In this document: piece by piece, positions 1-64,000 of the stretch
Layout: the number at the start of each line of letters is the position of its first letter
How positions within the stretch are numbered: the first letter of the stretch is position 1
Origin: an uncultured Saprospiraceae bacterium
GTDB lineage: Bacteria; Bacteroidota; Bacteroidia; Chitinophagales; Saprospiraceae
Assembly: GCA_964426625.1 (NCBI GenBank)
Contig: CAYRRD010000010.1
Coordinates: 9,428-73,427 of the forward strand
Length of the DNA stretch: 64,000 bases
Direction: 5' to 3'
The notes under the pieces: model-generated
Database searches by the model: none
Told to the model about the DNA's origin: nothing
The model's input: only the letters and a program-made list of their open reading frames with translations
Position numbers and translations under genes: made by a program

Positions 1-162
1 TGTGGCCAACAACCATCGAGGAAATACTGAGGGTAGAGGAAGTTCCCGGAAGGTTATCTTACCCCTTGATAATTGCGGACTTGATCCGCCATCTCACCTG
101 ATACCGCACACCCCTAAGCACCGCCCGGGACTTCAGCCTCAGCCTCCACATCATACTCTATT

Positions 163-1665
163 TCAGGAATTCCAAATACTTTTTTCCAGAAGCTCCGCTA
201 TTTCCCGATCGTTGGATAATCGTGGCACCTTATTCTGCCCACCGAGCTTCCCTCGGGCTTTCATCAGCTTTCGAAAAGCATGAGGCTCCAGCCTGGTAAT
301 CACCAATGGACGCAATATCCGTCCCTCGATCAGGTCCTGGTAGTAGGTGTTTTGCTTTACCATCTGCCGGTCGAGTTCCGCAGCGAAGACATCCATGTCC
401 TCCGGCTCTCGTCCAAATTCAATGAACCATTCGTGGTAAGGCAGGCCCTCTTGAGGATTGACCTGTGGTGCTACCGTAAATTCCACCACTTCTGCCGGCC
501 ATTTTTTCAAGGTATTTTGCAACGCTTCTTCGATCTCTTTACCAATCACATGCTCACCAAAGGCAGAAATGAAGTGCTTGATCCGTCCGGTGACCACCAC
601 CCGGTATGGATCGGTGCTAATAAAACGGATTGTGTCACCCAGATTGTAACCCCACAACCCGGCGTTGCTATTGAGGATCAGAACGTAGTCTGTGCCAGTT
701 TCCACATTCTCCAGAGCCAGACGTGGGGCGTCTTTTTCCCCAAATTGTCGGGCGGGGACAAACTCAAAAAAGATACCCGACCTGGTGTTGAGCAACATGC
801 CCTGATGTGGAAATGTGTCTTGAAATGCGATAAAACCCTCCGAAGCCGGATAGGTCTCCACGCTGTCGATCCGTCCGCCTGTCAAGGCCTCCAATTGGTT
901 GCGGTAGGGTTCAAAATTGACTCCCCCGTACACGAAAACTGAATAATTGGGAAATAACTCCCGAACCGTGGATTTGCCTGTACTTTCCAGCAATCTTTCG
1001 TAATACATCTGGACCCACGGGGGAATCCCGGATATCAGCCGCATGTCCAGGTTTCGGGTTTCTTCCACAATCTTGTCCACCTTGGCCTCCCAATCCTCTA
1101 TACAATTGGTTTCCCACGATGGAACCTGACTCATTTTCAACCATCCGGGAACCTGATGATTCACGATGCCCGATAAGCGTCCGGTCAGGATGCCATTCGT
1201 TTTTTCCAACTTAGGAGACCCCGACAGAAATATCAGCTTGCCATCCACAAAATCCAGGTTGCCTGTTTTGATCCCGTAATGGAATAGGGCATTGCGTGCT
1301 GTATTGAAATGGTTGGGCAGGGAAGCCCGCGTTATCGGAATATATTTGGTGCCGGAAGTAGTCCCTGAAGTTTTCGCGAAATACATGGGTTGCCCTGGCC
1401 ACAGAATATCCTTTTCCCCGTCCCTTACCCGGTCAAAGTACTTCCGGGAACCCTCATAGTCGTGGATGGGAATGGCCTGTTTGAAGTCTTCGTAGGTCCG
1501 GATATCGCTGAAATGGTGATCCTTGCCGTACTCCGTATTCTCTGCCTGTTGCACGATCTTTTGTCTGATTGCATGCTGATCGGACACAGCATTAAGGGCC
1601 ATGCGGTCAATTTTTCTCGAAATATAAGCTGCAAAAGGTTGGATGACCTTAGATTTCCATCCCAT
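163..1665 (-). CDS. GH3 auxin-responsive promoter family protein (acyl-adenylating superfamily)
   Basis: 500-aa ORF. N-terminus MGWKSKVIQPFAAYISRKI and the FAKTSGTTSGTKYIPIT adenylation-type loop match bacterial GH3-family proteins common in Bacteroidota. ATG at 1665. Confidence 0.85.
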   Translation of the reverse strand: MGWKSKVIQPFAAYISRKIDRMALNAVSDQHAIRQKIVQQAENTEYGKDHHFSDIRTYEDFKQAIPIHDYEGSRKYFDRVRDGEKDILWPGQPMYFAKTSGTTSGTKYIPITRASLPNHFNTARNALFHYGIKTGNLDFVDGKLIFLSGSPKLEKTNGILTGRLSGIVNHQVPGWLKMSQVPSWETNCIEDWEAKVDKIVEETRNLDMRLISGIPPWVQMYYERLLESTGKSTVRELFPNYSVFVYGGVNFEPYRNQLEALTGGRIDSVETYPASEGFIAFQDTFPHQGMLLNTRSGIFFEFVPARQFGEKDAPRLALENVETGTDYVLILNSNAGLWGYNLGDTIRFISTDPYRVVVTGRIKHFISAFGEHVIGKEIEEALQNTLKKWPAEVVEFTVAPQVNPQEGLPYHEWFIEFGREPEDMDVFAAELDRQMVKQNTYYQDLIEGRILRPLVITRLEPHAFRKLMKARGKLGGQNKVPRLSNDREIAELLEKSIWNS

Positions 1666-1679
1666 AATTTCAGGGTTTG

Positions 1680-2330
1680 TTAATCGATTCTCAGGTCCTC
1701 AATATAGTAATCTTTGTAGTTTTCGGAATTCCAAACTACAGTATTTCGGGGAAAATTACCCGTAAAAGAGGTGCTTCCCACGGTGAGCTGAATTCGCTGA
1801 CCGTCCCTGGCAAATATTTCGATGTACTTGATGTCCTTCGTCCTGGGTATAAAACTGAAACGGATTTTGAAATATTCACTCGATTGATCTGTCGGTATTA
1901 ATTCGATGATCCGCAGGGGTTGTCCACCCTGATTCAGACCCGATTGATCAAAGTACCTGAATTTCTGATCTTCGAGGTACTTCAGCACGCCAGCCGGTGA
2001 ACTCAGTTCGATGGATTCCGCATCGATGGTGGTAATCTGTATTTCTTTGGCCTGCTTGTGCACGGTATGTTGCACCCGTCCGTCAGCATATATCGAATAA
2101 TCTTCAAGGTCTACCTTATATGCGTCGCCCAGTTTGTAGAATATCCCTTCAAAAATCTGCGGTTCCTGCTCCGGGTAACTCAGTTGGAACTGAAAATCCA
2201 GTTTGAGCGCCTCTGTCTTTTGATATTTATCAATGACATCCTGAACCACGGTTTCCAGCGTGGGGTCTTCTTGCCCGAACGAAAAAGCAGTGGCCAGGGA
2301 CCAGCATAGGATAATTGCCAGGTGTTTCAT
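1680..2330 (-). CDS. LolA-like outer-membrane lipoprotein carrier family protein
   Basis: Signal peptide MKHLAIILCWSLATAFSFGQ followed by a ~200-aa beta-rich domain of LolA size and pattern. Start trimmed from 2348 to the ATG at 2330. Confidence 0.6.
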   Translation of the reverse strand: MKHLAIILCWSLATAFSFGQEDPTLETVVQDVIDKYQKTEALKLDFQFQLSYPEQEPQIFEGIFYKLGDAYKVDLEDYSIYADGRVQHTVHKQAKEIQITTIDAESIELSSPAGVLKYLEDQKFRYFDQSGLNQGGQPLRIIELIPTDQSSEYFKIRFSFIPRTKDIKYIEIFARDGQRIQLTVGSTSFTGNFPRNTVVWNSENYKDYYIEDLRID

Positions 2331-2445
2331 TGGAATAAGTTGTACCATAAAGACGAAACGGTCACCAAAAAGATATTTTTATTCCAAATATTAACGCATT
2401 ATTAACAGGGTCAAATTTTATCTATAAATTGTACCTGGGATTAGT

Positions 2446-2453
2446 TATATTTG
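2446..2453 (+). promoter_or_regulatory. Bacteroidota-type -7 box (TAtaTTTG) upstream of ypfJ-like gene
   Basis: Exact match to TAnnTTTG about 86 nt upstream of the ATG at 2539, in a 190-bp divergent intergenic region. No well-spaced -33 TTG verified. Confidence 0.3.
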
Positions 2454-2538
2454 AACGGGACAGCATTACAAGCTTAGGAAAATACAGGGACATGGGGTCC
2501 GTAAGCGCATTATTATAAAAAAAAATAATTAAAGGGTT

Positions 2539-3387
2539 ATGCAATGGAGAGGGGGTAAACAAAGCAGAAGGGTGGATGATCGTCGGGGGAGTACGGGCCG
2601 GCAGGTGGCAAAAGGAGGTGGAATTATCGCCGTCATCTTGGTCTTGTTATCCGTATTTACGGGGCGGGACCTCACTGGTTTACTGGGTTTTTTTGACCAG
2701 GGACCGGTCGTCCAAACGGAAGAAAGAGGACCGCAGGCTCCACGACCCGACGATGACCTGGCTGAGTTGGTCAGTGTGGTGTTGGCGAGTACCGAGGATG
2801 TATGGACTTCGCTTTTTTCAGGGCAAAATACCGGTTATCAGCCTCCTGTTCTGGTCATGTTTGATGGTGTCACATCCAGTGCCTGCGGAACTGCCTCCAG
2901 CGCTATGGGCCCTTTTTATTGCCCCGGCGATCAGCAGGTTTATATTGATCTTTCGTTTTGTAACGACCTGAAGAATCGGTTTCAGGCACCCGGGGACTTT
3001 GCCATAGCCTATGTGGTAGCGCATGAGGTGGGGCACCATGTCCAAAACCTGCTTGGTATTACCCAGCAGGTCCATCAGATGCGGGGGAGATTGTCGCAGA
3101 AAGACTACAACGCGCTGTCCGTAAAAATGGAATTGCAGGCTGATTTTCTGGCCGGGGTATGGGGGTATTATGCGAAGGACACACGACTTCAACTCGATGA
3201 AGAAGATCTGGAGGAAGCCATCCGGGCGGCTTATGCCATTGGTGATGATCGGATCCAGAAGCAAACCCAGGGCTACGTGGTACCGGATGCATTTACGCAT
3301 GGAACCTCAGAACAACGAATGTACTGGTTCCGGAGGGGGTTTGAAACCGGGGATCTTTCTCTGGGAGAATTCAATGCGATTAATTAG
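2539..3387 (+). CDS. ypfJ: YpfJ-family neutral zinc metallopeptidase
   Basis: Collinear with E. coli YpfJ: N-terminal MQWRGGKQSRRVDDRRG, one TM, GPFYCPGDQQVYIDLSF, HEVGHHVQ zinc motif, ELQADFLAGVWG, FTHGTSEQR. Confidence 0.9.
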   Translation: MQWRGGKQSRRVDDRRGSTGRQVAKGGGIIAVILVLLSVFTGRDLTGLLGFFDQGPVVQTEERGPQAPRPDDDLAELVSVVLASTEDVWTSLFSGQNTGYQPPVLVMFDGVTSSACGTASSAMGPFYCPGDQQVYIDLSFCNDLKNRFQAPGDFAIAYVVAHEVGHHVQNLLGITQQVHQMRGRLSQKDYNALSVKMELQADFLAGVWGYYAKDTRLQLDEEDLEEAIRAAYAIGDDRIQKQTQGYVVPDAFTHGTSEQRMYWFRRGFETGDLSLGEFNAIN

Positions 3388-3624
3388 GCCAGCTTTCCGG
3401 AATAACCTTTGGCAAGCTATTTGGGGAGTTATCTCATCATTTGACAATTATGGGATGGCAACATTGTATCGTCATTTATGGTTTATACTCCAAATAGTCC
3501 GTACACAGATGAGGTAATCGCTTGCGTGGATCTAAACAGGTTCCACAGTATGGTGGTACATAGATATTTTTTGCGGTACAATCCATCGTGGCGTATTTTT
3601 GATGAACATTGAAAAGTGATAACC

Positions 3625-5655
3625 ATGCCCCTACCTTCCGGTAAACAACCCAATCATCTAATCCATGAAACCAGTCCTTACTTATTGCAGCATGCGTACA
3701 ATCCTGTAGATTGGTATCCGTGGGGTGATGCGGCGCTGGAGAAGGCCCGGCAGGAGGATAAAATGCTACTGATCAGTATTGGGTATGCCGCCTGCCATTG
3801 GTGCCATGTAATGGAATCCGAAAGTTTTGAGGACGAGAAAGTGGCAGCCTACATGAATCAACACTTTGTGTGCATTAAGATTGACCGGGAGGAACGCCCC
3901 GATATCGATCAAATCTATATGGACGCGGTTCAAATGCTGACAGGCCGTGGTGGCTGGCCCCTCAATTGCCTGGCTTTTCCCGATGGACGTCCGCTCTACG
4001 GAGGTACTTATTTCCCCAAATCCCGATGGATGGAATTTTTGACCTACATGGTTGATTTTGTTGCAAACAACCCTGATAAAGCGCTTCAACAAGCCAACCA
4101 GCTCACCAACGGTATCCGGAGGAACGACCTTGTCCATTTTCAGGAGAACGATTCCCCGCATCAGGTATCGGATTTGGATGCCCTTTTTGACAATTGGATC
4201 GGTTTGTTTGACCTGGAATACGGTGGACATCAGGGGAATATCAAATTTGCCCTGCCTTCGGGCCATGAATTTTTGTTGGTGTACTATGCACTCACAGGCA
4301 ATGAGGACGCACTTGCGGTGGTAACCACAACGCTCGATCGAATGGCGCAGGGCGGGATTTACGACCAGATTGGAGGAGGATTTGCCCGATATTCTACCGA
4401 TCGATATTGGAAAGTACCCCATTTCGAAAAAATGCTTTACGATAACGCCCAGCTTGTGAGTTTGTACAGCCATGCATACCAGCTCACGGGTAAAGAGGAA
4501 TATCGGCAGGTGGTATATGAAACGCTCCAGTTTATCCGCAGGGACTTGCTGGATGAATCCGGGGGGTTCTATTCGGCATTGGATGCGGACAGCGAAGGGG
4601 AGGAGGGTAAATATTATGTGTGGTCTCAGGAAGAGATCTATGATGTATTGGAGTCTTACGGTCCGCTAGTAGCAGAATACTATAACGTCACCACTGCCGG
4701 AAACTGGGAGGGTATGAATGTACTCCATCGTTTGGGCGGAGATAATGATTTTGCTGGCCAGCACGACCTGACCCCGGACCAGTGGCAGGACATCCTTCGA
4801 ATTTCCAAAAACAGGTTGCTCAAAGCCCGTTCCAGACGTGTGGCTCCGGCACTGGATGATAAAATATTAACCTCCTGGAACGGGATGATGCTGCAGGCTT
4901 TTGCTACGGCCTATAAAGCATTCGGGGATGCTGAAGACCTCAAAATGGCGTTGAAGAATGGTCGGTTTATCCTGGATAAAATGAAGAAGCCAGACGGGGG
5001 GTTGTATCGCAATCACAAAAATGGAACTTCCACCATCAATGGATTCCTGGATGACTATGCTTTTGTCATATCGGGTTTTATTGAGTTGTATCAGGTGACT
5101 TTCGATGAGCAATGGTTAAGAGAAGCCCTTCAACTCCTGCGCTATACCTTTGAACATTTTTATGATCTGGAGAAACAAATGTTTTATTACACCTCGGATC
5201 TTGATCCTGCACTGGTAGCTAGGAAAATGGAGGTTCCTGACAACGTGATCCCCTCTTCCAATTCTCAAATGGCCAGAAATTTATTCGTGCTCGGAACCTA
5301 TTTGTACAGGGACGATTACGTAAAATTAGCTGAAGATATGGTTCGTCAGATTAAAACTGAGGCATTGCGTCAGGGACCTTATTTTTCGAATTGGGCCGTC
5401 GTGCTGGCCTGGTTGATCCGCCCTCCATTCGAGGTGGCGGTCGTGGGGAAGGATTGGAAATCAAAGTCGGCTGCATTGGGTCAAGAGTTTCTACCTTTTG
5501 CCCTATTATCCGGAGGACCAGATGAGGGATCACTTGAATTGTTGAAGGGAAAGTATGCAGAAGGCAAGACCATGATATATGTTTGTCGGAATAAGGTTTG
5601 CCAGCAACCTGTGACCTCTGTGGAGGATGCTCTGAGCCAAATGATTATAGTGTAA
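3625..5655 (+). CDS. Thioredoxin-domain protein, DUF255/YyaL family (N-acylglucosamine 2-epimerase-like C-terminal domain)
   Basis: NPVDWYPWG and CHWCHVME motifs, then a long alpha/alpha-toroid-like region, as in YyaL/SPATA20 homologs. Start moved from GTG 3616 to ATG 3625. Confidence 0.85.
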
Positions 5656-5869
5656 GGTTTATCGGTCTTTCTCTTGCTCTGTTTCTTATGTAATCTATCC
5701 TAATGATGTGGCCATCAAAGTTGACGAGGAAAGAGACGGTATAACAGCATTCGTCAGAATTGCAAGGCACTTATTATATGGAACTGTTGCGTAATGAAAG
5801 TATAACGCCTGATTGAGTCGTGTCACATCATCAGTACATGCATGCCTTGACCATCATATTAATGACGTT

Positions 5870-6931
5870 TCAGCTTTTATCCGGGACTTTTCTCTTGCCA
5901 ACCATAGAACGGAGCATGCCCAGAGCCGTGGAAATCCATGCGACCAAAGCGATGAATATAAAATATCTGGGTAGGGTGGTCAGGAAATCAAGTTTCAGTA
6001 TCCGGGCCATTTCCAGGGTACATACAGTGTACATTCCAAGAGGAAAAACCATACTCCAGTAGGATAAATCATATCCCTGCGGCGTCCATGGTAAGGGGAC
6101 GCGGTGAAAAATATGGCGCCAAATGCCCAGGATGAGAAGGAGTGGGATCCACCAGGTGCCGATACTCCAGAAAAATAAGGTCAAACCTTTTATAAAGGGG
6201 GTCAGGTCAGCCAGGGGGTGACCGTTCAGAAGAGGGATGAGCATGGATCCTGCCAGAGTGGTTATGGCAACCGCGCCCATGTTGATCCAGTATGGGGCCT
6301 CCAGTTCCGCAGCGTTCAGAGGCATAAATATAAGTCGGTAAAATATCAGTGTGATCAGAATCAAATACAACAGGCAACCGGTCATGAAAAAGGCGATGAG
6401 CGTAAAAACCAGAAGCTGTTGTTGGGGGGAGGCGAAATGACTTCCCATGATGGCGATGGATTGGGTGGCAACCACTGAAACCAGCCAGCTTCCGTCGAGT
6501 CCTTTCTCGATGCCGGGATTATTGCGTGAAATGGTGATCAGCGTGAAAAAGGTGTAGGAAATGAGGATCCAAAGGCCCACTGCGATGGACCATATGGCAG
6601 GCAACCAGGCGATCCAGCCCATCCAGTCTATCTGGATACCTATTATACTGGTGGCAGCGATAATCGTAAAATAAGCAGGAGCTGTACGGTGGTTGCGGAG
6701 TTGATCCATTACCCCGTGGATCGAGGTAGTCAGTTTGTAGACCAGCAGAATGACCAGCAACAGGTATGCGAATATATTGGTCCAAAACAAAACGTGGCCT
6801 ACATGGTTCCATCCCAGCGACCATACACCGATACCGACAATTCCAGTAGCCATCACCAGATTAAAATACCCCGGGATATCACGCTGGTTTCTTACTTGAA
6901 ATAGGGTCATGGTTCTGGCAGTATGATGCAT
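5870..6931 (-). CDS. TDT (TehA/Mae1, SLAC1-like) family transporter
   Basis: 353-aa polytopic membrane protein (~10 TM). The N-terminal PGYFNLVMATGIV segment resembles the tellurite-resistance/C4-dicarboxylate transporter family. Confidence 0.55.
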   Translation of the reverse strand: MHHTARTMTLFQVRNQRDIPGYFNLVMATGIVGIGVWSLGWNHVGHVLFWTNIFAYLLLVILLVYKLTTSIHGVMDQLRNHRTAPAYFTIIAATSIIGIQIDWMGWIAWLPAIWSIAVGLWILISYTFFTLITISRNNPGIEKGLDGSWLVSVVATQSIAIMGSHFASPQQQLLVFTLIAFFMTGCLLYLILITLIFYRLIFMPLNAAELEAPYWINMGAVAITTLAGSMLIPLLNGHPLADLTPFIKGLTLFFWSIGTWWIPLLLILGIWRHIFHRVPLPWTPQGYDLSYWSMVFPLGMYTVCTLEMARILKLDFLTTLPRYFIFIALVAWISTALGMLRSMVGKRKVPDKS

Positions 6932-7368
6932 TTTACAGGGTCTTCTTTCTGGTAAATGTACAGGATTTATGGAAAAATCATGGGTGGACGGTTGGTTTCA
7001 TCTCCCCCTTTTTTGAATCCTGGTAGAGGGGGGTGTTTTTTATAAATGGTGTTCGCCTCCTGGGTTCCCAGTTTCATCAGACGAAAGTTTTTAAATAATC
7101 GCAGAGTATGCACTTGGTGCAAGGGATTATCTCTATGAACTAACCTTATCTTCCAACATTGTACCCCAATATGACAAAGAGACGCTGGTGTATGAGACTA
7201 CAATCTGTCTCCACCTCAACCCACATCTCACTTTTCACTTCTCCGCTTTAACGTCTACCCTCTAAATTCTCCCCTCCACCTAATTTATCTCTATGTTCAT
7301 CGAATAATGAAACTTTTCCCCTTATTTTCGTTTTCTAAATTTAGATATTGATCACATAAAAATAAATT

Positions 7369-7965
7369 ATGAAAAAATCATCCCTCATTCTAATCGCAAT
7401 TGTAGTTGTACTCGGATTTATATTGTACAACACATTTTCTGGTAGTTACAACAATATGGTAACGATGGAGGAAAGTGTGGAATCGGCCTGGTCCACGGTG
7501 GAAACCCAGTATCAACGTAGGGCGGATTTGTACAACAGTGTGGTGAATACAATCAAAGGGTCTGCAAACTTCGAACAGGAAACTCTGAACTCGGTTATCG
7601 AAGCCCGTAGTAAAGCTACCAGCATAAATATTGATGCGGACAACTTAACTCCGGAAAAAATCGCTGAATTTCAGAATGCTCAGGATCAGCTCAGTGGAGC
7701 TTTTAGCAGACTGCTGGTTACGGTGGAGCGCTACCCTGAATTGAAAACCACAGATGCTTTTCGTGATTTTCAAACCCAGATTGAAGGGACTGAAAACCGC
7801 ATCAATAAGGCCCGCAACGATTTCAATCAACAGGTTCAGACATTTAACACCTATATCAAACGGTTTCCCACCAATCTGATGGCTGGCCTTTTTGGTTTTG
7901 AGGAAAAGGGATATTTCAGAGCGCAGGAAGGAAGTGAAAATGTGCCTGAAATCAACTTTGGATGA
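7369..7965 (+). CDS. lemA: LemA family protein
   Basis: N-terminal TM, then the VESAWSTVETQYQRRADL and VERYPELKT...F..LQ..IEGTENRI signature typical of LemA. Confidence 0.9.
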   Translation: MKKSSLILIAIVVVLGFILYNTFSGSYNNMVTMEESVESAWSTVETQYQRRADLYNSVVNTIKGSANFEQETLNSVIEARSKATSINIDADNLTPEKIAEFQNAQDQLSGAFSRLLVTVERYPELKTTDAFRDFQTQIEGTENRINKARNDFNQQVQTFNTYIKRFPTNLMAGLFGFEEKGYFRAQEGSENVPEINFG

Positions 7966-8414
7966 AACTTGGATTGATCAGCGAATATTTTTCCCGAGAA
8001 GAAAAACAAGCCATAGTAGATGCCATTCGGGATGCCGAGAAGCATACTTCGGGTGAAATTCGGGTTTACTTCGAACGTTCGACCAAAAACATGCCTGTAC
8101 TGGACAGAGCTTACCGGGCATTTCAAAAATTGCGGATGGACGAAACTGCCGAAGGGAATGCGGTATTGTTTTACGTGGCTTTTGGTGATCATGAATGTGC
8201 CATAATCGGGGGATCGGGTATTCATGCCCGGGTCGGTGATGCATTTTGGGAAGAAGAACTCGAAATATTAAAGCATCATTTCCGGCAGGACGAATTTGTA
8301 CTTGGCTTACAGACTGCGATCCGCCTTGCAGGTGAACGGATGGCTGAATATTACCCCAATCAGCCCGATGATGTTAATGAATTAGACGATGAAATATATT
8401 TTGATGAGGGTTGA
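7962..8414 (+). CDS. TPM domain-containing protein (short form)
   Basis: 150 aa with a 4-nt overlap with lemA. EKHTSGEIRVYFE motif and position in the conserved LemA-TPM-TPM arrangement. Confidence 0.7.
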   Translation: MKLGLISEYFSREEKQAIVDAIRDAEKHTSGEIRVYFERSTKNMPVLDRAYRAFQKLRMDETAEGNAVLFYVAFGDHECAIIGGSGIHARVGDAFWEEELEILKHHFRQDEFVLGLQTAIRLAGERMAEYYPNQPDDVNELDDEIYFDEG

Positions 8415-9198
8415 GTGGAGATATCTGCGATTTTGGATCCGTTCATTGGTTGCGGCTACGCTGCTTTGGGCTGGGCTTATCGGTGATGCAGTATCTCAGA
8501 TTCCGGATCCACCCAACCCGCCCCGGTTGGTCAACGACTATGCCCGGTTACTGTCAGATGCTCAGCGATCTGATCTCGAACGTCAGTTGGTGGCTTATGA
8601 TGACAGCACCTCTTCCCAAATTGTCGTAGTCACCGTGCGTGAGTTGGGCGATTATGAAATAGCGGAATTCAGTTATGGACTTGGTGAAAAGTGGGGAGTT
8701 GGACAACAAGGAAGGGACAATGGTATTGTGATCACCATATCCGATAGGGACAGACAGGTCTTCATAGCCACTGGTTGGGGAATCGAGGGGTATATTACCG
8801 ATGTTCAGGCACGTCGTATTATAGACAGATATATGATCCCTCATTTTCGAAATGGTGATTATTACACCGGATTGAAAGAGGGGACCCGGGTGATTTCTGA
8901 AATCCTCGCAGGCAATTTTGATGCTATTGAAAGGTCTTCGTCTGAGGAAGGCTTTCCCATTGGTTCTATAATTATGTTGATCATCATCATAGTCATTATA
9001 GTGGTAGCCTTCGGAGGTGGTAGTGGGGGAGGAGGCGGACAAATCAATCGTCGTGGTTGGCACGGACCGATTATTATTGGCGGTGGTGGCTTTGGCGGCA
9101 GCGGAGGTGGCTTCGGTGGTGGTGGCTTCGGCGGAGGTGGATTTGGTGGATTTGGCGGTGGTGGCTTCGGTGGGGGAGGTGCCGGAGGAAGCTGGTGA
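8389..9198 (+). CDS. TPM domain-containing protein (YgcG-like) with TM segment and Gly-rich tail
   Basis: Signal/TM, VNDYARLLSDAQRSDLERQL..SSQIVVVTV TPM phosphatase-like core, TM IIMLIIIIVIIVVAF, then a GGGFGG-repeat C-terminus. An alternative ATG lies at 8404. Confidence 0.75.
   Translation: MKYILMRVEWRYLRFWIRSLVAATLLWAGLIGDAVSQIPDPPNPPRLVNDYARLLSDAQRSDLERQLVAYDDSTSSQIVVVTVRELGDYEIAEFSYGLGEKWGVGQQGRDNGIVITISDRDRQVFIATGWGIEGYITDVQARRIIDRYMIPHFRNGDYYTGLKEGTRVISEILAGNFDAIERSSSEEGFPIGSIIMLIIIIVIIVVAFGGGSGGGGGQINRRGWHGPIIIGGGGFGGSGGGFGGGGFGGGGFGGFGGGGFGGGGAGGSW
9017..9195 (+). repeat. Low-complexity Gly codon repeat (GGxGGFGG) inside the TPM gene
   Basis: Repeated ggtgg(c/a)tt(c/t)gg units encode GGGFGGSGGGFGGGGFGGGGFGGFGGGGFGGGG. 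The opposite strand reads as a Pro-rich shadow ORF. Confidence 0.8.
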
Positions 9199-9199
9199 T

Positions 9200-9223
9200 G
9201 CGTAGTGCGGGGACGCACTACGC
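9200..9223 (+). terminator. Strong hairpin downstream of the TPM gene (terminator-like)
   Basis: Perfect 10-bp stem GCGTAGTGCG/CGCACTACGC with GGGA loop, 2 nt after the stop, followed by GTTTGT (weak U-tract). Lies in the convergent gap with the rhomboid gene. Confidence 0.4.
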
Positions 9224-9290
9224 GTTTGTAGTGGTCCGCCTTGCGTCCCACTGGTTTGTCGGCTTCGCCGGTTTAATTGTAGCGGAAAAT

Positions 9291-9908
9291 TCAGAACACC
9301 GACATCAATTGCTGAACAAACATGCTGACGGATTTGGGGTAAATCACGATGGTGAAAATCAGACCGGTAACCGCACCATAAAAATGTGCGCTGTGATCAA
9401 TACGACCACCTTCCCTTTTGGCAGCATAATTTGAATACCACAGGTAAAGAACGCCCACGATGATACCAGGAATGGGGATCAGTCCATACAGATACAAATT
9501 TTGAAGTGGGAAAAAGAGCACATAGGCAAACATCACTCCGGAAATGGAGCCCGAAGCACCCACGGATCTGAAGTTGGGATCATGGAGGTGTTTTCGAAAT
9601 GTGAAAACACTGGCCATAAGGCCAGAAAGCAGAAAGAGTAGTATAAAATTGATCCTACCCAATGCGGATCCGAAAAGCTGGATAAAAAGATATTCTATCG
9701 CTTCTCCAAAGGTGAAGAATACAAAAAGATTAACCAAAAGGTGAAGCCAGCTTCCATGCAAAAATATGGAAGTGATCATTCGGTGATAGGACCGGTCTCT
9801 GGCCTCCACGTATGGATAATGCATCAGCTGGTGAAAAACGGATGGAGACCGGAATCCCCATAGGGATATACCAAACACAACAAAACAGAAAAGGACAGTT
9901 ATGCTCAT
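9291..9908 (-). CDS. Rhomboid family intramembrane serine protease
   Basis: 6-TM protein with the FLHGSWLHLLVNL histidine motif and GASGSISGV catalytic Ser motif. Confidence 0.85.
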   Translation of the reverse strand: MSITVLFCFVVFGISLWGFRSPSVFHQLMHYPYVEARDRSYHRMITSIFLHGSWLHLLVNLFVFFTFGEAIEYLFIQLFGSALGRINFILLFLLSGLMASVFTFRKHLHDPNFRSVGASGSISGVMFAYVLFFPLQNLYLYGLIPIPGIIVGVLYLWYSNYAAKREGGRIDHSAHFYGAVTGLIFTIVIYPKSVSMFVQQLMSVF

Positions 9909-9914
9909 AAAAAG

Positions 9915-10379
9915 TTAATGATGATAGGGTGAATTGTGAAGGATAGAAAACGCCCGGTAAAGTTGTTCGACTGTGATCAACCGGGCCAGATCATGTGGGA
10001 AAGTCATGGAAGAAAGACTGAGTCGTTGTTTTGATCGTTCGTATACAGCAGGATCAAATCCATATGCCCCACCGATGAGGAATACCAGCCTGGAAGCAGT
10101 TTGCATCATACACTGTTGCATGAAGTCAGCGAATTCCACCGAACTCAATTTCTGCCCTCCCTCGTCCATCAGGATCAAAAAATCTCCATCCGTTAGTCTT
10201 CCCAGGATTTTTTCCGCCTCCGCTTTCCGGAGAAGTGCAGCATGGGTGGACCGTGCCTTTACCGTGATCTCTTCCAGGGACACAGGTTGATACTGGCGCA
10301 ACCTCCGCAGGTATTGGTCGATACTTGTCTGCAAATCCCGTTGTTTGAGTTTGCCTATAGCCCATATTTCCATCCTCAT
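9915..10379 (-). CDS. rlmH: 23S rRNA (pseudouridine1915-N3)-methyltransferase RlmH
   Basis: 154 aa. SPOUT family signature LIGGAYGF...LSLSSMTFPH...R and typical RlmH length. Confidence 0.9.
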   Translation of the reverse strand: MRMEIWAIGKLKQRDLQTSIDQYLRRLRQYQPVSLEEITVKARSTHAALLRKAEAEKILGRLTDGDFLILMDEGGQKLSSVEFADFMQQCMMQTASRLVFLIGGAYGFDPAVYERSKQRLSLSSMTFPHDLARLITVEQLYRAFSILHNSPYHH

Positions 10380-11722
10380 ACCAACTCTTTCATCAATTTT
10401 TGGAAATGTTTTCGGTGACCAAACTGATGTTCAATCGTTTTTATCAGAAAATGTTTAAGAGCCCTTTGGTCTCTTCGACTGATTTCATCCAGGATTCCAT
10501 TGATATGGTTCAAAGCCGGTCTGCCAAAATGGGACGCAAGATACCCTTCAATTAGTGCGGCTAATTTTTGCTCCACCGCTTCCCGATAGCGAGGGTAAAT
10601 GATGTCCAGAAACGGTAAGATTTCATAAATGTTGGTTTCCTTCATAAGCGCATCCTTAAGGCGTTCTTCCTGTTGCAAATGCTTATACGCTGCGTACAGA
10701 TGAAAATTTTCGACCTCCGGATGCAGGTCATAATAATTCGCTATATCCTCAATCAGGCTATGGTCACAGATTTGCGGATCTTCCTGCAACCGGGTGAGTA
10801 TTTTCACATCGCCGGTGAGAAAATATTCCTGAATGGCCAATTCAGAAAAATCGAGGCTTTCCACCCCATGTTTTTGTAAAATCTGAAATATACGCGATTT
10901 TATATTTCGGTCTTTTTGCTGATTGTATTGCGTTCGCAATAATTCAAGAAGTTCCCTGGTCAATGACTGATTTTCATTGGTGTGGCTCAAGGCCTCATAA
11001 AAAGCCAATTCCCCGGAGTATTCTTCAGCAAGGGCGTGCAAAGCTCCGTTGAAATTGAGTTTATCCAGGACCCGAACTTTTTGTTCAATCCATCTACTGC
11101 GATAGGCAGGGATTTCCTGAATTTTTGTGCTCAGGTATCCCAGGAGTTTTTTTGCCAGGGCAGCGGGTTTTCCCTTCTCCCATTCAATGAGCAGCATATA
11201 TGGATTGAGCTGGTCATCCCATGGTATTGCCTTGCCTTCCTGTATCAGCTCGTGGAGAAAAAGGATCATTCTGGATTTGAGTTCTGGGGCAGGACTATCC
11301 CGATGTATTCCGTCGAGCAACTGGTAACACTGGTAAGGTAGTGTATGGAACCGGAATTTTTCCGCAATCAGATCAGAATATTGATCGAGTAATCGGAGCA
11401 CATGGGAAACGATGACAAACGCTTGTCGATAATCCTCTCTGGATTGGCAATCCCGGGCCTGATCAATCAAATCCCTGATATGATCTCTGACCTTGTTGGC
11501 TTTGCGATGGGTCATTTCCGACAAGGAATTTGGAATCATATGTTTTATTCTATCCATGATCAACTGGAAGTCCATCTCGTCCAGTTCAAACTTTGAGGCA
11601 AAATGGATAAGGAAATGGTCTGTTAGATCAGCGTGTAGGGTAAAAGCGTTCTTTAAAAACAAGACGAGATCTTGTTTTTCACTATTTTCAAGCAACGACT
11701 GGATATCCAGTCTCTTTTTCAT
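10376..11722 (-). CDS. Hypothetical alpha-helical protein (448 aa)
   Basis: Start set at MKKRLDIQSLLE (ATG 11722). The ORF-track extension to 12139 is antisense to sixA and Cys/His-rich junk. The stop overlaps the rlmH start in ATGA. No family recognised. Confidence 0.6.
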   Translation of the reverse strand: MKKRLDIQSLLENSEKQDLVLFLKNAFTLHADLTDHFLIHFASKFELDEMDFQLIMDRIKHMIPNSLSEMTHRKANKVRDHIRDLIDQARDCQSREDYRQAFVIVSHVLRLLDQYSDLIAEKFRFHTLPYQCYQLLDGIHRDSPAPELKSRMILFLHELIQEGKAIPWDDQLNPYMLLIEWEKGKPAALAKKLLGYLSTKIQEIPAYRSRWIEQKVRVLDKLNFNGALHALAEEYSGELAFYEALSHTNENQSLTRELLELLRTQYNQQKDRNIKSRIFQILQKHGVESLDFSELAIQEYFLTGDVKILTRLQEDPQICDHSLIEDIANYYDLHPEVENFHLYAAYKHLQQEERLKDALMKETNIYEILPFLDIIYPRYREAVEQKLAALIEGYLASHFGRPALNHINGILDEISRRDQRALKHFLIKTIEHQFGHRKHFQKLMKELV

Positions 11723-11851
11723 AATTTGCACTTCGTTGATGAACCCAAGTTGTGACCAAATCAAAACAGCATAAAGAACAATTACCTGAAATTCCTGTCT
11801 TAATTGATGGCACCCAAATAAACAATAAAGATACGAATAATTGCACGAACC

Positions 11852-12343
11852 ATGAAAACGATATTCATCATTCGCCACGCAAAGTCTGATTATGGACCTC
11901 AGTACCCCACTGATTTTGACCGTTCGCTCAATGCACGGGGTCGGAGAGATGCTGCAATGATGGCAGTGGAGTTGAAAAAAGTGACGCCCCGGCTGGATCA
12001 GGTCCTGGTTTCTTCTGCCCGGAGAACACAGGAAACAGCACATTTTTTCCTGACAGAATTTCAGGTAAATGATGACCGGGTCACCTATGATCGAAATCTT
12101 TACCTTCCCGCTGAAAAGGACATCTGGGATGCCCTGCAAAGGGTAAATGATGAGGCCTCAAATGTGGCTTTGATTTCCCACAATCCGGCCGTGGAAAGCA
12201 TTCTTCACCGATATCATCCCGGAGAGAAGCTGCCTACCTGTTCCATCCTCGAATTGCATTTTGATGGGTTGTCATGGAAGGATGTGAATCCCGATAAGGT
12301 TCGATTTATTTCACATAAATATCCCTCGATGTATGCGAAGTAG
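11852..12343 (+). CDS. sixA: Histidine phosphatase superfamily protein, SixA-like phosphohistidine phosphatase
   Basis: IIRHAKS catalytic RHA motif, SLNARGRRDA, later SHNP histidine. 163 aa, matching SixA size. Confidence 0.7.
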   Translation: MKTIFIIRHAKSDYGPQYPTDFDRSLNARGRRDAAMMAVELKKVTPRLDQVLVSSARRTQETAHFFLTEFQVNDDRVTYDRNLYLPAEKDIWDALQRVNDEASNVALISHNPAVESILHRYHPGEKLPTCSILELHFDGLSWKDVNPDKVRFISHKYPSMYAK

Positions 12344-12674
12344 TATATGGTTTTGGGTATGTGTGTGTCTGGTTTGCTGCGGACTGGGATCCTGTCAGCG
12401 AACCCTTATCGATCGATATACCGAGGAAGAGTTGTATCAGATTATGTTTGACGCGCACACCCTGGGGCTGATCTACAATCGACAGGAGGTTCGTACCGAT
12501 TCCCTGAAAGAGGCTTATTTTAAGGTTCTTGAAGCACGATACGGTCTGGATGAGGAGGAATTTCAGAATCTGGTGGAAGGACTGATCCTCAATGCCGAAA
12601 TGTATGACCGGGTTTATCAGCGAATGGGCAGGAAAGCCGAGGAAATGGAAAGGAAAAGTATGATGGATTATTGA
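12333..12674 (+). CDS. Putative lipoprotein (DUF4296-like)
   Basis: Lipobox-like CCGLGSC after a hydrophobic N-terminus, and a small helical acidic body. 11-nt overlap with sixA. Confidence 0.45.
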   Translation: MRSSIWFWVCVCLVCCGLGSCQRTLIDRYTEEELYQIMFDAHTLGLIYNRQEVRTDSLKEAYFKVLEARYGLDEEEFQNLVEGLILNAEMYDRVYQRMGRKAEEMERKSMMDY

Positions 12675-12786
12675 GAATCCTGGTGTCTGAATTCCGGATA
12701 TTCCCGATGGACCACAGAGTTGTGCCCCATGAATTAATGTTGGCTTAACATCTGTACCGCTACTTTTACACCAAAACTTAATACGC

Positions 12787-13479
12787 ATGGAATATCAGCC
12801 GAGTATACTCATTGTGGACGATGAAGAGGATATACTGGAGTTTATTTCGTATAACCTTAGAAAACAGAATTACAAAGTTTCCACTTCATCCAATGGGAAG
12901 GAGGCGCTGAGAATTGCACGACGGGACAGACCCGATCTTATTTTGCTGGACATCATGATGCCGGAAATGGATGGTATCGAGGTTTGCAAAACATTGCGCA
13001 GGGATGAAGATTTCCACGGCACCATTATCGCTTTTCTCACGGCCCGTCATGAAGATTTTATTCATTCCAACGCGCTGGATGTAGGTGGGGATGATTTTAT
13101 CACCAAGCCCATAAAACCCAGTGTTCTGGTGAGCAGGATTAATGCCTTGTTAAGAAGGTCGGAAAAATTGAAGAAAAAACAGGAGGAACCCCGGGTTATG
13201 AAACTGGGGGGTATTGAACTCGACGAAGGCCGGTTTTCTGTGAGGCTCGAAGGCAATGAAATCCAGGTGCCGAGGAAAGAATTTTTGATCTTGAGTTTAC
13301 TGATGTCCAAGCCTGGCTATGTATTTACCAGGGAGAAGATCTTTCACGAGGTCTGGAGTTCGGACGTCATCGTAGGCAATCGCACCATCGATGTGCATAT
13401 TCGAAAATTGAGAGAAAAAATCGGAGACAATTTTATCGTTACGGTAAAAGGCGTGGGGTATAAGTTTGATCATTCATGA
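12787..13479 (+). CDS. OmpR/PhoB-family response regulator
   Basis: Receiver domain (ILIVDDEEDI, LILLDIMMPEMDG, FLTA) plus winged-helix output (RTIDVHIRKLREKI, GVGYKF). Confidence 0.9.
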   Translation: MEYQPSILIVDDEEDILEFISYNLRKQNYKVSTSSNGKEALRIARRDRPDLILLDIMMPEMDGIEVCKTLRRDEDFHGTIIAFLTARHEDFIHSNALDVGGDDFITKPIKPSVLVSRINALLRRSEKLKKKQEEPRVMKLGGIELDEGRFSVRLEGNEIQVPRKEFLILSLLMSKPGYVFTREKIFHEVWSSDVIVGNRTIDVHIRKLREKIGDNFIVTVKGVGYKFDHS

Positions 13480-14567
13480 AACTGAAGAACATCACTCCGC
13501 GTCAGATTGCCTTGTATACGGGCCTGGGTATTACTGTCATCCAGGGTGTGGTGTTGTATATACTCTGGTATGTTAATGGCCGCGAAATCAATTCCTGGCT
13601 TCCCTTCCTGGGATGGTTTTTGATTTCATTTATAATCACCTACATGCTCCTTCTCATGGTAATCCGGTGGTTTATTTTCCGAAAGGTCAAATTGATCTAT
13701 AAAAGCATCCGGGAATTCAAAACGGATAAAATCCACAAATCGAGCGAAGAGGAGATTGATGTAGATTCCGATGTGTTTCGAGATGTGGAAGATGAGGTCA
13801 AGGAGTGGACAGAACTCAAACAAAAAGAAATCGATGAATTGCGTACGCTGGAAAATTACCGGCGTGAATACATCGGCAATGTGTCGCATGAATTGAAAAC
13901 TCCGGTATTTAATGTCCAGGGCTATATCCAGACCCTCATCGATGGGGGGATCGATGATCCGGAAATTAATGAAAAATATCTGCAGCGTGCTGCTCACAAT
14001 ATAGATCGGTTGATTACTATCGTGGAGGACCTGGACGTAATCACTCGCCTGGAGTCCGGTGAATTGATCCTGGAAAAGCGGGTGTTCGATATCCGTAGTT
14101 TGGTGAGGGAGGTTTTTGAAGACCTTGAGTTCCAGGCCGGAGAAAAAGAGATCACACTGAAATTCAAAGAAGGTGCTGGAAATAGTTTTCAGGTCTTTGC
14201 AGATCGGGAATCCTTACGGACTGTTCTTATGAATCTGATCAGTAATTCGATAAAGTATGGAAAATCCGGGGGACGAACCAGTGTCGGGTTTTATGATATG
14301 GATCATCACATCCTGGTGGAAATTTCAGATAATGGTATTGGGATCGAACAGAATCACCTGCGCCATCTCTTTGATCGCTTCTACAGGGTGGATAAAAGCA
14401 GGTCACGTCATGAGGGTGGTTCCGGACTGGGGCTAGCCATCGTGAAGCATATCCTTGAAGCGCACAACGAACCGATTAATGTTCGGTCCACACCCGGGTT
14501 GGGTACTACATTTGGGTTTACCCTTCAGAAAGAACGGAGTACCGGGACAGGCATTATGCCATTATAA
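13476..14567 (+). CDS. Sensor histidine kinase (PhoR-like)
   Basis: Two N-terminal TMs, H-box SHELKTP, N box, DNGIGI (G1), GGSGLGLAIV (G2). ATGA overlap with the regulator gene. Confidence 0.9.
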   Translation: MKLKNITPRQIALYTGLGITVIQGVVLYILWYVNGREINSWLPFLGWFLISFIITYMLLLMVIRWFIFRKVKLIYKSIREFKTDKIHKSSEEEIDVDSDVFRDVEDEVKEWTELKQKEIDELRTLENYRREYIGNVSHELKTPVFNVQGYIQTLIDGGIDDPEINEKYLQRAAHNIDRLITIVEDLDVITRLESGELILEKRVFDIRSLVREVFEDLEFQAGEKEITLKFKEGAGNSFQVFADRESLRTVLMNLISNSIKYGKSGGRTSVGFYDMDHHILVEISDNGIGIEQNHLRHLFDRFYRVDKSRSRHEGGSGLGLAIVKHILEAHNEPINVRSTPGLGTTFGFTLQKERSTGTGIMPL

Positions 14568-14640
14568 TGTGACGTTGAAATAAGGACAGGAAAATCATAA
14601 ATCCAGCGTCGCCAGGGGTTCGTGGTTCCTGACCGGTAAA

Positions 14641-14877
14641 TCAGGTCTCGAATTCTGTAATCCGTACATACTTTCCCCACATTTGAATTCCGGCTGTATC
14701 AGGGACGATTTCTGCCCGGACTTCCACTTTTTTCCCCTCCATTTTCAATTGCTCGGGCATTTGAATCGGCACATATTTTTGACCATCTGTAGATTCAATT
14801 CCCCAGAATCCTGTTTCAAGGTTGATAAATTTAACCGTTCCCTTTATTTTCATGAGCCAGATGATTTTCTTTTTCAA
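14641..14877 (-). CDS. Small hypothetical protein (70-78 aa, beta-rich)
   Basis: ORF immediately downstream of and overlapping the S24 regulator gene. Plausible start at MKIKGTV (14853). No family recognised. Confidence 0.45.
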   Translation of the reverse strand: MKKKIIWLMKIKGTVKFINLETGFWGIESTDGQKYVPIQMPEQLKMEGKKVEVRAEIVPDTAGIQMWGKYVRITEFET

Positions 14878-15676
14878 GCAACATTTTCAACAACTGCTTT
14901 TGTTCCATAAAGGCAGATTGCAAACTTTCCATTTGATCGTGGAGAACACTCTCACTTTCCCGGAGAGAATGATCGAATGTGGAAATCCGTGTTTTTACAT
15001 ACCATACCTCGCGGATATCATTGATGTTGAGTCGGTAAGGTCGGTATTCCTCATTGTCCGATTTGAGCATCAGGTGGCGGTGCCTGCTGAGGTTGTTGAT
15101 CACTCTCTTGATCACCACATTTCCTCTTGAAACGATGACATAGACATGGTTGTCCAATATGGAAGTCAACCAATCCCGTGGTTCGATAAATCGACATACG
15201 ACCTTATCTCCAGGCTGGAGTAGGGGGGTCATGGAATCCCCGGATATATCAAACGATCTGAATGTTCCTTGTTGGAATTCGTATCCCGGCAGATGGTAGG
15301 CGGGAAGTTCCTGTACAAATTCCGGATCGATCACCTCACCGGCATATCCGGCCATGGCTGGTTCGGGAACGTGTAATATTCGTTCTTCATTGGCACTATC
15401 CGTGACAATCGTAAGCAAACGGAAGTGTTCTTCCTGCTCCGATTTCATAAACATCTTTCCCTCTCCCAGGTATAGGAAGGTAGGATTTATCCGGTAGGTT
15501 TCTACCGCATTCCTCAATGGCTCCATGGGGATATCCCTTTCGCCTTTCAATACTTTATTGAGGTTTTGAGGTAAATAATTGATCTCCAGAGCGAATTGCC
15601 GGCTCGATCGTACCCGTCCACTTTCTTTGAGAAAGTCGTGGCATTGGATAAACCTTTTGGTCACATCGCTGATCAT
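14831..15676 (-). CDS. LexA/CI-like S24 peptidase-family transcriptional regulator
   Basis: C-terminal S24 fold with Ser motif ISGDSMTP and Lys motif VVIKRV. N-terminal ~70 aa is HTH-like, and the tail is coiled-coil. Start set at ATG 15676 rather than TTG 15709. Confidence 0.75.
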   Translation of the reverse strand: MISDVTKRFIQCHDFLKESGRVRSSRQFALEINYLPQNLNKVLKGERDIPMEPLRNAVETYRINPTFLYLGEGKMFMKSEQEEHFRLLTIVTDSANEERILHVPEPAMAGYAGEVIDPEFVQELPAYHLPGYEFQQGTFRSFDISGDSMTPLLQPGDKVVCRFIEPRDWLTSILDNHVYVIVSRGNVVIKRVINNLSRHRHLMLKSDNEEYRPYRLNINDIREVWYVKTRISTFDHSLRESESVLHDQMESLQSAFMEQKQLLKMLLEKENHLAHENKGNG

Positions 15677-15743
15677 GGTGTTGGGTAGGTTAGTGCATTT
15701 GAATAACAATTATAATATATAATTAGCTGAAATGCAAATCTTT

Positions 15744-16499
15744 TCATGGAAATGACCCGGCAATTGCCAAAAAGTCATCCGCATTGAGCGAAGCTCCTCC
15801 TATCAAACCTCCATCTACATTGGCCTGGGCAAATAATTCCGCGGCATTTTCGGGTTTACAACTGCCACCATACAGTATGGGTATTTCCTCAGCAAATTTA
15901 TAATCGAAGTTTTTGCTGATTACCTCTCTGATAAATCCGTGCATTTCCCCTGCCTGCTCCGCAGTGGCTGTTTTCCCGGTACCAATTGCCCAGACGGGTT
16001 CATAAGCCACAATGACGTGTTTTCCTTCATCCCGTGAAAATTTACATATGGTTTCTTCCAACTGATGCTGGACCACCTTGAAATGATCACCCACTTCCCG
16101 TTGTTCCAGTTTTTCACCTACACACAGGATGACATCCAGACCCCCGGCCAGGGCAGCCCGCATTTTCTGGAATATAACCACGTTGTCTTCATGGAAATAA
16201 GTACGACGTTCGGAATGTCCTAAGATGGTATATTTGGCACCGGTGCTTTTGATCATACCCGCAGACACCGCACCGGTATAAGCCCCGGACTCTTTGGAAT
16301 AACAATCCTGCGCACTAAGCAAAATATCATTTTTGTCGCGTATCTCTTCGTTAACGCTGGTTAAGTGCGTGTAGGGAGGAGCCAAAATGAGGGTAACGCC
16401 TTCCGGCACACGTTGCTCGGCAATGGACCTGGCCAATTGGCGACCTTCTTCCACCGAGGTATTCATTTTCCAGTTTCCGGCGACTATTTTTCTTCGCAT
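15744..16499 (-). CDS. tpiA: Triosephosphate isomerase
   Basis: AGNWKMN, GHSERR, AYEPVWAIGTG and GGASL motifs. Start trimmed to MRRKIVAGNWKMN (ATG 16499). Confidence 0.92.
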   Translation of the reverse strand: MRRKIVAGNWKMNTSVEEGRQLARSIAEQRVPEGVTLILAPPYTHLTSVNEEIRDKNDILLSAQDCYSKESGAYTGAVSAGMIKSTGAKYTILGHSERRTYFHEDNVVIFQKMRAALAGGLDVILCVGEKLEQREVGDHFKVVQHQLEETICKFSRDEGKHVIVAYEPVWAIGTGKTATAEQAGEMHGFIREVISKNFDYKFAEEIPILYGGSCKPENAAELFAQANVDGGLIGGASLNADDFLAIAGSFP

Positions 16500-16520
16500 G
16501 GTGTTTGATTGTTTGGTCAA

Positions 16521-16560
16521 TAAAAAAAGATCAGGTTTTGGAAGTGGTTCCAAAACCTGA
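16521..16560 (-). terminator. Rho-independent terminator after the GSIII gene
   Basis: Perfect 11-bp stem TCAGGTTTTGG/CCAAAACCTGA (16531-16541 / 16550-16560) with an 8-nt loop, followed on the minus strand by TCTTTTTTTA. Confidence 0.7.
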
Positions 16561-16649
16561 GTCAAAGGTAGAAAAATATGTGAAGATAATTTATGATATG
16601 AAGGCCATATATCAATTCCATACGGAAAGGCCTGCCTTCACCGCCAGGA

Positions 16650-18842
16650 TTATTTCATAAACATCAATTCCCGGTATTTTACCATCGGCCAGTCTTTGTC
16701 GGCAACCAGGTATTCCAACCGATCCACGTAAACACGAATTTCTTCCATCAAAGGCAAAACTTCATAACAATATGCTTTGGCTTTTTCCTCCACGTCATCC
16801 AATTCGTTGGCTTTTCTACGTGCATTCGTCATTTCGTGTACTTTTTCGTAGATCATTCTGATGTTTTCAGAAATGTTTTTCACCAGTTCAGATTGTACTG
16901 AATAAGTATCAAGACCCAAATTTTTCTGCTTCTCGATATTGGTCAACACATCGTTTTGATAGCGGATGGCAGCAGGAAGAATGTGATTAATCACCATTTC
17001 TCCGAGTGTTCGGGATTCGATTTGCAAATGGAGAATATAGGTTTCGACCATTACCTCATAATGGGCATCCAGCTCCCGTGGACTTAACACACCGGTCTCG
17101 CTGAACAGTTTCCGGGCCTTTGGCGTGGTAAAGGACTGTAAAGCTTCAGGCGTTTTGGCCAGGTTGGGCAAGCCACGTCGTTCTGCTTCTTTTTTCCATT
17201 CCTCGCTATAACCATCCCCTTCAAACAACACGGCTTTGGATTCCAAAATATATTGTTTGATGACCTGCAATAATGCTGCTTCCTTGGGTATATCATTCTC
17301 CAGTTTTTCGGAAACCTTGTTATAGAAATCCTGTAACTGGTAACCCACGATGGTATTCATGATGGTCATGGGGGCAGCACAATTTTGCCGGGAACCCACC
17401 ATGCGGATTTCAAACTTATTTCCAGTAAATGCAAATGGGGAAGTACGGTTACGGTCGGTGTTGTCTTTTTTGAGTTCCGGAATCTTCGCCAACAATTCCA
17501 TGATGTCCTTGACTCCTTCTTCATCCGACAATTTTTCTTCCGCGATGTTATTGAGTACTTTGGTTAGGAATTCCCCGATAAATACCGAAACGATGGCTGG
17601 TGGTGCTTCGTTGGCACCAAGGCGGTGATCGTTGGAGGCAGAGGCGACGCTGGCACGAAGGAGGTCGGCATATTCATGTACAGCGCGAATGGTAGTCACA
17701 AAAAATGTCAAAAATTCAAGGCTTTTTCCAGGGTTCGTACCTGGGGAAAGCAGGTTCTTCCCCGTGTTGGTGGACATAGACCAGTTGTTGTGTTTGCCCG
17801 ATCCATTGACACCGTCGAATGGTTTTTCATGCAACAATACCCGGAGTTTGTGCCTTACTGCTACCCGGTCCATCAGATCCATCAACAATTGATTGTGGTC
17901 TATGGCTACGTTGACCTCCTCAAACATGGGGGCAAGTTCATACTGTCCCGGGCCGACTTCGTTGTGACGTGTACGAACCGGGATCCCGAGTTTGTGGCAT
18001 TCTTTTTCCAGATCCCTCATAAAGGCATACACCCGGTCGGGGATCAAACCAAAATAGTGGTCCTCAAGTTGCTGTCCTTTGGGTGAATTCTTACCTACCA
18101 AGGTCCGGCCGGTCAGCATAAGGTCGGGACGTGCATAAAACAAAGCCTCATCAACCAGGAAGTATTCCTGTTCCCATCCCAGAGTGACATTTACTTTTTT
18201 TACCCGAGCGTTGGATTCGAACAGATGGCAAACTTTCAAAGCAGATTTGGATAGGAATTCCTCGGATTTTAACAAGGGCAGCTTATAATCCAGCGCTTCA
18301 CCGCCATAGGTTACAAAAATGGTAGGTATGCACAGCGTTTTGCCTTCGCCAATCTCCAGGATAAAGGCAGGGGAGGAGGGATCCCATGCGGTATAACCCC
18401 GTGCTTCAAAAGTGGATCGAAGTCCACCACCAGGAAATGAAGATCCGTCAGGTTCTTGCTGGGCTAAAGCACTTCCGCTAAATTCTTCCAGTACTGATCC
18501 GTCCGGAGTCACTGTGAAAAAGGAATCGTGCTTCTCAGCAGTTCGACCGGTCAGTGGTTGAAACCAGTGCGCATAATGCGTGGCTCCTTTGTCCATAGCC
18601 CATCTTTGCATGCCCTTGGCTACATCTTCAGCCAGTGAACGGGATAAGTTTTTCCCTTCCCGAATGGCTTCCTTCAACAAATCATAAGTGTCTCGTGATA
18701 AATACTTGGCCATGGCCTCGTCCCCGAAAGTATTGCATCCAAAATAAGAGGATATGTTGGTGGTCGGGGATTTGAGCGCCCCATTTTCATGCGAACTCCG
18801 ATCGATAATGGCTTCTAATGCGGAAAAACGTGGTGTGTCCAT
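16650..18842 (-). CDS. glnN: Glutamine synthetase type III
   Basis: 730 aa (GSIII size). NGSGKHNNWS ATP-site motif and the long N- and C-terminal extensions typical of Bacteroidota GSIII. Start trimmed to MDTPRFSALE (18842). Confidence 0.9.
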   Translation of the reverse strand: MDTPRFSALEAIIDRSSHENGALKSPTTNISSYFGCNTFGDEAMAKYLSRDTYDLLKEAIREGKNLSRSLAEDVAKGMQRWAMDKGATHYAHWFQPLTGRTAEKHDSFFTVTPDGSVLEEFSGSALAQQEPDGSSFPGGGLRSTFEARGYTAWDPSSPAFILEIGEGKTLCIPTIFVTYGGEALDYKLPLLKSEEFLSKSALKVCHLFESNARVKKVNVTLGWEQEYFLVDEALFYARPDLMLTGRTLVGKNSPKGQQLEDHYFGLIPDRVYAFMRDLEKECHKLGIPVRTRHNEVGPGQYELAPMFEEVNVAIDHNQLLMDLMDRVAVRHKLRVLLHEKPFDGVNGSGKHNNWSMSTNTGKNLLSPGTNPGKSLEFLTFFVTTIRAVHEYADLLRASVASASNDHRLGANEAPPAIVSVFIGEFLTKVLNNIAEEKLSDEEGVKDIMELLAKIPELKKDNTDRNRTSPFAFTGNKFEIRMVGSRQNCAAPMTIMNTIVGYQLQDFYNKVSEKLENDIPKEAALLQVIKQYILESKAVLFEGDGYSEEWKKEAERRGLPNLAKTPEALQSFTTPKARKLFSETGVLSPRELDAHYEVMVETYILHLQIESRTLGEMVINHILPAAIRYQNDVLTNIEKQKNLGLDTYSVQSELVKNISENIRMIYEKVHEMTNARRKANELDDVEEKAKAYCYEVLPLMEEIRVYVDRLEYLVADKDWPMVKYRELMFMK

Positions 18843-19012
18843 ACAGCAGAATTTAATATTTGGTTGTCGAATGGTACAAAGGTATCTGTTGCTCCCCGCA
18901 TAACGCAATTGATGTTTTTTGGAATTGTTTTTTTCAATTTTAGCATATTTATGGTTATATTTGACTATCAGACATTTATGAATGTCATTTTGTGAATTCC
19001 AAGTGTAAAGAC

Positions 19013-21052
19013 ATGTGGATCAAATTACTGTCGTGGTTGATTTTCTTCATGATGTTGATTCCTTACAGACCGGCCTGGAGTCAGTACGAACAGGATCAGG
19101 TCGCTGAGTTCCTGGACAATTTGCCCGAAGAAGTACTCGAACAATTGGAAGACCACGTAGGTATGATCGAGGACCTTACTTATTTGTCTCAAAATCCACT
19201 TGATCTCAACACAGCCAGTAAAACAGATCTCCAGGCACTGGCTAGGTTGAATCCCGCTGATATCCACGCACTGCTCCTCTACAGGGATAGTTTTGGTCCG
19301 ATCATACATATCAATGAACTACAGGTTGTTAACGGTTTTAGTTTCGATAAAATTCAACAAATTGCCCCGTTTGTGGAAGTCCGGCCAGGTTCAGAACGCA
19401 AGCAGGAGGGTGCCGGGTATGTTCTTGTCCGATCGGACGCATATCTTCCAAGGCGCATGGGTTTCCGTTCTACGGATGACCAGGCCTCGCCATACGAGTC
19501 CGGACCCTTTGGACTATTGGTGAAATGGAGAAAATACCACACGAGAAGATTTAGCTGGGGTGGAAGTCTGGAGCTTGATGCTGGTGAGAAATTTAATTTT
19601 TCGGGCCAGCCGGGTTTCGACCATATCCATTTTCATTATTATAAAACCGACCGGCCAGGTTGGTTAAAAACCTGGACAGCGGGGGACTACAGGATCAGTT
19701 TGGGCCAGGGTTTGCTTCAATATCAGGGATTTGCCGTTACCAAATCCTCTAACCCGCTTATAGTCAAAAGAGTATCCCCGGTTATCCAGCCCTATACAGG
19801 AACCAGTGAATATTATTACTTACGAGGTGGCGCGGTAGAAATTGCCACCAACCCAGATCTTAGGCAATTCCTATTTATGCATTACCAAAAACGGGATGCC
19901 ACCCTCAGATGGGACGATTTCAATGACCAGGCTTATTTTAGTGCCTTCAAAACAGATGGTTACCACCGTACACCGTCAGAAAAAGACAAACGACGGAAGG
20001 TGGGTGAATTCATAGCAGGCCACAGACTACAATGGAGCCATCAAAGATCTGAAATAGGGCTCAATACGATTTTTCATCAATTTTCAATACCCTATAAACC
20101 AATATCCCGGATTGATAATTTGCACCGGCTCAACGGAAAAAGATTGATGGGCCACTCTCTGGATTTTGGTGGATACCTTGGAAATGTTCATGTTTTTGGA
20201 GAGGTGGCCACACAAAATTACCGATTTCCCGCATTTATGATTGCTGCATTATTTAGCCTGCATTCTAAGCTCGATGGTGGAGTGCTGATCCGACGCTATC
20301 CTTCTTATTATGCCCCCATTTATGCCAATGCATTTTCAGCCAGAACATTACCCAACAATGAATCCGGGATTTATATCGGTTTGAATTATCACCTGGGGCC
20401 TTATAGCAGAATCTCCCTGTATCTGGATAGTTGGAAAGGGCTGTGGCCCACTTTTGTAGCGCATGGCCCCACCTTTGATCAGGATGTGTATTTTCGGGTA
20501 GAACTGGCACGGAAACGTCAATGGGAAGCCTACGGTCAACTCAAATTCCGGCACCGGGGCACCAATAGTGCCAATGTATTTCCGGTTTACCAGACCATCC
20601 ACTACCGCAATCAGCTCAACCTGCGCTTACAATTTCGGAAAATAGCATACCAGAAATGGCGGTGGACCAACCGCCTGGAAATGAATTGGGTACATCCTCA
20701 GGATTTACCCAAAGAATGGGGTGTGATGGGGTTTTCCGATCTGCTCTGGTCGGAGATAGGTAAATCGGTATCACTTTCTCTGCGACTGGCCTATTTCCAC
20801 ACCCAATCCTATTTGAGTCGTGTTTATTCGTATGAGCCTGATATTCTTTACAGTTTCAGTATACCGGCATTTTACGGACAGGGTTGGCGGTTTGCCCTTC
20901 GTAGTAGCTATCGTTTCCCCAGCGGACTGAGGATTGAAATGCGCACTGGCTGGACCTGGCAACCAGGCGAGGATGAAGTGGGGAGTGGTCACAACGCAGT
21001 GCCCGGACCCATTAGCCAGCAATTGAAATTGCAATTGATGTATAAATTCTAA
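19013..21052 (+). CDS. Helix-hairpin-helix domain protein fused to a predicted outer-membrane beta-barrel
   Basis: Signal peptide, two HhH motifs (LDLNTASKTDLQAL, INELQVVNGFSFDKIQQIAPF), then ~550 aa of alternating aromatic/beta pattern ending in MYKF (OMP-like C-terminal Phe). Start at ATG 19013. Confidence 0.7.
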   Translation: MWIKLLSWLIFFMMLIPYRPAWSQYEQDQVAEFLDNLPEEVLEQLEDHVGMIEDLTYLSQNPLDLNTASKTDLQALARLNPADIHALLLYRDSFGPIIHINELQVVNGFSFDKIQQIAPFVEVRPGSERKQEGAGYVLVRSDAYLPRRMGFRSTDDQASPYESGPFGLLVKWRKYHTRRFSWGGSLELDAGEKFNFSGQPGFDHIHFHYYKTDRPGWLKTWTAGDYRISLGQGLLQYQGFAVTKSSNPLIVKRVSPVIQPYTGTSEYYYLRGGAVEIATNPDLRQFLFMHYQKRDATLRWDDFNDQAYFSAFKTDGYHRTPSEKDKRRKVGEFIAGHRLQWSHQRSEIGLNTIFHQFSIPYKPISRIDNLHRLNGKRLMGHSLDFGGYLGNVHVFGEVATQNYRFPAFMIAALFSLHSKLDGGVLIRRYPSYYAPIYANAFSARTLPNNESGIYIGLNYHLGPYSRISLYLDSWKGLWPTFVAHGPTFDQDVYFRVELARKRQWEAYGQLKFRHRGTNSANVFPVYQTIHYRNQLNLRLQFRKIAYQKWRWTNRLEMNWVHPQDLPKEWGVMGFSDLLWSEIGKSVSLSLRLAYFHTQSYLSRVYSYEPDILYSFSIPAFYGQGWRFALRSSYRFPSGLRIEMRTGWTWQPGEDEVGSGHNAVPGPISQQLKLQLMYKF

Positions 21053-21304
21053 ATTTATGTGATGACTCCTTTCCTTCCGGGCTCTTTATCTTTACTCACT
21101 TTTTTTGTCAGCATGGTATGGTGCATTCATGGAATGACCTTCTGTTAATTCTGAAGCGCATTCCGGGGTTGTGTCCCTTTATGGGTGTTGTCTAATAGTC
21201 GGGATTAAAGAAGTTCCAGGTCTTAAATTCTGGTGCTTTAGATATGTAAATAATTATAAATCACTACCTTTATCCACATTGAAGAATACCGAAAAGGATC
21301 AAGT

Positions 21305-22696
21305 ATGATCACGCCAAAGCGGAAATACGCCATCATCGATGTGGAGACAACCGGTGGAAGTCCGAGACAGGAACGTATAACTGAGATAGCCATCGCAATC
21401 CACGATGGGCAAAGCGTTGTCGGCACGTTTGAAAGCCTGATCAACCCCGAGCGGACCATACCTCCATTTATCCAAAAACTCACTGGGATAACGGATCCTA
21501 TGGTGGAATCTGCCCCCTATTTTTATGAAATAGCGAAGAAAATCGTGGAAATGACAGAGGGCTGCATTTTTGTTGCCCACAATGTCAAATTTGACTATAT
21601 GTTTGTACGAAGTGAGTTTGAACGGTTGGGGTATTCCTATCAAAGAAAACAATTGTGCACCAAGCAATTATCCAGAAAACTGTTTCCGGAAATAGGGCGA
21701 TACAGTCTGGACAAATTGATCGAGTTTTTTGGGATCCAATGCGAGGTAAGGCATCGTGCCATGGCCGACGTGTTAGCTACTGTGGAAGTTTTTGACCATC
21801 TTATCCGGGCGGATAGTCAGGTGGGATGCTTTACAGCACAGATCAATCAGGGCGTTAGACTGAGCAAACTTCCGGGTTCCATAACCCTGGAGGACATGCA
21901 TCAGATACCTGAAACAGCAGGTATTTATTATTTCTTCGGACAAAACGATCATTTGCTGTACGTAGGGAAGAGTAAGAATATTCAAAAAAGAGTGCTGCAG
22001 CATTTTTCAAAACCAACCACCAAATCCTGGAAATTTCTTTCCAGAACTCAAAGGATTGATTATGAAGAAACGGGAAGTGAAATTGCTGCCATCCTCCTCG
22101 AAGATGAGGTGATCAAGAGGCAGCGGCCAGAATATAATGTGGCTCAGCGAAAAAATCTCAAACCCTATGGCCTCCGTATTGTGGAGGAGGATAGGGATCC
22201 GTTTTTTTATCTTGAATTGCACCCCGTCGAGAATGATGATGAATCGGGTTTTGTCAAAACCTACAAAAATGTACGTACGGGGAGGAACCATTTGAAGGCC
22301 TTGCTAGAACACTTCAACCTTCATGAGGTCTTACGTATGGAACGAAAAGGCCCATCGATTTTTATGAGGAATGGGCATATATCTGAATCTGAAAAACACT
22401 TGTGGGAAGATCAGTTCAGGAAGTTGAAAACTACCCTTCACGATCGGGAGCGATTTCATTGTGTGGTTATCGATGATAGTTTTTCACATCATCAGGCGAT
22501 GTGCTTTGTATTTCAGAAAGGATTTTTGGTTAAGAAGGGCATGATCGATGTGGAAGAAGTATGGTCCGACCAACAACTAGGAAACCTCGAAGATCATCAT
22601 CTGCCTAATTCGATGAACGACCAAATTATTGCATTCATAGAGAAATACCAACATCGATACAAAATTCTAAAACTGCAACGGGAGCGTATCCTGTAG
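21305..22696 (+). CDS. DnaQ-like 3'-5' exonuclease fused to GIY-YIG nuclease domain
   Basis: DEDDh motifs IIDVETTG, VAHNVKFDY, HRAMADV. GIY-YIG motifs GIYYFFG..LLYVGKS..RVLQHF. ~170-aa C-terminal region unassigned. Confidence 0.85.
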   Translation: MITPKRKYAIIDVETTGGSPRQERITEIAIAIHDGQSVVGTFESLINPERTIPPFIQKLTGITDPMVESAPYFYEIAKKIVEMTEGCIFVAHNVKFDYMFVRSEFERLGYSYQRKQLCTKQLSRKLFPEIGRYSLDKLIEFFGIQCEVRHRAMADVLATVEVFDHLIRADSQVGCFTAQINQGVRLSKLPGSITLEDMHQIPETAGIYYFFGQNDHLLYVGKSKNIQKRVLQHFSKPTTKSWKFLSRTQRIDYEETGSEIAAILLEDEVIKRQRPEYNVAQRKNLKPYGLRIVEEDRDPFFYLELHPVENDDESGFVKTYKNVRTGRNHLKALLEHFNLHEVLRMERKGPSIFMRNGHISESEKHLWEDQFRKLKTTLHDRERFHCVVIDDSFSHHQAMCFVFQKGFLVKKGMIDVEEVWSDQQLGNLEDHHLPNSMNDQIIAFIEKYQHRYKILKLQRERIL

Positions 22697-22723
22697 GGGT
22701 TTTTTAGTTGTAAAGCATTTAGA

Positions 22724-23494
22724 ATGAAATATGCCAATATATTTTGGGTGTGTATAGGTTTTTTGATGACGGGGCTTCCGCTTCAGGCACAAAAGGAAAC
22801 TTCGGTAGTTGTTCGGGTTCTCGCCAAAGATGCGAAGTGGATCGGAAACAGTATGGGAGGAGTGGAAATTGCAATCAAAGATCTGATGACGGGAGAATTG
22901 CTGGCTTTCGGAAGGACCGTGGGCGAAACCGGTAATACAGATCTTTTGGTATTACAGGATAAAAAAAGGTATGGGACCCTAAGTACACCGGGGTCAGCAG
23001 CATTCAAAGCTAACCTGACGCTCCATAAACCGGTTTTCGTAGAAGTAACGGCTACCTTCAGATCCGCGTATTCCGGCATGCCTGTTTCAGCCAGCCAACA
23101 GCGTTGGTTGATACCCGGAAAACCTTTATCTGACGATGGTATTGTAATCGAATTGCCGGGTTTTGCCATGAGGATCAATCATCCTATGCCACATCAGACA
23201 GTTTCCCTGGAGAATAAGGAGGAGGTCAGGATTGATTTGTTTATGATCATGCTTTGTGGATGTCCCATTGAGTCGGGGGGAACTTGGGACAGCGATTCAA
23301 TGGAAATTGAAGCTATGATATACCAGGATGAAAAATGGATCCGGAACATTCCTTTTACCCACCGCTCGACCAATCATTTCACAGCCGATCTCTCTACTTT
23401 GTCCATAGGGAGTTATCAGGTATTTGTATCGGCCTACGATCCTAGGTCCGGGAATACCGGAGTAGAGAAAATCCAGGTTACCATCCGGGAATAA
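22724..23494 (+). CDS. Hypothetical secreted protein
   Basis: Signal peptide MKYANIFWVCIGFLMTGLPLQAQ and a beta-rich body. No family recognised. Confidence 0.55.
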   Translation: MKYANIFWVCIGFLMTGLPLQAQKETSVVVRVLAKDAKWIGNSMGGVEIAIKDLMTGELLAFGRTVGETGNTDLLVLQDKKRYGTLSTPGSAAFKANLTLHKPVFVEVTATFRSAYSGMPVSASQQRWLIPGKPLSDDGIVIELPGFAMRINHPMPHQTVSLENKEEVRIDLFMIMLCGCPIESGGTWDSDSMEIEAMIYQDEKWIRNIPFTHRSTNHFTADLSTLSIGSYQVFVSAYDPRSGNTGVEKIQVTIRE

Positions 23495-23552
23495 TAAAAT
23501 TTGCCTGATCCCAAAATTCCCCGTATCATTATGGTTCACTGAAAATGAAAAT

Positions 23553-24134
23553 ATGTTAGGACTCAAATTGCCGACCGACCCTAGATGGGTAGATCTGGCA
23601 GGTAAAAGCCTGGAGGATATTTTGACCGACCATGCGTATTGTGAACAAAAGGCAGCTACGCAATGTATTTCCCTGATTCAATTGTATCCGGATAAGGTAC
23701 AACTCGTAGAGGAGGTGGCGCCGGTGGTGACAGAAGAATGGGGGCACTTTAGAATGGTGATTGCGGAGTTGAAAAAACGGAATCTCCAACTGGGGTTTCA
23801 ACGTAAGGATGAGTATGTAATAGAGTTGAATAAATTCGTACGAAAGGGAGGTTCCCGGGAAAATCGATTGATCGAAAAATTATTGGTTTGTGCTTTGATC
23901 GAAGCGAGGAGTTGCGAACGATTTCGATTGTTGTCCCTGGGTCTCGATGATCCCGCTTTGCGTGATTTTTATCACAAATTTATGGTATCCGAAGCGGGGC
24001 ATTACCGGATGTTTCTTAATCTGGCGGAAACATACGGAGGTAAAACGCAGGTTCGTCAGCGTTGGCAGGAATTTCTGGATTACGAGGCCGAAATTATGAA
24101 AAATTTAACCCTTCGGGGAGATCGAATGCACTAA
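23553..24134 (+). CDS. miaE: tRNA-(ms2io6A)-hydroxylase MiaE
   Basis: Diiron ferritin-like protein with DHAYCEQKAA, EEWGHF, EARSCERF and SEAGHY motifs at MiaE spacing. Confidence 0.85.
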   Translation: MLGLKLPTDPRWVDLAGKSLEDILTDHAYCEQKAATQCISLIQLYPDKVQLVEEVAPVVTEEWGHFRMVIAELKKRNLQLGFQRKDEYVIELNKFVRKGGSRENRLIEKLLVCALIEARSCERFRLLSLGLDDPALRDFYHKFMVSEAGHYRMFLNLAETYGGKTQVRQRWQEFLDYEAEIMKNLTLRGDRMH

Positions 24135-24149
24135 TTAATAAGCTATTCC

Positions 24150-25436
24150 ATGGCCGGTTCCATATCCTTACTCCGATTGGATGACCAGTTCAATGCCACG
24201 CTGGATGAACTGGAAAACACGACCGACCATTACTTTATTACCGGGAGAGCAGGGACCGGCAAGTCCACCCTGCTTCGACTATGGAGGCGAAGTAGCCGCA
24301 AAAAAGTGATCGTTCTGGCACCCACGGGATCAGCAGCCCTCCAGGTCGATGGACAAACCATACATTCATTTTTTGGCTTTCCACCCCGGATGATGCATCC
24401 TGATGAATTGAAACCAATGCGCCAACGTAAACTGGTTAAATCACTGGAGGCCATCATTATCGATGAAATTTCAATGGTAAGGGCGGATATGATCGATCAG
24501 ATCGATGTGATACTTCGGTTGACCCGGGGCGTGGATCTGCCATTTGGCGGTATCCAAATGGTGTTTTTCGGCGACCTATTCCAATTGCCACCCATCGTCT
24601 CGAGTGAGGTGGAACGGATATATCTGAATGAGAATTACGACTCCCCTTATTTTTTTTCGGCCCATGTGTGGAAGCAGGATATTACACTGGTAGGAATTGA
24701 ACTGACCAAAATTTATCGACAGGAAGAATTGGATTTCCTCCGGCTGCTGGAGGAAATTCGATACGATAATACGGATCAGGATACCCTGGATGCCATCAAT
24801 ACCCGGTACCATCCCTCCGGTGCCATCCCCCCGCATACCATTACCATATGCGCTCGTCGGTACCTGGCGGATGTCATCAATCGGAAGAGATTGCAAGAGC
24901 TGCCAGGGCTAGCCAGGATTTTTCAGGCTACCATATCCGGTAATTTTAGCAGATCGACCAGTCCCGCTCCTCCGGAATTGATTCTCAAGGAAGGAGCTCA
25001 GGTGATGTTTGTACGAAACGATCCATTAAAGAAATATGTCAATGGTACCTTGGGTGAGGTTGATTCCATTACTGAGAACAACATAAGGGTGGTGTTGGCC
25101 GATAATCATGCCAATGTGGTGGAAGTGGAAAAGTGCACCTGGGAGACCATTCGTTATGCGATGGATGCTGATGGAAGCATCGTGTCGGAAGTCACCGGAA
25201 CTTTTGAGCAGTATCCGCTCAATCTGGCATGGGCGATAACTATACACAAAAGTCAGGGTATGACATTTCGCAGTGTTTGTATTGATATGGGAGGGGGTGC
25301 TTTTGATTTTGGCCAGACTTATGTGGCTTTGAGCCGATGTACCCATCTTGGAGGGATATATCTTCGTAGACCATTGCGTCCGGAAGACATTCAAACCGAT
25401 GAAAGAATTGTTCAATTTTATAGAAAAATGTTTTAA
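24150..25436 (+). CDS. PIF1/RecD-like SF1B DNA helicase
   Basis: Walker A GRAGTGKST, motif II IIDEISMV, FGDLFQLPPI, C-terminal ITIHKSQGMTF and YVALSRC. Confidence 0.85.
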   Translation: MAGSISLLRLDDQFNATLDELENTTDHYFITGRAGTGKSTLLRLWRRSSRKKVIVLAPTGSAALQVDGQTIHSFFGFPPRMMHPDELKPMRQRKLVKSLEAIIIDEISMVRADMIDQIDVILRLTRGVDLPFGGIQMVFFGDLFQLPPIVSSEVERIYLNENYDSPYFFSAHVWKQDITLVGIELTKIYRQEELDFLRLLEEIRYDNTDQDTLDAINTRYHPSGAIPPHTITICARRYLADVINRKRLQELPGLARIFQATISGNFSRSTSPAPPELILKEGAQVMFVRNDPLKKYVNGTLGEVDSITENNIRVVLADNHANVVEVEKCTWETIRYAMDADGSIVSEVTGTFEQYPLNLAWAITIHKSQGMTFRSVCIDMGGGAFDFGQTYVALSRCTHLGGIYLRRPLRPEDIQTDERIVQFYRKMF

Positions 25437-25467
25437 TTTTAGCCAATAACGTCAAAATGAAATTTTC

Positions 25468-25611
25468 ATGAGAGGCATAAACGCTCAAAAAAGCAGAAAA
25501 AAAAGAGAAAGCGAAAAAGCGAAGGGATTCCAGAAGAAATTTTATCTCATCGTGGGTATTGTCACCCTGATTCTTGCTATATTAGTATACCTGGCTTACA
25601 GTAGTTATTGA
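25468..25611 (+). CDS. Possible small membrane protein (47 aa)
   Basis: Below the ORF-track cutoff. MRGINAQKSRKKRESEKAKGFQKKFYLIVGIVTLILAILVYLAYSSY has a basic N-terminus plus one clean TM helix, 32 nt after the helicase stop. Confidence 0.3.
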   Translation: MRGINAQKSRKKRESEKAKGFQKKFYLIVGIVTLILAILVYLAYSSY

Positions 25612-26136
25612 TGTCAGCCGCATTGATGCAAACGTTTATGAAGCCCTATTTCCATAGAGTGTACTTCTCAGGACTCTGTGGAAAAGGAGCTGTATGGCAC
25701 CTATATAGGGTGATGTATGATCGTTCCTACACGAAGCATTCAGGCATAGGATATGACCAGGGAAATTCCCGGTCTTATGGTTTCTGTGTTGGACGAAAAA
25801 AATACCTCAGTTGACATTTCTTTCAATCATGTAGAAAAAAATACATTGATTAGTCATTCAAATATTTGCACGCATTTTATACATTTATTGCATAATGGAC
25901 TACTCGAACACGCTCCGAATAAATTTAGCTTTTTTTCACCCTGGTCATCTGCTCAGCCGGGTGCATCTCTTTGCAGATCGTGATTACTTGGTTACGAAAC
26001 GGTACAGGCCACTTATGAATTTTATCCTCCCCTTTAAAAAAGAAATTCCGAGTCCCATTATCCTCAGAAGTGACAGCCTTTTTGCCACACGGTTTTTGAA
26101 CTTGTGGTTGCGTTACCAAAATCCTATCTAACCGTC

Positions 26137-27432
26137 ATGATAAATCAACGTTTCATTGTTCCATTTCAAAGGTTTATACATTCTGAAAGCTCCAGTGGGT
26201 TTCTGCTTTTTGCAGCATCTGTTTTTGCACTTATCTGGGCAAACTCTCCCTGGGGAGATATATACCGAGCATTGTGGGAGTATCATATCGGTTTCAAAAC
26301 CGAACATATAGAATTGTACAAGCCCCTCGTCCTGTGGATTAATGATGGATTGATGGCGGTATTCTTTTTCCTCATAGGCTTAGAGGTCAAGCGGGAAGTT
26401 TTATTGGGTGAGCTCAACACCAGGAAAAAACTGGCCTTCCCTTTACTAGGAGCACTGGGAGGAATTATATTCCCGATTTTGATATTTTTTATTCTCAATG
26501 ACAATCCGGACACTGCCAGAGGTTGGGCTATTCCAATGGCCACAGACATTGCTTTTGCTCTGGCCATTGTCAAGGTATTGGGCAATAAAGTCCCATTCAG
26601 TCTGAAAGTCTTCATCACTGCCTTTGCAATCGTCGATGATATTGCGGCCGTGTTGGTCATCGCCATTTTCTACAGCAGCACACTCAATCTGGTGTACCTG
26701 TTTATCGCATTTCTGTTGTTGTGCCTTGTTTATTATTTGACTTACAAGGGATTATATAATTACTATTTTACATTTTTGATCGCTATTATCGTGTGGTTCC
26801 TGTTGTTTTTCGGAGGGATTCACCCGACTCTGGCCGGGGTGTTTATGGCTTTTGCTATTGCAATCAAACAAAAAGCTACTACCCGGGATTTTGTGGCTAA
26901 ATCTCTGGAAATTACAGATCAGCTTCGACATTGTGATGATATCGAGGAACCAATACTGACAAAAGATCAAATACATACAGTATCGAAGATGAAGCAATGG
27001 CTTTCCCGGTATGAATCCCCCTTGCAACGGATGGAGCACCAGTTGCATGGCATGGTTTCCTTTTTTATAATGCCGGTTTTCGCTCTGGCCAATGCAGGGT
27101 TGGAATTTAGTATGGACACCCTGGACTTCCAATTCGTGTGGGTCATAGCTATGGCATTGTTTGTAGGGAAAAGCATTGGTATATTCAGTTTCGTGGAATT
27201 GGCCAAAAGGTTGAATATTGTGACGCTTTCCCGTGAAGTGAATAAACGTCATATATTGGGGATAGCTTTTATTGCCGGTGTGGGGTTTACCATGTCCTTG
27301 TTTATCGCCGGACTAGCATTTGAGGCCGATCACGCTCATCTTGATTCCGCTAAGCTCGGGGTGTTTTTGGGCTCTGTCATATCGGGAATTACCGGATTCG
27401 TAATCCTCAAATTGAATAAAATCAGGAAATAA
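26137..27432 (+). CDS. nhaA: Na+/H+ antiporter NhaA
   Basis: 12-TM protein with PMATDIAFALA and AIVDDIAAV motifs. Start trimmed to MINQRFIVPFQRF (26137). Confidence 0.9.
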   Translation: MINQRFIVPFQRFIHSESSSGFLLFAASVFALIWANSPWGDIYRALWEYHIGFKTEHIELYKPLVLWINDGLMAVFFFLIGLEVKREVLLGELNTRKKLAFPLLGALGGIIFPILIFFILNDNPDTARGWAIPMATDIAFALAIVKVLGNKVPFSLKVFITAFAIVDDIAAVLVIAIFYSSTLNLVYLFIAFLLLCLVYYLTYKGLYNYYFTFLIAIIVWFLLFFGGIHPTLAGVFMAFAIAIKQKATTRDFVAKSLEITDQLRHCDDIEEPILTKDQIHTVSKMKQWLSRYESPLQRMEHQLHGMVSFFIMPVFALANAGLEFSMDTLDFQFVWVIAMALFVGKSIGIFSFVELAKRLNIVTLSREVNKRHILGIAFIAGVGFTMSLFIAGLAFEADHAHLDSAKLGVFLGSVISGITGFVILKLNKIRK

Positions 27433-27997
27433 CTTCGTCGGAATGGTATAACCACACTTCCATTTGAGCCGGACCATGTGCCCCCCGGACAAGAATCTGT
27501 GCTATATCGGCAGTGGCTGAAGGACCTGCGATAAAAATCCCAAATCCGACTGAGGCCAGATTAATCCGATTATAAGCTTCATGCATATTGCTAACCAATC
27601 TATGGAACGGAACCAGGGCAATCAATTTGTGGCCCAGAAATAAACTGCTCCGGTCCGAAATTTCTTTGTCGGAGATAAATACAGCTCCGTTCTCAGCCAC
27701 AGCCCACCGCGCTTCCAGGACGGTAATGTCGGGCTCCTTATCATTTGCCTGGATCCCGGTGTGATGGACAAAATCGCGCACGGTCATCGCATTATCTAAA
27801 TTGGCCAGTTCAGCGATGGCCTCTTCGCGTGACGAAAAAAAGCGGGCCAATCCGCCGATTGCTTCCAACCGCATGGCAAATTTATCTGCCCGATCATCCC
27901 GAAAATCTTCCACAACCGGTTTAGCCTGCTCAGGAAGATCTGTGGGGGTGGGGAGATTTTGGCGTACAGATTGGAGGATTCTATCCCTGCTGCTCAT
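27422..27997 (-). CDS. lutC: Lactate utilization protein C (LUD domain)
   Basis: LutC/YkgG-like LUD domain, last gene of the lutABC order. Start trimmed to MSSRDRILQSV (27997), overlapping the lutB stop. Confidence 0.75.
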   Translation of the reverse strand: MSSRDRILQSVRQNLPTPTDLPEQAKPVVEDFRDDRADKFAMRLEAIGGLARFFSSREEAIAELANLDNAMTVRDFVHHTGIQANDKEPDITVLEARWAVAENGAVFISDKEISDRSSLFLGHKLIALVPFHRLVSNMHEAYNRINLASVGFGIFIAGPSATADIAQILVRGAHGPAQMEVWLYHSDEVIS

Positions 27998-29372
27998 TTC
28001 TTTTGTTTTTGTGATTCTTGAGGTACCACGTTCTGAAACTTTCCTCAGGAGGTGGAGGAAGTTCCCGTCCACGAGTCCAGTCGGTAATACTTCGGCGTGC
28101 CATCCCTGGAAACCAAGACAGCAGTTTTCTCGCTGCTCCGCCTGTCCATCGGTACCATCGCGGCCGGGAAAGAATGTTTGCCCCTATTTTCATGGGCACG
28201 GTCTTTTTGGTTTCCGCCTTACCTGCGCTTACAATGACTTCACGCCATTTGAGAAGTTGCCCGTGGATATCGATCTTTACAGGGCAGACAGCACTGCATG
28301 ATCCGCACAATGAAGAGGCAAATGGCAGATCGTCATATTCCTCAAAATTCCGGGCAGGAGCAATGATACTACCAATCGGTCCTGGAACGGTATATCCGTA
28401 GCTATGACCACCTCCGGAGCGAAATACAGGGCAGGTATTCATGCAGGCTCCGCAACGGATACATTTTAGCGCTTCCCAGAAATCGGGCATGCCCAGATGG
28501 GTTGATCTGCCATTATCCACCAGGATAAGGTGCATTTCACTTCCTGGCCGGGGTTTTTGATAGTGGCTGGTGTACGTGGTAATTCTCTGGCCCGTGGCAC
28601 TCCGTGCCAGAAGGCGTATAAAAATGCCCAGGTCTTCCTGGCGGGGGATGAGTTTTTCAATTCCCATGCAATGAATCTGGACTGGTGCTTTATTGACACC
28701 GAGATCAGCATTGCCTTCGTTGGTACAGATGGTAACGGAGCCTGTTTCAGCTACGCCAAAATTAACACCAGTTATAGCCGCTTTGGCCTGCATAAATCGA
28801 TTTCGTAAATCTTTTCTGGCAGAAAGGGTCAGGTACCTGGCATCGAGGTTGCCAGGTTCGGTATGCATAGTGTGATGAAAAAGATCCGAAATTTCTTCCC
28901 GTGTTTTGTGCATAGCCGGAACTACGATATGGCTGGGAGGCTCTTTGGCCAACTGGACTATGCGTTCGCCCAGATCGGTATCATATACTTCTATGCCTCT
29001 TTGTTCCAGGTATTCGTTGAGCCCGCACTCTTCTGTGAGCATCGACTTACTCTTGACGATGTAAGGGACCTCATGTTCGTGAAGAATTTGGTAAACATGT
29101 TCGTTGAGTTCCCGACTATCCCAGGCCCAGTGAACATGAACGCCATTGGCCAGGGCCCGGGATTCAAATTCTTCTAGATAGGTGTCGAGATGAGTTAACG
29201 TGTGTAATTTAATGCGGGAAGCGTATTCACGCAGCTGTTCAAATTCGACCACTTCCTGAACGGCCAGGTCTCTTTTTTGTCTGAGGTGGATCGCAGCATG
29301 GTGTTGGGCTTTGGGTGACGGGGAACGGTGAATATACCGGTCGGCCGCATCCGCATGTTTCAGGCGTTTCAT
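27981..29372 (-). CDS. lutB: Lactate utilization protein B (iron-sulfur)
   Basis: LUD domain plus two ferredoxin-type clusters, CIRCGACMNTCP and CGSCSAVCP. 463 aa. Confidence 0.88.
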   Translation of the reverse strand: MKRLKHADAADRYIHRSPSPKAQHHAAIHLRQKRDLAVQEVVEFEQLREYASRIKLHTLTHLDTYLEEFESRALANGVHVHWAWDSRELNEHVYQILHEHEVPYIVKSKSMLTEECGLNEYLEQRGIEVYDTDLGERIVQLAKEPPSHIVVPAMHKTREEISDLFHHTMHTEPGNLDARYLTLSARKDLRNRFMQAKAAITGVNFGVAETGSVTICTNEGNADLGVNKAPVQIHCMGIEKLIPRQEDLGIFIRLLARSATGQRITTYTSHYQKPRPGSEMHLILVDNGRSTHLGMPDFWEALKCIRCGACMNTCPVFRSGGGHSYGYTVPGPIGSIIAPARNFEEYDDLPFASSLCGSCSAVCPVKIDIHGQLLKWREVIVSAGKAETKKTVPMKIGANILSRPRWYRWTGGAARKLLSWFPGMARRSITDWTRGRELPPPPEESFRTWYLKNHKNKRNEQQG

Positions 29373-30094
29373 GGCCAGAGATTTGCGACGAGTTCCGCCA
29401 GGTGAAGAAATTGGAGGTCATCCCCTCGATGTCGGGCGATTCCCTCCAGGTGCATCAGACAGGAACTATCCATAGACACGATATAGCGGGCTTTGTGGTT
29501 TAGATGGTCATCAAGTCTGCGTTCTCCCATATCGATCGAAACCGCGCTTTCAAATACCGAAAAAGTTCCTCCAAACCCACAACATTCATCCACATTGTCC
29601 AACGGGACGATATGAAGATCCGGTATGGCGTCCAGGATGGGTTGGATTTTGGAAAAATAGGGTTGTACCAATTCGCTTGGCGAAGCTATACCAAGTCCTC
29701 TCAAAGCATGGCAGGAATAATGCAGACCAATGGCGTGAGGAAATGGCTTGAGCGTGGGCGGGAAATTTTGTTGTTCAGATAAAAAACTAAACAATTCATA
29801 CACCTGTGGCTCATCTGAATGGTCACCCATTTTTTCGTGATCGACAAGATGGTGTACGCAACTGCCTGAAGGTCCGACCACCACATCATATCCTGCAAAA
29901 ACCCGTCTGAAGTTTTCTGTAACTTTGTGTCCTTCATTGACAAAGCCGGAATTCACCATGGGCTGGCCACAACATGTTTGATCGATGGGGTATTCCACTT
30001 TGTAACCCAAATTTTCCAGGATCTTCAGTGTGGATTTCCCCACATTGGGAAAAAACTGGTCGATGTAGCAAGGGACAAATAAACCGATTTTCAT
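29369..30094 (-). CDS. lutA: Lactate utilization protein A, (Fe-S)-binding CCG-domain oxidoreductase
   Basis: Two cysteine-rich CCG repeats (PCYIDQF...CCGQP and SCH...CCGFGG). ATGA overlap with lutB. Confidence 0.88.
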   Translation of the reverse strand: MKIGLFVPCYIDQFFPNVGKSTLKILENLGYKVEYPIDQTCCGQPMVNSGFVNEGHKVTENFRRVFAGYDVVVGPSGSCVHHLVDHEKMGDHSDEPQVYELFSFLSEQQNFPPTLKPFPHAIGLHYSCHALRGLGIASPSELVQPYFSKIQPILDAIPDLHIVPLDNVDECCGFGGTFSVFESAVSIDMGERRLDDHLNHKARYIVSMDSSCLMHLEGIARHRGDDLQFLHLAELVANLWP

Positions 30095-30205
30095 AACTGA
30101 CTCCTAAGAAACATAATTCTTAAGAAAGAACCAAAATTTTTCTCAGACCCGGGATGACAACAGGCAAGTAAAAAATTTTTATTCCCCGGAGATCCGGATC
30201 ATTGA

Positions 30206-31144
30206 TCATTTTATCTTACCAATCACCTCCAGGGTTTTCTCCAGACCCGTTTTGGCCACCTCGAGCATATCCCTTTTATAATATTCGGGATTGTACAGTT
30301 CCAGTGAAACACAGCCCTCATATCCGGTAGCCTTAAGATCACTGAGTATTTTGGGAAGGGGTAAAATGCCGTCTCCAGGAAACACGCGGTCCTTATCCCT
30401 CATATCCTTTCTGGCCATGTTTTGGGGGGCGTCATTGAATTGGAAAATGGCGATGGCATTGCCCTTCAGAAGTTTGAGCCCTTCAAATCCACCTCCACTA
30501 ATATACATATGGAATACGTCGGGGATAATTCGTGCCTCCGGATGATCAGCGTCAGAGGCTATCTCGAGCGCCTGCCCCATGGTCTTGAGCGGGAACATCT
30601 CGACAAAAACCAGTGCCGGTTTTACCTGATAATCTTTTATTCCGATATCAATCAGTCTGCGGTAACAATCTGCTACGAACCGCCGGTCATAATTCTCACC
30701 CACCTGGTTGGGAATGGCCTGCACAAACTCACATCCAATTTCAGAGGCCATTCTCATGCGCTCCCGCGTTCCCTCCAGAGAGGCCTGAAATTGCGCTTCG
30801 TCAGCGGGCAGACATCCCCACAAACCGATCATACTCGGAACAAAAAGTCCTTTGTCCGTGATGTATTTTTTCATTTCCTTCAGGTCACCTCCCGAAGCTT
30901 CAAAATCTCTCAGATCGCTGTCCCAGGGTTCGATGGCATCATAACCGGCTTCTGCAGCAAGGTCAACCTTTTCCTTCAGGGTTTTTACTGGCCTTATGGT
31001 AGCAAAATCCAGACAGATCGGCCAGGGACTGCGACCGTTTTGATATGACCACCTCGGAGTGGCGGCCGACAGGGGAGTAGCTCGGGTTGTAGTAACAGCA
31101 GCACCAGCAAGTAGGGAGGTTGTGACAAATTTTCTTCGGTTCAT
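30206..31144 (-). CDS. Tat-exported sugar phosphate isomerase/epimerase (xylose isomerase-like TIM barrel)
   Basis: Twin-arginine signal MNRRKFVTTSLLAGAAV, then a TIM-barrel pattern typical of AP endonuclease 2/xylose isomerase-like proteins. Start trimmed to 31144. Confidence 0.75.
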   Translation of the reverse strand: MNRRKFVTTSLLAGAAVTTTRATPLSAATPRWSYQNGRSPWPICLDFATIRPVKTLKEKVDLAAEAGYDAIEPWDSDLRDFEASGGDLKEMKKYITDKGLFVPSMIGLWGCLPADEAQFQASLEGTRERMRMASEIGCEFVQAIPNQVGENYDRRFVADCYRRLIDIGIKDYQVKPALVFVEMFPLKTMGQALEIASDADHPEARIIPDVFHMYISGGGFEGLKLLKGNAIAIFQFNDAPQNMARKDMRDKDRVFPGDGILPLPKILSDLKATGYEGCVSLELYNPEYYKRDMLEVAKTGLEKTLEVIGKIK

Positions 31145-31297
31145 TGGTAAGATTCGTGCGATTAAAAATCCTGAATATACCATTTTTTTTTATCATACAA
31201 ATGAATGGCAAACCACGGTTATATTCCTTCTTGTCTCAATTACCAGGGTCGGTGGGATCGGAACGCTGCCTGAAATCACCTTTTGTAAAATTTATAA

Positions 31298-31305
31298 TAT
31301 CTTTG
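31298..31305 (+). promoter_or_regulatory. Bacteroidota-type -7 box (TAtcTTTG) upstream of the metalloprotease gene
   Basis: Exact TAnnTTTG match ~140 nt upstream of ATG 31447 in the divergent intergenic region. The only nearby TTTG (31282-31285) is spaced too close to be a canonical -33. Confidence 0.3.
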
Positions 31306-31446
31306 CTGCCATTGAATTTACCATACCCGATATAGCAATTCCGGTACCTATATTCCAGGTGTAAATTTCAATAAAAAGGCTCCGGAAACCGGGCTATTCA
31401 TCCAAGGGATAGCCGGATCAAATTATACTACAATTAATATGGATTC

Positions 31447-34026
31447 ATGATGGAACACAGTCGATCGTTTATGACGCCGATTTTTTTTCTGACCAACAGG
31501 ATGGTTTTTCTCATATTTATTTTATTGCTGGCTTTTAACCTCGGTATGGCGCAATCTCCTGATAGTAAACCTGCCGGACAGGATAGCACAGCGGCCCAAA
31601 AAGATAGTATTGCCCAGGATAGCACCAAAAGTAAGGAGAAAACTTTCTCTGATTACATTACGAAGGATGCTGTGTCCATGGCAGGTATGCTGACGGTTCA
31701 CAAGGTGAAGGATAAGTATTATTTTGAACTGCCCGATTCGATTTTTCACCGGGATATTATGGCCGTGACGAGAATCGCGAAAACCCCTACAGGGGCTGGT
31801 TATGGGGGGGAACAAACCAATAGACAGGTGCTGAGATTCATTAAGGGACCGGAGAAAAAAGTGTTTTTGAAAGTCATTACCTACGTCAATGTGGCAGAGG
31901 ATACCACCCAGGCTATCCATGCCGCCGTGACAAATTCCAATATGCAACCGATTATCGGAGCATTTGACATCAAGGCTACGAAGAAGGATACTTCGGTGCT
32001 GATCGAAGTAACCGATTTTCTTAAAAAGCCCAATCAGGCTTTTGAACTGCCTCCGCTGACCAAACAACGATATAAAATCAAAAGTCAGGCCAATGACAGA
32101 ACGTATATACAAAGTGTGCGTGCATATCCCATTAATGTGGAAGTTCGGGTGGTCCGCACCTATGAGGTGAACCCCCCTTCGCTGGGTTCCGGCAATAGCC
32201 AGACCATTGACCTGAATGCCGGCATTCATGCCGGGGTGGTGACCTTTGAACTCAATACCTCTATGGTATTGTTGCCCAAAGAACCAATGCGACGCAGATT
32301 TTTTGACCAGCGCGTCGGGATATTTTCCAACAGTTATACCGTATATAATGATGAGGGCCAAAAGGCTGACCAACAGACCTTTACGGTACGGTGGAGGCTG
32401 GAGCCAAAAAACGATGCGGATGCCCGGCGACAGCAAAATGGCGAGGCGATCGAACCGAAAAAACCCATTGTATTCTATATCGATCCCGCTACCCCTAAAA
32501 AGTGGAGAGAATATCTCAAAAAGGGGGTGGAGGACTGGCAGCCCGCATTTGAACAGGCAGGATGGAAGAATGCGATCCAGGCTAAGGATTGGCCCGAAAA
32601 TGACACCACCATGAGCCTGGAGGATGCCCGGTTCTCAGTCATCCGGTATTTTGCTTCGGATATTCAAAATGCATATGGCCCCAACGTGCATGATCCAAGA
32701 TCCGGAGAAATCATTGAAAGCCATATAGGATGGTATCACAATGTGATGAAATTGCTTAAAAACTGGTACACTACGCAGGCGGGAGTTACCGATCCCCGGT
32801 CACGAAAGAATGTGTTTGATGATGAATTGATGGGGGAACTTATTCGTTTCGTATCGGCGCATGAGGTGGGACATACGATAGGTTTGCGTCACAACTTTGG
32901 AGCCAGCCATGCCACACCGGTTGAGAAATTGCGCGACCCGGAATGGCTGGCTGAGCATGGACACACCTCCTCAATTATGGATTATGCGCGATTTAACTAT
33001 GTGGCACAGGAAGGGGATGGGGTAACCAACCTCTTCCCTGGTGTAGGGGCATACGACAAGTGGGCGGTGGAATGGAACTATAAACCCATATATGGAACTT
33101 CGGGACCGGAAGAGGATAAGAAAATACTCAACCAATGGTATCTGGAACGGGCGGCTGATAATCCCGCGCTTCATTTTCTGACCGAGCGAAGTTCCTTTGA
33201 TCCCAGAGCGCAGAATGAAGATCTCGGAGACAATAGTATGAAGGCTTCGGAGTACGGCATCATTAATTTGAAAAAAATTATGCCACAGGTCATTGAATGG
33301 ACGCGCGAGGAAGCCAGTCAGTATGGGGAAGGAAAAGAGTTGTATTCCAATATTACGACTCAATTCATGCGATATATGGGCCACGTGACCAAATGGGTAG
33401 GCGGTATATTTGATACGCCGAAGACGTATGAACAGGATGGAGCTGTTTTTGAACCTGCACCCAGGCATATGCAGAAGGAAGCTGTGGCCTTCCTGCATAG
33501 GCAGTTCTTCAACGAGCCAATGTGGTTGTTCCCCACCGAAATTCGAAACCGACTCCATCCCGACCAGGGTGTAGCGGCGCTGGCAGGGTGGCATGGAAGA
33601 ATTATTGATCAGTTATACGCCACAGACAGACTTCAAAGGCTGATCGATGCGGAGGCTGCCTACGGTTCCAGGGTGTATGGTTTTGAGGAATTTTTCGATG
33701 ATATGGAAAAAGGGATATGGGCAGAATTGGACAACAATAATCCCACCACGGTTTACAGGAGGAATCTGCAAAAACTGCATCTGGAAAAACTGATCGAGTT
33801 GACCAAACCCGCCAATGCCAGTTCAGGGGTTATTTCCACTTTTGTCCGGACTACGGGATCTGTGAATCCCGTGATGTCGGATATCCGGTCAATCAGTATC
33901 GGAAGATTAGCCGATTTGCAGCGTAAATTGAAAAAAGCACAGCGAAAAACCAGCGATTCAATGACCAAATACCATTATCTGGATTGTATGAAAAGGATCG
34001 AGGATGTGATGGAAGGTAAAGGTTAG
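31447..34026 (+). CDS. Secreted zinc-dependent metalloprotease (DUF5117/DUF4953-type)
   Basis: Signal peptide. HEVGHTIGLRHNF zinc motif followed by SIMDY. ~860-aa architecture common in Bacteroidota. The true start may be one of the downstream Met codons (31474). Confidence 0.85.
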   Translation: MMEHSRSFMTPIFFLTNRMVFLIFILLLAFNLGMAQSPDSKPAGQDSTAAQKDSIAQDSTKSKEKTFSDYITKDAVSMAGMLTVHKVKDKYYFELPDSIFHRDIMAVTRIAKTPTGAGYGGEQTNRQVLRFIKGPEKKVFLKVITYVNVAEDTTQAIHAAVTNSNMQPIIGAFDIKATKKDTSVLIEVTDFLKKPNQAFELPPLTKQRYKIKSQANDRTYIQSVRAYPINVEVRVVRTYEVNPPSLGSGNSQTIDLNAGIHAGVVTFELNTSMVLLPKEPMRRRFFDQRVGIFSNSYTVYNDEGQKADQQTFTVRWRLEPKNDADARRQQNGEAIEPKKPIVFYIDPATPKKWREYLKKGVEDWQPAFEQAGWKNAIQAKDWPENDTTMSLEDARFSVIRYFASDIQNAYGPNVHDPRSGEIIESHIGWYHNVMKLLKNWYTTQAGVTDPRSRKNVFDDELMGELIRFVSAHEVGHTIGLRHNFGASHATPVEKLRDPEWLAEHGHTSSIMDYARFNYVAQEGDGVTNLFPGVGAYDKWAVEWNYKPIYGTSGPEEDKKILNQWYLERAADNPALHFLTERSSFDPRAQNEDLGDNSMKASEYGIINLKKIMPQVIEWTREEASQYGEGKELYSNITTQFMRYMGHVTKWVGGIFDTPKTYEQDGAVFEPAPRHMQKEAVAFLHRQFFNEPMWLFPTEIRNRLHPDQGVAALAGWHGRIIDQLYATDRLQRLIDAEAAYGSRVYGFEEFFDDMEKGIWAELDNNNPTTVYRRNLQKLHLEKLIELTKPANASSGVISTFVRTTGSVNPVMSDIRSISIGRLADLQRKLKKAQRKTSDSMTKYHYLDCMKRIEDVMEGKG

Positions 34027-34115
34027 AATATATAGGTGTGTAAATGTTTGGGCCAATAGCGGTAATTCTTGGGGTCAGGACATTAGGGAAACACGGCCGT
34101 GCCCGTTGCAAATAT

Positions 34116-34150
34116 AAAAAGGAAGGTACGGGCGTACCTTCCTTTAAAAA
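34116..34150. terminator. Bidirectional intrinsic terminator
   Basis: 9-bp stem GGAAGGTAC/GTACCTTCC (34121-34129 / 34134-34142) with a GGGC loop, flanked by AAAAA upstream and TTTAAAAA downstream. Confidence 0.65.
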
Positions 34151-34372
34151 GAAGCCTAATAACGGGGAGATAGGGAGTGTTTAGATTTTCCGGGATCCGG
34201 TTGAGATAAGCCACCGGACATACAATTGGACCATTATCCCGATCTGCGTTCGAATCCCGGATATCTTTTCATGCCTATGATAATCTTTATTCCAGTTCGA
34301 AAGCGATGATTCAGCGGGATAAAAAAAAATGATTTGAAATGTGGTAATGATTTTCACCTTTCAGAAGTATGC

Positions 34373-34407
34373 CCCGCCATGTTTTAACTTCATAAAATCA
34401 TGGCGGG
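34373..34407 (-). terminator. Hairpin just downstream of amt (terminator-like, no U-tract)
   Basis: 9-bp stem CCCGCCATG/CATGGCGGG with a 17-nt loop, 13 nt beyond the amt stop. No T-run follows on the minus strand. Confidence 0.35.
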
Positions 34408-34419
34408 ATACTTCATCAT

Positions 34420-35643
34420 TTAGGCAGGTGATAAATCATGATACGCAGGTATCTGATGTTCTTTGATATCAAGCCCTTCTATTTCTATCTCCTCACTTAC
34501 TCTGAGTCCCATAGTCATCTTGACAATATAGGTGATCGCATATATAAAGATAAGCGTGGCGATACCTATGCTTACAATCCCTATTGCTTGGTACCCGAGT
34601 TGGGCTACCCCGGCCATTGAACCGAAAATACCGACGGCAAGGGTTCCCCAGATGCCACATACCAGGTGTACGGAGGTGGCACCAACCGGATCATCAATTT
34701 TAATACGGTCAAAAAATACGACCGAAAACGGAATGATAACACCGGCAATGACACCGATAATCACAGATTCAAATGGCGACATCAGGTCAGCACCGGCAGT
34801 AATCCCTACCAATCCACCCAGGATCCCGTTGAGCACCATGGACAAATCATTTGATTTGAACAGGTAACCTGTACAGAAATAGCATCCAATAGCGCCAGCA
34901 GCTCCAGCCAGCGCTGTGTTGACAAACACCAGAGACACCGTATCGGGATCAGCCGACAAAACGGAGCCTCCATTGAATCCAAACCAGCCAAACCACAACA
35001 ATAGAACGCCTACTGCAGCAAGAGGAATATTGTGTCCGGGGATCGGATTGATTCGCTTTCCGGAGTATTTGCCAAGACGTGGACCGAGCAGATATACTAC
35101 AGCCAGGGCTCCCCATCCTCCTACAGAATGCACCAGGGTAGAACCTGCGAAGTCATAAAATCCCAATTGATCCAGCCATCCTCCACCCCATTTCCACATT
35201 CCGGTGATGGGATAAGATATCGATACAAATAATAAGCAAATTACCAAAAAGCTATTGAGTTTGATCCTCTCTGCTACAGCGCCGGAAACGATGGTACAAC
35301 AGGTTGCAGCGAACATGGCCTGGAAAATAAAATCGGTCCAGTATGTATAATTTCCATCCGCATATCCTATGGATTCACCCGCTGGAAGGGACAACCCGAT
35401 CTGGGAGAAACCGATAAGTCCGTTCCAGGATTCGCCCGGGTACATCAGGCTGAATCCGATGATATAATAGCTGACCAGGCCAATGGCGAGGATCATAACA
35501 TTTTTGAATATAATATTGACTGCATTTTTCCGGCGTACAAGGCCCGCTTCCAGCGTAGAGAATCCAAGATGCATGATGAAAACCAAAGTAGCTGCCACCA
35601 GAATCCATAGGTTGTTTACGGTAAATAAAGTCGTATCTGTCAT
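34420..35643 (-). CDS. amt: Ammonium transporter
   Basis: 11-TM Amt/MEP protein with the DFAGSTLVHSVGG signature and a second conserved His region (SVHLVCGIWG). Confidence 0.92.
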   Translation of the reverse strand: MTDTTLFTVNNLWILVAATLVFIMHLGFSTLEAGLVRRKNAVNIIFKNVMILAIGLVSYYIIGFSLMYPGESWNGLIGFSQIGLSLPAGESIGYADGNYTYWTDFIFQAMFAATCCTIVSGAVAERIKLNSFLVICLLFVSISYPITGMWKWGGGWLDQLGFYDFAGSTLVHSVGGWGALAVVYLLGPRLGKYSGKRINPIPGHNIPLAAVGVLLLWFGWFGFNGGSVLSADPDTVSLVFVNTALAGAAGAIGCYFCTGYLFKSNDLSMVLNGILGGLVGITAGADLMSPFESVIIGVIAGVIIPFSVVFFDRIKIDDPVGATSVHLVCGIWGTLAVGIFGSMAGVAQLGYQAIGIVSIGIATLIFIYAITYIVKMTMGLRVSEEIEIEGLDIKEHQIPAYHDLSPA

Positions 35644-35678
35644 TGTTTCTGTTTTTGAATGAAATGAGTAATCGTGTT

Positions 35679-36017
35679 TTAAATGGCTTCCGCGTTTTGA
35701 TCTGCATTTCTGATCCGGTAAACCTTGTCAAGCGAGTGGATGGCTATTTTTCCATCCCCTACACTTCCGGTAGCACCAGACTTAAGAATCACATCCACGA
35801 TTTGCGGGCATTTTTCTGTGGTAGTCAAAATATCCATCTGGACTCGTTCAATGAATTCAGTTCCATACTCAGTTCCCCGGTATATCTTTTTCTCCCCTTG
35901 CTGCAATCCGTATCCCCGGACATCATGCAAGGTGAAAAAACGAACGTCAATTTCCGCAAGGGCAGCTTTTACATCTTCAAACTTGCTCATGCGAATGATA
36001 GCTTCTATTTTTTTCAT
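35679..36017 (-). CDS. glnK: P-II nitrogen regulatory protein
   Basis: 112 aa. MKKIEAIIR start, T-loop YRGTEY, GDGKI motif. Immediately upstream of amt. Start trimmed to 36017. Confidence 0.92.
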   Translation of the reverse strand: MKKIEAIIRMSKFEDVKAALAEIDVRFFTLHDVRGYGLQQGEKKIYRGTEYGTEFIERVQMDILTTTEKCPQIVDVILKSGATGSVGDGKIAIHSLDKVYRIRNADQNAEAI

Positions 36018-36499
36018 TCTTCGTGATTTAATGTGGTCGATCAATAAGTAATAATGGTTTAATGCGCATTGTGAATGCTAATTTAGAAGGGTGAGGTCAG
36101 GGGGGAAAATTGAATAAATCAAAAAATGTGTAATTAAAACACCAGATGGATTTTGATAACAGATTGATAGCCAGTCTTTAAAAACAACGGTTTTTGTATG
36201 CTTAAAAAGGAAGAAGAAAAGTAAATTAATCTTTGTTAGGAAGTTTATAGGGTCGAAGAAAACAGAAAATAGGGGATATGATCATTTTGTTCACTACTAG
36301 TGCACGAAAACCTAAATACATATCATGTTTTTCTTCATCTTTTTTGCCAGCTCTTCGTTGCACCGATGTCACATAACCCCCACTATGTCACCATCACTGC
36401 GCCTTGACCTGTCGAAAAAATATATTGAAAAACATTGATAGCTATTTAGATTTCCGCACACTAGTTGGATCATGTCCGCTCCAATCGGTAAATTGCACC

Positions 36500-37573
36500 A
36501 TGATTGAGACCATACAACAGATTGATCAGGTAAGGATCATTCCTTATGTTTTACGTTTTTTACAACCTGCCCGAACCTCACGATCGGTAATGCAGCACAG
36601 GCTTACTTACCTGGTCGAAGTCCGGAGGCAGGAAGATCAGGAAATGACGGGCTGGGGTGAATGTGCCCCATTGAATGGTTTGAGTCCCGAAAGTCCTGAG
36701 TTTCACAATGAAATGAATTCACTGCCCGGGAAATGGCAGGAAGTGGCGAATGTTCGTCACCTGGTTCGCTTTCCTGCATTTCGTTTTGGACTGGAATCAG
36801 CCAGCCTGGATCTCAGCAATGGGGGGCGAAGGAGATGGTTTGACGGTGATTTTGCGGACGGGCATAGCGCCATCGCCATCAATGGTCTCATATGGATGGG
36901 GGATCGGCAATTCATGCTCGATCAGATTCGGACCAAACTCCAGGACGGATATCCCTGCCTCAAGCTCAAAATTGGTGGGATAGATTTTGAAGATGAAGTT
37001 ACTTTGCTGAAGTATATCCGAACTGAGTTTTCTCCCGATGATCTGGAATTGAGACTCGATGCCAATGGGTCTTTTTTACCTGACGAGGCTGAAGAAAGAT
37101 TGCTACGGCTTTCCGAATTTTCCATCCACTCCATCGAACAACCCGTAAAAGCCGGTCAGCCTGAATTGATGGCTCGTCTCTGTGATTTGAATATTATACC
37201 CATCGCTCTGGATGAAGAGTTGATCGGTGTGAAATCATCGGAGCAGAAAGAAAAATTACTCAATTCAATCCGCCCCCACTATCTGATTTTCAAACCCTCT
37301 CTGATCGGAGGTCTGGAGGAAACCCGGGAATATATCCAGTGGTGCCATCGCCTGGGAATCGAGTGGTGGATTACCTCGGCACTCGAATCCAACGTCGGAC
37401 TAAACATTCTGGCCCAGTTTTGTGATTTCCTGGAAGTGGATCGAGTACAAGGGCTGGGCACGGGTAAATTATTTTCCAACAACATTACCTCACCGCTTCA
37501 GGAGTCCAGAGGGAAAGTGTATGTCGATCCACAGGGAGCATGGGGGCAAATTCCGGACGATGGAACATTTTGA
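36500..37573 (+). CDS. menC: o-Succinylbenzoate synthase
   Basis: Enolase-superfamily motifs (KLKIGG, RLDANGSF, IEQP, DEEL) and men operon context. Start trimmed from TTG 36404 to ATG 36500. Confidence 0.8.
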   Translation: MIETIQQIDQVRIIPYVLRFLQPARTSRSVMQHRLTYLVEVRRQEDQEMTGWGECAPLNGLSPESPEFHNEMNSLPGKWQEVANVRHLVRFPAFRFGLESASLDLSNGGRRRWFDGDFADGHSAIAINGLIWMGDRQFMLDQIRTKLQDGYPCLKLKIGGIDFEDEVTLLKYIRTEFSPDDLELRLDANGSFLPDEAEERLLRLSEFSIHSIEQPVKAGQPELMARLCDLNIIPIALDEELIGVKSSEQKEKLLNSIRPHYLIFKPSLIGGLEETREYIQWCHRLGIEWWITSALESNVGLNILAQFCDFLEVDRVQGLGTGKLFSNNITSPLQESRGKVYVDPQGAWGQIPDDGTF

Positions 37574-38612
37574 ATCGATCTGCATACATCACCAGAAAAT
37601 ATATCTGGAAGATATCCCGGCCTGGGCTGCTCATTGGAAAGGGGATCCTGGGATACCGGATTTTCTTCAACATTGGACCGATGATAACCCTGCATTCCCT
37701 GCTTTGACTTCTGGTTCTACGGGCCACCCCATCCCAATTTTATTGAGAAAAGACTATGCGTGGACCAGTGCCCGGGCGACCATCGGGTATCTGGGTCTTT
37801 CTCCTGGTACCAATATCCTCCTTTCCATGCCTGCCGTCTATATTGCTGGTCGTATGATGATCGTTCGTGCACTGGCAGGTGATTTTAACCTGATCCCTGT
37901 CCAACCTTCTTCACGACCCTCGATTCCCGATCTTCCAATCGAATTGGCAGCTTTTACACCCCATCAGTTTCATCATATCGTGGGGTCCACTGAGAACCTA
38001 AGTAATTTGAATGTTCGAAATATCCTTCTGGGAGGAGCCCCCGTTTCGATTGAACTGATAAAGCAGGTAGAATTATTTCGGGGAAGAATATTCGAAACAT
38101 TTGGAATGACCGAAACGTATTCTCATGTGGCAATGCGTGAACGATATCCGGTAGATCAACCTTATTTTGAAGCGGTAGGTCCGGTCACTTTTTCTCAGAT
38201 CAATGGACGTCTCATCATACATGCCCCGCACCTGGGGATTGATGCCCTTGAAACCAGGGATGTGGTGAAACTAAACGGCGATACCCGGATGGAATGGCTT
38301 GGAAGGGCAGATAATGTGATCAATTCTGGCGGTATTAAAATACATCCTGAGTTGGTGGAGAAAAAACTCGCAACTTTCATTCACCGGCCCTTTTTTATCA
38401 CAGGTCAAAAGGATCGAAAGTATGGTCAACGCGTGGTTATCGTGATCGAAAAGGGAAAGGATGGATCAGAAGATCTCCGACTTTTAGAGGGTTTGGACGA
38501 CATTTTGGATCGATATGAAAAACCAAAATCCACGGTATGGGTTGATACTATGATCTATACGGAAACAGGTAAAATCAACAGAAAAGCAACTTGTCAATAC
38601 TACCGGATTTGA
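37560..38612 (+). CDS. menE: o-Succinylbenzoate-CoA ligase
   Basis: AMP-binding motifs TSGSTGHPIPI, FGMTET, GRADNVINSGGIKIHPELVE. Start at MEHFESI (37560), overlapping the menC stop by 14 nt. Confidence 0.85.
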   Translation: MEHFESICIHHQKIYLEDIPAWAAHWKGDPGIPDFLQHWTDDNPAFPALTSGSTGHPIPILLRKDYAWTSARATIGYLGLSPGTNILLSMPAVYIAGRMMIVRALAGDFNLIPVQPSSRPSIPDLPIELAAFTPHQFHHIVGSTENLSNLNVRNILLGGAPVSIELIKQVELFRGRIFETFGMTETYSHVAMRERYPVDQPYFEAVGPVTFSQINGRLIIHAPHLGIDALETRDVVKLNGDTRMEWLGRADNVINSGGIKIHPELVEKKLATFIHRPFFITGQKDRKYGQRVVIVIEKGKDGSEDLRLLEGLDDILDRYEKPKSTVWVDTMIYTETGKINRKATCQYYRI

Positions 38613-39646
38613 AGGATACCAAACAACCATATCACCCTACGACCGAGGCTATTGCTATTTTTTCCAGACCAGAAACATGGCAATTTTTACAGGTTTCGGG
38701 TCCAGCTGTTGCCTTATCCGTCAGCGATATTCCCAGGGAGGAGGGATTCGTCTTTGCGCCTTTTGACCCGGGTGCGGAACCAACGTATTTTGTACGGGGT
38801 AAGCCCCGTGAAATCGACATTAATGATTTTCAGGAACCTGAAACCTGGCATATTCGTGAAAGAAAGATAAAGGCAACCGATAGATCTTTGTACCAGGAAC
38901 TTTTTGAACAAGCCCTCGATTTTATCGGAACGCATGAATCGGAAAAAATCGTACTGTCAGCCAGAGCGATCGGTGATTCCTTGATCCCGTCCATACCAGG
39001 CATACTAACGGAACTGCGTGAAGCATATCCCACCGCCTTTGTTTATGCTTTTTATCTTCCGGATAAAGAATTCTGGATCGGTGCCACACCGGAATTACTA
39101 TGGGAAACGACACCCGATGTCCATCGTACCGTAGCGTTGGCCGGTACCATGCAGCACGGAGATCAATTGGAAGTATGGGGGGGAAAAGAACGACTGGAAC
39201 ATCGATACGTAGAGTGGTTCGTGGAAGAACAATTGGGGGACAGATCGTACACAAAATCGGGTCCGCGTCCAGTCAAAGCCGGACCGATTTACCATTTGAA
39301 AACCGAGTATGAGATCGCTCTGCAGGAATCAGATATCAATCCTGTTGATTTTCACCCGGGCCCTGCTCTGAGTGGATATCCCGTGCCCTCTGCAGTGCGG
39401 TGGATAATACAAAAAGAACACGAGCCACGACGCTATTATACTGGTTTTCTTGGGCCGGTTACAGAAACTGGCCAAAGTGCATTGTATATTAACCTGCGTT
39501 GTGTGGAAATCCTGCAATCTGGTAATGTCTATTACGCTGGTGGAGGACTGACTTCCGATTCCAATGTCGATAGCGAATGGAAGGAGATTCAGGATAAATT
39601 AAGTACTTTGCGATCGAAATTTAGGTATGACCAGGAAACAGTATGA
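38591..39646 (+). CDS. menF: Isochorismate synthase
   Basis: Chorismate-binding domain motifs (ALAGT, GGKERLEH, HPGPALSGYP, YYTGFLGP, YAGGGLT). Only a TTG start is available at 38591. Confidence 0.8.
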   Translation: MSILPDLKDTKQPYHPTTEAIAIFSRPETWQFLQVSGPAVALSVSDIPREEGFVFAPFDPGAEPTYFVRGKPREIDINDFQEPETWHIRERKIKATDRSLYQELFEQALDFIGTHESEKIVLSARAIGDSLIPSIPGILTELREAYPTAFVYAFYLPDKEFWIGATPELLWETTPDVHRTVALAGTMQHGDQLEVWGGKERLEHRYVEWFVEEQLGDRSYTKSGPRPVKAGPIYHLKTEYEIALQESDINPVDFHPGPALSGYPVPSAVRWIIQKEHEPRRYYTGFLGPVTETGQSALYINLRCVEILQSGNVYYAGGGLTSDSNVDSEWKEIQDKLSTLRSKFRYDQETV

Positions 39647-41325
39647 TTTCAAATAAAGCAGTTATCCAACGTTTGGTGGAATTATTTGCTCAGAAGGGCC
39701 TCAATCAGGTGGTGGTGAGCCCCGGATCGCGTAATGCTCCCCTTATTCAAACCTTTGCGGGGCGGGGTGATTTTCAGATGTATTCAATTCCTGATGAACG
39801 AACCGCAGGATTTTTTGCACTGGGTATCGCTATGAAACTCCGCAAACCCGTCATTCTCAACTGTACATCTGGCTCTGCATTGCTCCATTATGGTCCTGCA
39901 ATTGTCGAAGCCTATTATCAAAATATTCCCCTTGTGGTTCTTTCCGCAGATCGACCTGCGCATTTGATTGATCAGGGGCACGGACAGTCTATTCGACAAG
40001 AGAACGTATATGCTAATTACATCAAAGCCAGTTATAATATAGACGAAGGGTCGGTCCATCAACCGTGGTATTTTGACCTCAAGATCAATGAGACGCTCCA
40101 GAATACCTTGGGAGAAGACGAAGGTCCGGTACATATCAATATTCAGCTCGATGAACCATTGTATGAGTTTGAGGAACCCGGGCCCATTGAAGTTCGTACC
40201 ATCCATTATCCGGTATTGCAAAAATTTCCGGATCCGGAAACCACCAGCCGATTGATGAAAGTGTGGGACCGCTCCGAGCGGGTGATGATCCTCGTTGGCC
40301 AGCATCCACCACGGAATATGCTCAACACATGGCTAGAGCAAATGGCCACACGCAAAAAAGTCGTGGTGCTAACAGAACATACCTCCAATGTTAATGGAAA
40401 TTATTTCCGCATCGAAAATATAGACCGATGTATTTTTCCAATGGATCGGGATGATTGGGAAAAATACAAACCGGATTTGTTGATAACATTTGGAAAGGAG
40501 ATTGTATCCAAGAAGATCAAAAAATTGCTGTTGGAAACCTCCGGTGTAAAACATTGGCATGTGGGTAAGAACGCTGATTACAGGGATACCTTTGGCAGTC
40601 TGACTGAAATTCTCCGATTGCCACCCCATCAGTTTTTGATGTCGATCAATGATTTTAAGAAGAAAAAATCAGATTATCGCCAACTTTGGGAAAACAGAGC
40701 CGCCTCAGCCAGAGACACGCACCATTTCTTCCTCGAATCAGCTCCCTGGTCTGATCTCAAAGCCTGGAACTTTATTATGAAAAATTTACCACAGGATTTG
40801 GTCCTGCATTTGGGCAACAGTGCCTCAATAAGATATAGTTTGTTATTTGAACTTCCTGAAGGGATCGATTGCTACAGCAATCGTGGGGTGAGCGGAATCG
40901 ATGGTTGTACCAGTACCGCACTGGGGTTTGCGACCCAGCAGGTCGATCGACCTGTATGGTTGATTTGCGGAGATATTTCCTTTCTCTACGACCGAAATGC
41001 ATTCTGGCAGACCCCAGAACCCCCCAATTTCAAAATAATTGTCATCAATAATGGGGGTGGAGGAATTTTTCGTTTTATCGAAGGTCCGGATAAATCCATG
41101 ATAGCAGATCCGTTTTTGGAAACACCCCATCAGGATAGCGTCATCACAGGGATTGGAAATCCGTTGATTACCACGTTTTCGGTATCTGAGTTCGATGATC
41201 TGCAGAATATTTTTCCGACATTTGTGTCGGTGAAAGGTCCGGCTGTGCTGGAAGTGAGAACACCCACTGATCAGAACGACCAGGTATTGAAACAATATTT
41301 TGAGCGATTAAAATTATCAAAATGA
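39643..41325 (+). CDS. menD: SEPHCHC synthase (2-succinyl-5-enolpyruvyl-6-hydroxy-3-cyclohexene-1-carboxylate synthase)
   Basis: ThDP-enzyme layout, [10 protein letters not shown]-terminal motif, C-terminal GDISFLYD...NNGGGGIF ThDP-binding fold. ATGA overlap with menF. Confidence 0.9.
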
Positions 41326-42143
41326 GTCAGAGAGTTTGGAAAACCATACAGGAGTACAACGACATTCTTTTTGAGGAGTGTGACAAAGTAGCAAAAATCA
41401 CTTTCAATCGGCCCGAAGTGTACAATGCGTTTCGGCCAGAGACGGTACACGAATTGATCTCCGCGTTTCGGATCTGTGCGGATCGCACCGATATACGGGT
41501 TGTAGTACTTACAGGAATCGGGGATAAAGCCTTTTGTTCGGGGGGAGATCAGAATGTGAAAGGTAAAGGGGGATATGTAGGGGAGGATGGAGTGCCACGC
41601 CTCAATATACTGGATGTGCACAAACAAATCCGTTCCCTGCCCAAACCAGTTATAGCCATGGTCAATGGGTACGCCATAGGGGGCGGTCACGTGCTGCATG
41701 TAGTTTGCGACCTGACCATCGCTTCCGAAAATGCCATTTTCGGTCAGACCGGACCCAAAGTGGGTAGCTTTGATGCCGGATTTGGTTCATCGTATCTGGC
41801 CCGCCACGTAGGTCAGAAGAAAGCCCGGGAAATTTGGTTTTTGTGCGAGCAATATACAGCCAGGGAAGCCGAACAGATGGGGATGGTTAATAAAGTGGTT
41901 CCGTTGGAGAAACTGGAAGACACGGTGATGGACTGGTGCCGGATAATTCAGCAACGAAGCCCCATGGCGGTGAGGATGATCAAACGTGGGCTCAATGCAG
42001 AACTTGACGGGCAGCGTGGTCTCATGGAATTCGCAGGAGATGCTACCTTGATGTATTATCTGATGGATGAAGCCCAGGAAGGTCGTCAGGCATTTCTTGA
42101 GAAAAGGGATCCCGATTTCGATAAATTTCCCAAATTCCCGTAG
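41322..42143 (+). CDS. menB: 1,4-dihydroxy-2-naphthoyl-CoA synthase
   Basis: Crotonase fold with [19 protein letters not shown] and DATLMYY...[10 protein letters not shown] motifs. ATGA overlap with menD. Confidence 0.93.
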
Positions 42144-43045
42144 TGACTACCTGGAAAGCCTGGATCCATGCCGCCAGATTGCGCACCCTACCTTTGGCAT
42201 TGGCGGTCGTTTGTATGGGTGGAATCCTGGCCTATGCCGATGGTTACGTGAATGGTGCAGCTCTTATTCTGGCTATTCTGACTACCTTGCTATTACAGAT
42301 CCTTTCCAATTTTGCAAACGACTACGGTGATTTTACTTCTGGGGTGGATATCGCTGGCCGGGTAGGTCCACAGCGTGCCCTGCAAGCTGGTTTTATCCAA
42401 CCCGCTCAGATGCGTGGTGCATTGGTGGTTACTTCCCTGTTGGCTCTTTTATCGGGCATTGTGCTGCTTTATGTCGCTGATTTGTCACAAGGTGACTGGA
42501 TCGGCTTTCTTGTCCTTGGGTTATTGTCTATTGCTGCGGCGATCACATACACGGTGGGTAAACGGCCTTATGGGTATGTAGGTCTGGGGGATGTGTCCGT
42601 GTTTATTTTTTTCGGTTTGGTGGGAGTCCTTGGAACTCATTATCTGATTCACGGAACTTTCCATCCACGCAACATTCTACTGGCAGCAACCTGTGGTTTA
42701 TTTTCTGTGGGTGTCCTTAATCTCAACAATATCCGGGATTTGGAGGCAGATAAACGCCACGGTAAAAATACCCTGCCCGTATTCATAGGGTATGATGCTG
42801 CCCGGAAGTATCATGTTGGGTTGATCGGTGCCGGTTGGTTACTAGCTATTATTTATACAGTCATCAACTATCATAACTGGACACAATGGATCATGCTGCT
42901 TACTTTACCTTTGTTTGTCCGAAATGTGACGGCATTGTGGAAAAATCCCGGACAGATGATTGATCCGCTTCTTAAGCAATTGGCGATCAGTACACTTATG
43001 TTTGTTATTCTGACAGGGATTGGTTGGTTGTTGGCAGGAAATTAA
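42143..43045 (+). CDS. menA: 1,4-dihydroxy-2-naphthoate polyprenyltransferase
   Basis: UbiA-family 8-9 TM protein with NFANDYGD and NNIRDLEADKRHGKNTL motifs. GTG start overlaps the menB stop. Confidence 0.88.
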   Translation: MTTWKAWIHAARLRTLPLALAVVCMGGILAYADGYVNGAALILAILTTLLLQILSNFANDYGDFTSGVDIAGRVGPQRALQAGFIQPAQMRGALVVTSLLALLSGIVLLYVADLSQGDWIGFLVLGLLSIAAAITYTVGKRPYGYVGLGDVSVFIFFGLVGVLGTHYLIHGTFHPRNILLAATCGLFSVGVLNLNNIRDLEADKRHGKNTLPVFIGYDAARKYHVGLIGAGWLLAIIYTVINYHNWTQWIMLLTLPLFVRNVTALWKNPGQMIDPLLKQLAISTLMFVILTGIGWLLAGN

Positions 43046-43273
43046 ACAAAAGTTGCAGATTTTATCTTCTAAAAACATGGTACGAGATTGACAGATTTGA
43101 AGGAATTGTGGTATATTCATCACGACCAGTACAGATTAATGGATCTGCCGGAGTACGATAGCTTCTGTTTTAGGTCGCTCATGATGGGACATTTTTAAGA
43201 TAAATTGCAGATTATTGATAAATTCCTACCCTATTCACAATAATGGGAGTCCTTGAATTGGACAAGAAAGGTT

Positions 43274-46200
43274 ATGCCCGGGAAACTGAATAAAATCTTT
43301 AGTTGTGTATTTTTCCCCGCTGTGCTCATCATGTTGGGGAAGCCACATTTGTCAGCCCAGGTGGAACCTATGCCCTCCTACAATCTATATACTCCGGATT
43401 ATCAGACCTATCGTGTTGAAAAAGAATTGTATTCGTTTAACACGATTCGATATATGTTCCAGGACCGGAATAAAAAATTGTGGATATCGACTGCTCACGA
43501 TTTCAAGCGGACGAATGGATATCACTTTTTTAGTCTTCCGGAGATTGCGCAGGGGGTTACACACAACATTGATCATATAAGTCACGGTCATCCCTGGAAC
43601 GATTCTATTAACTACCTGGTCGAGCAAAAAGAAAACCAATCTCTAAGATCCCTGGCTTTACATTTTAATCATCCGGTGAGGACACAAAGATTGGACGATC
43701 TTCAGAATTACCCGAGTAATTTGTTGTTTTATGATGTAATCTGGAACGAAAATGTATATGAAGTCAGGTCCGATTCCCTTCAGGAACTCACACTCAGGGT
43801 TGTAACTCCGGAAGGACGAGTATCTTATCAGGTAAAATTGCCAAGGTTTGAAGGTAGTTTGACCCATTTTTGTGTCACCAGGGAGAATGTATGGTTTGTC
43901 CTGGATAATCAGAAGATCGTCTGTTACACGCTGTCTCCCAAGGGAGAGCTGATATCGCCGGTTCACATTCAGGCCCATGACAATATCCGGATATTTCATA
44001 GTGATCGGTTAGGGAACCTGTGGTTGAGCACATGGGATGGCATATATCAGATTCGAAATTTTTCCAACGGAAGTGAGCTGACCAAAGTAGCCGCTTTACC
44101 CCATATGGAAATGATATTTGAAGATGATCTTGGAAATTTAATTTTTGGTTCCACATCCTTCCCCCGACGTATCAATCAAAGCTATCTATATATTCGGGAG
44201 GGAGGAAGATGGATCGATTTGCAACCCCTGATCCATGAATTACCTGATCTCCATTTTTTTACCGGTAATGATTTTCAGAAAGAGCTTTTTATTGGTGCTC
44301 AAAACAGCTTATCCACATTGCGGTTTACCGACCACCCTATAAGCAAAGATATATTTCGTCGCAATGGATCTGATTTGACATGGGAGTTCAATGCCAAAGG
44401 AATTTATAAAACTGATTCAACCTTCTTTACATTGGTCACGCATCAGGGTTTGTGGGTCCGGGATATGATCTCAGGAAAGGAGGAGTTGATAAAGTTTCAA
44501 CATCCTGTCACCAGAGAGTCCATGGCATTTGAAAACCCCGGCAAAATCGAAGTAGATACCTCAGGACGGTTGTGGTTCACATCTGGTGAGTGGATGGGCA
44601 CCGATGAATCAAAGTACTTGATCAGCTATGATCCACGGTACAGAAAGAAAAGCATGGTCCGGTTTTCTTCCCCCATTACTAGCCATACAGCTTCCCGGGC
44701 AAATGATTTGTGGGTATCCACACAACCGACCGACAAAACCCAAACTATACACCATTTTGATGTAGTTGATCAACACAGAACCCGGCAATGGAATTTACCC
44801 CTTGACATTGGGCGTATCAACGATATTTATATTTGGGGCAATGACACCATGTATCTGGGAACGGATTACGGATTTTACCAATTTATCCTTTCTACCAGTG
44901 AGCTGGCACGAATTCCCCTAATGACCAACCCACTCTTGCGAACCATCATATTTTCCATTTTTTATTTCGATGATAAATTTTTCCTGGCAAGTCGTGATGG
45001 GCTTTTTGTCTATGATCCTCATGACCAGAATATTGTCCGATATAATAATAGCAATGGATTGCGCAACAACATAGTGACTTCCGTATTTCGGGAAAGAAAG
45101 AACAAATACTGGCTTTCCACCTTGTATGGTGTGGTGATGCTCAATATGGATCAAAACCTGGTATTGAATTACTCTGTCCGTGATGGATTATCTGACAACC
45201 AATTTAATGTTCATTCTCATTTCCAGGATGACTCGGGTTTTTATCTTGGGTACCACAACGGGGTTCTTCAGCTGAATTTAAGGGATTCTATGGTCTCATA
45301 TTTTAATGATTTTAGTCTGGACCATGTTCAATTGTATTACCGGGGCAAAGAAAAGCCTGAAATTTTATTGTCCACGGATAATCACGTGGATATTCCACCC
45401 AATGTAAGCTATATTATGCTGTTTCCCTCATCGTATGGGGCGTATTTTGTTGATTACTATTATTTTAAACTCATCAATACAACCCTCAACGATACGCTGG
45501 CATTTTCTGCTTCCAAGGGAGCCATCATTTCTAAATTGAACGCAGGCACATACCATTTTAAACTTAAGACCTACGATCGATATGGTAATATGATCCCTGG
45601 TGAGAAATCTTATTCGGTGACCATAAATCAACACCTCTACCAGGCAACCTGGTTTAAGGTTCTGATCGTATTACTACTCAACGCAGTCGTAGCCTATATG
45701 GTGTTCTGCTGGTTTCGTGTGCGAAATCGAAAGCGTCGGCTGGCACATGAACAGGCTACCCGTCTATCTGAGTTGGAGCTGCAGGTGTTGCAAGCCCAGC
45801 TCAATCCTCATTTTATTTTCAATACCATCAGTGCGATTCAATACTATATCCAGGACCATGATGTGGACCGGGCTGACCATTATCTGACTTCATTTAGTCG
45901 ATTGATGAGAATGTACCTGGATACATCCAAAAGTAGTTTTATTTCCTTGCAATCTGAAATTGACTTATTGACCAACTATCTGGATCTGGAAATTATGGTA
46001 TCGGATGGCAAATTTCAGGCGCATTATGAGGTGGATCCGGACCTGGATCTGGACAACACGCTGATACCGACCATGACGATACAGCCCTTTGTGGAGAATG
46101 CCATTCAACATGGCTTGTTCAACAAGGAAGGGCAAGGAAATATTTTTCTGCGATTTATATTGTTGAGCGACGAAGAATTGCTTTGTGAGGTGGAGGACGA

Positions 46201-46465
46201 TGGAATCGGTCGGGTGGAGGCAGCCCGGATCAATGCCCAGAATATCCTAAAACCCGAATCGAGGGCGCTTAAGATCATTGACGAAAAGATTGAAGTTCTG
46301 CAGGTAACCCGTGGAGTGAAAATAGACATAGATATTATTGATAAATACCATGAGGACCAGCCTATGGGTACACTGGTTCGCATCATATTCCCGGTTATGA
46401 AACACCCGGAAGCGCAACAAATTTCATCGTTTCCCGTCACAGACACTATGGACTTGAACAATTAG
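43274..46465 (+). CDS. Sensor histidine kinase, beta-propeller/Y_Y_Y periplasmic region plus LytS/YehU-type kinase core
   Basis: Signal peptide, ~750-aa repeat-rich extracytoplasmic part, TM WFKVLIVLLLNAVVAYMVFCWF, LNPHFIFNTISAIQYYI (His_kinase PF06580-type H-box) and a C-terminal HATPase. Start at ATG 43274. Confidence 0.85.
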   Translation: MPGKLNKIFSCVFFPAVLIMLGKPHLSAQVEPMPSYNLYTPDYQTYRVEKELYSFNTIRYMFQDRNKKLWISTAHDFKRTNGYHFFSLPEIAQGVTHNIDHISHGHPWNDSINYLVEQKENQSLRSLALHFNHPVRTQRLDDLQNYPSNLLFYDVIWNENVYEVRSDSLQELTLRVVTPEGRVSYQVKLPRFEGSLTHFCVTRENVWFVLDNQKIVCYTLSPKGELISPVHIQAHDNIRIFHSDRLGNLWLSTWDGIYQIRNFSNGSELTKVAALPHMEMIFEDDLGNLIFGSTSFPRRINQSYLYIREGGRWIDLQPLIHELPDLHFFTGNDFQKELFIGAQNSLSTLRFTDHPISKDIFRRNGSDLTWEFNAKGIYKTDSTFFTLVTHQGLWVRDMISGKEELIKFQHPVTRESMAFENPGKIEVDTSGRLWFTSGEWMGTDESKYLISYDPRYRKKSMVRFSSPITSHTASRANDLWVSTQPTDKTQTIHHFDVVDQHRTRQWNLPLDIGRINDIYIWGNDTMYLGTDYGFYQFILSTSELARIPLMTNPLLRTIIFSIFYFDDKFFLASRDGLFVYDPHDQNIVRYNNSNGLRNNIVTSVFRERKNKYWLSTLYGVVMLNMDQNLVLNYSVRDGLSDNQFNVHSHFQDDSGFYLGYHNGVLQLNLRDSMVSYFNDFSLDHVQLYYRGKEKPEILLSTDNHVDIPPNVSYIMLFPSSYGAYFVDYYYFKLINTTLNDTLAFSASKGAIISKLNAGTYHFKLKTYDRYGNMIPGEKSYSVTINQHLYQATWFKVLIVLLLNAVVAYMVFCWFRVRNRKRRLAHEQATRLSELELQVLQAQLNPHFIFNTISAIQYYIQDHDVDRADHYLTSFSRLMRMYLDTSKSSFISLQSEIDLLTNYLDLEIMVSDGKFQAHYEVDPDLDLDNTLIPTMTIQPFVENAIQHGLFNKEGQGNIFLRFILLSDEELLCEVEDDGIGRVEAARINAQNILKPESRALKIIDEKIEVLQVTRGVKIDIDIIDKYHEDQPMGTLVRIIFPVMKHPEAQQISSFPVTDTMDLNN

Positions 46466-46582
46466 TGCACGATAATACAGGTGTTTATCATGTTTGTCTT
46501 TTTGAATTTTGACCTCCGTGACTTGGTGGATACCCTGATCTGGTAAAAATACAAATATTCGGCTGCATTTCAAGGTACTATG

Positions 46583-47926
46583 CTACGGCTGCCATATGGA
46601 GGGGAGCCAGTCAGGCTGGAACCAGCCATATTTTATCCACAATAAGCTGAAAAGTGCGAGAGTGAGAATCGCATACTGGGGGATAGGAATGTATTCGAAT
46701 GGAGAGATTCCGGTTTTTCTGTATACCACCACGATGGATGCCCCCAATTCAAAAGCATGGGCTATGAGACTTGCCATGATGAGGCCTGCAATTCCCCAAA
46801 TCCAAAATAATAAATAACTCAGAATGAGATTGAGAAATAGTTCTCCCACTGATATCCATAGCAGAGGCTGGAAATTCCGATAGGCGATCAGAATTGGACG
46901 TGGAAATAGCACTCGTATGAGGACCAGCAACAGATACAGGTCAAAGATGAATGATGCTGGAACAAAGGTTTGGTCAAATACCAGACCAAAAAGATAGGAA
47001 CTGGTGGACATTAGGAAAATGGCTACGGGAAGGAATAACATTATGTAGCGGCGGCTGGTATTTCGAATTTGAATGAGTTGGTTTTGAGCCTGGACCCGAT
47101 GGATAATGGCGGTACTGAAGGTGGTTGTCAGGATAACGAAAAGAGGAAACTCCCTGCCTCCATATCGGAAGAAGGCGAATAAATCCCCGGTTCCATAAAA
47201 ATACTGAACCCAAAATCCATCCGACCATAAACTTAGAAAACCTATACCTTGTATAACCATGAGCGTGGTCAGGTGCGGTGCATACACTATCGCTAAGGAT
47301 GGCTTTAGGGGGCGACCATAGAGAAACGCCCAAAGAAAAAGTATAGGTATGGACAAAACAGCCAATCCGAAATACACCATCCTCAGATCGATCTCCGCCA
47401 GAAAAAGCCAAAGAAATGAACCCACGTAGGTGATCAACAGGTACCCTGCCAAAATATAAATGCCTGTAACTTTCCGGATCCTGTGCAGGAAATATGCGAT
47501 GAAAATGGAGACCTGCAGTATCATGTGGAAAATAAGGAAATAATAAAAACCTTCCGGAGGCCTTTGGATGAATCCTGTGTTAGCCAGGATCTCAATGGCT
47601 GCTGAAATAACCAGGAGGATTCCTGAACCTGTAACCAACAACAATTTGCTATAGTCCCTGAAGACCTGGCGGACATTGAATTTTTCTTTCAAACCGGAAT
47701 CCGCCATAAAGCTTTGTAAAAATCCGTGAATCCACCAACCCGTGACAATAGAACTGAGAAATACGACGTATTCATATCCTGCAATTAGCTCTACATCAAT
47801 ACCGATTTTTACCAAAAAAACGGAAACCAAAAACATGGCTGTAAATCGGGACAGGTTAAAGGTCTGAAGGGCAAAAACAGAATCTCTGAATCGTTGCTTT
47901 ATGCGGCTGGGTAACGTTGTGGGCAA
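46583..47926 (-). CDS. Polytopic membrane protein, Wzx/MOP flippase-like
   Basis: 447 aa with ~12-14 TM helices and a basic N-terminal stretch as in polysaccharide-biosynthesis flippases. TTG start at 47926 is uncertain. Confidence 0.45.
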   Translation of the reverse strand: MPTTLPSRIKQRFRDSVFALQTFNLSRFTAMFLVSVFLVKIGIDVELIAGYEYVVFLSSIVTGWWIHGFLQSFMADSGLKEKFNVRQVFRDYSKLLLVTGSGILLVISAAIEILANTGFIQRPPEGFYYFLIFHMILQVSIFIAYFLHRIRKVTGIYILAGYLLITYVGSFLWLFLAEIDLRMVYFGLAVLSIPILFLWAFLYGRPLKPSLAIVYAPHLTTLMVIQGIGFLSLWSDGFWVQYFYGTGDLFAFFRYGGREFPLFVILTTTFSTAIIHRVQAQNQLIQIRNTSRRYIMLFLPVAIFLMSTSSYLFGLVFDQTFVPASFIFDLYLLLVLIRVLFPRPILIAYRNFQPLLWISVGELFLNLILSYLLFWIWGIAGLIMASLIAHAFELGASIVVVYRKTGISPFEYIPIPQYAILTLALFSLLWIKYGWFQPDWLPSIWQP

Positions 47927-48000
47927 TAAATTGATAATTTTCAGTAATTAATAGATGGTAATTAATTGTAATGCGTTATATTTGTAAAAACCCATCAGTT

Positions 48001-48999
48001 ATGGCAAAGATAAAACTATTCCTGTTTCTGTGGATCACTCAAATCGCAGTCGGACCGGCCATGGGCCAGCGATCCGGACTTGAGATTTCCATCGACGAGA
48101 ACAATCGACCAGTAGTTCACCACACCTTGGAACAAGGACAAACGATATATGGAATATCCAAATCCTATGATGTGGATCTCGATGTGCTGGTTGCTCAATT
48201 GTCCGATACTCAGGTTGATGAGTTAAAAATAGGACAAGATATCGTGGTGCCCATTGACAAGAATAAAATTTGTTACCGAAATCAGGATTGCGCCGATGTT
48301 CAGCGGATTCCGATTTATTACAAGGCACGTCGGCAGGATAATCTTTTCCGGATTGCCCGGATTTATTTCAATACTTCGGTAGAGCAAATCAAGCTGAACA
48401 ATCATATGACAAACTCCCTGCTTTCCGATAACCAGGTATTGACGATCGGATGGTTACCTTACCGTGATGAATGGCTTTCCTACCTGAGTCCTAAGCAAAT
48501 GGAAGCGATTGCGCAGGTTACCCCCCAGGATGTGGAAATCAGCGATATTCCTTCCCCAGAAACCATTTCGGAGGATGAATCCGTATTCCTTACCATGCAC
48601 GAAGGACAGGATAACGAAGTCAATTCAGTGCTTGAAGAGCTGGTGGCAAACAATAATTCCAAGCCTGAACGTATATTTATGGATGATGAACTTCATGCCC
48701 CGGTTTTCAATCCCGATAATCGTAAATTGATCACCACAGGAGCCACAGCGTATTGGAACAAAAACAGAAGTTCGAAGAAAGGATTCTACCTATTGCACAA
48801 GACTTTACCGGTCAATACGTTGATCCAGATCAACAATCCTGTCACACAACAGACCGTATTGGCCAAAGTAGTAGGTAAGATCCCGGACAATATTTATTCA
48901 CCGGAAATCAGCGTGGTGGTCACCACAGAAGTGGCAAGGGCTTTGGGTGTCATCGATCAAAAATTTTATACAAAAATTACTTTTCCGGAGCTGGATTAA
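48001..48999 (+). CDS. LysM domain-containing protein
   Basis: Signal peptide and two LysM repeats (GQTIYGISKSYDVDLDVL...GQDIVVP; DNLFRIARIYFNTSVEQIKLNN...NQVLTIGW). The C-terminal beta-barrel-like domain is reminiscent of RlpA/DPBB. Start trimmed to MAKIKLF (48001). Confidence 0.8.
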   Translation: MAKIKLFLFLWITQIAVGPAMGQRSGLEISIDENNRPVVHHTLEQGQTIYGISKSYDVDLDVLVAQLSDTQVDELKIGQDIVVPIDKNKICYRNQDCADVQRIPIYYKARRQDNLFRIARIYFNTSVEQIKLNNHMTNSLLSDNQVLTIGWLPYRDEWLSYLSPKQMEAIAQVTPQDVEISDIPSPETISEDESVFLTMHEGQDNEVNSVLEELVANNNSKPERIFMDDELHAPVFNPDNRKLITTGATAYWNKNRSSKKGFYLLHKTLPVNTLIQINNPVTQQTVLAKVVGKIPDNIYSPEISVVVTTEVARALGVIDQKFYTKITFPELD

Positions 49000-49218
49000 G
49001 CTGAGAGGCGCACCTACCCCGTAGGATAAGATTATATTAAGTGGGTGGCGTATGAATCCGCTGATCACAATCATCGTTTAGATCGAGGTGAATCAGTAGT
49101 TCGTGGTCATCGGATACCATGAATAGGCTTAATCAGAGTACACAAAACCCTGCAGACCCGGGAAGCAAGACGATCATTTTTTGCTACCTTTGCGAATTTA
49201 AATCAACACCATCCTCAA

Positions 49219-50586
49219 ATGGGTATCAAAACGTACGACAACATTCTTCAGACCATTGGAAATACCCCTTTGGTTCGAATTAATAATATCTTGTCGGATT
49301 GTCCTGCGACAATCTATGCCAAGGTGGAATATTTCAATCCGGGTCACTCTATCAAGGATCGTATTGGTCTGCGGATGGTAGAAGATGCCGAAAAGCGGGG
49401 GGATCTCAAACCCGGTGGAACCATTATCGAATGCACTTCGGGAAATACCGGAATGGGTATTGCACTTGCAGCCATAATCAAGGGATATCATTGTATTTTC
49501 ACCACCAATGACAAGCAATCCAAAGAAAAACTGGATGTTTTGCGTGCCTTGGGAGCTGAGGTGGTCGTATGTCCTACTGAGGTAGCACCAGAGGACCCCA
49601 GGTCGTATTATTCCGTAGCCCGAAAACTCAACCAGGAGATACCAAATAGTTATTGGTGCAACCAGTATGACAATCTGAGCAATCAGCAGGCGCATTATGA
49701 TTCTACAGGACCAGAGATATGGGAACAAACTGGAGGGGCGATTACTCATTTTGTGGTTCCTACAGGAACTGGTGGTACGATTTCAGGTTCAGCCAGGTAT
49801 TTGAAAGAGCAAAATCCGGATATTCAGGTATGGGGCGTGGATGCATACGGATCCGTGTTCAAAAAATACAAGGAAACCGGGATTTTCGATGAAAAGGAAA
49901 TTTACCCATATGTATTGGAAGGTATTGGAGAGGATTTGATCCCGGCCAATGTTGATTTTGACCTTATCGATCATTTCGAGAAAGTCACCGATAAGGATGC
50001 CGCGCTGATGACCAGGCGGATGGCCAGGGAAGAAGGTTTGCTGGTCGGATACTCGTCCGGGTCAGCTCTTCAGGCAGTATGGCAATTGCAGGATCGCTTG
50101 AATGAAGGTGATGTTGTTGTCATGATCCTTCACGATCATGGTAGTCGCTATATAAATAAAGTGTACAATGACAACTGGATGATGGAGCGTGGATTTCTGA
50201 GCAGAGGAAAGAATATACGCCATGTGCTGGAATCCAAGGGCAGCCCCAATCTGATCACAACCTCACCTGAAGCTACCCTGCGGTCGGTCCTGGAACAGAT
50301 TACCGAGAATGGGATATCCCAATTGCCTGTGTTTGAAAATGATGAGCCGGTGGGTTCTATCAACGAAACGGATATTCTCAATCATGTTGTCGGCGATCCA
50401 GATCGACTCGATAACCTGGTTAAATCCATCATGCAGGGCCCCTTTCCGGTTGTGGATGTTGAGAGACCTGTTAGTGAAGTATCAAAGCTATTGTCCCGCT
50501 CCAATACGGCTGTATTGTCCCGGGATCGAAGTGGGAATTATCAGATCATAACCTCCTTCGATCTTTTGAAAAATTTAAATCACTAA
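49219..50586 (+). CDS. Cystathionine beta-synthase-like PLP enzyme with C-terminal CBS pair
   Basis: Cysteine synthase/CBS fold (NPGHSIKDR PLP-Lys motif, TSGNTG, GTGGTISG) followed by two CBS motifs. 455 aa. Confidence 0.88.
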   Translation: MGIKTYDNILQTIGNTPLVRINNILSDCPATIYAKVEYFNPGHSIKDRIGLRMVEDAEKRGDLKPGGTIIECTSGNTGMGIALAAIIKGYHCIFTTNDKQSKEKLDVLRALGAEVVVCPTEVAPEDPRSYYSVARKLNQEIPNSYWCNQYDNLSNQQAHYDSTGPEIWEQTGGAITHFVVPTGTGGTISGSARYLKEQNPDIQVWGVDAYGSVFKKYKETGIFDEKEIYPYVLEGIGEDLIPANVDFDLIDHFEKVTDKDAALMTRRMAREEGLLVGYSSGSALQAVWQLQDRLNEGDVVVMILHDHGSRYINKVYNDNWMMERGFLSRGKNIRHVLESKGSPNLITTSPEATLRSVLEQITENGISQLPVFENDEPVGSINETDILNHVVGDPDRLDNLVKSIMQGPFPVVDVERPVSEVSKLLSRSNTAVLSRDRSGNYQIITSFDLLKNLNH

Positions 50587-50616
50587 TTGTCGTTCATAAA
50601 ACAGACAATTTTCAAT

Positions 50617-51678
50617 ATGGGTGATTCGATAAGACACACAGTCTGGATGTTTTTCCTGCTCATGGCCCTGAGTGCTACGGTCAGATCACAGGATTTCAGC
50701 TATAGCCAGGTGTTTGCCCATACTTCCACATTAAGTCCTGCCCTTACAGGATTGCACAACGGTCAGTTCAAAACTAGTCTTTTGTTCAGGAGTCAGTGGG
50801 TGCGAGCCGTCGATCAGCCCTTTACCATGGGTGGGGGGTATATCGATGTTCGGTCCAAAGTACCTTTTAAAACAACAAGCCGTGATGCATTTGGAATAGG
50901 TTTGGGTTTTGTAGCAGAAAGTCAAGGTCTGATCCAGTACAAAAAGAACAGTTTCAATATCAATGCTGCTTATCATAAAGCGCTTGATTTTTCCGGAGAC
51001 CATGTATTGTCTGCAGGAGCACAACTGGGTTTTCTTCAAAATTCGGTCGGATATGAGAATATCACCTTCATGGATCAGTTTGATGGATCGGGGTTCAATC
51101 TCAGTACATCCGAAGATCTTCCGGCCAATATGGTCAACTCGCTGGATTTTGGGCTGGGTGTCCACTACCAGCACCATAGAAATGAAGATTTATTATCTGT
51201 TGGCCTGGGATTGTTTCACATAAATGCCCCCAATATTTCGTTCCACCACAACGACAATACCACCCTCAATGATACGGAGAATATTCTTCATCGAAAGTAT
51301 GTAGGGCATTTGTTTTATCAGGCATATATCAACCGGGATTTATCGCTCACACCCAGACTGATTGCCAAAGTCCAGGGTCCGCATCAATTGATGATGGCAG
51401 GGAGCACTGCCCGGTTCCGCCTCACCGGGAGCAATGAAAATGCCTTTCATGTGGGCTTGTTTTTCCAGGGTGGAAAAACCAGTGATTCTGCCTTTAAACT
51501 TCATACTACGACCCTTTTGGTTGGTTACGAATTTGAAGCTTTCAATCTGGGCATTAGCTATGATGTGGGTATGGTAAACCGATATAACTTCAAATCGAGT
51601 CCGGGGAATTTTGAATTATCGCTATCGTATTTTGGATTTCTGACTGACAATGCTGCAGCAGGTTGTCCTATTTTCTAA
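50617..51678 (+). CDS. PorP/SprF family type IX secretion system membrane protein
   Basis: Signal peptide ending SQ, then DFSYSQVFAHTSTLSPALTG, typical of the PorP/SprF N-terminus, with a beta-barrel-like remainder. Start at ATG 50617 instead of TTG 50587. Confidence 0.85.
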   Translation: MGDSIRHTVWMFFLLMALSATVRSQDFSYSQVFAHTSTLSPALTGLHNGQFKTSLLFRSQWVRAVDQPFTMGGGYIDVRSKVPFKTTSRDAFGIGLGFVAESQGLIQYKKNSFNINAAYHKALDFSGDHVLSAGAQLGFLQNSVGYENITFMDQFDGSGFNLSTSEDLPANMVNSLDFGLGVHYQHHRNEDLLSVGLGLFHINAPNISFHHNDNTTLNDTENILHRKYVGHLFYQAYINRDLSLTPRLIAKVQGPHQLMMAGSTARFRLTGSNENAFHVGLFFQGGKTSDSAFKLHTTTLLVGYEFEAFNLGISYDVGMVNRYNFKSSPGNFELSLSYFGFLTDNAAAGCPIF

Positions 51679-51721
51679 ACGAATTCTGGACTCTGGTACG
51701 AAATTTGAAGTGGCACGCTCC

Positions 51722-52852
51722 CTATAGGGGTATATAATCCACTATTTCCAGGCCATATCCTTCCAATGCTACTCTTTTTCTGGGATGACTGGTAATCAGT
51801 CGGAGTTTCTGAACACCCATCTCGCGCAATATCTGAGCTCCGATCCCAAAATCTCTTTGGCTTTGCAGGTCGTTGCCCATATCGTTCCCTTCCTTATACC
51901 TTTTTATTATAGTAATAGGGTCTTTGCTTTTTTCCTGATGGTGCATAATCAGCAACACCCCCTTTTCACTGGTCTTGATGTAGTTCAGTGATTTTTCAAT
52001 TTCCAGCGTTTCTTTCTGGAAAATATGGTCAAATATCCCATCGCTCCATACAGTATGGGATTGAACCCTGACCGGGATTTCTTCGTACGGATCCCATGAT
52101 CCCTTTTTGACCACCAGGTGCTCATCACCCGTCGTTATCTGTTCGAAGACGATAAAATCCAGAAGACCGTAAGGGGTTTCCAATGTTTCGCTGTATTTTT
52201 TTCGGACCAGTTTTTCCTTCTGGAGTCGATAAGCTACCAGGTCCTTGATAGAAATCAGTTTCAGATCGTGTTCTTTGGCAATTTCTACCAGATGTGGGAG
52301 CCGGGCCATGGTTCCGTCGGCATTAAGGATTTCCACGAGTACGCCGGCCGGTGCAAAACCCGCCAGACGCGACAGGTCAATGGCAGCTTCTGTATGCCCG
52401 GTTCTCCGCAAAACGCCTCCATTTTTGGCCACCAATGGGAAAATATGTCCTGGTTTGGCAAATTCATCAGGGCGGGCATCCGGATCTACCATTCTACGAA
52501 TCCCTGTCGCTCTGTCGTAAGCTGAGATTCCTGTGGTACAGCCCCTTCCTATAAGGTCGATAGATACGGTAAAGGCCGTTTCGTGCATGGACGTATTGGT
52601 GCCCACCATTGGATAGAGGTCGAGCTCCCGGGCTCGTTGCTCCGTGATGGGTGCACAGATCAAACCCCGACCATGGGTAGCCATGAAATTGATTATTTCC
52701 GGAGTAACCTTTTCCGCTGCACAAATAAAATCCCCCTCATTTTCCCGATCCTCATCGTCCACTACGATAACCACTTTGCCTTTGCGGATATCCTCCAGGG
52801 CATCCTCAATGGTATCGAGTGAAATTCCATCTATAATTTTTTCTTGTATCAT
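51722..52852 (-). CDS. ribBA: Bifunctional 3,4-dihydroxy-2-butanone-4-phosphate synthase / GTP cyclohydrolase II-like protein
   Basis: RibB core [31 protein letters not shown]-terminal GCHII-like domain. Confidence 0.9.
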
Positions 52853-54086
52853 CTAATACTTTGTTTAAAATAGCGCACTGTCCTTCCCAGGTTAAGACAT
52901 TGTTCAAAACAGTAAGCATGCCGGATTGTTTTTGTTGTGCTGCCTTGTCCTCGGTTAAAGCAACATAATGATTGTAAAATTCATGTGGTTTATCAGCTAT
53001 TAAAGCGTAATCCCGCAACATTGGCATTCCTTGTATGACATGGGATGTACAAATCACGGGACGATTGCACGCCATAGCTTCCAAAACTTTATTCTGCATA
53101 CCGCTACCCAAGAACAAAGGTACAATGAAGAATCGAACTGCATAATATGCCGATCGAATATCATCATACCATCCGTGAATGGTGATTTCCGGATAATCAT
53201 CCTCTGACCAGGGCAGGGTTTCTGCGCCTTTTCCCCCGATCAATATTTTTACCTCACGACGATGCTGGCGGAAAACCGGGATGATCTTCTGAATCAGGTA
53301 GCGAATACCCTCACGGTTGGGAGTATATTCCAGATTTCCGAAAAATCCCATATCGTATTGAGGTAGATCCGCTGTAGGGGTATAGGATTGAAAGTAAGAT
53401 ACGTCGATTCCATTGCGGATGATCGAAATTGGGGTTCCCGGTGAGGAAGGTAAATGTTTGGCATCGCGTTCGGAAATAACCGTTGCATGCTGGAATTGGG
53501 GCAGTACCTGGGTTTCAAATGACTGGATTAATCTTTGTTCCCGGTGCCAGAACCATCTTTCATGCCATTTTCGCGCATGCTGCGCATGGAGGGCTGCGAT
53601 GGCGCCGAAATTGTCCATAATATCCAGAACTTTGGGGGCATCAATCCCGGAGAGGTATGGTGCCATCCGGTATAGTTGGCAATAAATAATATCGGCGTTG
53701 ATTTTGAAAAAGTCGGATAGAAAACGACGATGGATTGCTGGGGAGTAAAAATACCTCACCTGGGCAGGCCATCGATCGTGGAGGTGTCCGATCACCCGGA
53801 AATTTCGTCGAAATTTCTTATCCTGATAAATGAAAATTTCCTGGCAATATTGATCAATTTCCTGATAAGCTACCTGATGAGGGGTGGAATCGGAAAGTGT
53901 GAACAAAAAAATGTCGTAATATTCCGATAGGTACTTCAATTGATGATAGAGCCTGAGCTTGTCCCCTTTCTCAATGGGATAAGGGTATCTGGATGCCAGT
54001 ACGGCCAACCTTGGCTTTTGTTTTTTCACGATGCAAAAGTACACAATTACATCATCCGGATGAAAGAGAGGTTGGGGGTATCGCAT
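52806..54086 (-). CDS. Glycosyltransferase family 4 (GT-B)
   Basis: N-terminal [16 protein letters not shown] and C-terminal [13 protein letters not shown] motifs typical of GT4. The 3' end overlaps ribBA by 47 nt. Confidence 0.8.
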
Positions 54087-54169
54087 TAAATCTTGCGGGG
54101 TCTGTCTCCTAGGGCATGATCATCTCATTTTACCGGATTTGTCAGGTGTCGCAAAATCTGGCCTGTTTT

Positions 54170-55414
54170 CTATTTCAGGCCATTCCCTTCGATTTTTTGA
54201 AGCGATTGACGGAGGATTTCGTGGAGAAAATCATACAGGGTAGTTGAAATGTTCCTGATACTGTAATTATCCTCAATAAAAGAGCGGGCATTCCGGCCGA
54301 GGATCGCCCGATTAAAATCATGCTGTGCCATCCGGTCAAAAGCTGTAAGAAACTGGGCTTTATCGTTGACCCTGATGTACTCTTTATCCGGGGCAGCAGG
54401 AATGCCTTCAATCCCGATGCCTGTGCTCAGAACTATTTTGCCCATAGCCATGGCTTCGAGTATCTTAACCCGCATCCCACTTCCTGAAAATAAAGGAACC
54501 ACAAAGTAATCATATCTTTGGATAAAGTCAATGGCATCGCTGACTTCACCATGTATGATGATATTGGGTGAGGCTTGTTTTCGGATTTTATCAGGCATAT
54601 TGCGACCTGCGATATGAAGCCTGAATTTACCGGGGTGGTTTGATTGCACTACGGGCCACACCTGAGATAAAAACCATTGCAGGCCCTCCAGGTTGGGACG
54701 CCAATCCAGGGAACCGATAAAGCCTACCTCGATCCTGGAGCTTTTGGCAGGTGTGGTTGTGGGGTATCTTCGAAGATCCAGGCCAAGTGGAAGTGTGAAT
54801 ATTTCCCCATTGTAACCCAATTCCAGATACTTTTTATGATCGACCGGACTGATTGGTAACAGATAATCCATATCCCGGATCCGGTCACATTCATAATCCT
54901 TTAATTTTCTCGCCAGTTTTCGAAGGTACCATTTCAGCAGCGGATTCCGATTGTTGCGGGCCAGACGATCCCAGATTTCAAATTCCAGATTGTGCGAACG
55001 GAAAATAATTTTGGCATTGGAGTACTTTTGTATAACATCAGTATAAGGTACCATATACAGGCTCTCAAGGATGACAAAATCATAGTAATCCTGTTCAAGC
55101 ACATCCCGGAGTGTGGTGGAAAATTCCGGATTGATAAAACGCTTGAGATGGTATGAACTCCCTTCCAGTAAACTTCGTAATGCCTCGAAAACACTAATCC
55201 CAGTGTCAACCGGCACCCATTTGACCATTCTGTAATGTGGAATAGATGTGATAACCTCTGAATCAACGGCTGTAAAATGTTTTTGGGTATTCATGGCCAG
55301 CAAATCCACGGTAGCACCCAAATCTGCCAGTCCTTTGCTTATAGAATTGACTGCGACCGACTCTCCGTCCTTCAGGGGCCAAGGAAACTTTTTACAGAGT
55401 TGCAATATTTTCAT
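54170..55414 (-). CDS. Glycosyltransferase family 4 (GT-B)
   Basis: MKILQLCKKFPWPLKDGESV N-terminus and GSGMRVKILEAMAMGK C-terminal motif. Start trimmed to 55414. Confidence 0.85.
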   Translation of the reverse strand: MKILQLCKKFPWPLKDGESVAVNSISKGLADLGATVDLLAMNTQKHFTAVDSEVITSIPHYRMVKWVPVDTGISVFEALRSLLEGSSYHLKRFINPEFSTTLRDVLEQDYYDFVILESLYMVPYTDVIQKYSNAKIIFRSHNLEFEIWDRLARNNRNPLLKWYLRKLARKLKDYECDRIRDMDYLLPISPVDHKKYLELGYNGEIFTLPLGLDLRRYPTTTPAKSSRIEVGFIGSLDWRPNLEGLQWFLSQVWPVVQSNHPGKFRLHIAGRNMPDKIRKQASPNIIIHGEVSDAIDFIQRYDYFVVPLFSGSGMRVKILEAMAMGKIVLSTGIGIEGIPAAPDKEYIRVNDKAQFLTAFDRMAQHDFNRAILGRNARSFIEDNYSIRNISTTLYDFLHEILRQSLQKIEGNGLK

Positions 55415-55493
55415 AGGATGCAAAGATATAATATCTATAGGGAACGGATTTATTTGTAATATTATTCCAAAATTTGAAATAATATATCTGTTA

Positions 55494-56171
55494 ATGTTGC
55501 AAGTTATAAATGTTCATAAGGCGTTCAATGATCTTGAGGTTTTAAAAGGTATAAATCTGGAAGTTGGCTTGGGCGAAATGGTAGCCATTCAAGGAAAATC
55601 GGGTGCTGGAAAAAGTACCCTGTTACAGATCATCGGTACGCTGGATCGCCCCGACAGTGGGACGGTGTTATATGAGTCCCGGGACGTGTGGCAAGGGTCG
55701 GAAAAAGAACTTGCCCGTTTCAGGAATCAGAACCTGGGCTTTGTTTTTCAGTTTCATCATCTACTGGATGAGTTTACCGCTCAGGAAAATGTAACTATAC
55801 CAGCCCTGATTGATGGCCGGATGACAAAAAGGGAGTTGCAGGAGAAAAGCATCGAATTGCTCAAATTCATGGGATTGCAAGATCGCCTGGATCATTACCC
55901 CAAAGAACTATCCGGTGGAGAACAACAGCGGGTAGCCATCGCAAGAGCACTTATGAATAATCCGACTTACCTGCTGGCGGATGAACCCACAGGTAATCTC
56001 GATTCTGAGAACAGCGAACAATTGCTGAAGCTTTTTAGAAACTTGCAGCGTGAATTGAATCAGACGATTATTGTTGTCACCCACGACCGGGTTTTCGCTG
56101 AGGCGTGTGACCGCATTGCTTATATTGAAGACGGACAAATCAAACGGATCGAAGACCGAATCAATTCCTGA
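55494..56171 (+). CDS. ABC transporter ATP-binding protein (LolD/MacB-type)
   Basis: Walker A GKSGAGKST, Q-loop, LSGGEQQRVAIARAL signature, Walker B LLADEPTGNLD. Start trimmed to MLQVINVHKAF (55494), because the upstream part of the ORF is antisense to the GT gene. Confidence 0.9.
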   Translation: MLQVINVHKAFNDLEVLKGINLEVGLGEMVAIQGKSGAGKSTLLQIIGTLDRPDSGTVLYESRDVWQGSEKELARFRNQNLGFVFQFHHLLDEFTAQENVTIPALIDGRMTKRELQEKSIELLKFMGLQDRLDHYPKELSGGEQQRVAIARALMNNPTYLLADEPTGNLDSENSEQLLKLFRNLQRELNQTIIVVTHDRVFAEACDRIAYIEDGQIKRIEDRINS

Positions 56172-56201
56172 CCAGAAGCTTTATTTCATCTGCATCAGTT
56201 C

Positions 56202-57515
56202 CTAACTCTCCATTTTTGCAGGCACCTCCAGATGAAAATGGTAAGCAGACTCGGGAATCGTTACATCCTGCCATTTATTCCTGAATTCTCCGGAGGGATC
56301 TTCCTGATCCCCGATAAGTTCTAAATTCAACCTGTTGCGACCCTTTAGATCGGGACTCAGTCCTGCCACTCTTTGCCAGTTTACATAATTGGAGCAGGGA
56401 TCATAATCCAGTAATACCCTTTCAAAATAACCCGCGCCCATTAACCAGTGCACATCCATTTCATCCAGCAGGTAATACGAAACCGCCTTGCGTTGTCGGT
56501 GCGTCAAATACCCGGTTACTGCCAGGTACTTCATGCATGCATCTATATAATCATGTCCGGTTCGACCGAGGATCCATTGTTTGAGTGCTGTCCAATCCCA
56601 ATGACCACGATGGCTGTGCTCATTACGAAAACCGCCTACGGCAAAAAGTGAATAGGGTTCTTTTTTCCCTGTCAGTCTGTAAAAGTCGCGTAAAATCAAG
56701 TTACGGGTGATGATCTGGCGGGTCCGTGAAGCAATGTATTTGTTACCGTCAATGGAATGGAACACCTCTTTGGGTGAAAGATTCCCCAGTGATATCCACG
56801 GTGAAATTCCCATCGTGGGCGTACCCGTTTGCACGATACGATCTATACTGGCTTCCAACATTTGTCTTCCCACAGACTCTCCCCCTTTAAATTCCGGATT
56901 GGTATAAGAATTTGAAAAACCAAAATCGGCCAATGTGGGTATTTCTCCGGGATCAATATCTATATCCGGGAAGGGTAGGGGAGCTTTGGATGCCGGAATG
57001 GGTTGACGCACATGGATAAAATGCTCGGTTTCTTTCAGAAACGAAGCAAAATTATCGGGTGTTCGAGGAACAGGGAAAGGCAAATCTGAGGTGTAATATA
57101 ACATTTTTCCACGGTAGAAATGGAGTTCCAGACCCAGAGTCCAGAGCCTTTGTTCCAATTTGTCCTGAACCGAAATCTCGTGCGGCATTCTTTCCCGGTT
57201 ACAGTACACACCCGAAACCTCATATGCTTTGGCCAGATGGTACAATTCAGTCTCAGGTTCCCCTATTCGAATAATAAGATCAGCTCCTCGGGACTGCATT
57301 TGCGATCTCAGCTCATGGATCGAATCCAGCAAAAACTGGATCCTGGTTTGAAACATCCCCGGTAATCCTTTATCTTCGTGGCCTTCTATCAATCTGGGGT
57401 CAAAAATATACACGGGCAGAATAGTTTCGGATGATGTCAATACCTTGTCCAAAGCTTCGTTGTCGTGTAATCGAAGATCATTCCTGAACCACAATAAACC
57501 GATTTCCTTTTTCAT
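56202..57515 (-). CDS. Cryptochrome/photolyase family protein (DASH-like)
   Basis: N-terminal LLWFRNDLRLHDNEAL photolyase alpha/beta domain and C-terminal FAD-binding helical domain. 437 aa. Confidence 0.85.
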   Translation of the reverse strand: MKKEIGLLWFRNDLRLHDNEALDKVLTSSETILPVYIFDPRLIEGHEDKGLPGMFQTRIQFLLDSIHELRSQMQSRGADLIIRIGEPETELYHLAKAYEVSGVYCNRERMPHEISVQDKLEQRLWTLGLELHFYRGKMLYYTSDLPFPVPRTPDNFASFLKETEHFIHVRQPIPASKAPLPFPDIDIDPGEIPTLADFGFSNSYTNPEFKGGESVGRQMLEASIDRIVQTGTPTMGISPWISLGNLSPKEVFHSIDGNKYIASRTRQIITRNLILRDFYRLTGKKEPYSLFAVGGFRNEHSHRGHWDWTALKQWILGRTGHDYIDACMKYLAVTGYLTHRQRKAVSYYLLDEMDVHWLMGAGYFERVLLDYDPCSNYVNWQRVAGLSPDLKGRNRLNLELIGDQEDPSGEFRNKWQDVTIPESAYHFHLEVPAKMES

Positions 57516-57603
57516 CTTCTATTTATAATAGGTCTAAATTACAAACAATTCTCATTAAAACCATCCCGGAACCTGTATATTTACCGATAAAATCGAAGTA
57601 AAA

Positions 57604-58041
57604 ATGACAAAACGGGTTGCCCTATTCGCTGCGTTGATTTTTGTAGTTGTTTTGGCTTGTCAAAACGACCCTGAATCAGTTGCTGAACGAGAGTACAATA
57701 CCTATTATGACAGCGTCATGCTTATCCATGACCGGACCATGCCGATGATGGGCCATCTTGAGAATCTCCGGGCCCAGCTCAAGGAAGAAAGACGTGCCGT
57801 AATCAATGCGGATACCAACCGATACCGGAAGGTGCTGAATCTCCTCGGTGAACTCAACAAAGCAGAAGATGCGATGTTTGCATGGATGCATGAGTTTGAT
57901 CCCGATTCTGTAGATCCGGACCAAAAGCTGGATTATATCAAGAATGAACTTGTGAAGGTAAAACATATGGAAGGCTTGATGGTAGGTGGGGTTGGTATGG
58001 CGGAGTCCTATCTGGACGAATACGTACCAAAGGACCAATAG
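57604..58041 (+). CDS. Hypothetical lipoprotein
   Basis: Lipobox VVLAC after a hydrophobic N-terminus, and a helical body. No family recognised. Confidence 0.55.
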   Translation: MTKRVALFAALIFVVVLACQNDPESVAEREYNTYYDSVMLIHDRTMPMMGHLENLRAQLKEERRAVINADTNRYRKVLNLLGELNKAEDAMFAWMHEFDPDSVDPDQKLDYIKNELVKVKHMEGLMVGGVGMAESYLDEYVPKDQ

Positions 58042-58092
58042 GGACGGGATTTTCCCTAAAATACCAACGCCTTTTTCTAAACAGCATGGACT

Positions 58093-58716
58093 ATGAAATA
58101 CGTATTGTGCCTGGTGATGTTTGCAGGAATGTTTTGGTCTTGCCAACCTTCATCCGATACTCCTTTGCCTATCCTGGGAATCCCGGATATAACGGAAAAC
58201 GGGGATACCATTCCACATCGGATTCCGGAATTTGCATTTATCGATCAGAATGCGAACACGGTAACCGTGGCAACGTTTGAAGATAAAATTTACGTGGCGG
58301 ATTTCTTCTTTACATCATGCCCTTCGATATGCCCCAAAATGACCCAGCAAATGAAACGCATTTATGAACAATTTGCTGACGAAGACAGACTGATGTTCCT
58401 CAGCCATTCCATCGATACCCGCAGGGACAGTGTTCCCGTCCTCAAAGCCTATGCCGATCGACTTAATATCGATCATGAACGATGGAGGTTTGTGACTGGT
58501 GATAAAGAGGAGATTTACAAAATAGCAAATGATTATTTCAATGTGGCTTTTGAGGATCCGGATGCCCCAGGTGGTTATGACCATTCAGGGAAATTAATTC
58601 TGGTCGATACGAAGGGGCACATCCGGTCGTTTTGTGAGGGCACCGATCCCGAATCCGTGGATGGGTTAATCCGGGATATCAAAAAGTTGCTCCGGGAAGT
58701 GAATTCAACAACATAA
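58093..58716 (+). CDS. SCO1/SenC family copper chaperone (thioredoxin fold)
   Basis: Lipoprotein signal (MFWSC), CPSICP copper-binding CxxxC and a downstream conserved His (YDHSG). Confidence 0.88.
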   Translation: MKYVLCLVMFAGMFWSCQPSSDTPLPILGIPDITENGDTIPHRIPEFAFIDQNANTVTVATFEDKIYVADFFFTSCPSICPKMTQQMKRIYEQFADEDRLMFLSHSIDTRRDSVPVLKAYADRLNIDHERWRFVTGDKEEIYKIANDYFNVAFEDPDAPGGYDHSGKLILVDTKGHIRSFCEGTDPESVDGLIRDIKKLLREVNSTT

Positions 58717-58719
58717 CGA

Positions 58720-59136
58720 ATGATAAATACTGAAGTTCGTTGGTTAAGGACTTATCGTGGTGAATTTGGATTCTTCTTTTTACTCCTATTAATTTCCGGG
58801 TGTACCCAGCCCTATTCCCAGGGTGAGGCTTTGTATGAGCAGCATTGTAGTCGATGTCATGGAATGGATGGACAGGGATTTGAAGATTTGTATCCACCTA
58901 TCGCATCTTCCCCATATATTTCGCAAATTCAGGATGGGTTGGTATGCACTATCGTATATGGTAGTGAGTACCTGGAAAGAGTAAAAGGTGAAGCCTTTCA
59001 TGTACCTATGCCGGGGAACACCCAATTAACCCAGGTTGAGGTTTTGAATGTGATCAATTTCCTTTCGTGGGAATTTGGTGACGGAAGGCCAATGAAAATT
59101 TTGGAGGTGGCAAAAGCTTTGGAGGGCTGTGAGTAA
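58720..59136 (+). CDS. c-type cytochrome (lipoprotein)
   Basis: Lipobox LLISGC, heme-binding CSRCHG and a distal Met ligand region (VPMPG). 138 aa. Confidence 0.85.
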   Translation: MINTEVRWLRTYRGEFGFFFLLLLISGCTQPYSQGEALYEQHCSRCHGMDGQGFEDLYPPIASSPYISQIQDGLVCTIVYGSEYLERVKGEAFHVPMPGNTQLTQVEVLNVINFLSWEFGDGRPMKILEVAKALEGCE

Positions 59137-59232
59137 TGAATGCCAATTTCAAATATTAATTGTTGGTGAGAAATCGGGATTTTGTTGCAAGTTGCTTAAT
59201 TTAGCCTTTTTAAGAATCGTCATGACCACCAT

Positions 59233-61299
59233 ATGAGAACATCATACATCTGTTTGTTTCTTTTAATCACAGGTTCGTATTCCTGGGCACAGGAAATTAT
59301 CTGGTCTTCCAACCGACCACAAAACACCTTGATTGAAAATTGTGGTGCGGGAGAGTTTATACTAACCAATATGGGGAACGAGGCCGTGGAAATATCCATT
59401 GACCTTAGCGGAAACTTTGACGAAGCTGATATTTCGACCGACGTATTGTCCTCCGTTAATATCCAGCCGGGGAATGCTTATACTTTTATGATAGAAGCCC
59501 TGGGGGATAATTTGACGGAGTCGAATGAACAGGTAGTCATTACGGTTACCACCGGAGACCAGACACTGCACGAGGTGACTCTGAGCCTGGAGGATGAACT
59601 TTTTCTGGAAAGCCCCTTCACCGATGATTTTTCTATTTGTCCTGGTGTTGTGTTGTTAACAGCCACCAGTAATGCCAATATTACATGGATGCCTGGCAAT
59701 GTCGTCAATGATACTTTTGAGCTGGATCTCAGGGAAGAAACCGACGTCATTCTCACGGCAAGTCAGGGTAGCTGTATGGAAAGTTTACAGTTCACAATTT
59801 CTCCGGAGATCAATGTGGTCATTGATTATCCCGCGGATACCCTGTTTTTGTGCAAAGGGGACGATCCTACTTCACTTTCGGTCACGTTGACCAATACCGA
59901 TGAGGTAAACTGGAACTCACAGGGTTTTTTGTTTGGTCAGGGTCCCAATAACTCCATAGAAATTGATCCGGAAACTTCAGGGTGGCTTTATGCAACGGTC
60001 TCTGAGGGAAATTGTACGGTAACCGATACCTTGTACGTGAGGGTGGATAGCTTGCCAATTATCCTTTTTGATACCATTCCCAATAAAGATCCGTATTGTC
60101 CGGGAGAAATAGTTACCATATATGGTATGCCATTGCAACAGGATCTATACCCGGATGTAACCTATGAATGGCGTCAGGAGAATGGAATTCTCACGGATCT
60201 TAAAAAAGCGAACCTTACATTGACGACGACTGATACCATTGCTTTTGTGCGAACATCGACGAACAATGCCTGTGTAAGTACAGATAGCGTGGTGCTCAAC
60301 GTGGAGAACCCACCCATCGAACTCAACTTTACAGATACTTTGATTTGTCCAAATCAAACCCTAGAACTGGAATTGCTCAATCCGGAATTGTTCAAGTCCT
60401 ATGAATGGGGACCTGAGGACAAGGTAAGTTGTACGGAATGTGTGAAAACACGGGTAACGGTAGCTGAGCCTACTACGATCATGCTCAATCTGGAGACAGA
60501 AAATTGTCCGACGAGTGCCAGTGTTAATATCAATGTAGAAGCGCCCCGCCAGATTGACATTGTGGGAGATGCTCCAGTATGTCCGGATGAGGAGGTGCAG
60601 TTAACCGCGTTGGATGTGAAGGATTTTGAATCTTTTTCCTGGGAAGGCGCTGTGGATTTCTCCTGTACCAGTTGTCCAAATCCTTCGGTGAGTTCGGGTG
60701 ATGTGAATGTAGTTTCGCTGGTTGCAGTGGATGAAGATGGATGTCTTGGCGTGGGGAATTTTGTTTATCAGGTATATCCTACCCCCAATGTTTCAATTGG
60801 GATCAATCCCAATATAGTGGCTCAGGGGGAGACTGTCACCGCAACACTACAGACCAACCAGACCGAAAATTTTACGGATATAGTCTGGGAAGTGAATGGA
60901 CAAATTACCGACCAAACTGGTATGATGGCCAGTTTAACGATGGATTCGGAAAACAATACGATTGTCGTCACTGCTTTGACTTCCAATGGATGTCCGGTTT
61001 CTGCTATTCTTGACGTCACGACAGAACCACCTTCATATACCATACCCAATGCCTTTACACCGAATGCCCAATCCAATAATATTTTTAGGGTTGTGACGCA
61101 CGGGAATATCACGGTGGAAAGGATGCGGATTTTCTCCCGTTGGAGTCAGTTGATTTTTACTGATGAGAGCGGTGAAGGGTGGGACGGAACCCAAAATGGG
61201 AAAAGACTTCCTTCCGATACCTACGTATATATCGTTGAGCTCATTTTGCCTGACGGTCGCCGTATTGAAGAGACCAGCGAGGTCACTTTAATTAATTAA
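59233..61299 (+). CDS. T9SS type-B sorting domain (gliding motility-associated C-terminal domain) protein with Cys-containing Ig-like repeats
   Basis: Signal peptide and repeated ~75-80-aa modules with conserved Cys pairs. C-terminal IPNAFTPN...N..F........RMRIFSRWSQLIF......GWDG...G...PSDTYVYIV matches the CHU_C/type-B CTD. Confidence 0.88.
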   Translation: MRTSYICLFLLITGSYSWAQEIIWSSNRPQNTLIENCGAGEFILTNMGNEAVEISIDLSGNFDEADISTDVLSSVNIQPGNAYTFMIEALGDNLTESNEQVVITVTTGDQTLHEVTLSLEDELFLESPFTDDFSICPGVVLLTATSNANITWMPGNVVNDTFELDLREETDVILTASQGSCMESLQFTISPEINVVIDYPADTLFLCKGDDPTSLSVTLTNTDEVNWNSQGFLFGQGPNNSIEIDPETSGWLYATVSEGNCTVTDTLYVRVDSLPIILFDTIPNKDPYCPGEIVTIYGMPLQQDLYPDVTYEWRQENGILTDLKKANLTLTTTDTIAFVRTSTNNACVSTDSVVLNVENPPIELNFTDTLICPNQTLELELLNPELFKSYEWGPEDKVSCTECVKTRVTVAEPTTIMLNLETENCPTSASVNINVEAPRQIDIVGDAPVCPDEEVQLTALDVKDFESFSWEGAVDFSCTSCPNPSVSSGDVNVVSLVAVDEDGCLGVGNFVYQVYPTPNVSIGINPNIVAQGETVTATLQTNQTENFTDIVWEVNGQITDQTGMMASLTMDSENNTIVVTALTSNGCPVSAILDVTTEPPSYTIPNAFTPNAQSNNIFRVVTHGNITVERMRIFSRWSQLIFTDESGEGWDGTQNGKRLPSDTYVYIVELILPDGRRIEETSEVTLIN

Positions 61300-61389
61300 T
61301 AATATGAGTTTATTTTTGGTCTGATTTTTGCGACTTGTACAACAACGAACCACTTGGTTGTATTGAAGGTATATATTGCAAATCAGGAA

Positions 61390-61397
61390 TATATTTG
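61390..61397 (+). promoter_or_regulatory. Bacteroidota-type -7 box (TAtaTTTG) at the start of the ORF-poor island
   Basis: Exact TAnnTTTG match ~100 nt upstream of the 58-aa ORF. Candidate TTG -33 elements lie at non-ideal spacing (61363-65, 61376-78). Confidence 0.3.
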
Positions 61398-61499
61398 GGA
61401 TAAATTTAACACTTAATTTCCTGAAAAAGTGATAACGAAAAATGCCTTGAATCGTTTTATAAAAGAACGTATCTTCTAACTCTTATTTATCTCGATCCG

Positions 61500-61676
61500 A
61501 TGCAAAAATCCAAACCACTGACCGTCCCAAAAGCCAATGAAAAAGAAGTTCTGGAGCAACTACCGCTGACAATTTCCCGCACTGTGAAAAAACACCTTGA
61601 AATGTTGACGGAGCCTTTTACAGTTCCCAATGGGTTGAATGCAAAAATTAAAAGGGTATTCAACAAACCGTCCTGA
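61500..61676 (+). CDS. Possible small protein (58 aa)
   Basis: ATG-initiated ORF below the track cutoff: MQKSKPLTVPKANEKEVLEQLPLTISRTVKKHLEMLTEPFTVPNGLNAKIKRVFNKPS. It is the only sizeable + strand ORF in the island. No family recognised. Confidence 0.3.
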   Translation: MQKSKPLTVPKANEKEVLEQLPLTISRTVKKHLEMLTEPFTVPNGLNAKIKRVFNKPS

Positions 61677-62009
61677 ACTTTCTAATTTGGTGCAAGATAG
61701 CCCCAACACGAAATAGGCATAAGGCTTGAAAATCCCGAAGCCTTACAATGGAGGTGCGTCACCAGATGAATAAAGTCCGCAGACAGTTAGAACGCAAGTA
61801 CTTTACCACACATAGGAGGGACATTCAACAGCAAAAATACGTTGGCTATTATTGATGAAAAATTAAGATTTTAAAGGTCACAGCCACGATTGGGCTAAAC
61901 CACAAATTCTATCCAGGTTGTCCATTATTAGGCTGGAAATAGGGCCAGAAGTTAGAAGATATGAATTGGGTGAGAAGAATACCCATTTCTATTCCTGACC
62001 GAAAAAGGG

Positions 62010-62330
62010 GTTTGGTCTACCAAACTTCAGAGCGCATATTTAGTTTATAGACTATCCGCACAACCACTACCCAATTGTTTCCAGGCAGGTATTGTCGAAG
62101 GTTTCATAAACTTTATTGAGTTCACGTATTCCAATCCGGTCGGTCCGCGACCACATAATGGTTTCGTAGCAGTCAATGCTGGCAGTTTGTCAAACCTTGT
62201 CGGGTCAACGACCACCCACTGGTTTCCCGACAGGCAGTGTTCCAAGTTTCTCAAACCTTGGTGGACCAGCGGCCAGCACTAACGGTCATGGGCATTGATC
62301 TTATTGGTTTGACAAACCTTGATGACCTGG
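62010..62330. repeat. Degenerate tandem repeat array (three phased 61-nt units plus two looser upstream copies) with palindromic GTTTG-N-CAAAC core
   Basis: CAAACCTTG lies at 62191, 62252 and 62313 (exact 61-nt phase). Units 62148-62208, 62209-62269 and 62270-62330 align gap-free at roughly two-thirds identity. Related palindromes lie at 62010-62025 and 62101-62111. Confidence 0.75.
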
Positions 62331-62731
62331 TACATTAAGATCATTTCTTTCCCATCTAATCTTCCCTCCGAGAATCGGCCGGGGTAAAGACCAGTGCTAT
62401 GTTTCATAAGTAATATATATTGATGAAGTGATTATTTTTTGTCGTACTTATAAAACGAAACCGAGCATAGGACGACAGGCCTACATGAGGCTTTTTGTGA
62501 TGAAGGTACGGCGAAAAGAAGCCGTCATAAGTGTAAAGTGCTTATGAAATAGCATTAGATGGGGATAAGTGGAATGCGTATTCGCGTAGAAAAAACATAG
62601 CAATTCACCTAAAAAATATACTGTCCGATCAGCAGACACGCCCAAATCAAATCAGAAAAATATTTGACATCAAACCTTCCTCTTGTTTTTCTTTTTACCG
62701 CTCAATGCCCCGTTTTTTGACGAAATTCTGA

Positions 62732-62739
62732 TATATTTG
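62732..62739 (+). promoter_or_regulatory. Bacteroidota-type -7 box (TAtaTTTG) upstream of the ECF sigma gene
   Basis: Exact TAnnTTTG match 24 nt upstream of ATG 62763. The upstream TTTG at 62716-62719 is closer than the canonical spacing. Confidence 0.3.
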
Positions 62740-62762
62740 AGAATGAGAGATCGATAAAGACA

Positions 62763-63335
62763 ATGGATTTTTCTAAAGATGAAAGGGTTTTACTATTTCA
62801 AAGAATAGCTCAAGGCGATTCCGTAGCATTTGAGCAGGTTTATGAAATGTACAGGCATGGACTCTTTGGGATTGCGTTTAAATTGACAAAATCGAAATCT
62901 GTCTCTGAGGACATCGTGCAGGATGTTTTCAAGGATCTTTGGAACGGCAAGCACAATCTTGCCAGTGTGCAGGAACCGTCCTCCTATATCTTTTCTATTA
63001 CTTATCGAAAATCCTTTCAGTATTTAAAACAAGTTTCGCAGGATCGTCTCCTATTTGCAGAACTGAAAAGTAACCTTAAGTCTCTCGCCTATTTTGATGA
63101 CAAGCTACTGGAAGTAGAGGAATTGAAAGAGATTCTTCAAAAAATCATTGAGGAGCTTCCTCCCCGCAGGCAACTAATTTTTAAAATGAGTCGGGAGAAA
63201 GGATTAAGTTATGAGGAAATCGCTATAAAACTGAATATTTCCCCACTGACTGTGAAAAAGCAGATGACGCTTGCATTACAAGCGATTCGGATGAATCTGG
63301 CCCACGTTTCCTCTGGGTTTAAAAGATTTTTATAA
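62763..63335 (+). CDS. ECF-type RNA polymerase sigma-70 factor
   Basis: Region 2 (DIVQDVFKDLW) and region 4 HTH (LSYEEIAIKLNISPLTVKKQM). 190 aa, followed by a FecR-like gene. Confidence 0.9.
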   Translation: MDFSKDERVLLFQRIAQGDSVAFEQVYEMYRHGLFGIAFKLTKSKSVSEDIVQDVFKDLWNGKHNLASVQEPSSYIFSITYRKSFQYLKQVSQDRLLFAELKSNLKSLAYFDDKLLEVEELKEILQKIIEELPPRRQLIFKMSREKGLSYEEIAIKLNISPLTVKKQMTLALQAIRMNLAHVSSGFKRFL

Positions 63336-63401
63336 AAAAATCCATCCTCGAATACTCCCTTTTCTCTTTTCCCAACACTATTCGGATACCAGTGGATATG
63401 T

Positions 63402-64000
63402 ATGTGGCAGTTGACTGCTAATAATAAAGATGAATCTATGAAAGATGATTTGGAATATATCAACCGTCTATTCGGCAAGTATATTCAAGATGAAATTTCT
63501 GAGGAAGAACTAGAAATCCTTTTCAAGCTCATTAAAGACTGTGATTTCGAGAATTTTGTTCCAGAAAAGGAGATTGTAAAATATTTTGGGAACGAAATGG
63601 AGGATATCATCGGTGAGGATAATTCGTCCAAACCAAAGGAAGGAAGGGTGTTCCAGCTCTATACGAAAAAGATAGCCTATGTGGCAGCTGCCATTCTGCT
63701 AATTGTGGTTTCGGGGATCTATCACCGTTTGTCGGATCGATACGAGAATAATATGGGTCAAGAACTGGTTCAGTCTGTTGAACCTCTCGATGTCATGCCC
63801 GGACAAAACTTTGCTGTATTAACTTCTTCCAGGGGGGAGAGTATCATTTTATCGGAAACAGACGACGGTCAAATAGATACTGGAGAAGATGTCGACATTG
63901 TAAAGGTCAACGACGGAGAATTAATTTATACCTCACAGGGAAAAGCTGAACCTGACGAAATGATCTATAACACACTTTCCACACCCAGGGGAGGACAGTA
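63402..64000 (+). CDS. FecR family anti-sigma factor / transmembrane sensor (3'-truncated by window end)
   Basis: Open frame to the window edge, not in the ORF track. It has RLFGKYIQDEISEEELEILFKLI, one TM (IAYVAAAILLIVVSGIY), VMPGQNFAVLTSSRGESIILSE and YNTLSTPRGGQ, all typical FecR motifs. An alternative start lies at 63438. Confidence 0.85.
   Translation, partial: MWQLTANNKDESMKDDLEYINRLFGKYIQDEISEEELEILFKLIKDCDFENFVPEKEIVKYFGNEMEDIIGEDNSSKPKEGRVFQLYTKKIAYVAAAILLIVVSGIYHRLSDRYENNMGQELVQSVEPLDVMPGQNFAVLTSSRGESIILSETDDGQIDTGEDVDIVKVNDGELIYTSQGKAEPDEMIYNTLSTPRGGQ

Follow-up and report, generated by a model that had tools for sequence, protein, structure and literature searches.

The 1,463 nt between a CHU_C gene (59233-61299, + strand) and an ECF sigma gene (62763-63335, + strand) of an uncultured Saprospiraceae bacterium probably represent a composite junction of two independently conserved gene/synteny blocks, made up of a small gene, about 1 kb of lineage-specific filler and the sigma promoter. 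This island is neither one large RNA gene nor one regulatory array. At its left edge, the upstream block would contribute a complete small transcription unit, with a sigma-A promoter, a leader of ~100 nt and a helical protein of 58 aa, and at its right edge ~80 nt would correspond to the promoter and short leader that belong to the ECF sigma gene itself. In other genomes, the ECF/FecR/SusC/SusD locus seems to bring along no upstream sequence other than this. The ~1 kb in the middle is probably a leftover of the rearrangement or recombination by which both blocks came together, and would be drifting near the neutral rate, holding a decaying 61-nt minisatellite with a copy number that varies between relatives, and a hairpin of ~160 nt that resembles a MITE-type insertion in the loop of an older, smaller stem-loop. 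Comparison with relatives thus removes a false lead, in that the apparent big ncRNA locus appears to be mostly dispensable junction DNA.

In the window, i.e. the whole 64-kb stretch of DNA that was analysed, positions 61300-62762 form the longest gap empty of called genes in a greedy ORF map, the next real gaps being of ~667, 437 and 393 nt when greedy-choice artefacts are discounted. This agrees with the ranking given by a previous reading of the sequence alone (the sequence-only reading), with slightly different sizes. That reading was also correct in stating that the + strand between the two flanking genes has no ORF of 60 aa or more, and that the sole ORF of this size in the gap, of 69 aa on the minus strand (62045-62254), lies within a repeat array; all the sub-features it listed are present in the sequence. 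Gene calling left this gap empty in 10 near-identical metagenome contigs. Since the 58-aa ORF is a real gene (see below), the truly non-coding stretch shrinks to 61677-62762 (1,086 nt), which is still the longest of the window.

The best-supported functional element of the island is this 58-aa ORF (61500-61676, + strand), which the sequence-only reading placed correctly but listed merely as an ORF. Judged by its conservation, it is a genuine protein-coding gene of an uncharacterised family, overlooked by gene callers in the source lineage. Homologs of 58-61 aa retrieved with HMMER show identities of 82, 70, 60, 51 and 42%, and 10 of the 14 differences to the closely related L017 locus are at codon position 3. 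Length and frame are conserved and dN/dS is well below 1 (0.04-0.22 in six pairwise comparisons), as would be expected for a functional small gene. In the Saprospiraceae relatives (L025-L031, L152-L154) the gene is always found 3' of a CHU_C (T9SS cargo) gene. The protein does not belong to a described family, with no significant match in Pfam, NCBIfam or PDB profile searches, and an AlphaFold2 model (mean pLDDT 71.5) predicts two helices, at residues 12-41 and 45-54. The gene is similar to other unannotated sORFs of less than 60 aa in having a putative promoter of its own, strong purifying selection, and a constant homolog length and neighbourhood; it differs from them in lacking a Pfam, NCBIfam or PDB family and in its link to a T9SS (CHU_C) cargo gene. 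Thus, a conserved, predicted helical protein of 58 aa is newly recognised directly after the CHU_C gene in Membranicola-like Saprospiraceae, and deserves attention in work on T9SS or gliding.

Upstream of the small gene, a sigma-A type -7 box, TATATTTG (TAnnTTTG; 61390-61397, + strand), is the putative promoter, and is kept as (T/A)ATATTTG in L025, L031, L152 and L153. It is followed by a conserved 5' leader (61398-61499, + strand) that includes ATTTAACA..., TAACGAAAAT...ATCGTTTTA and GAACnTATC. The alignment of promoter and leader (A7, 61340-61502) has a mean column identity of 81% among lineages with saturated synonymous sites, and RNAalifold detected no convincing or meaningful covariation in the leader. 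A palindrome, AACCAnTTGGTT (61348-61359), located upstream of the promoter and conserved in five of the six lineages of this alignment, could act as an operator or mark where the CHU_C transcript ends. At the other end of the island, TATATTTG is found again at 62732-62739, in a block with the predicted promoter and leader of the ECF sigma gene (62685-62762, + strand). This block is conserved in all four relative lineages, including those with sigma proteins of 83% and 79% identity, and from 62713 to 62776 (30-column windows) there are no mismatches to L017, except for a 4-nt gap in the latter. TAnnTTTG is the -7 consensus of the sigma-A promoters of Bacteroidota (PMC9723704), and as in these promoters both boxes are conserved in relatives and plausibly spaced relative to a start codon. 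With 58 occurrences of the motif in the 64-kb window, a match by itself is weak evidence, and both island promoters are predictions from the sequence.

The limits of the two blocks are clear when relatives are compared. Homology to five lineages sharing the CHU_C block stops at ~61686, within ~10 nt of the small-gene stop codon, with unrelated sequence beyond this point in each. Five different sequences are found downstream of the small gene among relatives, which marks the position just 3' of its stop codon as a hot spot of recombination and rearrangement, at which assemblies often break. On the opposite side, homology to lineages sharing the ECF block (L011, L019-L024) starts only ~75-105 nt before the sigma ATG, and in L022 only 106 nt separate the upstream gene from sigma. 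Where sigma is 83% or 79% identical, the orthologous loci have upstream either ~106 nt only or an unrelated gene, and the island is absent entirely from loci with sigma identities of 79-83%. The island is therefore not a travelling companion of the ECF sigma/FecR/SusCD locus, and the earlier suggestion of a cis-regulatory array forming a conserved part of the ECF/FecR locus does not hold, because only the last ~80-105 nt are common. A scan of genome contigs with the sigma protein retrieved one close relative, L011, whose contig begins 1.3 kb upstream and has in this position an unrelated minus-strand gene, putatively VWA-like (DxSxS motif, judged by eye); a tblastn search with its product gave no match in the island. 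Ten exact-match contigs (L001-L010) and L155 are from the same strain (99.94-99.99% identity) and have no comparative power; their SNPs have a similar density inside and outside the island (2 in its 1.46 kb, 21 in 11.2 kb overall).

The ~1-kb filler was found in one close relative only (L017/L018), with 78-79% identity in the aligned parts and indels of 172 nt, 164-186 nt and smaller sizes. This divergence is near neutral, the identity at fourfold-degenerate sites against the relative being 0.75 for sigma (n=67) and 0.81 for FecR (n=144), and the substitutions (55 transitions and 74 transversions) show no 3-base periodicity. The baseline for this comparison is uncertain: over its final 21 codons, the small gene differs from L017 at 10 third positions, far above the level in sigma and FecR, and therefore the two sides of the stop codon have different histories. 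A weak or patchy constraint may also act on the filler, as only two lineages carry it. The segment next to the small gene (61687-62009) is a lineage-specific spacer with ~78% identity to L017, a folding z-score of ~0, no codon periodicity and no detectable function, and the filler as a whole is probably devoid of function.

A large or multi-copy ncRNA locus, which the sequence-only reading considered for the whole island, with Rfam as a check, is not supported by these data. No Rfam family was matched at gathering thresholds across the 64-kb window, and below threshold the best match of the island (E = 1.2, to a yeast snoRNA model) is not credible. ARAGORN identified no tRNA or tmRNA, and folding z-scores are ~0 over 61500-62340 on both strands. 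Blastn searches of plasmid and phage collections gave no match to the island.

Within the filler, a degenerate minisatellite occupies positions 62010-62321, with units of ~87, 84, 61 and 61 nt that each end in a palindromic box, (A)GTTTGnCAAACCTTG. The units have diverged too far for Tandem Repeats Finder, which detected no array with scores down to 30, whereas a repeat search revealed two 61-nt units at 62142-62263 that are 70% alike. Four copies of the box GTTTGWCAAACCTTG are present, spaced by 84, 61 and 61 nt. In L017/L018, 172 nt of repeat units (62017-62188) are absent, which corresponds to a copy-number difference, and units at orthologous positions resemble each other more than paralogous units do. 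Five of the six aligned units retain the core CAAACCT although they are otherwise only ~55-77% alike, which suggests selection acting on the box. The units have no common fold (consensus structure of -0.12 kcal/mol) and no meaningful covariation by RNAalifold. The G+C content of the array (50%) is above that of nearby coding and intergenic DNA, which was unexpected and counts against old neutral DNA. The 69-aa minus-strand ORF is not a gene, as it has 45% identity over 29 aa to its equivalent in L017 and goes out of frame at the 172-nt indel.

The array has the head-to-tail units and the copy-number difference between relatives of a minisatellite/VNTR. The mycobacterial MIRUs are intergenic minisatellites/VNTRs with tandem units of 40-100 bp, and the array is similar to them in its intergenic head-to-tail units of 61-87 nt, degenerate copies and variable copy number between close relatives. 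It differs in having no other loci within 64 kb, a constant copy number in 10 contigs of the same population, and a conserved palindromic box in each unit. In type III toxin-antitoxin systems, ToxI-like tandem RNA repeats act as the antitoxin, and the island shares with these systems the tandem direct repeats followed by a hairpin, located 5' of a gene on the same strand. In contrast, the gene that follows here is an ECF sigma factor (Sigma70_r2/r4) and not a ToxN- or Abi-type toxin, and the units are only 55-77% alike with no consensus fold, so we rejected this assignment.

The right part of the filler contains a compound stem-loop on the + strand, predicted by folding. An outer stem, P1 (5' strand 62349-62358, 3' strand 62556-62565), encloses an inner hairpin, P2 (62360-62390), and a long self-contained hairpin, P3 (62394-62555), with 59 pairs and terminal inverted repeats GCTATGTTTCATAAG / CTTATGAAATAGC. 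P3 is the longest local inverted repeat of the window and is single copy in the window plus ~225 kb of further loci. It is absent from L017/L018, where the indel measures 164-186 nt with ambiguous boundaries, and is likely an insertion in the present lineage rather than a deletion in the other. The terminator-like sequence noticed previously at 62477-62493 is there, but it is simply the apex of P3. Bacterial MITEs and other repeats that fold into hairpins (ERIC, Correia, RUP, REP) have been reviewed (PMC3184786). P3 is similar to these elements in being a non-coding element of ~160 nt with no supported ORF, terminal inverted repeats of 13-15 nt and one long hairpin, intergenic in transcribed orientation and present or absent between lineages. 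It differs in having no second copy in the window plus ~225 kb of further loci, multicopy status being the defining feature of MITEs, and in the lack of a recognised target-site duplication, the flanks (...GGGGTAAAGACCAGT / ATTAGATGG...) having no direct repeat. Because of these two differences, the likeness to a MITE is a resemblance only. If the hairpin turned out to be multicopy, it would define a family of MITE-like elements in a lineage that has been little studied.

This hairpin is the only island feature that may be a functional RNA, and of the ncRNA proposal only the region 62349-62565 retains some support, as a + strand RNA element. The right half of the island could encode a + strand cis-acting RNA, in which a conserved P1/P2 stem-loop, extended by P3, acts on read-through from the small gene, e.g. 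as an RNase III site, a stabiliser or an insulator before the sigma promoter, but we consider this unlikely. The + strand of 62335-62600 folds with -81.1 kcal/mol (z -5.05), compared to -60.0 kcal/mol (z -2.8) for the minus strand, although a strong z-score is expected of any inverted-repeat insertion. P3 alone gives -51.1 kcal/mol (z -5.5) on the + strand and -33.9 kcal/mol (z -4.1) on the minus strand, and has 10 G·U pairs versus 0-2 A·C oppositions. P1 and P2 also form in L017 (-29 kcal/mol, z -3.2), where the P1 pair 62351:62563 is G-C instead of C-G. This compensatory change, together with the strand asymmetry of P3 (17 kcal/mol; G·U versus A·C), would suggest a constraint at the RNA level on the + strand, which is also the orientation of both flanking genes. 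However, it is one compensatory pair in two sequences, P3 is missing from the sole relative that bears the island and is thus dispensable, no Rfam family is matched, and no such element is present in relatives with 79-83% identical sigma. In addition, the hairpin lacks a following U-tract and is therefore no canonical intrinsic terminator. A wider proposal, which we regard as quite unlikely, is that P1/P2/P3 (62349-62565) form an undescribed Saprospiraceae RNA element on the + strand, either a new family of mobile hairpin repeats under selection for RNA folding or an element for processing or insulation that separates the ECF-controlled polysaccharide-utilisation operon from the small gene, and that the adjoining palindromic-box minisatellite is a protein-binding array and not the result of drift.

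It is improbable that the filler is an unrecognisable remnant, either of a decayed gene, as also considered by the sequence-only reading, of a fossil mobile element, or of a degenerate orphan CRISPR-like array (repeat of ~30 nt and spacer of 31 nt, giving a 61-nt period). The G+C content of 61600-62350 (0.42-0.50) is nearer to that of coding than of intergenic DNA, and the five different downstream sequences in relatives point to a rearrangement hot spot, yet Pfam and PHROGs gave no match in any of the six frames of the island, there is no similarity to the L011 gene found at the same position, and the substitutions are not codon-periodic. CRISPR arrays with 29-nt repeats and 32-nt spacers have a period of 61 nt, equal to that of the array, but here the 'repeats' are only ~77% alike, and the U1-U3 'spacers' are homologous to one another and their orthologs are retained in L017, so we rejected a CRISPR array. 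Among the genes called between 52.7 kb and a point 9 kb past the end of the window, none encodes a Cas protein, an integrase or a transposase.

Highly improbable is a reading of the 61-nt units as an operator array, in which palindromic boxes (AAGGTTTGnCAAACCTT) ~6 helical turns apart bind a dimeric regulator of the ECF/PUL operon or of the small gene, or form a centromere-like or nucleoid-organising site. In its favour, the box is better conserved than the rest of each unit in both lineages, its 8+8 palindrome around a single central nucleotide is too tight for a good RNA hairpin, its spacing is regular (61, 61 and 84 nt), and it is limited to the island within the 64-kb window. On the other hand, the number of boxes differs between close relatives (4-5 versus 3), neither the ECF loci with sigma identities of 79-83% nor any other small-gene locus has the array, no neighbouring gene encodes a candidate binding protein, and the conservation of the box could reflect the duplication history of the repeats. 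A metagenome scan for three CAAACCTTG boxes 40-60 nt apart, a pattern that proved too unspecific, returned at least 120 matches to unrelated tandem repeats (coding repeats, CRISPRs and satellites), with no related array and none similar to the island by blastn among the matches listed.

Two further candidates in the left half of the island were discarded. A perfect 12-nt inverted repeat (61470-61481 / 61950-61961) suggested an inverton, but its right arm is not conserved in L017, and a 35-aa + strand ORF (61748-61855) has lost its start codon in the same relative. The small hairpin reported at 61719-61744 by the sequence-only reading exists one base further on, as an 8-bp stem, TAAGGCTT(N10)AAGCCTTA (61720-61727 / 61738-61745, + strand), 44 nt after the small-gene stop codon, where the spacer is most conserved; its single stem change in L017 turns a G-C pair into G·U on the + strand, as seen in these two lineages. 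Counting against purely neutral drift, patches of 90-93% identity to L017 (30-column windows) are found at 61703-61747, 62298-62331, ~62554-62576 (columns flanking the P3 gap) and 62607-62636.

To the left of the gap at 61300-62762 a 688-aa CHU_C-domain gene (T9SS type B cargo) ends at 61299, and to its right an ECF sigma gene starts at 62763. Among named organisms, the CHU_C protein comes closest to those of Membranicola marinus (68%) and Membranihabitans marinus (54%), which places the source among uncultured Saprospiraceae. In contigs with exact matches the sigma gene is followed by genes for FecR, an STN-domain SusC, SusD and a fasciclin protein, and the downstream locus is an ECF/anti-sigma-controlled polysaccharide-utilisation locus. 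The gap contains no + strand ORF of at least 60 aa, its sole ORF of that length being a 69-aa minus-strand frame within repeats, and there are no gene calls in it among ten contigs of the same population. As the sequence-only reading had stated, no other gap in the window is as long, and the real ones that come next measure about 667, 437 and 393 nt. The largest of these three (25437-26103, 667 nt) carries a 20-nt inverted repeat (25743-25762 / 25939-25958, 80% complementarity) and has no Rfam match at gathering thresholds.

Every sub-feature which that reading listed in the island is present, and none of its three global interpretations (a non-coding RNA locus, a cis-regulatory array or a decayed gene) accounts for the whole. 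The island is a composite: a small gene missed by gene callers, plus its putative promoter (about 350 nt together), then junction DNA with a minisatellite and a hairpin (about 1 kb) and an ECF sigma promoter block (~80 nt). What is new here is limited to a member of a small-protein family and, possibly, the hairpin repeat.

At the left edge, the 58-aa ORF (61500-61676) is a genuine small gene. Searched with HMMER, 1.84 billion representative proteins yielded homologues of 58-61 aa with identities of 82, 70, 60 and 51%, and one called as 79 aa with 42%, all encoded on contigs with a common neighbourhood (ABC ATPase, photolyase, hypothetical gene, SCO1/SenC, cytochrome c, CHU_C, small gene). Between four lineages dN/dS is 0.04-0.22 (Nei-Gojobori), with synonymous sites near saturation, and in the last 21 codons codon position 3 takes 10 of the 14 differences from L017, a contig of the one close relative sharing the island interior (L017/L018). 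The ~160 nt 5' of the gene are 81% conserved in six lineages and include a ~100-nt leader and a -7 box (61390-61397) of the form TAnnTTTG, the Bacteroidota sigma-A -7 consensus (PMC9723704). The palindrome AACCAnTTGGTT (61348-61359), ~30 nt 5' of this box and kept in five of the six lineages, may be an operator or a 3' hairpin of the CHU_C transcript. No family in Pfam, NCBIfam or PDB matches the protein, whose predicted fold, at modest confidence (pLDDT 71.5), consists of a long and a short helix. A minus-strand TAnnTTTG motif at 61832-61839 (TATTTTTG; TATCTTTG in L017), directed towards the small gene, could drive an antisense transcript, or may have arisen by chance, given 58 occurrences of the motif in the window.

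The middle of the island is lineage-specific. Homology with every relative sharing the CHU_C block ends ~10 nt or less past the small-gene stop codon, and from there (window ~61677-61690 onward) five lineages carry five unrelated sequences (L152 9110-9630, L153 5983-6365, L031 581-927, L025 6178-6398 and L030 6178-6650), L031 and L153 having only the first 171 nt in common. Several metagenome contigs stop within 50-400 nt of this point, seemingly a hot spot for recombination or rearrangement. The lineage with the 82% identical small protein has a CTTTCAG/CTATCAG-type microsatellite after the gene (L025 6178-6398, L026 6178-6335), where all contigs stop.

The interior is common only to L017/L018 (sigma 94% identical), which match the window at 61614-62016 (78%), 62189-62367 (79%) and 62554-64000 (88%, across the sigma and FecR genes) and lack 62017-62188 (172 nt of repeat units) and 62368-62553 (the hairpin). 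At fourfold-degenerate sites, identity to L017 is 75% for sigma (n=67) and 81% for FecR (n=144). The filler, the ~1 kb between small gene and sigma promoter block, therefore diverges in its aligned parts about as fast as its neighbours do at neutral sites, with the caveat for this baseline that 10 of 21 third positions differ at the small-gene 3' end. Sliding identity (30-column) is mostly 0.70-0.83, with a few patches at 0.90-0.93; the substitutions (transitions to transversions 55:74) have no 3-base periodicity, and folding z-scores of 120-nt windows over 61500-62340 are near 0 on both strands. The filler gave no match in Rfam, in keeping with the earlier impression that the island holds no Rfam-type motif, nor in Pfam or PHROG in six frames, and contains no tRNA and no plasmid or phage similarity. 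It is probably dispensable, near-neutrally evolving junction DNA.

The small-gene 3' end of L017 (1-64) is 90% identical to L031 517-588 and only 78% to window 61614-61676, and past the stop codon L017 is entirely window-like. The simplest reading of these alignments is a mosaic L017 in which recombination took place at the stop codon, consistent with a hot spot at that position; for the island and ECF block, the common ancestor of the two lineages would then be more recent than for the CHU_C block. Near its right edge the island has a second copy of the small-gene promoter region, forming a 26-nt direct repeat (61379-61404 and 62648-62673, 21/26 matches). In L017, 16 nt of the right copy are deleted; the repeat may be a footprint of the event joining the two blocks.

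The repeat array has units of ~87, 84, 61 and 61 nt, each closed by a palindromic box (A)GTTTGnCAAACCTTG; in L017 the array counts three boxes and two complete units. Tandem Repeats Finder missed the array, its units being too degenerate. Orthologous units are ~77% alike and paralogous ones ~55-60%, thus the array is older than the lineage split and is not being homogenised. It is best described as a decaying intergenic minisatellite that differs in copy number between relatives, the sole hint of constraint being a core CAAACCT kept in five of six aligned units. No RNA fold is shared by the units (-0.12 kcal/mol). A ToxI-like array was rejected for lack of a toxin gene, and a CRISPR-like one because the 'spacers' are homologous among themselves and kept between lineages; the 69-aa ORF is not conserved as a protein, and the 61-nt period is no multiple of three. 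In the unrelated downstream spacer of L152 (~9360-9385), GGTTTGTCGAACCTT is one mismatch from the box core GTTTGTCAAACCTT, which may be coincidence.

In the hairpin region, a 10-bp stem P1 (62349-62358 / 62556-62565) encloses an inner hairpin P2 and, between P2 and the 3' strand of P1, the core P3 (62394-62555), one 59-pair + strand hairpin. L017 likewise folds P1 and P2 (z -3.2), with pair 62351:62563 as G-C instead of C-G. The segment absent from L017/L018 is exactly P3. P3 has terminal inverted repeats (GCTATGTTTCATAAG / CTTATGAAATAGC), and our reading is that it is a MITE-like element that inserted into an earlier stem-loop; no target-site duplication was found, and no second copy occurs in the window plus about 225 kb of other loci. 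The main rival, a functional + strand RNA element, has a modest chance and is supported by the strand asymmetry: 62335-62600 folds at -81.1 kcal/mol (z -5.05) on the + strand versus -60.0 (z -2.8) on the minus strand, and P3, whose stem has 10 G·U pairs and no more than 2 A·C oppositions, at -51.1 (z -5.5) versus -33.9 without a continuous hairpin. For want of a U-tract behind it, the hairpin was rejected as a canonical terminator.

At its right edge the island carries the putative ECF sigma promoter. Aligning the window with lineages whose sigma is 94% (L017), 83% (L020, L022) and 79% (L011) identical revealed a conserved block in about the last 80 nt upstream of sigma, including TATATTTG at 62732-62739. 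In L022 the preceding gene stops 106 nt 5' of sigma; in L011 the upstream position is taken by an unrelated gene on the minus strand, and similarity to the window begins at 62657. The ECF locus thus does not bring the island along. For the FecR gene, window 63399-63440 and L017 1424-1460 both offer an in-frame ATG further upstream (MWQLTANNKDES...), which is the called start in L017 (395 aa) and not in the window lineage (383 aa).
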